Assembly (NCBI GenBank): GCA_000934665.2
Contig: KZ538038.1
Coordinates: 1 to 64,000 of the forward strand
Source of the DNA: Catajapyx aquilonaris
Lineage: Eukaryota
Direction of reading: 5' to 3'
DNA: 64,000 bases
The position numbers and the translations under genes were made by a program. The stretch's first letter is position 1, and each line of letters opens with the position of its first letter. Below, piece after piece: positions 1-64,000 of this stretch. The notes beneath the pieces are model-generated. The model saw only the letters and a list, made by a program, of their open reading frames with translations. It had not been told where the DNA came from and did no database searches.

Positions 1-1448
1 GCACCGTGCCGCTCTTCTCCTTGTTAAGCTTCCTGGCTGCTTGCGATAACCTGTACTCGCACTTTCCGTCAAGCCCCACCAGTATTTTGAGCGCAACTAT
101 CAGGTATGATGCTACAAACGCCTCTGGGCATAGTGCGTGCAGGGACACCTCGTACATTATGGGTCCGTCCCAAACTTGATCAAAGTCCGGTAAGCACCAC
201 AGGACCAATCGTTTGACATATTTTGCCAACTCTGACGGCAGCCGCAAACTGTGCACAACCCTGCGAGAAACTGCGTCCAAATCACGTGGCTTAATTGTAC
301 CCAGCGATGCAAACTGGTGGATGCGAATAGATTCTCGTCGCAATTCCTGACACCCAAGCGACGTAGCACGCAAAACCAGGACGTCTTTCGGCTTCATTTC
401 CATATGCTCGGGTAACAACTGATGAGCCTTTAACGGCAGCCTGCCTTCGAGTGCATAACGAATCAAATCGCAGCTCAGAAGCGTACTTTGCAATTGAGCA
501 AGGGACAAGTTAAGTACAGCGAACACTGTCTTCAAAGTCGCATGCTCAACACTACCCCGCTTGAGCATCCGAGTACTAACACCTTTTTCTCTTAGCTTCT
601 CGTTAATCTCAGCACGATCAGTTTTCTCCTCCTTTACACTTGCGACAGCCTTATGTATTCCCTTCGCTTTTTCCGTCATTTCCACTTCGCGTGTAGGCAC
701 ATCCAACTCGGACGCATCCGTGGTGTCCGATTCCGCACCACTGGTGTCACTCATGTGCGATTCATACATCTTCAACAGCGTGCGCCTCTGAAATAAACAT
801 GCAAATGAGTCTATTGCTACACATCGTCGTTTCGGAGTTGTTCTTACCCTACTGCGACGAGTCCGAGAAAACATCTCGCTGTCCGACTCGGACATATCCG
901 TGTCTGACGTCCGTGGCCGCTTTCTTGATTTACGTGCAACTGGCAGGTTCAGCACAGCCGACACATCCCTCTGCCGCTGCTTGAATGAAAACTTCGGGTC
1001 GACCACTTCCGAGGTGGACGTTGACACGAATGCGACCTCGCTTTCCTGCAGGTACTTGGCCCATATCCCAAAGGCCACCGCAGGCAGCTCCTTGGGCGCT
1101 CCTTCCCCAACCATAATCTCAGCGTAGCTCTTCAGGATCCAGCTGAAGGCTTCCCACGTGGTCCAGTCGCACACACGGCTACCGACTTCACCTGAAGTGG
1201 ACGACCCAGCTGACGGCTTGGAAGGCTTGATCACCGTCTGCTGTCCTCCTGTCGTGTAATCATCCTCCAGCACCTGCTCCAAGAAGAACTACAACACAAA
1301 AAAGGTGAGTACCGGTACAACATTCAACCGCACTCCGGTACCATACCTGCGACTGGGTGCCACATGTGGTGCAGTAGTAGTGCCCCGCATCCAGCACAAC
1401 ATCCGTGTCCCCACACACCGGACACACCTGCCCACCCGATGTCTCCAT
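1..1448 (-). CDS. TAF1B: RNA polymerase I TBP-associated factor subunit B (TAF1B/RRN7), 5' part; runs off the left edge
   Basis: Exons 1448-1347, 1288-848 and 787-<1 with GT-AG introns. N-terminal zinc ribbon CPVC..GHYYCTTCGTQSQ, then WTTWEAFSWILKS, IWAKYLQESEVAF and LLSCDLIRYALEGRLP, all resembling TAF1B/RRN7. Confidence 0.85.
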
Positions 1449-1733
1449 CCTGGCGCTTAATCAGTAATTAATAAGGTAATTAAGAAAAACACGTGCAACT
1501 CACACGTTGTCACCGGCGAGAAGCCATTTCGATGACCAGTCGGGGAGAAGCCATTTCTATGACCAACCGGCGAGAAACCATATTAGAGACGTCACAGGCG
1601 AGAAGTCATTCTAGAGCGATATCGATATGCAACTACTACCGATAGATGATGCCGGTAGCAACAGGACGATAGCACCACGCCCCAAAAAATTCATCGTGAA
1701 ATATTAATTATTGTTAATTGATCCAACGAAATT
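1449..1733. promoter_or_regulatory. Bidirectional promoter region between TAF1B and CHMP3, with a DRE (TATCGATA at 1620-1627)
   Basis: Only 285 bp separate two divergent ATGs, and a perfect DRE palindrome is present. Confidence 0.65.
1511..1616. repeat. Four degenerate ~27-bp tandem repeats (core GGCGAGAAGCCAT)
   Basis: Units start at ~1511, 1537, 1564 and 1593, e.g. caccggcgagaagccatttcgatgac and cagtcggggagaagccatttctatgac. Confidence 0.75.
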
Positions 1734-2544
1734 ATGGGGCTGTTCGGTAAGAGTCCGCAGCGTGACCCGAAGGAGCAGGTGAACGAATGGCTGCACAAGC
1801 TGAGGAAAGAGGGGTTCCAACTGGACAGGCAGATTAGAGGTGATGTCGTTGTCCGCAACACTGACTGGTTATTAAATAATTTCATTTTTTAAATTACTAA
1901 TTGCAGCCATACAGAGGGAGGAGGAGAAGGTGAAGAGGTCGATGAAGGAGGCTGCCAAGAAGGGCGACAAGGCCGTCTGCACGGTGCTGGCGAAGGAGGT
2001 CATCCGAGCGAGGAAGGCCATCACTAAGATATACACCTCCAAAGCGCACATGAACTCTGTGCAGCTCCAGATGAAGCAGCAGCTGGCCACGCTCAGGGTC
2101 GCAGGGTCGCTCCAGAAGTCAACGGAGGTCATGAAGGCAATGCAGACGCTGATCAAGGTTCCGGAAGTGGCCGCCACCATGAGGGACATGTCGAAAGAGA
2201 TGATGCGGATGGGAATCATAGAGGAGATGCTGGAGGACACCTTCGAGGGACTGGAGGACCAGGATGAGCTGGAGGAGGAGGCGCAGGAGGAGGTCGACAA
2301 GGTACGTCATAATTACTGCTAATATTCTGCAGGTTTGTAATCTGCCCATTACATACAGGTCCTGTGGGAGTTGACTGCCGGACAGATCGGAACGGCGCCG
2401 GAAGTGGAAAAGAACCCGCCGTCCGGAGCAGAAGCCGTTGCCCCAGCCCCCGTCCCATCCTCATCGTCAGCAGCGGTTGAGAGCGAAGAGGAAGAGGAGG
2501 AGCTGGAAGATATGCAGTCGAGGCTCCAGGCACTCAGAAGCTAG
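1734..2544 (+). CDS. CHMP3: Charged multivesicular body protein 3 (ESCRT-III VPS24), ~228 aa
   Basis: Exons 1734-1839, 1907-2301 and 2359-2544 join in frame. MGLFGKSPQRDPKEQVNEW...SKAHMNSVQLQMKQQLATLRVAGSLQKSTEVMKAM...MQSRLQALRS is a classic VPS24/CHMP3 sequence. Confidence 0.97.
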
Positions 2545-3492
2545 CCCTTGGCATGCGCACATTTGTACAAAAATTACACAATGCAGTATTTACTTGTTTT
2601 TAAAAATATTTACTGCTTTTTTCCCCTGCTATGTCTCCAGAGAATGTAAATAATTTATTGTGATTAGAGGGGGGAGAGAAAATTTATTGTGCCTTTTTTT
2701 GATGACGGGCAGACTGACAATTTGGGACTTGCGGCAGGTTGTGTGATTAAATGAACTAATCGATAGCGTTTTAGGTGGTATTGGCCTCCAGTGATGTAGC
2801 GCAGAGACTCATCAAATACGAACCAGAGAAAATAAATATTGGCTTTTTGCACCCAATTAAGTGCACTAATGCTGATAGTTTTTTACCACCATCATGTAAA
2901 CCACCTTTACACAGTATATGCAGTGGAACTTGTTGTACTTGAATTACTCGCATCCAAGTTATTTATTGAAGAAATAACACACTATAATGCCCCGATTGTA
3001 CCAAAGAAATTACCAATTCAATAGCTCCTATCAGATCGTTATTAGCACTTGTCGAAAGGGCTCCTAGCGATCCATTAGGAGCTATTCCGTTGATGCAATT
3101 GGACATAAATCTAACCGTTCTGTACTACAATTGTTGTTGTTTGTTTTTTTTCAAACTTTTCAAACTTATATCTTCCACAACTTCAAAAAATATTCTGGTC
3201 CTTTGGCGAGTCAAGTTACAAAGTTCCGCTGTATATTTTAAAAATGGGCAAACTAATCCACTACAAGGCAATCATTTTTGATGAAGACCATTGCTACTCA
3301 TATAACCAAATAATTGCAATTGGGTACTGATAGCCTCAAGAATGCAAAGGCATCTTAGGAATGCAATAAACATGAGCTCCATGATTGACGTGGGTTTATA
3401 AATTTAGTTTCCTTCAAAACCCAAGTGCTACAGGTGGACAAGAGAATAATTCTCTGCATATTTCAAGTTAATCAAATTTTCTCCCGACTTAA

Positions 3493-3630
3493 GGTGCGTT
3501 TACATGTGAGCGATTTGACGAGCGACATCTTCGCCTAAACCCAAGTAACCAATATTGTTTGCGGCGAAAATTAATTGTTGATTTCAGACTCAGCGATGAT
3601 TTTGCTCCGCTTTGCTCACATGTAAACACC
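3493..3630 (+). mobile_element. MITE-like element with terminal inverted repeats GGTGCGTTTACATGTGAGC / GCTCACATGTAAACACC (copy 1)
   Basis: TIRs are visible directly, the element is preceded by TAA, and a homologous inverted copy lies at 24645-24782. Confidence 0.7.
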
Positions 3631-4723
3631 GCCAGATACGCAACCAACCTGGACACATGAAAAAATATTTAACTGAGTCCTTTTTTTTAAAAAGGGTCAA
3701 GGTCAGCCTGGAATCCCCATTAACACAGATGTCCTTATCAAACACTGTCATCACTCACATACTTGTAATACCACCATGTCAGGAAGGATGGTTGAAGCAA
3801 GTGGCGGAACAAATTATATTGTCTAGTTATATAATCAGCCAGTAAATCATTAACTTTTCAGAATAAAGGCTAGCCGCTTAAATCCCGCACAAAAAAAGCA
3901 TGAAGTGAAACATAACACATCATTTTTCCGCCCCTCATGGCAATAACCAGATCTGACAACATAATCCATCCAAGACAACAATGCAGTGTGTGAGAAAAAA
4001 AAGCAGCATTCCATCAGCCAAGAAATATATGATGGGGGACACAGTGCACCAAGAGGGGCTGCTGGTGTCCTTGTCCTCATTCTTTCTTCTTCCTTGGCCC
4101 TCCCCCATTCTTCCTTTTTCCTCCATCCCACAACCCACTGGTTAAAATACCTTCCATAGCTACCAGAATAAAAGGTCAGGGTCAGCCTCTCTCTACTGTG
4201 GAGGTAAAAAGGTTCCGTTTTTGGTGATGGCCAAGGGTCCCCCTCCTCCAGAGGAAAACAAGGGACAAGGCCAAAAGAGGGGACACTTTTACAAAAAGGA
4301 AGAAAAAAAAAGGGATCTTATTTTTTTTTTTTCTTCCTTAGTAGTGTACCTGTAAATAACAGGAACGGCTATTCACAAAAGCGGACATTGAAAAGTGATA
4401 GCAGAGCGAAAGGTGCGCCTTTTGTCCCCCCCTCAACTTAGAGGTGCCCCTTCTTTTTTTTAAAAGGGGGGGCTAAAATCCCCTCAGGTGAAAGCTCCCA
4501 AAAAGGCCCTGGTTGTTTTTAAGATGGAAAAACACCGTATTTTGAAAGGACTGGCCATAAAACTTGTTTTGTTTACTATTATTAGACGGCCTCTAATGCT
4601 GCATGGAAACACATTTGGACTGAAAAAGGCTGTTAAATTTTTAACAAATAATTTAAAATTCACTATTTCATTTTCACAACTGTTAAATGATGTTGAGCGA
4701 ATTTTAATTGCGAACAAATGGGT

Positions 4724-4792
4724 AGGAAAAATTGCTCAAATATAGCTCGCAATTGACGGTCAATTGCGAGCTATATTTGAGCAATTTTTCCT
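4724..4792. repeat. Perfect 34-bp inverted repeat with a 1-nt spacer
   Basis: aggaaaaattgctcaaatatagctcgcaattgac-g-gtcaattgcgagctatatttgagcaatttttcct. Confidence 0.95.
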
Positions 4793-4903
4793 GCCTAAAG
4801 ATTCCCTTTTTGTGGAGGACCAATCGTCTTTTTTTTTCTGAGAGGGTCGGTCATCCATCAAGTGGGACAACTGGGTTTTGTGAGGGGTGGGAAGACCAGA
4901 TGT

Positions 4904-4941
4904 TATAAAAGCAGGGAACCCCTCTGGAGGGAGGTTCAGTT
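4904..4941 (+). promoter_or_regulatory. Core promoter of the FAS1 gene: TATA box plus TCAGT initiator
   Basis: TATAAAA at 4904-4910 and TCAGT at 4936-4940, 15 nt before the ATG at 4956. Confidence 0.6.
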
Positions 4942-4955
4942 CTTCTGGAGAAGAG

Positions 4956-6683
4956 ATGGCAGCGTGTTGGGTCATCCTCTTGTTGGTGGTGGTGGTCCAG
5001 TCGGTTTTAGGGGAACCGGCGGTGGACCGGACATTCTTCAGCTGGTTCGGAGGATCCAACGAGAAGCAGCCGTCCACATTGGCCCTTGTCCCGTCGTCCC
5101 ACCAGCAGATCTACCCTCCCAACGGCGGCGGTGTCTCTCCAGGAGGAGGAACCGGCTGTCCATTCGCAAACGCCTGGCCTGCCCTCCAGCTGCACTACCA
5201 GCTGCCGTCTCCTCCAACACCATTCGCCCTAACACCACCGCCTCCAGCAGCCAGCGTCCCAACAACCACAACCACAACAACAACGACCACCACCAATCCT
5301 CCGACCACCACCTACGTTCCTCCACAACCTCCAGCCAACCTGGTCAGATGTCCTCTGGTCGGAATCAGTCCAGCAGCCATGGCTGGACCAATGCTGATCC
5401 CTCAAAGACCATCCGGAGACTACCAAGGTTAGGGCGATGGGACATACCGACAAACTTTCCCTTACATAAGACAGGTTTAACTACTCTCAGTAGTCTGAAA
5501 ATGGGATAGGCAGCCTGTGGACATAGTACTCACTGCTTTTCATTTCCAGAGGAGCCGACCGGTTGGTCATCGTCTGGTCCGGGGTCATGGTCCGGTCCTG
5601 GAGGCTTCAGAGGACCACCTTGCAACATCCTCCAGCTGCTGGACCATCCCGAGTTGTCTCAGGTGCGATCGCTGGTGAGACAAGCCGCTCTTGAGGATAT
5701 GTTTGCGTCACCAGGTACTGTACATGACATATCATGGCTATAAGAGATCTGACCTCAAGTGTTGGCGACATTTCACAGGGAACATGACCTTCCTGGCTCC
5801 TGTGGACTCTGCGTTTCTGAAGCTTCCTCGAACAGTGATGGCCACCCTTCAGAGCAGCCTGAGCATGAGTCGCGCCCTGCTTCTCTCACACATGATACCC
5901 GGAATTGTCTCCCTCAACAACCTTTACAACGAGCAGCTGCTGACCACCTCTCGTCCGGGGTCACCGCCAGTCAGGGTCAACGTCTACCGACTGGCAGGAA
6001 GCGAGGTCAGTCCCCCGCATCTTAACATCCCAAAACCCATCAAGTAACACTGACCACTTTCAGCCCGTGTCGCTGACCCTGAATGGAGTGAGGGTCATCC
6101 TGGCCGAGGTCAAAGGGTCAAACGGTCAGCTGTACCTTCTGGAGGACGTGGTTCCGACCATGCCCAGCAAGACCATCGCGGACCACCTGGCCGACGCCAC
6201 ATTGTTCGGAGGCTTCTCCACCGCCGTGTTGGCCGCTGACCTCCAGGGTCTTCTGCAAGGTCGAAGCCCTTTGACCCTATTCGCCCCAACGCCACAGGCA
6301 TTCGAGGCATTCCGGATCGGCAACTCCGACGTCCTTCTGGGCAACACCACCGCCGTACAAGGTTAGTCCACGTTTCGTACGGTTCCATCAAGCAGCTGAC
6401 CTTTGACCCTATTGCAGAGTTTGTCTATTACCACCTGGTGGCTGGCACCCACCACAGCAGTGGTCTGATGGACGGTGCTCTGCTGCCATCACTCCTGAAC
6501 GGCACCGAAATGAGGTGCCATGTCACCATCGACGGCTTCTCCCGTCGCTTGGCCCGTGTCAACGGAAACATCCTGGTGGTCAAAGGCGACATCCTGGCAC
6601 TGAACGGTGTCATCCACATCGTCGACAAGGTCCTCGACCCTGCTCCAGAGGCCCTTCTCAGGGGGCTCCCAACCTACTGGTAA
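4956..6683 (+). CDS. Secreted fasciclin (FAS1)-domain protein with a Pro/Thr-rich N-terminal region, ~475 aa
   Basis: Exons 4956-5427, 5550-5714, 5779-6005, 6064-6361 and 6418-6683 (1428 nt, in frame). Signal peptide MAACWVILLLVVVVQSVLG and a poly-Thr/Pro tract. FAS1 motifs TFLAPVDSAF, NGQLYLLEDV, TLFAPTPQAF, YHLV and NGVIHIVDKVL indicate two FAS1 domains. Confidence 0.88.
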
Positions 6684-6888
6684 TATTACCGCGCGCCAAT
6701 CAACACCAGAACAATTAGCGCCTAGCTCCATCGGGTTCCGCACGATCACAAATTAGGAAGTTAATCACGCACGTGCTGGCCACAAAATTAATTTAAAAAG
6801 TGTTTCTTTCACACTAGCTTAGCAGTGTTGTGTGTGTAGTCAATAAAGACTGTGTTTTTTTTTGGGGGACAATAATTTCGTGTACTAT

Positions 6889-8186
6889 TTATTGCCTGGC
6901 TGAGTTTGGCACTATGACCACTCCCTTCAGCGTTGGGTCAGCCTCCTGCTGCTTCATGTCCTCCTTGCCCCACTTGATCCTCTCCTTCTCCTTCCTCTCC
7001 AGCTCTATGGTCTCCTCGTCAGTCACCAGGAACAGCCGGATCAGGAATCGGACAGGTGCCCACTGCCTGATTGTCTCCAAGAACGGGATTGACCTCTTCC
7101 CCTTCAGCCCTGTAGGTGACCTCTCCACTTTCTCCCACAGGCTCATCAGGTCCTATATACGCGACAATACTAATAGGCCCTTGATGGTCATCAGTACACT
7201 CACTATGTACTGACCTTCCTGTCGTAGTCTGGCTGCTGCGTGTTCATCATGTAAGCGTTCAGGAGTCCTTTGTAATTGTCGAAAAAGTGCTTCTGTTTCC
7301 TTTTGGCGTCCTCCTCCACCTGCATCATCTCCAGCCTCCTCTGCTCGTCTATGCAGGCCACAGTGAACAGCTACAACCACACTCACGAGTGATCAGCGAA
7401 CTATATGCATCCCAAGTAGCACACGAATATCCCTGGAAAATCCCATGGATATCCAAATATCCGGTGGATATCCATGAGATTTTCCAGGGACGTCCGCTGG
7501 ATATTTGGATATCCATGGGATTTTCCAGGGATATTCGTGCTACTTTGGGGGCAGGAAGGGTTGACCTTATCTTTACCTTGAACTCTTCATAGTCCAGCAC
7601 TTGGTCTCCGCTGATGTCAAACTCGTTGAAGATGGATTCGACCGCATTTTTGTAGAAGCTGAACAGGAATCCGGTGCTGGTGAACTCTCCGCAGGACACT
7701 GTCCCGGACGCGTCCAGATCCAGAAGCATGAACACCACCTTGGCATGCCTGTAGATAAACTCCTTCTCGCGATGCTCCTATACAAAAAAAAAAAGGAGGG
7801 TCAAAATGGTGCCAGAAAAATGACATATCCACTGTGTACCTTGACAGCCACCAAGATACAGGCCATCAGATAAAACTCGTTGAAATCTACTTCCCCGGAT
7901 CGATCAGCATCTAAAAAATTGAACACCGCGTAGATCTGGCTCTTGGACAAATCCGTAAAATGCTCCAGAAACTTCCACACTATTATATCTGGAGCAAAAA
8001 TGGGAATTAATATTTAGGTCAATTTTCCTCTCCCTATTGGAATTAGTACGAACCGTTGAGAGAGTTGTTTTCGTGCAGATCCAGTATGTTAAATATCTCC
8101 AGGATGACCCTGGCTTGCTTCAGGTTCAGCAGGGTGTGCCTCTCGTTCAGGGTCATCGACTTCAGAATATTAGAATTCACCTTCAT
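6889..8186 (-). CDS. EFCAB9: EF-hand calcium-binding protein, EFCAB9-like, ~300 aa
   Basis: Exons 8186-8054, 7988-7840, 7777-7577, 7370-7215 and 7152-6889 (903 nt, in frame). The segments ILDLHENNSLND, FLEHFTDLSKSQIYAVFNFLDADRSGEVDFNEFYLMACILVA, EFIYRHAKVVFMLLDLD and IFNEFDISGDQVLDYEEFKLFT are colinear with EFCAB9 as I recall it. Confidence 0.8.
7411..7549. mobile_element. Foldback/MITE-like palindromic element in intron 3 of the EFCAB9-like gene
   Basis: Near-perfect ~55-bp inverted arms (cccaagtagcac..gaatatccctggaaaatcccatggatatccaaatatcc and its reverse complement) with internal GGATATCC sub-repeats. It enlarges this intron to 206 nt against ~60 nt for the others. Confidence 0.75.
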
Positions 8187-8673
8187 TATTGATTCAGAGA
8201 AAAAAAAATGAAGATTCGAATGTCCCTCTTTGGGGACAGCGCCTCACCCGGCCGATAAGTGAAGCAGCCTGCAATTGAACCGCACAATTACACAGCAATT
8301 TGCGCAATAAAAACTGGCATGTACAATATTACCGAACCACCTGCTATAAAGCAACGGTATCGTTAGAAACGATGTGAAATAAACAGTACAATTTGTGCTA
8401 TCGTTAAATGAAGAAATTGCGGGATGTACCGAGTAGGCAGCAGATTCGAACAAGTACCTCTGTGGCCCTCCCTAATTTTCGGGTGGTCCGAGGTTGATGG
8501 GACTCAACTAAAGTTAAGGAATATTCCCCACGACAGTCCGACGAATTCAAGGAATTCTTACCAAGACGTTCCACCCATTGGCGACATTGACCATCCCTTT
8601 TGTTGTTGTTGTCAGCAACATCAACAACAACAGTGGAACAACGACTCCACAAAATTTTGGGTGTGTCAAAATC

Positions 8674-10306
8674 ATGGCAGATTTGCTCAATACGGTATGT
8701 ACATGTATGGCTAATTGTGATTTAATAATAATTGTGCGGTGCTTGCAGGTTGTAGCGCAATTGAACACCTACGCGCTGCCGCCGATTGATTACGTGGCAC
8801 GCACACGGTGTACCACGAAGAAGGGTACGTGGGTCATCGCTCACTTCAGCAAGTGCCCCAGCATGTTCCTTGGCGATGCGTTCACAACCGGTGACGAGCC
8901 GCTCAGCAAGAAGAGCATGTTCCAGATGAAGCCGCCTACCAACCCCGTCGTGGTGTCCACCTCGAAGGCCATCAGGCAGGTTGATACCGACCTTCCTTGC
9001 AGGGTCATACTAACCATTGTCAAACCAGGTGGAGGTTCCTGTTCCGGCCGTCAACAATGGAAGGGGAGAGCCTCGCCTCTCCCACTGATGTTACCATCGC
9101 GGGTACCATCAATCGCCCCAACACTGCTGATCCGGAGGGTGAGGCGAAGGAGGGCGATGCGAATCAGGATGACCTGGAGGCGGAGAATCTGTCCCTGATG
9201 CTGTGCCTGGAGTACATGGGCCTGCCTCGCAGGACTCGAGTCGAGGTTGATCTCAGAGTCTGGCTGGTCACCAACAAGAACAAGGAATTTAATCCAAGAT
9301 CAGCAAAGCATGTGTTCACCAACGAAGGCGCATTTGGGTTCCCCGACTTCATTTCGCATGTAAGGTAGATCTGTGTAAGTGTCCGAAAGGTTGTAACCGA
9401 ATTTGCTTTCCAGTCAATAGTGATGGAAAACCCACGAGGCATATGCGACGACAACAACCTCCGCATCAATTGGTCAATCGAGGTGCGAGAGGAGACATCC
9501 GTGGTGTCGTCGGTGCCAAAGCCCATCAGCACCTTGTACTCGGACGAGGGGGAGACAAGTTTCCTGCACCTGCTGGACTTCCTGGGACCCTGGAGCGACA
9601 TAATCGTGTGCTCCACACCCCGTGCGCATGACCTCCACTGCCACTGCGTGTTCCTCTGTGCGGCCAGCCCTGCCCTGGCTGAGATGATCCTTTCGCTGGA
9701 AGCAGAGTTGGGCGGGGAGTCAGGTCGGAAGATCACCGGACGTCCTCTGGAGCTCAGGCTGGATCATCCGCCCCTGGCTGTCAGGGGAGCAATGCAGTAC
9801 ATCTACACTGGGAAGGTGTCTTCAATGGAAGAGATTGCTGGAGGTTGGGGAATGCCTTCCTACTTTCTGGAGTCGCACACACTTCCACTCGTTTGATTCC
9901 AGATCTCCTTAAGGTGGCCAACTCCCTGCAACTCACACAGTTGAAGTACGCCTGCCAGGAGCGGCTCGTTAAATCAATCGGGGCTAACAACGTGGCCAAG
10001 ATGCTTTCCTTGGCCGTAGACCACGATGCTAACCTGCTGCACGAAGCTCTTCTCGGATATGCAAAGAGCAATGAGAAAGTGAGTAGAAACGTCATATCTC
10101 TTCAGTTGGTCGCCCCCATGTCGGATGCTTCGTTTCAGATGCTGAAAGCTGTGAACAACTGGCGAGATGCGCTGGACTTCTATCCTGCATTCAAGGTGCT
10201 CATCTCGCCTGAATCCAAGGAAGAAATCACCAACCCTGAATCCAATCAAACCATCAGCACTGGAGACACCATCAACACATCTGGCTCCACAATGTCAACG
10301 GAATAG
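8674..10306 (+). CDS. Divergent MATH-BTB(-BACK) protein, SPOP/roadkill-like architecture, ~450 aa
   Basis: Exons 8674-8694, 8749-8975, 9029-9359, 9414-9843, 9903-10078 and 10139-10306 (1353 nt, in frame). MATH-like WVIAHFS, RWRFLFRP and AFGFPDFI; BTB-like WSDIIV, HCVFLCAASP, MQYIYTG and DLLKVANSLQLTQLKYACQERL. Confidence 0.8.
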
Positions 10307-11075
10307 CTGCTGTCATACACAAACGAACCAATCTCTCCTGCACATCATTTCACACATAAGTCGAGATGAACAAAATTGGAAATGTAAATAAAAAAAAAAC
10401 AAAATTAAAACCTCAATTTGAACTTATTTTTTTCACGATATCAACCATACAACCGGACAATTCAAGAACCACAGATTACCTGTATGGTTAACATGGCAAA
10501 AAAAGATGGCATTCAGATGCAATGAAATTGGTGTTATTAGATGACGGAATAAACATGCACTGTTATCCAACTTGCCCCCATTTTTCAGGTACGTAGCCGA
10601 CATAAGTAATGAGGGCAGCATGAGATTTTAAAAACTTACTACTTGCTCGCTTATCAAAATGAACTAAAGTGATTGTGAAGCATTCATATTGAATCACAAT
10701 GCTGCTGTCACATGAAATTGATTCAACTGTATAGTGACAGCAACATGAGAAAACTAAATCAATATATGCGATATGGTCCTCAAAACCACAAACGCTTTAA
10801 AAAAATATTTCTCAAAAATTAATTGGAACATCAACTACCATTTTTCACAGGGTATCGTTTTGTAGCTATGCAATTTATCGTAATGATGTCACGGGGAAAA
10901 AAAAAAAAAAAATGTAGAAGACAACAAAATGTACTGCAGCAATGCAAACGAATACCTTCAACAAGGTTTCTAGCATTGAAATTGTGCATGTCACGTTCCT
11001 TCCTAATCATCTGGTAGGTACGTGGTTGAGCATCTACATCCAAGAACATGGGAATGCATCTAGGGCATGGTGATT

Positions 11076-14000
11076 TCAGCGACGCATGGTGAACATCACT
11101 GGAGGAGTAGGTGGGTCATCTTCAGAATCACTGCCACCGTCCATCTCGTTCGAATGGATGGATTCTACCTCCTCCTTAATCACAGTCCTATCCAAACTAC
11201 CATCACCCTCGCACTCCGATTCGCGCCCCCTCGCTGAACATTCGCTGTCTGAAGCCATTTCCACTGCCCTAGACTCTTCATTGTCCGACACCATCTCAAC
11301 TCCCCTGGAATCTTCATTGTCGACCGCCATTTCTACCAAAGTCTTGTCATGATCTGATAATCCAGTCCTGAAAAAATGGTAAATGGTGACATTCTGCCCC
11401 AGGAAGTGTCCAACACTGCCGACAAATCACTAATCGTCATTGAAAACTCTCGATTCAAAGGTTCGCCTTTTTAGAAATAGGAAAGAAGCAAAATCAAACG
11501 CACCCTGGTCTCTCCTCAGTACTGCAGCTTGATGGCCTCTCAGGAACGGAGTCCCTCGAACTCTCATCAACGTCAGGCACACTGCTGTTGTCTTCCTCTG
11601 AAGACTCCCTCATTGATAACTGTCGCCGTGTCCTTCTGGTAACGGTTGATGGAGTCTTGGCCTGCCTGCCAGCTGCAGGGGTCTTCCTTTTCCGCACAGT
11701 TCTCGTACCTGTCCTTCGTACGGCACTGGCAGGAGTTTTTCGAAGCTTACGAGCTGGACTAGCTACGGAGAGGTCAGTGAGACTCATCTCGTCATCAGCT
11801 CCTTCACCCTTCCCTTCTTTATCCATATCATCATCGAAATCAGGCAAGCGACCAATAAATACAGAAAGGGTTCTACACAAGCCTCTTTCAAGCACACTCT
11901 GAATGGACAAAAGAGAGGGATTAAAAATTAGTCACATGTGCATTGCAATAGCATTGACAATGTCATGACAAGGAAATAACGCCGTACCTTCAGGCAGACC
12001 TGTGCCATATCATAGATTTGCCGAGTAACTGCCTGGTCATCAGTGTCGATGTGCATGTTGCTGACCACCTTAACCCACATCGAACAATCTCTTGGCCTGT
12101 TCCGCACCTTTTCCAAAGCAGCTAAGGTCAGTTTGGCATGAAGGCAGGGTTTAGAACCACTGTCATCATTTTCCCTGCAGTTGCCACGGTAGGTCAAGCC
12201 AGCCAAGGTCTTGATCATAGCGGGCACATCCACAGAGCAGAGTGTCGAGTCGCCTGGGGCAGACTGCACCTCTTCCAGAACGGGAAAGAAAATATCCGCC
12301 ACAGCACACTGATTGCCATACTTCTGTCCATACATGCGGAAAAATGTGCCCAATGTGTAGATCAGCTCCTTGTCGTCTTCTAAGGGATGTGAAAACATGG
12401 TGTTAACTATGTATTTCTGGCCAGTTAACAGCGACTTCACACTACCTAAAATGTGCATTAAATTGCGTTCATGCTGCACACACTTTCATGACTACTGTTA
12501 AACACCTACTATATTGAGGGTCGTGCCACATGAGCAGCAGCTTCTTGAGCAAGGCCAAGGAATGGAGGCGCTTAAACAAAAGCATCTTGCACAGGCTCCT
12601 AGCAGCGTACTGCTGAATGTCGACATCCTAGAAGGGAAGCACTGGTTTATACCAAGTGCAAGTTGATGCGCATACCACTTGCTTACCTCTGTCTTACAGG
12701 TGAGCATCAGCTGATAAATGAACACAACGCAATTGGCCTCCGGATTGGCTTCCGCCACCTCCTCTTCAAACATATCTTCAGTGCACTTGATATCAAAGGC
12801 ATCCAAACCAAACACAATAATCAAGTCGCAGACGATTTTGACGCACATGAGTATGAGATCATTCCCCTCAATGTACATGGCCTGCGGGAAATGAAAAACA
12901 TCAGGCATTATTCGGTTCAGTTCTGGTCCGGCCATGCAACTTATAAATGCAAGGGCAACTCATGACCTGTTTAAAAAGTGGGAAATGCTCCTTGGCAACA
13001 TCTCTCTTAAGGAGGCAGCAGAGACCCAGGGCCTTAAAACACCAGTAGCGAATATCTTCATTGTCACTCTGGAAGGTAATTAAAGACGTACAAACTATCC
13101 TGCAAGTTTAGAAGAAACCGCATCATGCTCACCTGCAAGCATTCAATGATAAAGTGGTCCTTCAGGGAGCAGATGGTGGAGCTCAGAGAATTCACTCTAG
13201 AGCCTTCAAGCATGCAGCACACGATCTTCAGGCTCTTGATGGTTGTCTCGTCATCCTTGCGAAGTGTGCGCATCTAAAAGCAAAATATTTCAGATTGTCA
13301 TTTTTACCTAGGAGCACCCTCCCTGGGGAAATTCAAGCGGAAGATGCACCTCTGTGACCATTGGAGTACAGCTTTGCTCCATATCCTGCAACTCATTTTC
13401 AATTTCTTTGATCTTCTCCTTCAGCTCCTGGGCTTCCCCAAAATTTTGTTGCTCCACGGCCATCTCCAAATCATCTCTCAGCAGCTGATACTTCACGCGC
13501 AATTCTGCCTGCGCCATCTTCTTTTTTCTCACGTCCTCCTCGCTATCCACCTGTACCACCTGCGTCAGTGGCTCACGGATATCTGCCACTATTTCAGCCA
13601 GCTTGCACAGGCGCTGAGTAGGATTTGGGATCACACGGTCCATGCATGACACAAGGGAAGACACCAGTGATATTGGGAGGGTCACCGAGGCCAGCAAAGT
13701 CCCGATCAACATCTCCAGATGATTTCTGAAGTGACACATACAACAAATTATAAAAAAACCATAAAACCTTCCCCCTTACGTGGACCAACTGGCTTTCCCT
13801 TGTGTGTCACTAAAATGGTCAGGCTGAGATATTAATGCCTTCCTATCCTTAAAAGAAAACAGGATTACCTTCCAACTTCATCCGACATGTCAAACATTTT
13901 GGCCATAATGAGAAGCTGCTCGGCAACAAATTCGGCCTTTTGCTGTTCTCTCTCACCTTCAATGGTTGGCAAGTCATGGAAAATGCTATGGGAAAAAAAT

Positions 14001-15972
14001 TTGTTAGATTGTCTCCATTGCCTAGTACAATCAGCTATCACTTACCTTTTCAGGTAATTGCAATACTTGGAAAGTTCTGGCATGACCTCTTCAATGGCTT
14101 GTTCTCCCTCCTTTTTGCACAGGCACTCGCACAGGACCCTCCAGTACAGTGCGTTTTCTGGGCATAGTTCTTCCTTGGGAATCAGCTTCGTTGCAGGATC
14201 CAACAAGTTAAATTTTTCCAGCAGCTCTTTCGTTGGCACACGCCTAAGCATATAATAATGGAAAACTACGATTACGTCTGCCACAACAGCAAGCAGTAAC
14301 AGAACAGGACGACATCAGACATAAACAATGCAATTTTAAAAATTCAAGCAGGACAAGTGCTGGAACATGCTTTTAATTTGTCAGTAACTACCACAAATCC
14401 AGCAACATTTGGTACGCAATAATAAAATCACAATTAATTCTGCCAAAATCACATTTACCTTGCAAGACAATAAGAGTGATTAGCAAGACTCACATCAAAA
14501 TGGCGTTGAGAACGAGGACCCCAACTTCAGTGTTGATGTCCACACGAAAGCCCTCCAAAAATTGCACAATGTTGTCATTAAAGATGCGAAGCCAAGCCGG
14601 AATCAGTTCCACCTCCACAGTCTTACGCACATTCTCAACTGGAAGGCAATAAAATATTAGTCAGTATCTCTCAAAGTCTAACAATCACTCACATTGCGCA
14701 CTACATGCACACAAACACACTCATCTACACACAAAAGCAATAAAAATATTACCAGGATCTTTAAGTCCTTCCTTGAGCAGCCTGTTTCTTGAAGAGATGG
14801 TGAGTGCCCTGAAGTGCACCTTTTTGGATATGAAGGTGAAGGCCTTGCACCTAATTGCGTCACTTGTGTCCCTAGTGCGATCTACAACATGCGGAAGGGC
14901 ACGGACAGTGGCCACCAAGCACGTCAAGATAGCCGTGCGAACTTCAACACTTGGATCATTGCTTAGGTGGAACAAGTACTGCGTGGTAACCGGGCAATCT
15001 CTGTCGCTCGGAATCTGCAGGCGTCTCAAGGCTAAGGCGGCCTTCGCACGGACAGAAGCCACCTATTGGTAAAGAATATACAATGAAGTAACTGCAGCAT
15101 AAAATGATACGTTACGTTCTCGAGTGTGGGTCATTAAGAGCTCATATTAAAATCAGGATAAAAGTGTCCCCGAAGGGAACGGAGCAAGATCAGTCTAGAA
15201 CACAAGTTACTAATCCTATGTGAATGACACGGATCGATCACTTGTCCTGAATTGACTGCTGATCAGCTCTAATGCCATAAGCTGCTAGTTACATTACAGA
15301 TAATGTTTGGCAGGAATCACAATATATTGCTAGTTGTGATGTCAGTACTATTGAAATACTGAATATTTAGACCATATTTGACCCATACTTGAACCCTACT
15401 TTCATACCTTGTCCTTTAATTTAGTCAGCATCATTTCCACCAGCTGATCGAACAGTTCCGTGTCAAACCCATCACTTTTCGACACATCCAGTAGGCAATT
15501 CGCAATCTCACATGCATGCAAACGCACATGGGTGAGCGTGGAGCGTGACATTTCGCTTAAAAACCAGACCAGTTCCTTCAGAAAAGGAGCCATCAAATCA
15601 TCCGATTCGTCATCCTCTGTGTCCGACTTCTCCTCCTCCTCTTCCTTCATATTCAGGGCAGCAACTTTGGCCACAAATTCCCACAAACACTCTAAACGAG
15701 GATGCTTTTCTTGCTTATTCATCCCGACAGCCAGGTAGAAGAAAACTGACTTTGCAAAGGTAGTCAAGCCAAGCTGAAAAATTTGGGATCTTATCGTAAA
15801 TGGTCGACGTAACACGAAACAAACCCGTTACCGTTGTATAAAGTTTTCTAAGCTTGACGACGAGCTTCGGATGTGTTGCCGCTCCGTCCTGGCATTTCTC
15901 CAGCGCTTCCATTATGCACTGTGAGCCATCTAAAGCCTTCACCACCTCCAGCTTCATCGGCACGTTAATCAT
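11076..15972 (-). CDS. NCAPG: Condensin I complex subunit G (CAP-G), multi-exon HEAT-repeat protein with an acidic/Ser-rich tail
   Basis: First exons are 15972-15832, 15773-15408, 15062-14753 and 14638-14494. Motifs IMEALEKCQ..HPKLVVKLRKLY, DKVASVRAKAALALRRLQ..DCPV..NDPSVEVR, RTRDTSDAIR, LCPENALYWR, SLCKMLL and LGTFF are typical of CAP-G/Cnd3. The stop is at 11076-11078. Confidence 0.93.
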
Positions 15973-16111
15973 GGCTCCTCCACCAGCATGGGCTCAATCG
16001 GGAACAGAATAGTCTTTGGATCCACAACCGGAAGCAGCTCTCTCCAGAACTGATACGAGTTAAAGTCGGCCAGAATTTCCTCGTTGGAACAATCTTCCAG
16101 CTCCTGACAAA

Positions 16112-16182
<71 letters not shown>

Positions 16183-16388
16183 TAAAAATTAATTAAAAAA
16201 GCAATGTATTGTTGTGTTCTTACAGAGTCAGGCTTCTGAGGCGTCTCAAGCTTAGGTATTTTCAATGGAGGCTCCAGATCCAGTTCCCCTGGATGCGTTC
16301 GAATGCAGTAGTTCCTCCAGTCGGGCTGCTTCCGCTTCATCCGCCCTGGCAGCTGGTGGTACCGATGCAGCGACGGCAACACGACCAT
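15969..16388 (-). CDS. Spliced upstream ORF (83-99 aa) with a WRNPLPNID/C9orf40-like motif; its stop overlaps the CAP-G start
   Basis: Exon 16388 (or 16340)-16224, phase-0 GT-AG intron 16223-16104, exon 16103-15969. Product: (MVVLPSLHRYHQLPGR)MKRKQPDWRNYCIRTHPGELDLEPPLKIPKLETPQKPDS|ELEDCSNEEILADFNSYQFWRELLPVVDPKTILFPIEPMLVEEP*. Confidence 0.7.
16114..16182. repeat. (ATT)n microsatellite, ~23 units, inside the uORF intron
   Basis: Directly visible run of att. Confidence 0.97.
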
Positions 16389-16389
16389 G

Positions 16390-16700
16390 CACTGATTCTT
16401 AAGAAAAAAACTGTTCGAAAATTTTGGAATAAGAACTTTTCCGGCTCCTCTTTACTCTTTTTGGCGGCTTCAGAACTACAATAGGCGATTCCAATATGGC
16501 CGACTTGGAAACTGGCCAATCACAGCACGCGTTACATTTCCAGGTTTCAGTTTACATGATCTAGATCCTGGAAGAAGCGCGTCTGTTATTGGCTACCAGG
16601 ACTTGGTGCTGAGATATGATTGGTCAACTTCCTGATAATGGAGTGTGTAAATGAAGGATGCGCAGAAAGGTTGCGCGTGGGTATTTTGCGCGGGAAAATA
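16390..16700 (-). promoter_or_regulatory. Cell-cycle-type promoter for the uORF/CAP-G transcript
   Basis: TCAGT on the - strand at 16395-16391; CCAAT/ATTGG boxes at ~16491, 16516, 16588 and 16619; E2F-like TTTTGGCGGC (~16459) and TTTGCGCGGGAAAA (16685-16698). Confidence 0.55.
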
Positions 16701-16701
16701 T

Positions 16702-16826
16702 GATTGGCACCCTTGGATGTCACGTGACGTTCGATTCGTACACGGATTGGCACCATTGCGTGTCACGTGACGTTCGATTCGAATACGGATTGGCACCCTT
16801 GGATGTCACGTGACGTTCGATTCGAA
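16702..16826. repeat. Minisatellite block A: 3 x 43 bp (GATTGGCACCCTTGGATGTCACGTGACGTTCGATTC..)
   Basis: Units start at 16702, 16745 and 16788. Confidence 0.95.
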
Positions 16827-16831
16827 CGGTC

Positions 16832-17494
16832 GGGACACTTAAACGCACCCAGCCCAAGTGCACCTGGGACGAAACTCCCCCAGCCCAAACGCACCCTGGA
16901 ATGAATGCACTCGGCCCCTACCGCATTCAGCCCAAGTGCACCTGTCCCAATGTCCCCAAGCCAAAAGTCTCCCAGCCTAGCCGCACTTCGGCCCGGCCGC
17001 ATAGGAGCTTTGCTTCACCCGGCAATCCCAGCGATTTCGTCGTCTTTTCTTACGTGAAGATAGGGCTGTATCTGCTGAGAGTGCTGACGATAGGCCTGTA
17101 TCCGCTGAAGATAGGGCTGTATCCGCAAAGAGTGAAGGTTAGGTTTGGTTAGGTTGGGTTAGTACATCGCACTAAGCATACTAAGCATACTAAGCAAAGC
17201 TTCGGTGCGGCTGGGCTGGGAAAATTTGGGCTGGGGGATCTTGGGGCAGGTGCGTTTGGGCTGGGTGCGGCAAAGTCCGGTCGCGTTTGTTGCCGAGTGA
17301 CGCTTAGCCTGGGTGAGTTTAGGCTGGGTGTACTTGGGCCGAGTGCGGCCAAGACCGGGTGTCTTTGTTCCCATATGCTCCTGGGCTGAGTGCGATTAGG
17401 GCTGGTGCGATCGTTACGGGGTGTGCTTGCGCTGGTGAGCTTGGGCCAGGTGTTTTATTTCTCAGATGCGCTTGGGCTGGGTGCGGTTAGGCCT
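16832..17494. mobile_element. Non-autonomous foldback-like insertion (possibly Helentron/HINE-type) interrupting the minisatellite
   Basis: Left arm of short CCCAGCCCAAG/GCACC repeats (16845-17000) is mirrored by inverted CTTGGGCTGGG/GGTGC repeats (17200-17490). The centre has GATAGGGCTGTATC x3, GGTTAGGTTTGGTTAGGTTGGGTTAG and ACTAAGCAT x3. Confidence 0.55.
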
Positions 17495-17512
17495 ACGGTC
17501 CATTCGAACACT

Positions 17513-17750
17513 GATTGGCGCCCTTGGATGCCACGTGACGTTCGATTCTGATTGGCACCCTTGGATGCCACGTGACGTTCGATTCTGATTGGCACCCTTG
17601 GATGCCACGTGACGTTCGATTCTGATTGGCACCCTTGGATGCCACGTGACGTTCGATTCTGATTGGCACCCTTGGATGTCACGTGACGTTCCATTCGAAC
17701 ACGGATTGGCACCCTTGGATGTCACGTGACGTTCGATTCGAACACGGATT
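17513..17750. repeat. Minisatellite block B: 4 x 37 bp + 2 x 43 bp, same unit and orientation as block A
   Basis: Units start at 17513, 17550, 17587, 17624, 17661 and 17704. Confidence 0.95.
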
Positions 17751-18322
17751 CGAAAGTTAAAAAAAAAATATTGCGAACACAAAAAAATGAACCATTAATT
17801 TCACTGTTGCCAGTGACTTTATTTTAAATCTGAATAAAAATAATGTGAAATTTCTCAAAATACTGTGGGTTTCCAGCATGTACGTTGGCAATAAACTTTC
17901 AATTTTCATCACATTTTCATGATTTTTCTTTATAACAAAAATTAACTCGTACGTAAACAAGGCTCTCTAAAAAGGTAATTGATCATGTCTACAAAAAAAC
18001 GTCATAACAACAACAGAAAAATTTGCTGAGCACGCTACATGACACCAAAAATAATAATAATAATAATAAATTTTGATGCACTGTGAGACATCCACTTCCT
18101 CCTGGTTGTGCACAGCTTTCCATTCCAGACAACGTGATCATTCAAAAACATTGCTAGGACACTATTTAAAAAATATGGTGCTGTCCTATACAAAGCTGTA
18201 CACAACACTAAACACTCAGTCCAACCATTCTTCAGACTGCTGAAGCAACAAACGAACCAAAAAAAAAATCACAGGTCACCAGTTGAAGTGTTTCGTTTCT
18301 TTTTTTTTTCCTACAGTGCATT

Positions 18323-21300
18323 TCATTTTCTAAAATGCTGCCATTTCTCTATCAATGGCTGTAAACCGTCTTCAACGTCATAAGATTCATTCAGGTAGAC
18401 AACTCGCATCCCTTCGTGGCAGTAGACGTCCACAATGTGCCACTGCTCCAGCAGCTTGAGGCAGTTGCGCACAGACTCCATGCTCAGGGTCTCGCCTGTT
18501 GGAAGGAAATGGTGCTTCAGTGACATGCTTCATCAACAAACTTATCGAAAGCAATACCGTATGGAGCAAGGCCCTTTTCCTGCACCCTCTTGATGTATGC
18601 GAGTATGTCGAGGTGGAGATCCCTCTCCTCACTTTCCCTTCCCACGAGTTCGTCCAGGCTGCAGAGACTCCAATAATACGTGTCCAGGACAGGGCAAAGC
18701 AACTGATGGAGGAAGAGGAGGCGGTCCACCGTATCCTCTTTTAATTCCACCTGCAAGGCAAATTGTCCGATATTATTCGAGGAAATTTTGGTTGGAAATG
18801 TCAAAAGTTGTCATTAGACAAAATGCATTGTACAAAACCTGCCGCACGCAATTTCTGTAATTTCGAGTGTGCACATCCAAGTGCATTTTTCAATTTGGTG
18901 GTTGACGTCAACATTGGTAAACTCATTCAACAGTTTACACAAAATGTACGACTAACTTTACTGGTGAGTACAACACTAATTATGCTACAATTTGTATTGC
19001 TCTTCCCCTAACGTACCTGTAATTGCGGGTCATGCCACTCCTCCTCTTCATCTGAGGAGTCCGAGTCCCACTCAAAACGACGACCTCGTACCACATGATT
19101 TGGCATTTTTAACTGGAAGATATCAAAGCTGCATGACATTGCATGAACATGATAGTGAGTGTAAAACCATCTCTTTACACTTTTGTGCTTCATAGCAGTA
19201 AAATTTTTAGTGTCATAGTTCAACATGGATTAAAAGTGTCGGGATGGTTTTACTGTTCGGCAATCGCTTATCACTGACCAATTTAAGCATGCCAGCTGTA
19301 ATGAACTTCTCCACGACCGCGTTGAAGAGGGAATCAAGCGGGACGCAGGGCTGCACCACCATAAACTCAAACTGCAGTATGGAGCACAGCTCCAGGCAGG
19401 TCCTGACCAGCTCCCCTCTCTTGACCTTTAGGCTGACCATGGCGTCCTTTGACCCGCTGTTCTCCATGTCCGGTGTTCCCCTGTAGCGAACCAGGTCGTC
19501 ACCCAGGTGGTAGTAGATGGCTGTGGCAACAATGGCATCCATGGTGAAGGGAAGGATGGCCGTGTTGGCGTAGTAGGCCAACTCGATAACGTTGGGGAGT
19601 AGCGTCACTGGAGTTATGAGATCATCTGTGCCCTCACGGTCCCTACGGACCAGGCCAGGTCCAAGTAAGGATACCTACAGATGGGGAGGTAAATATCACA
19701 ATGAGGATCGTAAATAATGTCCAAGAATAGTAAGTAGTCTACTCACAGCATAATTGACAACATCCACAGCGTGCCCAGAGAAGCCCACATCCACCTTCTT
19801 GTCAGCCAGCTCAGCCCTCAACTTATCCAGTTCCAGCGCCAGCTTAGGAAGTGACACACCAGAACGGAACTTGTTCAGAAGCAGAAAAGAAATGGCGCTT
19901 GTTGCCATTACGCTGATGCAACGACTGGCATCTGGAAGAAACACAAATGAGGAAAAACTGCCTAGAATTTCACTCTTCCTATGATATTGAAAACATATGG
20001 GACAATGCTCACCGCATATAATATGCCTTGCGAGATTCTCCACCAAGTGCCTCTGTTCCTCTTCGAGAAGCTCAGCCCCGTAAAGAGACGAGTTTGACAA
20101 CGCCAAGTGAAGTCCAATCCTGGGGTTTTGTTCCCCCACTTGAGGCTCAACTCTGCAGAATCCGTTGACTCCCGTTGATATTTCCATGCCTCCTCCTGAT
20201 GCCACTGTTCTTTGGTAAATGTCCACGTACTCCTTCAGGGAGAACGGCTGTCCAAAGTTGACTCGCACGCTGCCGTATCTGGAGCTCAGCACCCGCCATA
20301 TTGACCTCACCGCTCCGAGAAAGGTCTCGGCCCGCTTGGGCTCACCCAGCTGCTCTCCGATGAAGTTGCCTTCAAGTTGTCGGTCATACGTGATGGCCAC
20401 AGGTACCACATAGGCGTCATCTATTATTCCACTAGTGTACGCATCACAGATCACACTGAGAAGCCCACCCTTTGGACGGCATGGCTTTCCAGACCTGCGA
20501 AGGTACATTTTTTGTTAACTTTGACTTACCACTTCAACCGACTATTTTCATTACCTAGTTCGGCTTCCCTCAATAAATATCTCCAGATGGTGCCCTGCCT
20601 TAAGACACTCCTGGATGTAGGAATGCAGCACTGCCCTGTACACCAGATCCCTCTTTCCATCGTAATCCAGCTTCCTCTTGATGTAGAATGCACCCAAGCC
20701 CCTCAGCACAGGGCCGAAGAGAGGTATCTGCAGGTTGTTCCCCGCAGCCACCAGTGGCACACGCAGCTCCTCATTGTACAGGATGAGGGAGATGAGCAGG
20801 TAGTCGAGATGGCTCCGATGAAGAGGCATGTAAATGATGGGCTGCTCAGACGTGGAAGCCCTTCTCAGCATTTCCACCTGGCCCTTGCTGATGACTATGC
20901 TGTTGTGAAGTCGGCACAGCACAGTATGGAGAAGCCAAGAAGCGATGCGGAGCATGAAGGTGCTCGTGGCCGCCTTCATGTTGGAAAGTATCTTGGACGT
21001 ACGCTCTAGCTGCTTCTGGTACAACCGCTTGAAGGTATCCATCCCTTCGTCCAGCACTTGATCTTTCACTTCCTCCTCCACAGATTGGTTCATCGCATTG
21101 CTCACACGCTCATCTTCCAAAACCTTTCAAAAAATTAGTCATTACAGACAGAATTTATGTACGAGTTCATAATGATTGCAGTAATTAATAATAAATGACT
21201 GGTGCTGCTATCAACTTCTCAATCTATCACAAAAATTTTCATATCCTCTGCTTTAAAATTCCAGACCAGCTATTGTAAGCAACTCATCTGACGAGAATGT

Positions 21301-23271
21301 CAAGGAAACAATATTACGGCTGATAAAACGGCACGTAAATCTTTGAATATGTCCCTTTTGTTCAAATTTATAATGGCTGTCAAAATTTTAATACCCATAC
21401 AAATACGCTACCTCAACTCAACTCGCAGCCAATAAGAAAAACATTGAAACAATGGGTGACAATTACCATGTTATCATGCCTTATCAGCACTACTTGTACC
21501 TGGCAAGTTCCCAGAAAACTCTTAAAGAGATCTGCGAATACCAGAAGAGATACGCAGAATAGCGTTCAGAACGAAACTGGAGTAAAAACAAAAGATATTG
21601 CATCCCCGACTCATGGTGAGGGCTCCATAAGCACATGCTGCATGATGCCTTACTCTTTTTCCGATGTCCTGATACACAATTTTTGGATTCTTCTGCAAAG
21701 CGTAGGCCACATAGCAAAACTTCTGCGTCAGCCAGCCATTTTTGGGACCTTGCGTGTCAACCAGGAGCATGTTACGAAGACCCATGGCCTCGGACACCTT
21801 GTCGCACAAAGTTTTCTGAAAGAAAACGAGGAAACATAACTACTCAACATTCTACGCAACCAATAAACACACAACGCTGGAAGAAGTGTATAATTCTTGA
21901 TTTTAATATGGATTATACGAGAAATACAGTACAATGTTCTAAATGTGGAGAGTATGACTGGTCTCAAAGCATGCCCATTTAGATATACAATAAAAATTTC
22001 CCAGAAAATCTGTCTCGTATTTCCTGAAGCTAACAACTCTCACTCAAACGGACTGGTGTAAATATTCTACACTATACGCAGCAGCCTTTTTCTTTGCAAT
22101 CTCACAACAGTTTCATGCCCTGAATATGACCTATTCTTCATACTCATCTCCTGCGGCCTAATTCTCACTATTCATTCAAATCTTTCCTGAAAATGTGACA
22201 TTGTTTCCCCGCATTTTCTTCTGCTTGGAAGTTTCCGGAAAGCAACTGTGCTTCTGATGATTAGCGTGGAAAGAAACCATCCGCAGTTACGATGCATTAA
22301 AAAAAACTGGTTTTCCATGCCTAGAAGCACAAACGCTGCAGGGTCCTTCGTATTCATGAGAATGTATCTTAATTCCTGTGCACATGTTCAAGGTTTAATT
22401 TTTTTCAATGTCTGTACAACCTGCAGTTAATTGACCTTAGTGCAACTGGGCCTGTAACCGAACCCTGCTTTTTTTGTCGGCAAGATCAACTACAAATGCA
22501 CGTTTAGTCACACAACAGGTTACCTCACCTCATACAGAACCCTGTGTGGTATCACATGTGAGAACATGAGCTAACTAGGCCAGCAGATCCATGCACATGC
22601 ATCACCCACACACTGCCCATGCCATCTTATTCCATCCCCTTACCAAGGCCCTTTTGACACAAATAGCATCCACTACTTGGCATCCTTCCTGCTTCCCACT
22701 ACAATCTTTTTATTTCCAACCTCTGCCCTGAAGGGAGGGAGATTTCTAATTCATTCTTCTGAGAGAGAGAAGCAAAGTGCGTGTGTTGCATACACACTAC
22801 CGCATAACAAAATTCAATGGCGTGCCTTCCACCAGAGGCCCTTGACCTTGGCAATGGAAAACTGGTTTCTTCTCTACCGGTATGTAAGTGTACAACGTTG
22901 CCACTTTACCTGGCTGTGTGGTAAGCAGGTGCAGCAGAGTCCCACCATGGGCCGCGGCATTGCCATCGGGACGACTGCAGTTGGCACAAATTTGTAGCGA
23001 GCCTTCATAAGATCTGTCGGCTTAAAATAAATAAAAACGAGAGCCACAGTTAAAACACTGGGACGTCTTTAACCGTAAAAGATGAGTTTACCGGCATCTC
23101 CTCCTGCTTTTTAGGCCTGTTGTGAAATCTGCGGTTGTTTCTGTCGTAACGTGGGTCCCTGACACCAGCAATGATACGGGGCTTGTATCCGGAAGACCCC
23201 GGTGCCTTGTTCTTTGATCGGTTCTCCCACTTGGAGTACACCGTATGCAAGTTCTGCATTACGTCCACCAT
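18323..23271 (-). CDS. GPAM: Glycerol-3-phosphate acyltransferase 1, mitochondrial type (GPAT1/GPAM; Drosophila minotaur-like)
   Basis: Multi-exon, starting MVDVMQNLHTVYSKWE at 23271, with exons 23271-23092, 23020-22910, 21815-21654, 21123-20555 and more. Acyltransferase motifs HRSHLDY, GAFYIKR, FIEGSRTRSGK and VVPVAITYD; RPMVGLCCTC and MGLRNML are GPAT1-specific N-terminal blocks. The stop is at 18323-18325. Confidence 0.93.
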
Positions 23272-24016
23272 GGTTCACACTCTAATCTGAAATAAATCAA
23301 GCCGCACAACTGCATTACAACATACCAAAAGTACACACCAAGCCCATTGTTCCAACTGTAAACAATTTACAAAAAATTAACCTGAAACTCACAGTGTGCA
23401 ACATACGAGCACATAAAAGAGGAACTTTATGGCCGAATTCTTTCAGGTGTCCACCCCCTAAAAGTCGTTTGCCTCTCTTGAACCAAGCGGCTTTAATAAC
23501 AGGTTTTGGAAAAATGCTAATGCGGAAAATTTTTTTCCTTTGTGTCAGCTTCACAGAATAAGACAACTGAACTTTGAACTCCGGTTGACCTTTAAGACCG
23601 CTGCAGTTTTGCCCCCACCGCAATAAGTTCAACGTGGAAAACACTTATTAAAGCAATGTGCAGCGTGAAATGTCACGTTTCCGTGGAAATTACCAACGGT
23701 CGGTAGTGCACCAACAAATGAGTGCGCTTGATAACTTACCGCTCTCCAACGGTTGTGATGTGAAAGGAATGCATTTTCTTTAAGAAAATGTAAAATTTAA
23801 GAACACCATTTTCCACCACCCGTTCCAATGTATTGTTACCTGTGATCTGCTTTTATCTGATGATGTTCCTTTTTTATTCTTTCCAACCAAGCAGTGTGTG
23901 TGTCCCACTGTGGAGAGTCAGCGTCCGGCTGGTGGATAGGAACATGACACTTCCAATCCCTCGGCCATGCCACCAACTAACTGACGAAACACGAAATGAA
24001 GAAGAGGAGGATCTGG

Positions 24017-24140
24017 CGCCATGTTGAAGCCAGTTGCGTCAGTCGATGGGGGACGCCATGTTGGAGGTCTGAACCAATTGGAAGGGAGAAATGTGTCACA
24101 TGACCGGACCGAGCGGACGAAGGAGCAGCAAGATGGCGGC
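24017..24140 (-). promoter_or_regulatory. Probable GPAT1 promoter/5' region with three YY1/Pho-type motifs
   Basis: CGCCATGTT at 24017 and 24054 and AAGATGGCGGC at 24130. Minus-strand donor sites at 23839 and 23739 and an acceptor at 23287 lie just upstream of the ATG. Confidence 0.45.
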
Positions 24141-24644
24141 CGTGGCACGTCAATGCGCAATAGAACATGCGCGTGGAATTAACTTTAACGTGGATTAACA
24201 ATACTAGTTACATACGGGTTTATTTAAATAATAATAATGTGGGTTAAATGCCTTTTCACAAATTGGAACCGTTTTAATTCCGCAATGTCATGCTTGAGAG
24301 CTCCTGACATCTGGCGGGATGGACTGTTAGCGCGGGAGGTTTGATTATAGTCAAAACCATGGTCAAAACAGGACAAAAAAAAACGATATTAAATTTTTTT
24401 CCCACAATTGAAAATCTGTGACAGAAAATGTAGCATGGTGCATGTCACAATTGGATGTAAATTATTCAATGTCACGTACAGATGAGGAAATACACGTGCA
24501 AAATGTTTTTTTATGAGCAGTAATTCAAGTGAGTGACGCATTTTGTGATGTGGCAGAGCACTTTCGGTTACACAATTGCACCTCCTGGCATTTGGATGCA
24601 ATTGCAGTTTACAGCACAAAAATATTTGCACCGCTGGGATATTA

Positions 24645-24782
24645 GTGTGAGCGATTTCACAAGCAAAATCTTTGGCCATGCTGAAATTAACAATGGATTT
24701 TTGACTCAAACAGTGGTAACTTGGGTTACTCAGCCTCGGCGAAGATTTCGCTTGTCAAATCACTCACATGTAAACACACCTT
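24645..24782 (-). mobile_element. MITE-like element, second diverged copy of the 3493-3630 family, in inverted orientation
   Basis: Its reverse complement (aaggtgtgtttacatgtgagtgatttgacaagcgaaatcttcgcc...cccaagttacca...gattttgct) aligns with copy 1. Confidence 0.75.
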
Positions 24783-25127
24783 CATAATGTTTTGAAATTC
24801 TTACCAAATCGCCAGAAATAATTACAAATAGACTCTCTCTGAATGAAAAATTCTCCACATACATTCCAGCTTTTTAATATTTTAAATTCAATATAACATT
24901 TATTCGTTGTACACTATTATAACAACAGGGTAAAAATATCAGTGTAACAAACATTTGATTCCGACAGCACGACAAATAACACAATTTGGTGCATTACATG
25001 CATCACCACTAGTGAATGGAATATTTTCGCTAATAACAGTGATTACCTTCATCCAGGTCAACTCGTTGATATGATACATCACCGGATAAATTAAACCTTC
25101 ACGTTACATAATCACATCCATATGATA

Positions 25128-26184
25128 TTACGGTGGTAGAAGCATGTTTACGGCGGCAGCCAGATCGTCAACAATGGCGTCTGGTTTTACATCAGTGCGA
25201 GACTCGTCTGTTGGCCGGAATTTCCCAGTCCGCACTAAAATCCCTCGAATTCCGCACGACTGAGCTCCACCCACGTCAGACACAATGTCGTCGCCAACCA
25301 TAATAGCCTGCGCATTGTTGGAAGGTGTTAATTCATACTGCTTGCAACAATAACAGTGGGAAAATGATACCTCATCGGCCGATAATCCCATGTCCTTCAG
25401 AGCAGCCTGAAAGAAGAGCGCGGAGGGCTTCCCAATAATGTCTGCTTTAATGCTGCAAGCGAATTCAAGGGCAGCTGCGTAAGATCCGACATCCAAATGA
25501 AGACTGCCACTCTCACGATAAAACCTCCTGAAACACACAACATTTTGGTATAACAACCCGTGTAACTCACATTGCAGCTAATTACCTCTACTTTGATGTG
25601 AAATTTTGTCATAAACGTGCAGTAGTTACCCTTTCCCTAGCGATATAAGTCGGGGCGGCTTCATTCCCATGAGGCGTCGGAAGCAATCGTTCAGGTTATC
25701 ATAGCTGAAATACTCCGCAGCATCGCCAAGCAGCACGCAATTAGGATTACTGGTGTCCACGTCCACAAATTCACTCTTCAGCTGAAAATCATTTGCGTTA
25801 ACTATTTATTAATTAAAATAAGCAGACTTACTTTAGGGTGAATGAGCAAGTACGGCCTGAGTCCTTCCTCCTTCATGATCCTGACTGCTGCGGGTGCTGG
25901 CGGGAACACCTCCGCCTCCGGTATGTCGTACCCCATGGACCTAAGCTGCGTCCACAGCGCATTACGGCACACCTGGGACTCATTGGTCACGAAACGAAGC
26001 TTGATCCCATGAGACTGCAGCCTATATATGGATAGGGGGGAAAATCATTGATGGTCTATCAGCCCTACTCTTTTTTTCACCTCTTGATGGCGTCGACAGA
26101 TCCGCTGATGACTGCGTCTCCGTCTTTGAGGACGCCCGTGATGTCCAGCAGGGCGCCTCTGACCGCCTTTCCAAGCCAGCTCAT
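25128..26184 (-). CDS. LHPP: Phospholysine phosphohistidine inorganic pyrophosphate phosphatase (HAD IIA), ~260 aa
   Basis: Exons 26184-26081, 26021-25832, 25781-25630, 25527-25371 and 25307-25128 (783 nt, in frame). Motifs VRGALLDITGVL, RFVTNESQ, PAPAA..GLRPYLLIH, LDVG, GKPS and MVGDDIVSDVGGAQ..VRTGKFRP fit LHPP rather than HDHD2. Confidence 0.92.
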
Positions 26185-28187
26185 ATCTTCCTTGCCAAAT
26201 TATGCAAGAAAAACAGCAAGTCTTACGAAGGAAGTGTCGCAATTCCCGCCGCCATTTGCAGGCGACAGGGTTGCCAGATCGAGAGGATCACAATGGAACA
26301 ATCTGGCAACTGTGTGGGAACGCGGCAAGTTCAAACCGAATGGAATCGCAAATCATGTACGTAATAATTAATCAGACACATTTTGTTAGTACAATTCTTG
26401 TAGTAACCATGAGGTTTAAGTGACACTGACTCGTATTAATTTCTGGTGCACTCTTTTTTTTGAGGGGGTTGGCAACGGGTGGTCCAGAGAGAGGACAGAG
26501 AGTAATGAGAGTAGAGACAGGTACACGTAAGTTGCATTTAGGAGCGTGAAGTATCCGGACAAAACTTTTCTGCTTTTCCTTCGATCAATCCTCTTGTGTA
26601 CGTACAAAGAGTTGAACTCAACTGGCGCTTGGATAAAAGTGTCTCGCGGCCAACTTTTACACCCGCGGACGCTTTTTGAAAAATAATGGCATATGTTCCG
26701 GATCTACTTTCCATACAGATTATGGACCCTGTATCTAAACCTACAGGCCTCGGGATGATAATGCGGCGAAAAAAAGTCATTCTCGCGAAACTTTATATCT
26801 TGCCTACATCTTTTATGACACACTCGTAAATTTTCAGCCGTCGCATCTCTTTGCTACGTCCTATATAGGTGAGCAACTAAATGGCCAAAATGTGCTGTAC
26901 AGTTTCGGCAATGATGTGTCTGAGAGTAATTGCCACAAGCTGACCGATGGCCTGCGACTTGCCATATGTCATGACCTCACAATGTACGTAGGTCCTACAA
27001 CCCCTCTTTTTAAACTTGGAGAGAGATCTATTACGTTTTTGGAACATTCCTCCGTTGTATATATACCTTTGCCACGTATAAAGTGACGAGCAATACATAG
27101 AAAGGCACTCAAGTATGTCATGAAACTTCTTTTCCTTCCAACCAAGAGTCTTGAGAGCTCTGCGAACTACATCTCTATTTCACGACATGCCACATGGGGG
27201 GGAAATGGTTGTGCTTTTTCCTAATGTTTGTCCCGGAAATGTACGGACAATATAATACACACAAAAAAAGGCTGCTTTTCACATTTGGCAAAAATTGGTC
27301 CACTCAGATCGGCGAACAAGCCCTTTTATATATCCGCAGAAGAATAATACAGGGTGCTGCATTGCGGTTCAAGTTGTTGCTGGGGTTAACAATCATCCTC
27401 TTGAACTGAGCGTATAATATTTGCACTAGCCAAACTTTTAAGTGACATTAATTACTTTACTGTACAGTTCCAGCTGGAGTTGCATCCGCCAAAAATTGCA
27501 TAATTACATGGTAATATTACCAGAATCGAGTCGAATTTTTTGCGACAGCAAATTTAATTTAAACGTGCTCTTTAATGCAGTGGCAACTGCGACTCCGAAG
27601 CGTGAAAGCTTCAATATGAACCGCAGCGCTTTGTTAATCAGGATGGCAAAAGTAAATAATTATGTAACAGCGATGTGCACCAAATCTGCAGGGAAATACT
27701 TGCTGCGCAATACCAAGCTCGCATTTCTCAGGTCGTGAGCCTCTATTTTTTTGCCAGAGGAATGTTTGCTCTGATAACGAAATCAAATGTTTTTTTAATC
27801 ACTTTGCGGAGGGAAAAGTTGGAGGAAACACAGGGAAGCTCGAATAAATCCCCCCTGCAGTCACTTATAATTTATGAATGCATCGCAAACAACAACATAG
27901 CAACTCTAAAAAAAAAAAGATTGAAAAAATTAGCATCAACCAACTGCTGTACCGCGATATTTTCCCGGACTAACTTCTGACAACGAAATATGTTACAGAT
28001 AATATGAACCTGCGTCATGGAGACCAGATGTTTGCCCTTCTTTTTTCCGGGAACGATATTTGTATTGCTTATTGTTTGCTTGCACTTGTGTCCTTTAAAA
28101 TGGGTATGACTTCCCAGTACGTCGCATAATGAGACTCACGTGTCCCTAGAAGCAACACACATTCTGCTGAGCACCACAGTTGGAAGC

Positions 28188-29733
28188 ATGCGTATGCTTA
28201 TAGTGCTTCTGATCTTCACGACTGCATGGTGTCAGCCAAGTAAGATTCGATATAATATTCGACATGCTGATTGTACATTTTTTTTAAATAATTATTCCAG
28301 GGGTAGCAGACACGTCAATTTTTCATGCTGCGAAATGGTTGATGTCAACTTTCGAACAGAAGGAAGGTTGGGAAGACAATGCGAGGGCCATCCTGGCCTT
28401 GGGTGTGGGAGAGCATTCCTGGATGGACCCACCTTCTGACCGGATGCTGGCTGGAATCAAAGGGTACGAGATGGAACTTGCCTTGACCCTATGTAACGAG
28501 TCGACCAGAGACGCCATGACCCCAGGTCGGGTCGCACTCAATTCACTGGCCCTCCAGTCAGCATGCTTCGATCCAACCAACTTCCACGGAACGGACCTAA
28601 TTCGTACGTGTACACGCTTTAAAATAATGGTCTAGTGATGTCCAGCATTTGTCTCCAGAGCTTCTCCTGACGGACAAGAACCCTCGGTATGTCTTCGAGT
28701 TTGGACTGGTCACCTTAGCCATCTGCGCTGCTGGACACACTCCGCCGGAGTTGTATGTCGACCGGTTGGTCCAAGACGCCCAGGAGGAACAGTACGGACC
28801 ATCATTCATGGGAGGTAGGAATTTTAAAAAACTTTTCCGCTTTCTTCTGGAACTGACCGGACTATTCGACAGACACATTGTCCGTCGTAATCGTGGCTCT
28901 GCGATGTGTTCAGGACCAGAGTCCGACTCAGGAAGTAGCAGATGCAATCACCAACGGATCATCGACGCTGTTGAAAAGCAGCAAGAGTGACGGCTCTTTC
29001 GGCAACATCTGGACCACGGATTGGGTGGTCCAGGCTCTGATGCTGTCGGGTCACGAGGTCGAGGCCAAGAGGTCACTTCCATTCCTTCTGTCCCATCAGA
29101 ACCAGGACGGTTCCTTCAGCGATGTTCAGGGACAGGAAGGAGACTTGTTCACAACCACTGAGACCATCATGGGATTGGACGCCATCAGGGGCGGACTGGG
29201 GTATCTGAGTCCACGCGACATTCATTGCAACCAGAGGGACAGGAGGTCATCTGCTAACCAGGGTCAACCTCGGGTCAAATTATTCTACGAGACTAGAGTC
29301 GGAACAGTCAACTACGAGTCGAAGGACACGATGTTGCGATTGCCAAACGGAACAACAGCTTTTGATGTCATGCTGGCTGCCTCGAAACAAAACTGTCCAG
29401 ATTTTTGGTAGGTCAATGAGGCCCATTAACACAACCCTGTATAAACATCCCATGTCATTTCAGTTTTGAGTACAAGACCTATCCGGGTATGGGTCACTAC
29501 ATTACTTCGATCGGAGGAGTGGCTGAGAACCAGACTGCCAACACATACTGGTTCGTGTATTACACATTGCCTGGGCAAACAGAACCAATCATTTCACCAG
29601 TCGGTAAGTTCAATTGTGTCACTTGTTAGTGGTGTACATTACGCAATATGTAATTTCTACAGGTGTGGATTTGCTGCAGCTGTATAAACGGTACACTTTG
29701 GTAATGTGGTATCGCACCTGGGATGGCCAGTAG
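28188..29733 (+). CDS. Secreted cobalamin-binding protein family member (transcobalamin/intrinsic factor-like, alpha-barrel plus C-terminal beta domain), ~418 aa
   Basis: Exons 28188-28239, 28301-28603, 28659-28814, 28873-29407, 29464-29603 and 29663-29733 (1257 nt, in frame). Signal peptide; GRVALNSLALQSAC, GLVTLAIC, DTLSVVIVALRC, DGSFGNIWTT..VQAL; C-terminal GTTAFDVM..MGHYITSIGGV....YW..PVGVD. Confidence 0.8.
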
Positions 29734-30193
29734 GCACTTCAAGAAGACCTGAAAGAGGAAGCGGACGACCTTCCTAGAAATAAATAACTTATGTTAAAAT
29801 CGTGGAAACAGTCGTTTCACTTACAGTTAAATTGCGTTTCGTCACTTACTGCAAGATCTGAGTCGACACCCACAAGATGCGGATTTGCGTCTAATTTGCA
29901 TAACGCGGTTTAACTGACTGTTAACGTTGGTTTACAGTCGATCAGCTCCAGCTGACCTCACCACTCAGCAGGTTTATAACTTATTGGGCCATGCAATAAT
30001 TTTTGGTCCGACTGGCAGCAAAGGGACAGTAATTGGCTCGGAAGACGCATTGTCATTCGAGGTGAACCGCGATGCTGTTACACTTTAGCTGTCCTGCCAG
30101 GGCGTCTCATTTATTTTAATTAATCCTTGCTGCGACGCCTGACTTTTGTTGTGGTTAAACAACAGTCTCCCAGACTTGATGTCACGTCTTCTA

Positions 30194-30379
30194 CAGGGTG
30201 GACTGGTCAAGTCCACACTTCTTCTATAATGGACAAAAGTAGGATGAGATGTTGAGGATTGTTTACCACTAGAAGCCAGTTTAAATCGAAGAAAATTAAT
30301 AATGGCGTCAATGTTTCTTCACTTTGGTTGCTGGGTAAACAATTCGTAACATATGGGACTTGGTCAGTGTGTCACCCTG
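30194..30379. mobile_element. Degenerate MITE with CAGGGTG termini (Tc1/mariner-type, TA-flanked on the left)
   Basis: ta-cagggtggactggtcaagtcc ... ggacttggtcagtgtgtcaccctg forms an imperfect TIR pair. Confidence 0.5.
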
Positions 30380-30559
30380 CAGCCGCATTAGCGACATGTC
30401 AAGAGGACCTTGCAGGTGACATTTAAGCGAGTAAGCAGCCTGAGGAGTACCTCAGAGTAATTTAATTATGACGCATTGCTGCTAACAGGCATACTGATGT
30501 CTGCTGTCTGGGTCTGGGATTCAGCTAAACTTTAATGAGGCGCTCCATTTATTAAACAA

Positions 30560-30853
30560 CTAGCTGCGATACCCGGCGTTGCTCGGGAAGAAATGAATGG
30601 AAAGCAAGCTGAAAAGGACATGCAAAAAAATACATGTAATTAAGAATCTTAATTAAAGGAAGGCCGGGTCGGAAGGATGGGAGAAGTTGGAGGTGTAGGA
30701 GGCGGACAACAGATGGCAGGCAAATGACGGGTGGCGGTCTAGGTAGAGTGGAGGTGTAGGAGGCGGACCACAGATGGCAGGCAACTGACGGTTGCCAATC
30801 CAGACGGACAGACGGACAGACAGACAGATCACAAACGACTTTATTTATATCGA
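30560..30853 (-). mobile_element. Non-autonomous Helitron (~294 bp)
   Basis: On the - strand it reads A|TC...CTAG|T. It has a subterminal hairpin CCCGAGCAACGCCGGG 8 nt before CTAG, a (CTGT/CCGT)n microsatellite near the 5' end and an internal 43-bp direct repeat (30688-30730, 30749-30791). Confidence 0.8.
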
Positions 30854-33800
30854 TAATTCAGTTCCTGCAGGCGCAGAAAACTCGTAAAGAGTGTCACCCA
30901 TCCAGTAACCATTGTTTTCATTCCATCAGAATACTATACGTCAAAATTGAGCGACCAATATTATTTCTCGACCTCTTTGCCCTCTTGTGAAACTGGCCGG
31001 AGATGGAGAGAAAAAAAAGTCTCTCGTCTCTCTCACACACACACTACATTTTGACGGACTCTCGAACTGGACAAAAGCACTTTCCACATGTAGTCAAGTC
31101 CCTGTCTCAAAAGGGTCCCTCATTTCCCCCCCGAGTATATGAGCCTTGTTCTACAACCACAGCCGAGTTTCAGCTTCCGGAAATATTTCCAGAGCAATCT
31201 GCGGGGTTTCCAAGTGCAATTCCGGCACATTTTCAGAAGAGGAAACAGTCATGCATTTGGCTATGATCCAACAGCATCCTTCTCACCTGCTCACACGCCT
31301 GGAAGCGGAATGGCCACAAACCGTATGCTGCTTGTCCGAATGTTTGACACTGGGTGGACACACACACAAAAGAAGTATCTCGGCTTCCTATCGGCCTTTT
31401 GTCGGTGCTGTGGCTTCTTCAATGCTCCATGTTCCAGCAGAGTGCGATACCAAAACTTGCGAGCTGTCAAGTCTCCGCTAGAAATGTTAAACTCTAACAA
31501 ACTGCCACTAACAGCACTGCATCCAGACAAAATCTATCCTGCGGCATAATAATAGGCTATACAACACTCTGGCATTGTTATCAACAGAACGTATTGTGCA
31601 AGTTAGCAAGTACCTAATAATGGGGTCCTAGCCTTGGTCAGGGATTTGGGTAATTTATACACTTTTCAGCACCAAAATGCCATTCCTCGTTAAATTATCG
31701 CTGGCTTAAAAGTCACTCTCAAATTGGAGGGAAAAAGAGGGCGTGGCCTAGGGCGCATTCCGACTCCTGCCTAACCACAGTGACGTCAGATGGCAATACG
31801 ATACCGTATACTTAATATGATTTTAGATCGATCATATCTCGGAAACTAATACGTATTTCTTGAAACAAAAAACACAAAAATTCTTTTAAAAACAATGACA
31901 TTTTTTGACATGGCTTGCAAAAATGTAGCTGATTTCAACCAAGAAGTGCAGCATACATTTACATATATGTTTTTATCAAAATAGTGCTGGCCCTGGAGCG
32001 TATTTTCTGCGTGTGGACCGCAGTGTTTCTCTTTGCGGATTAATCAGAAATTCCCAGCTACTCTCAGTGGTCACACATCCTGGTTATAATCAGCACTGAT
32101 GTAACCACCACGCAGGATAATTATCGTGGACCTCACCCGCACAAAAGCGTAACATAATGCATGGAAATGAGAATGTAGGAGCCCCTAGTACGTTTCCACT
32201 AATTAACATGGAGAAACGTGATAGACTGTTATGTGAGTAGCTTCCAACTTGAAAAAAACACTATAGTATATAACGCATAGCGTGGTTTCATTTGCGCCAT
32301 GGTCTGGCTGAGTTACAGCGACATGTTTTGAATTCTTGGTCCAAAAAGCTATATGAGGACGAAGTACTTGCCAAAAATAATTGAATCTGCTGATTCATGA
32401 GTTTAACAAAATAAAATGACACATATCTTGAATGTTGTTATCCAACACCTTTCTGCTAAAAGAAGCTATAACTCCATATTTTATGAACTTCAGACTGGGG
32501 CAGTGCACCACCCTGTATAGTTCATAACAGTGCGGAATATTATGAAAATATTTACATCGCACATCCTATGAGTATGCACAATTAATTTTGCTAACTTTAT
32601 GAGTTATTCAGAAGAACAGGGATGTAATAATTAATAATGTGTATCAGCACCGTGGGCTGAATTTTGCAAAAAAAAATTAAAATCTACCGCTTCGCAGATT
32701 TTTGTCTTTCTCCAACTTTTGAGAATACTCCAGAAGAGTTCATTACGGGAGCTGAAGTAAAGATGTCTCTTTGTTTCAGTCTCGAGTTCCATTATCCTGA
32801 GCAAATATGTACGATTTTTCTTCCTTTTGGATTCAATTCGCAAGTTTGAAAAGCCTTTTTTTTTCTCCGGTTCCGCTTCCGCTAATCACGCGAGTCTTTT
32901 CAGCATCGGTCCATTGACGACTGCAAAACTAATAAGCGGATTTTTTTAGCGAGAAAAAAATTTCAATAATGCCTCTGGCTCTTTTCCAAGGGGAAAAAAA
33001 TAGATCCGAGGATAATATTATGCCCCACCAACAAATATCGCCATATGCTTAGGCGTTCACTTTGGATACATCATCAGTCATTTCCAAATTGCAAATGTGA
33101 CATGTTGGTACATGAAATCACATAATTATGCAATGTAGGTACTGTACATGAACGTGCAGTTTTAGCACGATCGGTGTTGAAACTCTGCATGAACGTTAGC
33201 GAAAAATCAACAAGGCGGAGGTGCACTTACTGTACAAAAATTAACCTGCATTAATTCTGAAAATCAACTTCCGGCCCCAAATATTGGGAAACAAGGAGCA
33301 AGCAGAATTATTAATATGTAGGTTATACGGTGCAAAATTCAAATCCTGAGGTTTGCAAACACCTGAGGAAATATATTGCAAAGGAATCCCACGCAGGGAG
33401 AAACAAAGTTAATAAGGAAGTGAGCTTAAAGATAAGTCGCACCTAATTGTACAATGTACATCATACTATTGAGCAGCCCAAGAGTAATAATCGCCAGCAT
33501 GATTAACAAAAACTTGATGGTGCAGAGCTTACTTCCGCACATAAAAATGGACTTTCCAGTACCTTCTGCACACACACACAAAAAATCCAATTAAAAGTTT
33601 TGTAATGAAAAGAGAAGCGGAGGCGCTGCTCTAAAATTGTTCCAGGAATGAAGTACACATGGGTTTTGAGAGCAGGAATGTGCTTGCAAAATTGTGGCAA
33701 AAGAGTTGCCCGCTCTTTGCTCAAAAGGTCATTAAAACCAAGCAATACACTACGAAAATATCTGCAGGTCATCAGCAATATACTTTGTAATCATCAAGTT

Positions 33801-36800
33801 GGAGAAAGAAAACCCTTGTCAGTTCTGATTGTATATAAGTAAATGATAACAATAAATTTTACTCGAATTAATTAATGTAATTTACATTATTTTAATTCGT
33901 ATTATAATTAAGACGCATGCTTATTCTACCAAAATATTGCCATAATTATGATGACAGCTCGCAAAAAAACACATAATTTTATGAATGGACACTTGGACCA
34001 CTTTTCCTCCTTGCATGCCGGTTTGAATTATGGTCATTATACCATTTACCTTCTTTTTATTTTATATTATTTTGTTGGATTTGTTTAAATTATACCTATA
34101 GTTTGCATGACTCTAATTGCAATTTATCAGGGAGTAAAAACCTGGTGGGGGTTTATTATCCTGAGTGAGACGATGACACTGACGCCTACTGATAAGCATA
34201 CCGTCGGAGACCTTCTTTCCCCAGGCAAGACATGCGAGAAAAATTCCCTTCTGCTTGTGGTATAGGGATGAATTGGGTAGGGAGAGGATGGGAAGGGGAG
34301 AGGGGGAGAAGATCTGGGAGAAGGGAAAAAAAAATTAGAAAATTGCTTCGGCACTTCACTAAATTGCCTGCTTGTCATGAAAGAAGACGGCCGTGTAAAG
34401 AAGGAGAGAGACGTCTTTTTGGATGGTGCGAGGTTGAGGCCATGGGGAAAAATAGGAGAGGAGAATATAAGGAAGAAAAGGATCCCGGGATCGAATGGAA
34501 AGAAAGAGAGAGAGAGAAAAGTGGGAAAAAATATATATGTATTCTCCACCTGAAAAACTTACTTGAATGGAAACGAGTTTCTTTGCCATTTTCGTATAGT
34601 ATAAAGGTGGGTGTGATACAGCCAACCTGCAATAAAAGAGCGAAGAAACTTGTTTCCATGACACTTCTTGCAAGCAATTTCCATATCAGATATTTCCGCT
34701 CTTTGGATCCGTTCACTATAACAATAAGTCAAAACTAATTATTAACTGGCACAATACTTATTCTGACTCAGAATTTCGCTATGATCCGTGATTGTCGAGT
34801 GCCAACAAATAACTACGACGGCTATTCTTCAGCCTAATGAATGCCAAAGTGACGTTTTAATTGTTCCAGTCACTGAAGTTTTCTATAGAAGTATGACGTG
34901 TCACAGTTGAGGATTCAGTGTCAGTTTGCGAATTTTTTGCACAAAATTATTTTCTAAAGGCCTTATTAGCAGCCTTCACTCAAGGTGTAAATTGCAATAA
35001 ATTTTACAATTTGTGACCTTTCCATATACACCCACTGCCGTCGATATTAATAACATAATGAACTCCTTTTTATTCACGCACAATGATTTATATATAGACT
35101 CTTTCTCTTCCAACTAATAAACACTGAAAACTTTAGGTGCATGAAATTTGGAATAGGTAAATAAAGCTGGTGCGGTGCGAATATAATTAATTAGACTAAC
35201 GAATGGAGCTAGCTATGAAATTATTCCTAAATCGAAATGATTTTATTCACACTGCACCAGGTTTGTTTATTTAACTGGATTTTTTTTGCACTTAGAATTT
35301 GCAGTGTATTCAAACCTGCCAAATCGGGGTCATAATAATTATACGTACAATTCCGAACATTTCTCTGTATGCTGCGTATGCTAAACAAGTTTCCATCATA
35401 CATGACAGATTGACAGGTATATGCTGTACATTGAAAATGAACCGTCAAAACAAATTTAATGTACATGTTATTGCAGTGCAGAGAATCCTTTATATGCATG
35501 TGCTAATAGCAGTTAATATTTTTCTGCGAATTCTCAAACTAAATGGTTGGAAAATAAGTGATTAATAATAAGTAAAAATAATAGCGATATCTGAAACTGG
35601 CATTTAAGATGGAGCACACAGAAGGCCCTATATATATCTTCCTTTTTATTTACAGCAGGTGTGAATGAAGGTTAATTGAGTGGAATATATTTCTTTCCAG
35701 CTAGCATCAGCTCCAGATGGAAAGCATCAGCCTTCTTCTTCTTCTTCTTCTTCTTCTTTTATTATTTTTATTATCGGTTGGGGAGATCTTCCTCTCGCTG
35801 CCAAATTCTCCTCCAAGAATCAATCACTTTTTTGCCCCCAGACATCTACGCTGCGGATAGGACAACGTACAGGAATAATAGAATTGGAGAGGCGGAAGGG
35901 GGGGAAAAAAATCCAGATTTGGGGAGACCTTAAAAGCTCTTGAAATCGCAAATTTGCAACTAGCCAATAAATCAATACTAACGAGTTACTTAAACTGTTT
36001 ACTATAGAAAACAGTAAGTAAACAGAATTTGCGTAAGCCGTCCTTCTTATTAGATCAACATGTATTTTGTTTAAGTCGTGGGCGTTTTCATTAGTTCGTG
36101 TCGACAGTGTACTCTCATCCTTGCAAATTAACTGTACAGTTAGACCTGCAGGGCTATTGGCTCAGTTACTAATTTTCGAGCCTACCTGTAGCGCCATTTC
36201 AGCTTGTGCACCCGGAGCAAAGGTCCAGAGAAGCTGAATTAATGTGAGCACAAGTACCATCCCGCGCATTTCCACCGCCTCTTGTTACTGTACAGTACAT
36301 ACCAATCAAGACCTGCAGGGGACAAACATGTGGCACTTGATTGGGTGCGTCCCTGCAGCGATATTTGAATAAGCCGAAAACAGATCGATGCCCCGGTATC
36401 ATCTCGAACGGAATGGGTTCATACTTTTTTTTTTTGTAAATACATGCAAACCGGATTGGAGACCTCTAATGTTTTGTAAGGGAAACCAACCCACTCTTGT
36501 TTCCCTGTATATTCCCCCCAATTTCTATATATGGATACACTGTACTATAGTCCGCGGATCCAAGTTCGGGGAGAGAGAGGAAAAGGGATGCTCTGAATTC
36601 CAAAGCAGACCGCCAAAAAGCCCTCTCTGTCTGTGCTGGGTTGTGTAAGGTGCTCGCCAAAGTGATGCTGCTCAACAATATTGTTCCCGATCGGCCCATA
36701 CATCTTCAAAGCCCGTCCATAAAAAAGGAGAGCACACTATACATCCTCTTTTATTATTGCCGGATCCGCACTGGCGTAATTGCCCAGTTGATATCTCCAC

Positions 36801-39800
36801 ACTATTTATCCTCCACTTAAACTGGTTGCTGGAGTGAACAATTCGCAACTTCTCCCAAATTCCCCATTTTATTGGAGAGTACTGTACTTTCTGTACTGTA
36901 TGCAGCTAATGGCATGGGCGCATTTTGTCAGGGTTTGCTCACTTTGCTGGTAATGCACCTACGCAGCAATTTGGAGTATCATGTAACTTAATGGGCAAGC
37001 ATGAACGGATATATTGACTATGCGCATGTGTTGCTATCCTATCTGTGTACACACACAGTTTCGGAGGATGCACAGAAGAGGTGCAACAGCAAGATGACTT
37101 TGTTGTCTGGCTCTCTCTAAAAGGACGGCGGCAGCGACAGACAATCGCGGCCAGCAGTTCCGCTTTACTGGTCGTGCATTACACACACTCAGTACAAGCT
37201 GCAATATCATGACCTCAGCCAAAACCTTATTACAGGTCTGAATCCCAGAGATCACAAAAGAGCCACACTCGATGAGGAAACAACAATACATTCGTTTGCC
37301 TGCTTTTGTGCAGAATTGAATTGTTCAAAAATGTGTGTGCAAAGGCTTTGTGGGCGACTTGTAATTAAGAAATGCAATTTTCAGAGAAGTATCTGGAAGA
37401 GGCACGGCAGATATTAACTGCAACTTTGCAAAGTGAGGGAATTATATTGAATCCTCTTTCTTTGCTGGGGAGTCCGTTGGAATTTACCGCAGTATAAAAT
37501 GAAACCTTGTGATCGAAAGCCTCTACAGTATAATGTGATACTCTTGTCCGCATTTTCTCTTAATCATTACGTACCACTCTGTAATCAGTCACTTACATAA
37601 GTTTCATCATACAGATCTTTTTAAAGAGCTTTTCCATGTTGCTACAAAATCTACAGTACTTCGCAATAAACTCCAGTACATTTATTTAAAAAATTAAATT
37701 AGCGTGACAAATATTCAGAGATGCGAAAAACATGTCACTGTAGATAAATATCTGCGCAAATATGAAGTTGGCAAGGGAAGTACACATGAAAGAAGATCCA
37801 GATGAGTTAGAGTGCGTGTCGGCTAACCAGAAATTCATCAGCACACGTCGAAAAAACAAAATTATACACGAAAGCCGTCATTTTAAGTGAAACTCCAAAA
37901 ATAGAGATAAATGAAGTGTCATGTGGAGTCATATCACTGCTTCCGCTACGAAATCACTGTACCAGCAAGGGGTTAATTAGCTCAACATGTTGGCTGTACG
38001 TAATGCACACAGTAGGCCCTATTACAGTATACAGTCTGGTAGGACAGAGTTGTTTCATTTCCTCTGGATGCCCACGTCAAACTTGTCCCTCTTGAAGAAA
38101 AAAGGTCACGAATCATTATTATCCCTCGGAAAAATAAGACCTTCGTCAATTTAGGTTGTTATGTGCGATGAGCCCCGAAATAAAATACTACATTTTCCCC
38201 CAGACTCTATCCCCATTTCTATTGCTATTTCTATGTCTGGGGATCCCCTCAAATTGGCAACTCGATGAGATATATTGCGGAGTTCCTAGAATTTTCCCAA
38301 TTATTTTTTCATCCCAACAAATGACCAAAAATATAGTCCTCAGGTCTGTGCAAACAAACGTACGTCCTTATTATTATTATTATTAAGAAAATTATTCTCT
38401 ATATCTGGTGGCTTACTGCTGAAGTCTATACAGTCCAACAAAGGAAGCCGAGGACAAAAGCAACGGATTGTTACTACCAGCATCGGTCGTGGCAAGTTAA
38501 TGCTACACTTTGTCCCATTCAAGCTTTAGAAAGTTATTGTAACAACTGAAATGTAACTACTTCCAAAGCTTTCTTGGAAAAAAATGGAAGCGAGTATGTG
38601 AATGGGGCTTTACACGAAAAACTGGAACGAATTTTTTTTATTCCTTGTGCATACCTGGTTTGTAACAATGAATAACGAGTTTTAAAATTCACTCTGTCAA
38701 TACACGTTCTTTCCCATACATTTTTTCACACAACCAGTTCCATAAAATCGTGCGGTACTTGCATTGCGAACTGCGCATTGTTGCAACTTTTAAAATCCGG
38801 ATTCCATTTCTTTTCTTCAACAATGACAACTTTTCCAGGGGCCGTCTCCAGCCTTGGACACACACCCAACCACTGTAGAAAGAGAAGGCGTGGGTGGTGA
38901 AAAGGGGTAATAAATTCTCACCCAAAGGCAGAAGCATACGCTGTTTGAGAAACGCAACTGGGGCCTCTCGTATTAGTCTTCTCCGGAGGAAGATTGATGG
39001 GCCAAACTTTCCCATCCTCTTCGGGGGCAGCCTTGGTTCGTTCGGCTCTCGCAAACATTATGATTGTCCTTGCCACTAGATCGCAATTTTAAAATTGCAA
39101 CACCCGAATTTTTGATAGTGCACGTAATAAGTGTGAATAATTTTTCATACATTGTATAACAATCCTCTTCGTGAAGTGACTCTCTGGCAATTTCATTGAA
39201 CTTCAATGCCTTCAGGGCTGCCAACTGAATCAACCTTAGTGACTTTTTGACACACTTACGAGAGTCCCACGTTTTCCCTCTCAGCCAGTGTTTGTCACAT
39301 CTCCGTTGCAAGCGCTAAGGAGAAGTGAACAAAGGTGATGCCAATTAGACTTCAAAGAGCTAAGAAAAACAAGCATATCTTCGGAGTGAGGTGGTCGTTA
39401 GCTGGGGGGAAGGTTGGAAAAGGAACAGGATCATTAGAGGCCTCGTACTCAATGCAAATCTGAAATAAAACGCATTCCACCTTGTTAAGGAAAACCTAAT
39501 TACATGCTAAGAAGAAGCCAGTGCAAGCTCTCTATAGCTGTCTCCGTGAATCCTATTATTTGTTCGGCTCAAGTGGTTGAAAGGAAATCGATGAGAAATT
39601 TGAGATAGTTTCTAGGTGAGTGAAGAGGGCGGGCCTTAATGATAATTACACCAACTAAACCCTCTTATCTCTTGTTGTTTCCGAAGTGTATATATAGCAC
39701 CTCGGCATTATCGCAGGGCGGTAACGAGGGAATCCACACCATTTGTTTTTACACCTAGTCAACAGAGAAGAAGCGAAGTAGTTAACTCACAGCATAATTA

Positions 39801-40946
39801 TGAAACTTGGTTGAAATGTGCTGTTGTACTGTACCAACCTGCTGACTGATTTTTTTGGCAAAGTTTTTTTTTGGTCAAATTGGGCGTCTTTCAACATTAA
39901 ACGTTAAGCAGATATGTCGCCCCTTCAGAGAGTTTCCTAATATCGTATGGGCTTTTCGGTCTCGGCCTAATGGGAAGACGCTGAGCTTCATAAACACTAA
40001 ATAAGTGAATAACACAATAGACGAGTGGACCGCAGACACTTAGGAGACTCTCTTAATGCTGCGAGTCACGAGAACGTTTCCAGGAAGGGGGCAATAAATG
40101 GAATTGATGGGAGGGTGTAGGCTACTGTGTCTGTGCGTACAGTCGTGACCAAAATGAGGGTCATGTATCCAGCAACCTGGTGCAAGATTCGCAGCATTGT
40201 CCCAAAAAAATATCCGATCAAGTGTTCAGAACTGAAATGGCTTCATTCAGCACGTATGTATCACAAATTGAATGGATCTCAACCCCACCAAAAATGTCAA
40301 TCTGTGTTTCTATGCACTGTATTTTGCTCTAGAGGGTACGGTTGAATAATTCTGGAACCGAGTGAACTCTATAGGAGGTATGTTTTGTTATGCAGATTTT
40401 AAACGCTGGCGTCTGTTCATTAACGGGCCACTTGTTGTCCTCCTTCGAAGCAGGAAAGCGGGGTTAAATTTTTTTCTTGAAGTCCAAAAGATGTCGGATA
40501 ATTGCAGTTGGAACTAACAATTGCAGCCCGCAGAAGTCATTAAAATGGCAGCAAAATTTTTCCAGTGGGCGAAACTTCCTGAAAAACACCTTTTTATTCT
40601 TCCTTTTGCTCCTTCCCCTTTTTGGCTTTGATCAAGGATTCCAGAGAATCCTACAAAAGGTGATCTCCTTTTGATGCGGTGGCCATTTTTGAGAAACCGT
40701 TCGCCCCTCCCCAACTTCCTCTGCATTTCAAGCGTGACAGTCTCTCTTCCACACTTTCCCTTCCCTTCTTCCTATTATAATGTCAAAGGGAAAGAGAGAA
40801 ATGGAAGGAGTAAAAAGAAGAGGAGGAAGGGGTCAATGCGAATGGAATCGAACTTCATTTTTCACTGTGGGAGAGGATATGTTCTCTTCTTCTCTTGCCT
40901 GCCGCTCACGGTTTTCAGCTCCAGTTTCCAATAGTGAAATAGTCGC

Positions 40947-41109
40947 ACAGGGTGTTACATAAGATATCCATTGTTACAAAACGCATATTAATGAAAACGT
41001 GGCAATTTAAACGATATTCCTTGTTTAAATTTTTGCATTTTGCATTGATTCTTGGTTCATAAAATCGTGTGGTGTACTACTTGCGAACTTTCAGTTACGA
41101 AACATCCTG
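40947..41109. mobile_element. Degenerate MITE with CAGGGTG/CATCCTG termini
   Basis: cagggtgttacataag ... agttacgaaacatcctg-ta forms an imperfect TIR pair. Confidence 0.4.
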
Positions 41110-44100
41110 TACATGCCTTACTCTTTTATTCGCGATCGTGAGTGCTGTAGCAAAAGGGAATCTTAGTAAAAGTGATTGATGCATGCAATAAAATGAGTGA
41201 GGTCCGTTCCACGTCCAAAGGAAAAATCTCCGCTCTTCGTCTTTTTCCCTTCAAAACTCTGGCCGTAACAGTTTCCAAACTCTCGTCTCGTACAGAGAAT
41301 TACAGTGCATTTATGTCTACGTGTGATTTACATCTGGTATAAGTACTGTGCAGGTCAAGAGATGCAGTAAATATTATCCTATACTGCGCTTATGAAATTA
41401 TCGACAATTTCTAATCATTCACCAATAAGATCATGCTTCACATGGCTACCAATCAGGTGATAATTTCAAATTTGCATCTGTAATGTGTGTAAAACAGTGT
41501 ACGACAGCCTGTGTCGCTTTTAAAAATATTGAAGTAAATATACGGTCCATTATAATAATTTTGAAAAATGGGGGACTCGTACTATACCGCTGCTCAGTTG
41601 GAATCCGTGCTTCACGATGGGGAAAGTGCAATGCTTTGTACGAATTTCTTCTTCAACTCTGGGGCACTGTACCCAGCACCCGGGGAACAGATGAAAAATC
41701 CGCCTTTCAAACCCTGCACTTCAAACCCTGCGATAGCATTGACCCCACAACAATGCGGCTGTCAGACCTCTGCATGGGGCTCGACCTTTCACATCCATAG
41801 AAAGGTCTATAACATCCACAAGGTCACACCCTTCAACTCCAAAGGGCACGTTTGTATTAAATCTTCTTGGTGCAGCATGAAAGACATGTACTGCAGAATA
41901 CAGTCGATATGATGCATAATTTTGAATATTTCTCCTGGAGAAGACCTCGCAAAAATGAAATCGAGTTAAAGTATAGTGTAGGCAGCATAAAAGAGGGGGT
42001 ATATTGATTGCGGATTTTCCCCGAGCCTTCTGTAATATTCGGGGCAGGGCTGGCTGTTCCTTTTGTTCCATGGTTGGGTTATGCATGGGCTGAAGGTACA
42101 GCCCGCCATTAATCACCGGGACATCTCAATATTCTTCAAGATAGCCCCATTATCGCTCATCCTCCCGGTGCCTTTTAACCGAGCTTTCAACCGGGCCGTA
42201 ATTAAAGCAAAAGGGGGAGGAGGGGGCAGGGAATAACCCCCCCTCCCCTTTCCTCCCTCATTATGCAACACTTTATTGGCTATCTGGGGGTTTTCAAAGA
42301 TTCATAGTCGAAGCGGCTGCCCATTTTTGTCTATTTCCCCACCAACTTCCTTTCATGATGGGGGATGATCAGAGACGCAGTTGAAACGAGGGAATAATTC
42401 ACAGAAATGCAACGTGACCTCGACGGCTAATGAGGTCTGTCCCAGATAACAGACGAACAAAATAATGCAAAAAAAGAGGAGCAGTTAAACGCCATGACGA
42501 GAAGTTTTCCGTTTGATTCATTACTGGCAATGAAAGTTAACCAGTACCGAACATAACAGGATGTGACTCAGGATTGTCGACTCTGTATTTAAAAAGAGGG
42601 TTGCACCACACGGTGTTTCATAATGATTCAAACGAACTTTTAGGGTCTTGGTCCAGGCAGGGATTACTTCCACAATATTAAACTCGTAGTGGGCGTGTAT
42701 GGTCATGCCATCTGATTGGTCCGCCTCATATTGTTACCGCGATGCTTCCGATTGGCCCACGTTCAGCGCAAGCGCAGTGGGCGGAGGACTCCGGCGGATA
42801 AAGGTCGCCGTTCGTCTCTCCCGTCACCTCGACCTTTTTCCACCCAAACCTGTCCCGCGTCTGGGTGCCGAATCGGTCACTGGTTATTGGAAACTGGCGT
42901 ATGCCATATTTGATCGAGCTGCTTTAGAACTAACATGATTCGAACGCAAAAGTTTTCAGCCCGCCTTATTTTCCGTTCGGTTCAATTTGCCGGTAGAGTC
43001 GCTTCTTGACACTTTACTGAGTGGTTTTCTAGGCCTGCGCCCTAGGAGGGGTTTTTCTAGTATTTTATAAAGTAAGTAATCCTTGGTCCAGGTTGTGTGC
43101 GCCACAGGTGATGTAAGACCCTGTTTGCAGAATTTGCTTTTCCTTATAACTTGAGTGGTGGAAAGGCGACGAGAGAGGATCGGATGAAGGATGCTGCAGA
43201 AAGGAAGGAAGAGAAGGGAGCCTGGGGTATGATGATGGCAACGACAAAGGGGGCCCCCCGCCTAATTCGAACCGCCTTGTGTCCAAAGCGGAACATTTAA
43301 ATCCACTTTGCATAGCTCCGTGCCCGAGCATGAATAGATCAGCGTCTAAGTGACGGAATCGAATCAGTGGCTCTGCTGCGCAAAAGCGGGCCAGCAGGAA
43401 TCATCATCCTGCACAAAATCCGGGGGAAACACACCACCCACCTCGAGTTCCCTGCAACCCGCAGTTTAATAGTCAAGGACTGTTAATGAGAGAGAAGGAT
43501 GGGGGATCTCGGAGGATGCAGTCGTCTACAGGGGAATAAATTTTAGTATAGGAAGGAAGGGGGCCCAAAACCCAAGGCTCTCCAATTGCTACTTGCTGCT
43601 GTGCTTCTAACCCACCTCATGGTCTTATCCGCTCGGGATATTAACACTGAACCGGCTTAGCAGCGTCCCTTCTGGAGTTCAGGCTCAGGGATATGCTAAC
43701 CCAATTTCGACGAAATTATGAACCACCTCCTCTTGCGAAAAGGGGAAGCACAGCACGCAGGAACCACTCCTCTCATAATAATTTTCCATTCATTCATACA
43801 TTTCACGGAATTTTCCCATCAAGGAGATACTGTGGAAGTAGTCCTATATCTGTCACATAGATGGCGGATCCTCCCTCTCTACACACTACTGATGACTCAC
43901 CGCGGACAAACCGATGGGCAGACTGCCAGGCTGTGATGTCGATGAATTTAACTACTTTTAGCCGGGAGATATCCCATGGAGAGTATATACCCACATTGAA
44001 GCACTTCCCACATGATATAATATGCTAGTAGCTGATGAGGGAATAGAGGCCGGTTCACCACCTCTGAAGCCCCACAAGTGGCCTCAACTGTAAGGCCGCT

Positions 44101-47100
44101 AAAGCCGCACCGATGATGGTTTTATTCTCGTCTCTCTTCTTCATAAGTCAGGTGTTATTCAAATCCGGGTTTTACTGTTGCGAATTTGCTGTTATTCTAA
44201 TATATGAATGTGCCAAATCTCCTCTCGACATACTGTAATATTCACTGGACTCTAACATTAATGCACATTGGCTGCACTGTACAGTACTGTACGGGAGCCA
44301 TACTGTAGAGTGCAACTGGGTGCATTATTGTAAAAGTTTAAGAAAATATTCAGCGAATGTTGCATAAACTATAACATAGGTCGCAGAGAACTTGATGAAA
44401 AAATACCTTAGAGCAATTTTGTGTTTTAATGTACGTATTGTGAGTGGGGCAAGTTTCAGCGCACTCGGTACACGGAAAGTGGGTTAAATAGGCGTGACAT
44501 ACACTATATCAACAAACTCTGTACTTTATTAATAAGGATTTTTATCAGTTCATATGTTGCGTCTCCCTTCATCGCTGACTATCCCTTATACGTGTAGGGA
44601 AATGTCGTGATGGTGGTTGGTGGTATATTTAATGGCATGTGCGCTATAAAAGGTGAATTTTTTACAAGCGCAACCGAGTGCGCATCCACACTCGCGCAAG
44701 TCTACTGTTCCGACAACAAGTTACTTCTCAGGGGCCTCTAAGGTTCGTTTCAGAGCCTTGCCAACATCGCAAAAGTCGGCTATATTGTTACCCCCTCAAG
44801 CAATTTGCACGAACTGTGTTACGCACTTGGTTGCGCTCATCAAAAAATTCATTTACAGTTGCTCGCATCTCCTTCACATCAGACAAGCATTTTCTTGTAG
44901 GCAAATGTGTTGTTGTTTTTGAGTAGATACGACCTTCTGAAACACAAATTGCGCCCACGGTTCGTGCAGTCGCAAAAATTTCTGTACCCGTTAAGCATAT
45001 TTAGCCCCATTCAGCGCACAAATCGTCCTTAAACGCCTGTAGCCATTACCAAGCAAAATTTTTGGTCTGATGAGGACACGATATGCTCTGAAGCCCCACT
45101 AAAATGTGCAGTGCGCATTGAACACACAACACATCCATAGAGAGAGAAAGCGCGTGCCCAGAAATGCATTGCTGGGGTCGGGGTGCTTGCGACCACCAAA
45201 ACCGCATTTGACATGCCCGACCTGATAATGGCTCCGAATGGGGTGCACCGCATTCAGACGTGCGGACAAGCTACGTTGCGTATGAATCTGACACCCTAGC
45301 TGCCATATAGCCCACAGCCCACACCCGCCCTGGCTTTATTTTTGCAAACAGACACTGATCCAATCTGCAATGCTGAGCACAGAGGGGTCACACGGGCCCC
45401 TCATTATGATGGACTGACACGCACAATTTGTCAAGTTAAATGACAAGGACGGACCGGAAAAAAATGTATACCAATATGGACTTGCAGAACTGAGTTTTCG
45501 CGGAATTTATTTCTGCACGATATGCAGATTTTTAATAGATTCGCAAAAACCAGCCCTTCCCGATCCATTTTATTGGAGTTTGTTACTAGTACCCGGTGGC
45601 AATCTTACTTATTTATAAATGGCAGAGTTTGTACGGTACATATACTGCATAATTATGACTAGGCATCAACTTGCCAAAATTTGGCACAAAATTTGGCAAA
45701 AATGCGAAAGTTGAGAAAGAGAGAGAGACCAGGCAGCAGCATCGAAGCGACATCCGACGGTGAAGTGCAAAAGTAAGCGAGTCGCCACCCAGACGGTGGC
45801 GCCCGGAACGGCGGAAATGGGAATTCCGTGGAACGGCCTCAGTAGGCATTTTTGCGTTTTACCCCTCGGCACCGTTTCCAAAAACAAAACTGGTTTGCAA
45901 ATATATAAAACACGGGATTTTTTTTGACACCACTCTCACAGCTGTAGGCCACATTTTGCACAGAAGACGAAATTCGCATTCTCTCAAGAGTGAGGTGTAC
46001 CAGGGTCCATTGCATTTCCCCCATAAATTCCCAAATTCTCCTAATTTCTGCGCGCATATTAATATCGGCCGCAGGTTATCGGAAGTTAATATGTGCTCAA
46101 AAATTTCGGAATTTTGGCCTCTCTGTGCAAATATTGCTCTGAGGTGCTTCATATATGAAAATAGTTTTTTAAAAATTTGCCTCCACTTTTTTTTCCTGAT
46201 GCTGGGGGGTTGAATAGGGAAAATAGTGCACATTCTCCAAAAAACAATAACCGAGGGAAAAGTTGGAAGCATCGTAACTCACATTGGGTCTAAAGACTTC
46301 CCAAGTTTTCGTCATCCTTATTATCCAATATCAGCGATGGTTTGGAAACGCCCAAGAATTCCCGGAGTTTCGGGGGTTTCTTCAGAGGGGGGTGTAGTTT
46401 GAAATTTCGGCCTTCCTCTTACAGTGTATCAGTGAACCAATATTATAGGATGAGGTATTGACTATAGCCAGGGAAGGGAAAGATCCCTTTTTCGTTAACC
46501 CGAAAAACAAACGGGGCCAAAAACCGCAACCAAGAACTTCTTTTCTTGTCCGCAACTAGACTGGAAGATCCGACCACATCAAATGGAGACGGTGGCCTCG
46601 GGGGGCACTCAGGAAGAGCAAAGTTTAAGCTTAAAACCTCCAGCCCTATACACTCTTTTTATATATATCTTTCTCTCCAACCAACTAAATAACTCACCAG
46701 TTGGAAACCCAAGACCAGACTCGGTCATACTTTAAAATGCATGAGAGTCTGGCTTGAAATTTTGACTGGGGGCCGATAGGCTCATGGAATTTATGCTAAA
46801 TTTGTTAATCTGGGGGGGGGGGGGNGGGGGGGCATGCAACTGCTGGGTGCGTGTACATCAATAATGGAGGTCACATGCAGGCTACTCCCCGTATGTTAGT
46901 TTCAGGCGAGTAGTCATGAATGGGTTGATCTGCCATGAATGATTGAGGGCGGGTCTGGTGATCGATTGTTACAATTAATTAATCATTAAAATCCAGCTTC
47001 TCAAGCTCGGTGTGGGAAAAGGAAGGGCGCCTGTGAATGGATTATACATTTTATATAACATCATTTTGACCACAATTTTGCATTTGAGGTATCTAATTAT

Positions 47101-47431
47101 TGTAATTAACAACAGGTGCTAATATCTTTCAAAAGGGAAACGCTGTCATGATTATGAGTTGTAAAATGCGTGTAATGTAGAAAATATTAAACTGGATTGC
47201 AACAATAACGTTCACTAAAAGTAGGCATCGAATTTTTCCATTTTACTAGTTGATAATAATCGAACGAAGCCGTAGAGTGGTTTCGGCACATTTTTTGCAT
47301 GACTGTTTAAAAATTCTGGTAAATATGGCCTCACATTAGAGTACTAAACAATCACGACGTTCATACGTTAGTGTTTAGTGACTGCAACCAATATTGTATG
47401 TCTCACACAAAGCAATTATATTGAAGTAATG

Positions 47432-47491
47432 CAATTCACATTGCAGGACTCTCGTACGTAAAAGTACGTAAAAGCCCTGCAATGTGAATTG
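47432..47491. repeat. 60-nt hairpin with perfect 16-bp outer arms
   Basis: caattcacattgcagg ... cctgcaatgtgaattg, with an imperfect inner stem ending cgtac/gtacg. Confidence 0.85.
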
Positions 47492-50400
47492 AATTATTAC
47501 CGTATTATTATACAGTAGGAACTAGTAACTGCGTATTAATCAATTTAGTGCAGATTTAGAGTAGTTATAAAGGAGTTGCTCATTGTGCATAGGCCTATTT
47601 TTATTTTAAGTGACTTCATGAAAAATAGTGAAAGAGAAATTCCTCGTTCTTGTGCTTGTAAAATATTGCAAAGTTCCAACGCTTGAAAATAATGGTATTT
47701 TTTATTACTGATTCTGAGAAGCTGAGCTTCACTTTTTCAAAGGGTGATGCAGCCTAATTATAGTACCACAAAAAGTAATTGACGTCCGCTGTTTACGAAT
47801 CACCCTGCATTTAAAGTACAACCTGCTGGAACAGTTGTGCAGATAACATCGAATACAATAATGCTGAGCTTGTGTATTATATTGCACATTATAATATTTA
47901 AATAGACACATGATACGGTACATCTGCTTATGTTTTGCCCGCATTGTACCGGACACAATGGCACATTATTAAGCAATTTTATATTGTTGATACAAGCTAG
48001 AACACAATAACAATAGATATAGGTATAATGGTAATGGAGCGAGATAAATGCAGCGTGTCATTAATTCGTTGCTGGCAATTAATTCGGCAGTGCAATGAGA
48101 GGGCGGGGAGCCCTTTTGCCCCGGGGCAGAAGGGGGGCGACATTCACTTTTACGGCCCGGTTAGGTCCTACCTCCTTTTTATAGCCTTTTATAGCCTGCT
48201 GTGAAGCGCAGATCCCAACCGGCCAATTGCACGTTGCAGGTCGCACGTCACGAAATGCGTCACGTCTAATGCAGGCATTAGCCATACAGTGTGCTTTTTT
48301 ATTACGACATAATCTAACATGCGCGAATCATCTCGACATGAACGCAATATGCAGTGCACTGTATTGTCTACTAGACAATGTGCAGTATACTGCACAATAC
48401 ACTGCAGATGCACTTCAAACGAGCGATGTGCAAAACAAAAAGTGAAGGAAACGTCCAGGAAGCTGAAATAAGTCTGATTCGACTGATTAACAAGGACGAT
48501 GTCATTATACGGACGACTGAATATTATTGAAGTTTGCAAAAATCGGGAAATAATGAAGCGAGTAAAAGAAGCTCCAGCTCCATTATTCCAATATTTCGTG
48601 TAAACATCACCTAAGGGGGATAAATTTTTATGAAACATAATTATGCACTGTGCGTTCATTTACTGCAATATTCCGGCAAATAATTAAAGAACAGGGCTGC
48701 ATAATCCGATTTTTTCAGCAACTCTTATGTGTGGAGCACCTAAATGCGGATATCAGTTTGTCAATAATTACAAACTCTAGCATTAGGCGGAATGGGAATC
48801 CATCTTCATTTCAAAGCCATTAAATTTACACGTATATTTAAGCTCCACTAAACCTACAAAATCCGCTTGAGGGGGGCTAAACAAATTGAATCCGTTTGTG
48901 TATTTTTTAAAAAACCCGTCCGCATACAACGTGTACAATGATTACATTTTGATAATGACAAGCTGAACTGCACTGTACACGAACTACCGCAGCGATTATA
49001 ATATAATCAAGCAGCGCAATAATTGTGGAGCTTAATTACTACAGCTATTATTGTGGGATTTGCTGCAACGACCACATCCGGTTAGTACAGCGTCGTTTTT
49101 AAAGGCTGATTGAAAGACAAAGCAACCAACTGCATAATTATGCAGATTGTTCGTCCCAGCAATCAGCTCCAAGAAAAGCAACAATCAGAAGTGAAAGTGT
49201 CGTGCGAGTAATAAATTTCTCTTGGTTTGTTATGGATCATATTGAGCAATAATTTGTTGCCGAAAGTTTGATGTATAAATGACGCTATTCATACTACTCA
49301 CACGTGTCTGAATTAGAGCACGATCCGACCACCGAAACTTTTGTGTCATGTGAATGAAACTAACTTTGAAAACACCCTGTAACGTCGTGCCACCTGTCCT
49401 TTCAATACATCGTTTCTGACCCATTCTTGGCACCACAAGTCTGCAAGGCCTCTAATGACTCCTTTCCCAAAGGTGTTCATTAGTGTCGCCCCCCTGCAAT
49501 GCTTCCAAAAAAAGTTGTCTTGGCACATGCAGCATATCGAACCACTCTCCGTTTCACCAAGTAATGAACCAAAGGAAAGAGCTATATATCCGGACTCTCC
49601 TATAGTATATATAGTCCTTTTAAAACGAGAGTTGGTCGCCAGACAAGCGGTCTCGCTGACAAGGATAATTGACGTGGCGATTAGGCTCCCAAGCAATTAA
49701 ATCCACTTTATTGACGCAATGGCCAGCGGGCTATTAGGCCTCAATTGGCACACATTTTCCTGGGCTGCACCACTGAAAAGTATATAGTTCCAGCAACAGG
49801 TGTCGGAATCCTGGGTGTGAGAGAGAGAGACCGTGTGTAGAGCTTGCCTCCATTTTTCACATTCCGTGTCCCCCAGCCCCCCAAAAAGGGGGGCCATCCC
49901 GGATTTGAATATTTCAGGGACAGAAGGGTCATTAATCGCTAGGAGGAGGGTAAAGTTGGAGATGTGGTTTGGAGCATCGTGTGATTGATTTCAGAAGAGT
50001 GGAGACGGGCTTTTCGCAGGCGGGGCCACACGTCACTGGGGCCTCCTAATTAATAACTACTAGAGGGAAACTGGGGAGGCTCGAGGTAAGTTTGCCCACT
50101 TTGCAGCAAGCCTTGGGACTTAATCCCGTTTCCCTTATGGTTTTATCTTATCATTTCAGAGAATTTTTTGAAAGAAAAAAGTGCTCACGTGCATCGAGGG
50201 AGAAAAAAGTGTGCTTTTGGTTCAAGTACGGATTAAAACTGTTTGCACGTGTCAGATTTACCTGAATACTAGGCAGCAGTTGAGGGATTTGGCATCAAGA
50301 GTACTTGAGTTTCTAGTGAAGAAAATGCACTTGCCTTTTCCTCTAATTACTTCAGCTTCATGATCCAGCCTTTCATACATGTATACTAAGGCACCGATAA

Positions 50401-53400
50401 TTCAAATTATGGCTCGGTGTATTTATAATAATCCCCACTTTTTTATATCCATTGTTCTATTGTGTCTTTCTACCTGTGCGTCATTACAGATTTTCCCTTA
50501 ATTTGCTTTCATGCTACAGGGTCTAAAGCTTGCATAAAATTATTGTAATGCTTGTAATTAAGGGCGGCCCAAAAGCAAGTTGCATTCATTGCACAGTGTG
50601 CTGAGACTGTACTTAATCATAGTGAAAGGCCCAGCAATTAATTACGACCCAAAATAGGGTAATTCAGCAGAGTACCACGTTATGAAAAGGACACCCAGTT
50701 GATGAAATGTGTACCAGCGCATGTCTGGTGTATTGTAAGTACAGCGTCAGACTAATAATACTGCACTCCATAATACCAGATGTGTCAGTTCAGATGTCCA
50801 AAGGGGACACTTCCGAAGTGGAAAAACGTGCCGTGCCAATTTTTGCAAACAAAACGTAGTTCATACAGTGGTGGATCTTTTTAATGTGCGGTCCTTTCAA
50901 CCAGGCAGGTTCTGCTACAGAAAAAAAACAATGAAGCTACAATATTCAGCTGTTGCTTTTTGGCTCCGTTCTGGATCTGGGCAAACATTTTCCCCTTTGA
51001 TGTATGTATCATTACGAGAACAAACATTTTTCAGCTTAGCCTTCACAACCAAAAAAAAAGTATACTTTTCGCTAAAACCCACTGCATGAGCCAGCTAAAC
51101 CTGGGACCAAAAATACATTTTAATGCCACCGTGCCCGTGTATATATTGTCGTATGCACGAGCTCATTTTCGCAATGGAAGTCTGTCGCGACCGCACATCA
51201 ACTCAGAACTTTCCATCCAGCCTTCTGTGAACACGGCTCCGGATTTGTTCAAAAAATAATATTGTTCAAAACTGCAAAAGGGGGTGTTCGACACTTCAGT
51301 AAAATAAGATAAGGTCAACTAGAGTGCATCAGGAGATCAATTTAAGTCTCATCTGGTTAGTAATGGAAGATTCAAACACTAAGCATAAACTGTAAAATAT
51401 GCATCGCCTCTTGCACATTTTCATGTACATATTTGCACTAATGATTTGCACGTACCCATTATATTAATAATAAAGAAATGGAACACCTCATATACTGCTC
51501 ATATAGCAGCACTGAAACCAATGTCTTCTGGCGGAAGAGCTGAGGTGTTGCAAGAGAAACTATTAAACTGTGTAGAACAGTGGAGGGGAAGGAATAAGGG
51601 AGGTTAACCATCTTGCTAAACGAGGGAATGAATTGCTTAACGTCTTGCACTTTGTGCAATTTCCACAGCTCCCCAGTACCATGTAATGGGCCATGAAGCT
51701 GAAGACATATTTGGAGGGACTGTGGTTTGCGAAACGAGCACAGGCTGCTTTGGCAGACTAGGTTCAGAGACACCAAACCGAATTCTACTGATGCTGAAGA
51801 TTCTGGACGATTAATTTAAGGATATGCAAGTTAGTGTAATGACGTGTCTCTTAAAGTGTGTGTGCAAGGGTATGTCCAAGCTGTTATTGCGCCGCATGAA
51901 TAATTAAAAATCGGCGTGGCCAGTACCGCTGGGAAAGAACCTGTACGAAATCCTAATGGTGCATAAAACGTATTACACTAAAAGCTTGAATCATTGAAAA
52001 TCCGGCGTCAGGAGAGGAAATAGAAAGGCTATAGGAATACTGCATAACACGTGTAAAAAATTAGGACAAACCAATATTAATGCTCTACAGTCTATAACCA
52101 TCACAATTCTAGCCAGCAGCTGGATCATAGGAAAAATATTATTTGAACAGTGCTGTAGAGTGTTTATGGTAAACTTTAGGAGAAAATGTGTCCTAAAAGA
52201 TTTTTATATACCAGTACTGTACAGCATGTGAGCGTGAAAACATTTACTATTTTGTTAAAGGTTCTTTTGATTTCCACAGCTAAATATCTCTAACAAACAT
52301 CAGTTTAAAACCGTATAGATAAATATTTCCAGGACTCTTTGTGTGGCAAAGTGCTGTACAGGATCAGCTGGTCTTGTACAGTATGGGAGGATCGAACATC
52401 TTGCATTATTTGACAAGAATTCATCCGACATGTACGACACTTGCAAATAATACAGTACACCGGCCCCTCTAAAACCAAATGTTGAATAAACAATAGATGG
52501 ACTGGCTGTCCTATATATTCGTGCTTGCTTCCCACCTGACGGGACATCCCCGGAATTTAATCAAATCAATCACCTCTCTCCATGTAATGTGGTTTCGCAC
52601 GATGTCATTCCGACTGACTAATCTCGAATGACGCCTGCGAGTGACACGAGCAGTTATCCAATGCACTGGATTCACTCCGCCAGCGAGGAATACTCGTGTA
52701 ATAATTATTATTGCACCTTGAGGGGAAACGAGGGCGACGACTAATAATAATATAACTTAAATTGATATAATCAAATCGACATTTCTGCAATGAGTTGTGT
52801 CAGAAAATAATTTAGGGAAAAAAATCCGATTATGTCACTTAATTTGGGTTGATTCTCGTCAAGTTGATGCAACGTGCCATTTTAACAGTGGTGATATAGG
52901 GTGATTGCATTTCCAGCTGCAAGTGCTGTTATGCAGGTATTCCTCCATGTTACTTTCATGGAAGGATCTGCACAACACGCATTAGCATAGCACAACAAGT
53001 AATTAACAGAGCAGCCCCAAAAAATGATGGCGGAAAAAAACATGCCGAGAGAGAGAGAGGAAACTGGCGGTATCAGATAAAAACTAATGAACCGGCTGAG
53101 CATTTGATGTGAACGGAACCAGAAATAAAAAGATAGCGTGTCGCTGCAGGGCATAACTCATCATCGGAACTTGCCGGGTTGTGAAAAATAACATGATGGG
53201 GGCGGATGATTAAACCGAAAAAGAAAAAAAAATCAGACTGGGAAAATGGAAAGGTTTTGGACCAACCGGATTTTCTTCTTCGCTTATCTGAATCCCGGAT
53301 TACCTCGCTTTGGAATTAAAAGAAATCAGCAAGGGACCTTTTTTGGCCACCTGCCAAGATTAAAGCACATCGGAGCCAAACTATATTTTTTCTGATTTAT

Positions 53401-56082
53401 TTGTTTTCCCAACTTTCCAACCGTTCGCTCGGTTGAATATAAAACATCATTAATAATAACCTGTGGCAGCATCGTTTAAATTTTATGCTGATGAGTATTA
53501 TGGTGGCGCAATCATTTGATTATGCAGGAACAGTAGGTCTGTAATTAATCTAGGATGCTTGAGGCTGTCCTACTGGACAAAACTCTTTAAGACAGGATAT
53601 TATTGGGCATCATACTCGTGAGAGTGTCAACAATGTATGGAGCGTATTCAAATCTGCCGTTCAAGCTGGGAGGTAAAAGGTACTGTTACAAAATATTTTC
53701 ACTTTGAAAATTTTGCACAAAGAAATGGCTAAATAACTCTACAGTTATTTTCAAGGAGGCTGTACTGCACATCTCTCTAAGGACCATCGACTATTAGGAT
53801 AAGCTAATGAGGCTGAGTGTACTATACGCGAAGTGGCATGATACAGCTTAAAAGCTCAAACCTTGGCATTTCAGGACGTGGAATTTGCAATCAGACAAAG
53901 CTGTTCTGGAAAGCATGAGATAATGTGCACTTACTGTGCCGAACTGTACAGTTAGTTGCACTAACAACATGATGTGGGTTGTAGGAAATTGAAATAATTA
54001 TAATTTCTCACTCATGATTCCAAATAAATAATTGTTTTCGGACACTGTACAGTGCATACAGTATATTCACTCGAGCCTAGTATGACCCATTTAATTGACT
54101 ACCAGATGAAGGTTGAAACATGTGTGCAAAAATGTGCTAATTTTCCTACATCGACATGCCAGGAATATCACAAATTAATTTTACGCAGTTAGTCACCATG
54201 AATAATAAATTGGGCGGAGTAATAGCAAATGAGCGAATATTCTCCTTCATTGGCTTAGGCTCCTTGCGAATTTCAAAGACGAAGCTGGCTCAGATTAACT
54301 GACGTTTTACGAAAATTAATCCGCGTTTATGGAGAATTTACGAGAACTCATGGATGATTGATGGGATTACGTTGGTATATACGGATATAAGAGGATATGT
54401 CCCCTCGGGCTTTACCTCGCTTTTCAGTGTTATATGCCTGCCTCTTCGTATCTTTTTCCCAGACCAGCCACCCACACAGGCAAGTACTTATACTGTATAT
54501 CAAGGACGTTGCACTTTACTCCACGTGAAGTGTGCACGAATCAGTGCACGTGAATGACACGACGGTGCTGTGCTTGGTCTAATCTCCTTCCGACGTGTAT
54601 GATACAGACAAACCAGACAGCAGCAGATTAGCGACAACCCGAGTGAGCCACTTGGACCACCGCCCTCATTATTTCGAGGACAATGCCTACCATTATTCGA
54701 GAGCAACGTCTCCGCCTTTATGGACAAAAGTGAGAACAATGCTGCGCGAAACACAATATGAGCACAGGGGATTAGTGCAGTGATCGTGTCTGGACTACTT
54801 CAGCATATACTAGGCAGAGTTGATTACCTCAGCAGCTTGGATGGACAGAACTAACCAAAAAATAGTGATGAGACTCATCACGTACAGTGCAACTTTCGAA
54901 GAAAAAAAACAAACATTCAGGTGTGGGAGATGAGCCGGTTAAGTTCAGATAATTATGTACAGTACTATATAGCCTCGGAGCATCACGAATGTAACGAGGT
55001 CATGTTGACTCGACATTTTGCGAGACACCCACAGGTTGCATAATAATCTCCGTCATTAAACAGCGCAACCGTGTTTTGAAAGGCTACAAAAGCAAAGAGA
55101 TCAATTTGCACTTTCCCGCTGGCATCAGAAAGGCGCTTGGGTGAAAATCACGGGATGCGGTTGCATACTGATCGAGCAATTAAGAATACATCTGCTCTGG
55201 CGATGATGCTGCTTCATTAACACTGCAGAAAGGATCGGATTTACCGCCCTATTAATATTCCGCAGCATGATTGATAACACGGTTTTATGTTCGCGGAAAC
55301 AGCTCGTCGCCAAAGTGTTGTCTGCAGAAAATAGGCCTGTTAACCAAATGTGCTCAGTTTCGCGAATTAATTGACGCCGGAGGCAACAAGTTGAAACGGA
55401 CGAAAAACTACAACTTTCTCGAGAAATATATATACATTAAAAAATAATGACTCGTCGGGGCAGCGATTCATTGGCGTAAAAGCTTACAAGTTTCCGCTGA
55501 ATTTCATTTCCTGCTTGGGGCTACAATCTGCATTCGATTAACTTATTTTTTTGTTATACTGGCTGGATTTGGTATTCAGATTAGATGGAAGTTATTTTGT
55601 TTTGGGTAAAACATTAACTTGGTCGTTCAGTATAATCACTTCCGCCATTTCCGAGTTAAGAAAGAGTGTGCGTGGGAGGATGAGGCGGTGGTCCAAGTTT
55701 TGCAACTAGTTTTATGCATATTCCTGGCGGTGATGCCACTGTATGAAAGGCGTAATAAAACGCCCACTTAATTACTTATTACGCTGGTTAACTTTTGGGC
55801 ATAAATAGCAGAGATATCAGTATACAGGACGCGCTAATTAAACACGTTCTATGTATGCAGCAATGCAACTTACAGTACACGGATTGTCAGTAATTTTAAA
55901 ATATTCCAACCAGGTGACATCAGCAACATTTTAAAGCCAAATTCCAATCAGAAAATACTCGCCATTAGTTGAGATCTGTACAAGCGTCACTAAATCACAT
56001 TCTCTTAAAAACAAAAGAGTATTTTCTCACTAGGGCACCCGTAGCCAAAATTCGGCAAAAACCATCGGCCTGATGATTAAGT

Positions 56083-56161
56083 GCCGTGATCAGAAGGTGG
56101 CAGCACTCACCAGGGACCCTTCCATCTTTCCGCCGCGATCAGAAGGTGGCAGCACTCACCA
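56083..56161. repeat. 30-bp direct repeat x2 (GCCGYGATCAGAAGGTGGCAGCACTCACCA), period 49 bp
   Basis: Copies at 56083-56112 and 56132-56161 differ at one position. Confidence 0.9.
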
Positions 56162-59100
56162 CTTCCGGAGCGTTCCAGAGGCGAAAAAATAAGGCTATTA
56201 TTATAGGTGGAATTCTTTAAAATATATATATACAAGCCGATATCGGGCAAGAGATGAAAAGAGGAGGAAGAAGAAACGAGTCGCCTTGCTCACTAGACGA
56301 CCTTCATTAATAAAGCTGAGCATCGTGTGGGGAGAGAGGGAGGGGGAGGAGAGGGGGGAAGCAAAATATCCATCTAAAGACGACGCCGACGACGCCGACG
56401 ACGCTATTCATTTAGAGAATGCTCTCATGGCTCTATCCATCGTCGGGGGGAGACTTGTTGACTCTGATTCTTCAAAGGCAGGTAAGGTCTTTTGTGGACC
56501 AAGTGCCGCTTGAGTAATATCGCAATGTCTGTGGGATCAAGTGTCAATCGAAAAAGAAGGAGGGGGGGAAAAAAGAGGGGAGGAGAGAGGAGGAAGGGAA
56601 GCCCACCCCCACCCCCCTTTTGATTGCGTTTCCTAAGTCCCTCAAACTCTCTGTGCAAAGCATGGAAATGATTGAAAACGTGGCGGATAGTGGATCAACA
56701 AGTAAGCACAAGTCTAATTTCCACAGGATGGCAGCTAATTTAGCCCTTCCTCCCTCTACCTTCAGTCTTTCTTTCTCCATCCCCCCCCCCTCCGTCTTTT
56801 TTCTTTCTTTTTATGTGATTTATATGGCTCCAAGTTTCTTCAGTCCTGCCCCAGATTTTGCGTTTAATCCCGACTACTGGCATTCATTAGCTGCTTCAAC
56901 TTTGTACCTCAAAGGCGCAGGAGGTACAATCCTCGACATAAATAAAGGGACGCTGAATTACTACCCGAAAATATGATAAAACGAATCAAAAATTTGTCAC
57001 AACAGTGGTAGCCACCAACTATTCCACCTGCATTCAGTGTAATATTATTATTAATTTTAATATGACATGCATTGTAGGTTTCGTGATGGTGAATATTGCA
57101 AATGAAATAATTATGTCACACCATATATTTTGAATAGCTCTCTAAAAGTTTGCGGATGCCATTTGATGACAATGTTGAAAGCAAATAATTGCTGCGACCC
57201 AACTTTTGTATCTAACAAGAAGGTAATGCTCTGAAAACGACCTTGACTCCAATTTATTTACGAGGACCTGGAGAATCTGTAATCACCGATGTAATTTACA
57301 TTCCCTTGCTCTTACAGTAATGGCCTGATAATAGCCCGCAAGACAAGACCTTATCTTAGCGGTTTATTTTGCGAGTAATAAATCAGAAACGTGTGGTTGC
57401 AAAATTGGTTACGTGATTTTATACAGCCATTGCATCTGTTTCGCATTCTGCTAAAACCGAAAGAAAATCCTCATTGCTCTAATAAGTCATTACTGCTTGG
57501 GAGTATAATAACATCATGAACACAAACAATTACTTGTATTGTCAGGATGTATTGTTAACTGTTTCATTATTTGTAACGCAGCATGAAACGCACAAGTCAA
57601 ATGGCACAGATTGGTATGCGTGTTTACATATCCATATAATTAAAAATGGCAATTAACGTAGGTTTGGTGTGTACGTAAACTTTAACTTTTTTCCAGTGCA
57701 GGATCGCCCTGAACTTGATTATCTGAGCAAACTGAGAGAGCCCACTATTGGAATTGATTAGCTAAGTTAGCAAAGTTGAATTATTAATCACGTGAGAATG
57801 TACTTTAAAAAATTGCCTTTTTTATGCCGCATACAGAAGGCTTCGACTCCCCGTATCAAAGGGAAACCCGGAACATGGAGCCCATTTTCGTGTATCAGGC
57901 GTTATTTATGGACTGCATTTAGCGCGAATGGAGAATAGATATTGGCGCAGGATTTCATTAGGACGATAGGCAACAACCAAAAAAAAGTGAAAGAGAAACC
58001 AGACGCAAGTGTGAAGCTAGGAACGCTTTCGGATATACAGGCTTTCCTGCTGGTTTGAAAAGGTACAAAAAAAGCTATAGGTAGGGAAGTTGCCAATGGA
58101 TTTGAAATTTAAGTCAGGTTCCACTTCTGAAGCTTTTCAGGGAAACTAAATCCATTCCTCTTCGACGCCATCATCGCCCCCAACGATAAAACCAGTTTCA
58201 AGCGATTTTGGAGTAAACGAGGAGGTGAAACTCGAAGCCCAGCCTAGATATGCATGGCACACAGGGTGATCCAATGGAGTTTTTACCGTGAGCATTAGTT
58301 GCCATGGGCAATAAACCTGTTACAGTGAACACCTTACATTCAGAGTAGAATTGGCACAATTGCGTAAAGTACTCATCAAGTAATTCATAGTGTAATTTAG
58401 TAGGAGATGCCAATTTTCATGGGTTGAATAAATTCTCTAAATTCATGGCTGCCTCCACAATTAATTAAAAGTCTTCGCAATGAACCTCAAAAATAATGCA
58501 AAATAATCATCTTATTTTTAACCGAGCCTAAAGGCCTACATGACAATGTATTCCATGAATTCTGTATTAAAAAATCTTAATTCAAACAAAGGTCTTTGTG
58601 CAATGAAATAAGGCTGGCGTATACTGGATGAAAGTCTTACAAATGCCTAAGTTCTAATTAGATCATCGCTGCTAAGTATCGTTATTGTTCATAACTCAGA
58701 GTATACAGGCATGTAACAAAAAGACTTCTTGGGAAACGCAATTTAAAAATAAATTGACCACAAATTTTACTGGGATTAGTTTGATAAGATAATAAGTACT
58801 CAAAACCTCACAAGTTTACAGTTTAGTTACTGTACGCACAACTTGAATTTAATGAGAGTTTTTTAGTGAAAATATTTCAGAGATATAAGTACCTGTACTT
58901 TAATGTGTAATGTACCTTGAAATAAATCCAGATTGAGAGCCTCTTGAAAATACTTTGTAAAACCTTCTGACATTTAAGTCTCTATATACTTACGTCAGAC
59001 TTCTTCAAGTTTCTAATCGCTAAAATCCGGTCCTGGCACTCTTCAACACTCCTTAAAATACTTTACATGCAGATCAACCCTCGTTAAATTAAGTTTATAC

Positions 59101-62100
59101 CTCCAAAATCCGTAGGCGCAAAAAATTTAAGTTGCTGCAAGGGCGCAGTGATACGCATTTTGATACGTACATTTTCTCTCTAAAATCCTGCTCATTTACT
59201 TTATCTTCTGGCCTGCATCCGGGAGGCCAGATATTAGCGCATTTACCATACACAGGGTGGAGAATTTCACAAGTTCCTGTTCAAAACGAAGGCAGGATTG
59301 TTTACTCCAGTAACCAGTTTCAGAAGAAACGACAGTATAACGACATAATGAAAGTTGCTTCTCAGTAAATTGGTTGCTGGTAGAAACAATCCTCAGTTTT
59401 CTTGGAACAGGGTACTTGGGCAGTGAACCACCTTGTACATATGGTCGCGGATAGATCTGCCCAAAATTCGCGAATTCTGGTGTTCGCACGCGGTCTGTTT
59501 GCACGCAGGAAAAAAAGATTAGAAAAGGCCACACAGAAGTGTTATACTCGCGGCTGGCCTATTCCCCATGCAAATAACATGCAAACAGCCTTACTTTGCA
59601 ACCGCTTCTCTTTTTTTGCAGAAAATTGCTCGACGAGGGTTTCAGCACATTCCATCCGCAAAATGGTTTCAGTTTTTTTTAAACATAACGCTCCTGATTA
59701 CCACGAAGCGACGTTGCGTAAACCGACTGCATTTACGAGCAAAGAAATGCTGGCAAATTACTATAATAGGTTGCAAATTTTGCGACGTTTTCTCGCTTAA
59801 CAGACTTTGACTGACGTGAAATTAAGTCACCTCCATAAGAAAACATTGCAACTTTTATTGCTGTGTACAATAATTTTTTTAAAAAAAATGTGCGTCACTC
59901 TTCTGGCAATATGCAAGTCATATACACACGACATAACCTATTTTTTGTGTATTTTGTGTTTTTTTCATTTCCATCTAGAGTGACATATCCGTGCTTGTTC
60001 CAACACTAATTAACATTTCTGGTCACGCGACCGTGTTTGGGGGATGGTCGAAAAAGCACTCCCGAATCAATTTTTTAGCTTGCCGGACATGTCAGACACC
60101 CCGGAGTAAATAAGTGGACCGCAAATTAACCTCTGGTATACGTCACTCCTCACAAATTGGCTCCTGCGACGAAGTAACCCAAAACCAGAACTATGCTTTG
60201 CTACCCCCCCCCCCCCATCTCAGTTGACGTAACAATTCAAGAGTGACGCCAGCAAATTGTTTTCACGCTGAGAAGACCAAAATTGGTAGTCAAGTTTCGC
60301 TCGCAAAACGTTTTAGCAGCGACAATGGTCCAGGATAATTGGTTTTCCCCTATAGATTGCGGCCAAGTTCACCTCGGAAAAATCAAGAAGTCAAACTGTA
60401 CTCAGTTCCAGGCGTGCCGATTTTTTAAAATAAAAAAACATCAATATTGTATGCCATAATTTTCATGTGTTTGTGTAAGTTTTGTTATCCAGCTGCTTCC
60501 ATTTTATCGACTCTTTTTTGTTCAAGTTTTTCAGGTTTTACAGGTCGCTATACAAAGTAAGCGTTTTTTTGTCCAGTTTCAGGTAGACACGTCCTACTTT
60601 ATAGTTGCTTTGGATGCTGCTTCTGATGCATTTCCAATCCCAAGCCGGCTATTGGAAGCGAGGATCTTTGGAGTATAAAAAAATAAAAAAATAAAAAAAG
60701 AGATGGGGTTGTGGGAAAGAGGGGGGTAAAAAGTATCTTAATCTTTCCACTGGGAGTTGACCACCGGGCGCCCAAAAGATCTATTCCGAGTTCTCACTCC
60801 CAGAGGTCTTTTGATGCCGGAAGATATAAAAAAATATATCCGGCAACAAAAAAAAGCAAGAGGCAGCAGACGAGGTCAAAATGTCGCGTCCTGGATTTTG
60901 CAGGCTAGTTCATTGTGGTAATGGCGACTCTGTAAGTGCCATTCAACTGAGTCACAATTATACTGTGCGGAGAACCCCACCAGCTCGAGTGATTATAATT
61001 AATGAATGTTGCCCGGGGTACACTGTAGCGCACTGGAAAATAGTCTTGCTCAATGCACAGACCCAAGTGCTCGACATTAATTTCGAACACAATTAATGTT
61101 TGATGTCGGTTTATAATAACGTACAATGGCTGACATGGAAAGTAAATTCCGCGGAAGGGTATGAACCCTGCGTACTTGGAAGCTTTATTAATTATGGGTA
61201 ATACCTGGGGTAAAAATTTATTACGGGATGGTGCACTGCGCAAACCTAGAGGGCTTATTTTTTCCTTCTGATGTTTGTCCGACCTGATAGTATCGCTATC
61301 TCTCGCACGACCTGAGGTGGCAGAAGTGTGCAGATGGAGTGTGCGCCATCTATGGGTGAAGATTAGAACTACGTGGTGAATCGGTGTACCAACCCAAAGT
61401 TGTTTGATTATCGCTGTCATACTGATTATAAGTTTTGCAAAAATTTGGCAACGGGTTCACTAGTACTGTACGAATTGGTAAGTCCAACAAGTGATTGTTG
61501 TTTTCAATTTATTAATTTGTTTGTTTGTTCCCAGTTGTGTCCGTTTTCGCGAACTAGAGGTCACGAAGCAGTGCACCTTGCTGATTTGCACACTTCGCGT
61601 CATGCAGTTCAAAATCTTAGGACTGGACAACAATGAGGTGGGCAAGCAAAAGGGCAACAATATTAATGCCACCAGGTGGTAATAACCCCCCCCCCCTCCC
61701 CGCGGTTCCACATGCTCCGCTGCTGCAAAATCTGAGCAGCGTCCGAGTAAAGTTGAGTTAACCGAATTACTGCGCATCCGTCCTAATTTATTTAATTAAC
61801 CGGGATGGCACCCACTCGGCGTTCTTCGCTTGAGCATACAGTTTCCTAGGTGTGGGCTGGAAGTAAGGTGGGTTGCACAAGTCACACATCGTGGCAGAAG
61901 CCAGCCCGAGGGCAGAATACTTTGCGTGCCAAAGTAGAATGTAAATAGCAGATTTTGTGTGGGTAGGGCGAAAGAGATAGAGTGAGAGAGAGAGAGAGAG
62001 GTGATGAGGTAAAAAGGGGGAAAGAGACCGACTCAATATTTGCACGGACTTTGCATTACCGAGGAAAGAAAAGAGGAGGTCGGAAACTGCTTCGGAAACT

Positions 62101-64000
62101 TCGAATCAAACATTAATAACGTCATTATGGAACGGAAGTCCGTACAGAGAATGGAGGAAATGCAGCTGACGACGATGGTTAAAATGGCCATTCAGTCATG
62201 GAGAAATGGATATTTGCAAAATATATACTGTACTTCTTTTTTTGTCAGCAGTGTGAGTCAACATACCTTGTAAGCTGAACAGGCCTGTGAACAATAGAGA
62301 CGATAATGATTAGCTTTCATCCTGACTTTTCAGAGCAACACGTACGACTCTTCTGTTCGGCGGTCAGTCCAACAAACAGGATGAAACGGTACACCCTAGC
62401 TGTTTTTATGCCATCACAAAAGGATGAGATTATTATTATTAGCATGACCTCAAATGAGGAAAACATCGTACATTTGTGCACCCATACATATCAATAGTGT
62501 AAAAATTATTACGCCCCTTTCACAGGAACTGAAAATTTAACCACATTTTTACCTCTGTATGTTACATTATAAAGGTGCCAATAATACACCCAAACAGATT
62601 GTGTCAATAATGTGGTAGTAATCCATTTATAAAACATAAATTAAATTAAATTAATTATTATAATGACTCGTGTTTGATATAATTGACTTCTGACGGCAAT
62701 GGGATACCATGTGTTATTATAATAGTTATTAGTACTATTAGTATTATTATATGCATATTACGGTGTTCATTTACATAATGTGGGTTACTAAGATTTAGTT
62801 TTAATTACTACACATTTGTATAAAAATATGTCTGATTACTAGTTGAATGCTGATAAACTCATCAACCACTGCAGAAAATATAATACGCGTATTATTGCAT
62901 CATATTGAAATATGAACGGAAGGATCTCTGGGATACCAGGCAGATTAACGTCATCCACAGTGACTTGAGCATATTTTCTGGAGGCGAGAGACGGCAACGC
63001 ACTATAGAATCACGTCACCTTTCAAGCCTGGAGCACAGTAATTAATCCTTTTGGCAGTCCAGAAACCTGCAAGGAACGATTAATTCCGTTCGTGCCTTCC
63101 ATGATTCATATTTAAAGCCGCTTCACGCCCGCTTTAAACCGACCTTCCGAAGCAAGTCCATCATAAATTTTGCGCCATCTTTTTTTCCCCCCCTCCTCCC
63201 ATCTACCATGTTTTTGCCTACTGCAGAGTTCGCCGGTCACATTACCATTAATTACAGGATATTATCCGGGGCTTGCTAGAGTCAAGATCCTGGAAAGTAA
63301 AGTTGGTTGGGAAAATTTGCTCCTAGAAAATCCTTCCAACTTGGATCCCACGAGGACGCCATCTTTACATAAAAATGGCTTCCTTTTTTTCTGGTATCAT
63401 TCAATATGGGAACCCCGGTTATTTATAACCGACATCACGTCTGCGAACATGGGGCGCACTCTCAGGTCTCTCTGTCCTGAGGCAAAAAGGCGTGACACCA
63501 TACAACCGGCAGGAGAGGTTCTCTGCACAAAAATTTCCCTTTACTCCTTTCACTTTTTATTCCTCCTCCTCCTTCAGAGAGACATGAACATAAAAATTCT
63601 CAACCGCCGCATATTTGAAAAAATAAAATAAAAAGGGAAAACCTTTTCGGCCCAGTTTTTCCGATCCATTACGTGCCGAAAAGGCGTGCTCTGAACACCA
63701 ATAATGTGAGACTCTCCACGACTTAACCAGGCCAATTCTATGGAAGGGTAAGTCTCGAGTGATCCCAGCTTGTGATTGCAGTAGGTGCACCTCTTGTACT
63801 TGCTCTACGTACACCCAACTCGGTGTGCGTGGGTGTTTGCAGTGCTCTAAAAGCAGTTAATCCCACTTAATACATGGTTGGTGGTGGCCTGGAATATCTA
63901 AATCCCCTTTTGCCACGGCTGAGAGTTCTCGCGGATATTATTCGCACAGAAAGGGGTTGGAATTTGGTCTAACTGGTAGTTGTGCAAATGAGATAATGTC

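Follow-up and report, generated by a model that had tools for sequence, protein, structure and literature searches.

Organisation of the locus

The window analysed here is a stretch of 64,000 nucleotides from the genome of Catajapyx aquilonaris (contig KZ538038.1, positions 1 to 64,000). On its minus strand a small ORF of two exons, predicted to encode a microprotein, precedes and overlaps the gene for the condensin subunit CAP-G. Read 5' to 3' along that strand, the features are as follows:

16410..16830, minus strand, promoter-like motif cluster 5' of exon 1 (motif matches only)
16341..16388, minus strand, optional N-terminal extension of 16 codons from an upstream in-frame ATG at 16388
16224..16340, minus strand, coding part of microprotein exon 1, 39 codons from the conserved ATG 16340 (MKRKQPDWR...)
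16104..16223, minus strand, predicted intron 1, 120 nt, GT..AG, phase 0, 3' end TTGTCAG
15969..16103, minus strand, microprotein exon 2, 44 codons and a TGA stop, ending GAG CCA TGA
15832..15972, minus strand, start of the CAP-G coding sequence (47 codons), sharing an exon with the microprotein C-terminus
15774..15831, minus strand, CAP-G intron, 58 nt, GTAACG..TTTTCAG, phase 0
15405..15773, minus strand, CAP-G exon, 123 codons, matching human CAP-G residues 56-169 (6igx_B, E 5.5e-5)
14724..15062, minus strand, CAP-G HEAT-repeat exon, matching human CAP-G residues 171-272 (6igx_B, E 3.2e-23)

From ATG 16340 the microprotein ORF comprises 83 codons in two exons. The first exon ends in phase 0 at 16224 and is followed on the minus strand by GTAAGA, and the intron harbours an (ATT)23 microsatellite at 16114-16182. 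The second exon carries the DFNSYQFWRELLPVVD motif, which lies entirely within it, and the tail EPMLVEEP. The TGA stop codon of the microprotein (15971-15969) overlaps the ATG of CAP-G (15972-15970) in the context GCCATGA, and this one exon holds the last 44 codons of the former and the first 47 codons of the latter in different frames. The CAP-G frame does not extend further upstream, since a stop interrupts it at 15996-15994, 7 codons 5' of the ATG. The initial annotation had proposed both a two-exon ORF with a canonical phase-0 intron and an ATGA stop-start overlap with CAP-G; every coordinate of the former checks out and the overlap is present in the sequence at 15972-15969. The splice that removes intron 1 is a prediction which is supported because a contiguous relative, the protein P0007 described below, has the peptides of both flanking exons in order.

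The ATG at 16388 is located 2 nt 3' of a TCAGT. The codon score of the extension that it opens is near zero (+2.9), and in the alignment the first residue of P0007 falls on ATG 16340 and not on 16388. The segment is probably leader rather than coding sequence.

The downstream gene

By homology the downstream gene is condensin I subunit CAP-G (NCAPG / Cnd3 / Ycg1), as the initial annotation had it. In addition to the two stretches of human CAP-G listed above, the 'Condensin complex subunit 3' chain 5oqr_A is matched (E 4.9e-11), Pfam places a HEAT domain (PF02985) in the exon at 14724-15062, and another exon contains Cnd3 (PF12719; 43.3 bits, cutoff 25.8). Since the second CAP-G exon aligns from human residue 56, approximately 50 residues are expected upstream of it; the 47-residue N-terminal piece yields no meaningful PDB match when searched alone. 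Alternative in-frame start codons are located at 15957 and 15912. A word-index protein search with CAP-G exon 3 ('longer' lengths) gave 0 matches, and a metagenome locus scan with a CAP-G exon confirmed 0 of 599. As a condensin CAP-G the protein encoded in the window showed no unusual features, and the oddity of the gene is its putative 5' leader.

Conservation of the microprotein

Relatives were sought with the 44-residue exon-2 peptide alone, using phmmer against 1.84 billion representative proteins. There were five matches at E<=1e-3, of which two are biologically meaningful: P0007, an unnamed protein of 86 aa encoded on a contig of 1485 nt (E 8.7e-5), and P0008, a frog 'uncharacterized protein C9orf40 homolog' (E 3.8e-4, 36.2 bits). 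The matches P0004, P0005 and P0006 were rejected as relatives, each being a tandem-repeat protein with 3-4 short matching stretches; P0005 has no match to PF15017.

P0007 is the single full-length relative found and is matched by both exons in order. Exon 1, which formed no part of the search query, aligns to its residues 1-30, Met1 to Met1, with 18 of 36 positions identical (50%, E 1e-5), and exon 2 is 60% identical to residues 47-86 (E 5e-14), the match ending 2 residues short of the microprotein stop. The codon-usage score, which partly reflects the absence of stops, is +35 bits in the frame of the ORF versus -29 and -33 in the other frames. On these grounds the two-exon ORF can be taken to encode a conserved protein and not to be a chance ORF, and the earlier reading of it as a microprotein ORF is upheld by the ordered match of both exons to P0007 from Met1 onwards.

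Word-index protein searches returned 0 further relatives with exon 2 ('longer' lengths) and P0007 alone when P0007 was the query ('near' lengths). A metagenome locus scan with the four-sequence alignment described in the next section confirmed 0 of 106 pattern matches.

Relationship to C9orf40

An alignment of four sequences, namely the window peptide, P0007 and two frog C9orf40 proteins, contains 11 invariant columns around the motif, including F14, N15, Q18, F19, W20, L24, P25, V27 and D28. The core of the motif in the window is FNSYQFWRELLPVVD, in which the first proline of P-L-P is replaced by leucine, a substitution found in the window sequence only. The likeness to C9orf40 extends beyond the motif: the microprotein has a basic KRK start, a PPLKIPK segment that compares with LPPSKKPR in the frog protein, and an acidic stretch followed by [DE]FNS[YH]QFW[RK]..LP.VD. 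It differs in being about half as long (83 aa versus 146-199 aa), in having one copy of the motif where the two longer frog proteins have two PF15017 stretches each, and in lying within the putative leader of CAP-G rather than forming a stand-alone gene.

The initial annotation had noted a resemblance to the motif of the WRNPLPNID family, taken there to include C9orf40, MLLT11/AF1q and PPP4R1, and had proposed a search against Pfam, which describes the family as 'Putative WW-binding domain and destruction box' (PF15017, gathering cutoff 27 bits). The resemblance to C9orf40 stands, borne out by the frog match and the invariant columns, whereas the Pfam search gives no support: searched separately, the exon-2 peptide (44 aa) and the exon-1 peptide (55 aa) hit 0 families at E<=10, and P0007 scores 20.8 bits (E 7.1e-4), under the cutoff. 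The frog proteins P0008 (36 bits) and P0010 (40.7 bits) pass this threshold and P0009 (21.7 bits) fails. Atlas feature searches, which provide leads only, placed PF15017/C9orf40 clusters at the top for both peptides with scores of 0.87-0.89 (0.89 with 175 of 256 features, the others 0.88, 0.88 and 0.87). As judged from these comparisons the microprotein is C9orf40-like and not a certified member of PF15017.

Promoter-like motifs and polyadenylation signals

The motif cluster 5' of exon 1 consists of five CCAAT boxes on the minus strand (16793-16592), two inverted ones (16516 and 16491), three CACGTG E-boxes, one E2F-type site TTTCCCGC (16697), one GCCATATT site (16500) and a TTCGAA CHR-type site at 16419. 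It may be read as a cell-cycle promoter of the CCAAT/E2F/CHR type. Between 16400 and 15972 the only hits among the motifs scanned are GGGCGG at 16346, TTCGAA at 16303 and an Inr-like TCAGTT at 16053.

AATAAA does not occur on the minus strand between 15975 and 14500, a stretch that covers 1.4 kb past the microprotein stop. The sole ATTAAA in this interval, at 15420, is located 550 nt downstream within a CAP-G exon, and a variant signal, AATAAG, is found at 15719. Rfam gave 0 matches on the whole window.

Four features of the locus speak indirectly for a single transcript, namely the shared exon, the lack of AATAAA past the stop, the confinement of the promoter-like cluster to the region upstream of exon 1, and a leader whose few ATGs, described in the next section, share the microprotein frame and lack a purine at -3. 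Against a single 5' end, the Inr-like TCAGTT and the high AT content of the intron would allow transcription to begin internally.

Upstream AUGs and translation signals

The predicted spliced leader (16520-15973) contains only three ATGs, all in the microprotein frame. ATG 16388 has T at -3 and G at +4, ATG 16340 has C at -3 and A at +4, and ATG 15989 has C at both positions; a purine at -3 is thus absent from all three. The ATG of CAP-G at 15972 has G at -3, and the alternative start at 15912 has A at -3 and G at +4. The observation made at the outset that every leader ATG lies in the uORF frame, two with C at -3 and one close to a TCAGT, is therefore accurate.

The 83-codon ORF contains 0 off-frame ATGs. 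Of 1019 coding chunks taken from the window 3.7% likewise have none, as do 12% of 20000 trials in which codon order was shuffled (P = 0.12), and the absence of off-frame ATGs is weak evidence for leaky scanning.

Stop-start reinitiation is known from calicivirus VP1/VP2, with an AUGA junction and a TURBS element, and from influenza B M1/BM2, with UAAUG. The locus resembles the calicivirus type in that a four-base AUGA overlap joins the upstream stop to the downstream start. It differs in that the upstream ORF lacks the UGGGA motif complementary to 18S rRNA: on the minus strand TGGGA does not occur anywhere from 15969 to 16400, and its closest occurrences are at 15679-15683 and 16945-16949. Another difference is that the gene is cellular; its upstream AUG contexts are at least as compatible with leaky scanning. 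Reinitiation after an ORF of 83 codons is normally inefficient. With the UGGGA motif missing, reinitiation of the TURBS type was discarded as the principal mechanism.

One mRNA or several

The shared exon, its use in different frames and the ATGA junction make one mRNA the most likely arrangement, and the ORFs of the microprotein and CAP-G are probably carried by a single transcript. It is somewhat probable, in our estimate, that the CAP-G unit opens with the conserved C9orf40-like ORF and that one mRNA gives rise to both proteins, with CAP-G being translated by leaky scanning. In this model the CCAAT/E2F/CHR-type promoter 5' of exon 1 would drive an mRNA with both ORFs, and the microprotein would be read from a weak-context AUG. 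CAP-G would be reached mainly by ribosomes scanning past the three same-frame AUGs, whose -3 positions hold U, C and C, with a possible minor contribution from reinitiation where the ORFs overlap in AUGA. The sequence comparisons show the ORF, its conservation and kinship to C9orf40, the shared exon and the AUG contexts; the splice, the use of one transcript and the route by which CAP-G is translated are predictions drawn from them.

A competing possibility, to which we attach distinctly less weight, is that the locus produces two overlapping mRNAs, a long one for the microprotein and a shorter one, with its 5' end in intron 1 or exon 2, mainly for CAP-G. The shorter RNA could arise from an internal promoter or, if the lineage has it, from spliced-leader trans-splicing at 16104; its leader would be no longer than about 130 nt, the 6-codon mini-ORF at 15989 being the only one in it, and the ATGA overlap would be a packing feature and not a device for translational coupling. 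Such an arrangement would suit a compact genome with introns of 58 and 120 nt, and the Inr-like element at 16053 and the AT-rich intron (GC 0.27, 16000-16199) are in keeping with an internal start. It would also spare an essential, abundant protein from a position behind an 83-codon ORF, where it would be poorly translated under standard scanning, and the depletion of off-frame ATGs is not significant by codon shuffling. However, the CCAAT/E2F/E-box cluster is found 5' of exon 1 only, and the interval from exon 1 to the CAP-G start holds no motif hits besides the three listed above. The long RNA would, moreover, still include the CAP-G exons: with no AATAAA for 1.4 kb it therefore keeps them, and a bicistronic RNA would exist either way.

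It is improbable that the microprotein belongs to an independent upstream gene which is polyadenylated soon after its stop, in the first exons or introns of CAP-G, with the CAP-G promoter inside it. Small tandem genes close to a neighbour do occur in compact genomes, and the variant signals AATAAG and ATTAAA are present, but AATAAA is absent throughout the interval scanned, the sole ATTAAA is situated within coding sequence of CAP-G, and polyadenylation there would truncate every read-through CAP-G transcript. Least probable of all is a chance or decaying ORF in the CAP-G 5' UTR, at most a generic inhibitory uORF with an irrelevant peptide: the window peptide has no Pfam match and one full-length relative was found for it, and mouse Ncapg is reported (PMC10962698) to carry translated uORFs, with no conserved peptide claimed in the passage concerned, yet each exon on its own finds its counterpart in P0007, the order is kept, the starts coincide and the ends almost do, the motif columns are invariant across the window, P0007 and the two frog proteins, and the codon score is positive in this frame only.

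Comparison with known systems and possible function

Bicistronic mRNAs with a conserved microprotein ORF upstream are known from animals, examples being MIEF1-MP/MIEF1, ASDURF/ASNSD1, MOCS2A/MOCS2B and SNURF/SNRPN. The locus shares with these a conserved small ORF 5' of the canonical ORF, apparently in one unit, and the weak upstream AUG and scarcity of intervening AUGs that leaky scanning expects. It differs in that its single transcript is predicted here from sequence and in that no published precedent turned up for a C9orf40-like protein paired with CAP-G. The literature search gave nothing on WRNPLPNID or on C9orf40 with a uORF, and nothing relevant on a bicistronic or uORF-bearing NCAPG or on condensin with an upstream microprotein ORF. 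If read as proposed, the locus would be a clean natural case of an essential protein translated behind a conserved 83-codon ORF whose stop overlaps the next start as AUGA. To annotators, the microprotein ORF is an example of a real coding gene that escapes both standard gene finders and word-index homology searches.

The human genes lie apart, C9orf40 by itself on chromosome 9 and NCAPG on chromosome 4. Human C9orf40 is uncharacterised and recurs in S/G2-M co-expression lists (PMC6788831, PMC5217208), and such co-expression fits a linkage to a mitotic condensin gene. The link between a C9orf40-like ORF and the start of CAP-G leads to a testable hypothesis, i.e. a role of this family in mitotic chromosome biology. 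A bolder and unlikely extension is that the C9orf40 family originated as a 5' cistron of the CAP-G mRNA, or remains one in some animal lineages, and that its motif docks on condensin or one of its regulators, the two products being made in a fixed ratio from a single message. If true, this would be the first mechanism assigned to C9orf40, a human cell-cycle gene that is still an orphan. The microprotein itself is probably a disordered nuclear protein acting via the short linear motif FNSYQFWR..LP.VD. In its predicted structure, which is of modest confidence (pLDDT 67.8, pTM 0.24), the exon-2 peptide forms short helices only.

Structure of the upstream ORF and its junction with CAP-G

The CAP-G gene is preceded on the minus strand by a two-exon ORF that starts at ATG 16388, with a second ATG at 16340 in the same frame, and ends in a TGA (15971-15969) which overlaps the CAP-G ATG (15972-15970) in the context GCCATGA. 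Every coordinate of this arrangement in the initial annotation is borne out by the minus-strand sequence and its translations:

16388 or 16340 to 16224, minus strand: upstream ORF exon 1, followed by a GTAAGA donor
16223-16104, minus strand: intron 1, 120 nt, phase 0, GTAAGA donor, TTGTCAG acceptor ending at 16104
16103-15969, minus strand: upstream ORF exon 2, 44-aa peptide, TGA at 15971-15969
15972-15970 (ATG), minus strand: start of the first CAP-G coding segment, 47 codons in a frame different from the upstream ORF, GTAACG donor at 15831

A perfect (ATT)23 microsatellite (16114-16182) takes up over half of intron 1 (120 nt), and variation in its length could influence splicing; the remaining 51 nt or so are near the 58 nt of the following CAP-G intron. 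If intron 1 were retained, the exon-1 frame would stop at 16184-16182 (minus strand), and translation from an intronic ATG at 16114-16112 (minus strand), which shares the frame of exon 2, would yield 48 aa with the motif kept.

Identity of the downstream gene

Homology identifies the gene downstream of the microprotein as condensin CAP-G. Exon 15062-14724 matches residues 171-272 of human CAP-G (6igx_B, E 3.2e-23) as well as the 'Condensin complex subunit 3' chain 5oqr_A (4.9e-11), exon 15773-15405 matches human residues 56-169 (E 5.5e-5), a later exon contains Pfam Cnd3 (43.3 bits), and a HEAT exon is about 50% identical to human CAP-G. Exon 15773-15405 begins near human residue 53, which leaves some 50 residues to be encoded 5' of it, and the 47 codons from ATG 15972 agree with this. 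This 47-aa piece alone has no significant PDB match, and its assignment to CAP-G thus depends on canonical splice sites and a continuous frame. A stop closes the CAP-G frame 7 codons 5' of ATG 15972 and leaves 15972, 15957 and 15912 as the only possible CAP-G starts, all three of which sit in the exon that ends the upstream ORF.

Conservation of the microprotein and its kinship with C9orf40

Comparison with its relatives indicates that the microprotein is real and conserved. A phmmer search with the 44-aa exon-2 peptide against 1.84 billion representative proteins returns five at E<=1e-3 (P0004-P0008). P0004-P0006 are set aside as tandem-repeat proteins matched in several short stretches; P0005 (209 aa), probably a translated repeat, has units with SQFWRNMMPVNSEE that superficially resemble the QFWR..LP motif, and no PF15017 match. 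P0007 is an 86-aa protein from one 1485-nt Logan contig with 62% identity over the best-scoring stretch, and P0008 is a frog protein named 'uncharacterized protein C9orf40 homolog'. Exon 1, which played no part in the search that found P0007, aligns from ATG 16340 with its residues 1-30, Met1 to Met1 (18/36 identical, E 1e-5), and exon 2 with residues 47-86 (24/40 identical, E 5e-14), the alignment ending two residues short of the window ORF's stop. That a single contiguous protein holds both exon peptides in order supports the splice, places the start at 16340 and not at 16388, and shows near-conservation of the stop. Scored by codon usage, with 1766 codons from neighbouring exons as the training set, the ORF frame gets +35 bits, a value partly due to the absence of stops, against -29 and -33 in the other two frames. 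The last six residues common to P0007, EPMLVE (15969-15992, minus strand), are identical and the stretch before them is more variable; their codons occupy positions -21 to -1 relative to the CAP-G start and may therefore be doubly constrained.

The peptide had been likened at the outset to the WRNPLPNID/C9orf40 family; its sequence supports kinship with C9orf40, but the Pfam threshold does not. Neither exon peptide matches any Pfam family at E<=10, and P0007 matches PF15017 (WRNPLPNID) at E 7.1e-4 and 20.8 bits, below the cutoff of 27; among frog proteins, P0008 (36 bits) and P0010 (40.7 bits) lie above this cutoff and P0009 (21.7 bits) below it. The kinship is supported by the match to the frog homolog and by a four-sequence alignment (window peptide, P0007, two frog proteins), where nine of the 11 invariant columns fall in the core FN..QFW...LP.VD; the first proline of P-L-P is replaced by leucine in the window peptide only, and this peptide and its relatives further correspond in their N-terminal KRK and proline-lysine segments. 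PF15017/C9orf40 clusters come top for both peptides in Atlas feature searches, whose scores (0.89 with 175/256 features, then 0.88, 0.88 and 0.87) count as leads only. The microprotein is therefore named C9orf40-like, not a Pfam-certified member, and sequence likeness supports its reading as a short, single-motif, divergent C9orf40 relative. A structure prediction for the exon-2 peptide yields just short helices across the motif, with modest confidence (pLDDT 67.8, pTM 0.24); it is compatible with a short-linear-motif protein and proves nothing.

Human C9orf40 is listed as one of the uncharacterised genes co-expressed in S/G2-M, and its signal may be peri-centrosomal (PMC6788831); its co-expression with cell-cycle genes has been confirmed (PMC5217208). 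The literature search returned no mention of WRNPLPNID and no link of C9orf40 to a uORF.

Transcription and translation of the two ORFs

The best-supported reading, which we infer from sequence features, is one bicistronic transcript encoding the microprotein and CAP-G, the latter being reached by leaky scanning. The microprotein C-terminus and the first CAP-G codons share an exon. No AATAAA occurs on the minus strand between 15975 and 14500, where the sole ATTAAA (15420) is inside a CAP-G exon, so RNA encoding the microprotein should continue into CAP-G. The promoter-like motifs are gathered upstream of exon 1:

16830-16410: five CCAAT and two inverted, three CACGTG, an E2F-type TTTCCCGC, a GCCATATT site and a CHR-type TTCGAA

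The combination of CCAAT, CACGTG, E2F-type and CHR-type motifs is one that characterises cell-cycle genes, condensin subunits among them. Against a single transcript, an Inr-like TCAGTT lies at 16053 and intron 1 is AT-rich; CAP-G RNA may instead arise by internal initiation or by trans-splicing at the 16104 acceptor.

On a bicistronic transcript, the spliced leader (16520-15973) has only three ATGs, all in the frame of the upstream ORF as initially annotated, and all in poor contexts: 16388 (U at -3, G at +4, close to a TCAGT that may mark a start), 16340 (C at -3, A at +4) and 15989 (C at both). The CAP-G AUG 15972 has G at -3, and AUG 15912 has A at -3 and G at +4. These weak upstream contexts, together with the lack, within the upstream ORF, of the UGGGA motif known from viral reinitiation, favour leaky scanning, in which scanning ribosomes would pass the upstream AUGs and reach that of CAP-G; reinitiation at AUGA would be a possible minor route. 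The 83-codon ORF contains zero off-frame AUGs, a rarity among coding chunks of the window (3.7% of 1019) but reached by 12% of 20000 codon-order shuffles, which is suggestive, not significant. Among the literature matches listed, no such arrangement is found for NCAPG as bicistronic or with a uORF, nor for condensin with an upstream ORF and microprotein. Translated uORFs are reported on mouse Ncapg mRNA, in passages that describe no peptide (PMC10962698).

Genomic surroundings

The region is gene-dense, with compact genes and short introns, and Pfam identifies the following ORFs:

2-1288, minus strand: Rrn7/TAF1B
1876-2319, plus strand: Snf7 (CHMP-type)
5944-6680, plus strand: Fasciclin
7352-7777, minus strand: EF-hand
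19216-21126, minus strand: glycerol-3-phosphate acyltransferase (Acyltransferase + GPAT_C)
28857-29408, plus strand: eukaryotic cobalamin-binding protein

The whole window has no Rfam match at gathering score, a GC content of 0.44, a CpG observed/expected ratio of 0.77 and one N. Taken with the compact genes, the short introns and the identity of about 50% to human CAP-G in a HEAT exon, this CpG ratio would, as a guess, point to an animal outside the vertebrates. Two tandem arrays lie within the 2.6-kb gap from the GPAT-like gene to the microprotein/CAP-G unit:

16702-16827: 43 bp x 2.9 copies
17511-17739: 37 bp x 6 copies

Their units are related, each with a CCAAT box (ATTGG on the plus strand) and a palindromic GTCACGTGAC E-box, and the arrays may serve as promoter or enhancer, or be merely a satellite confined to this locus.
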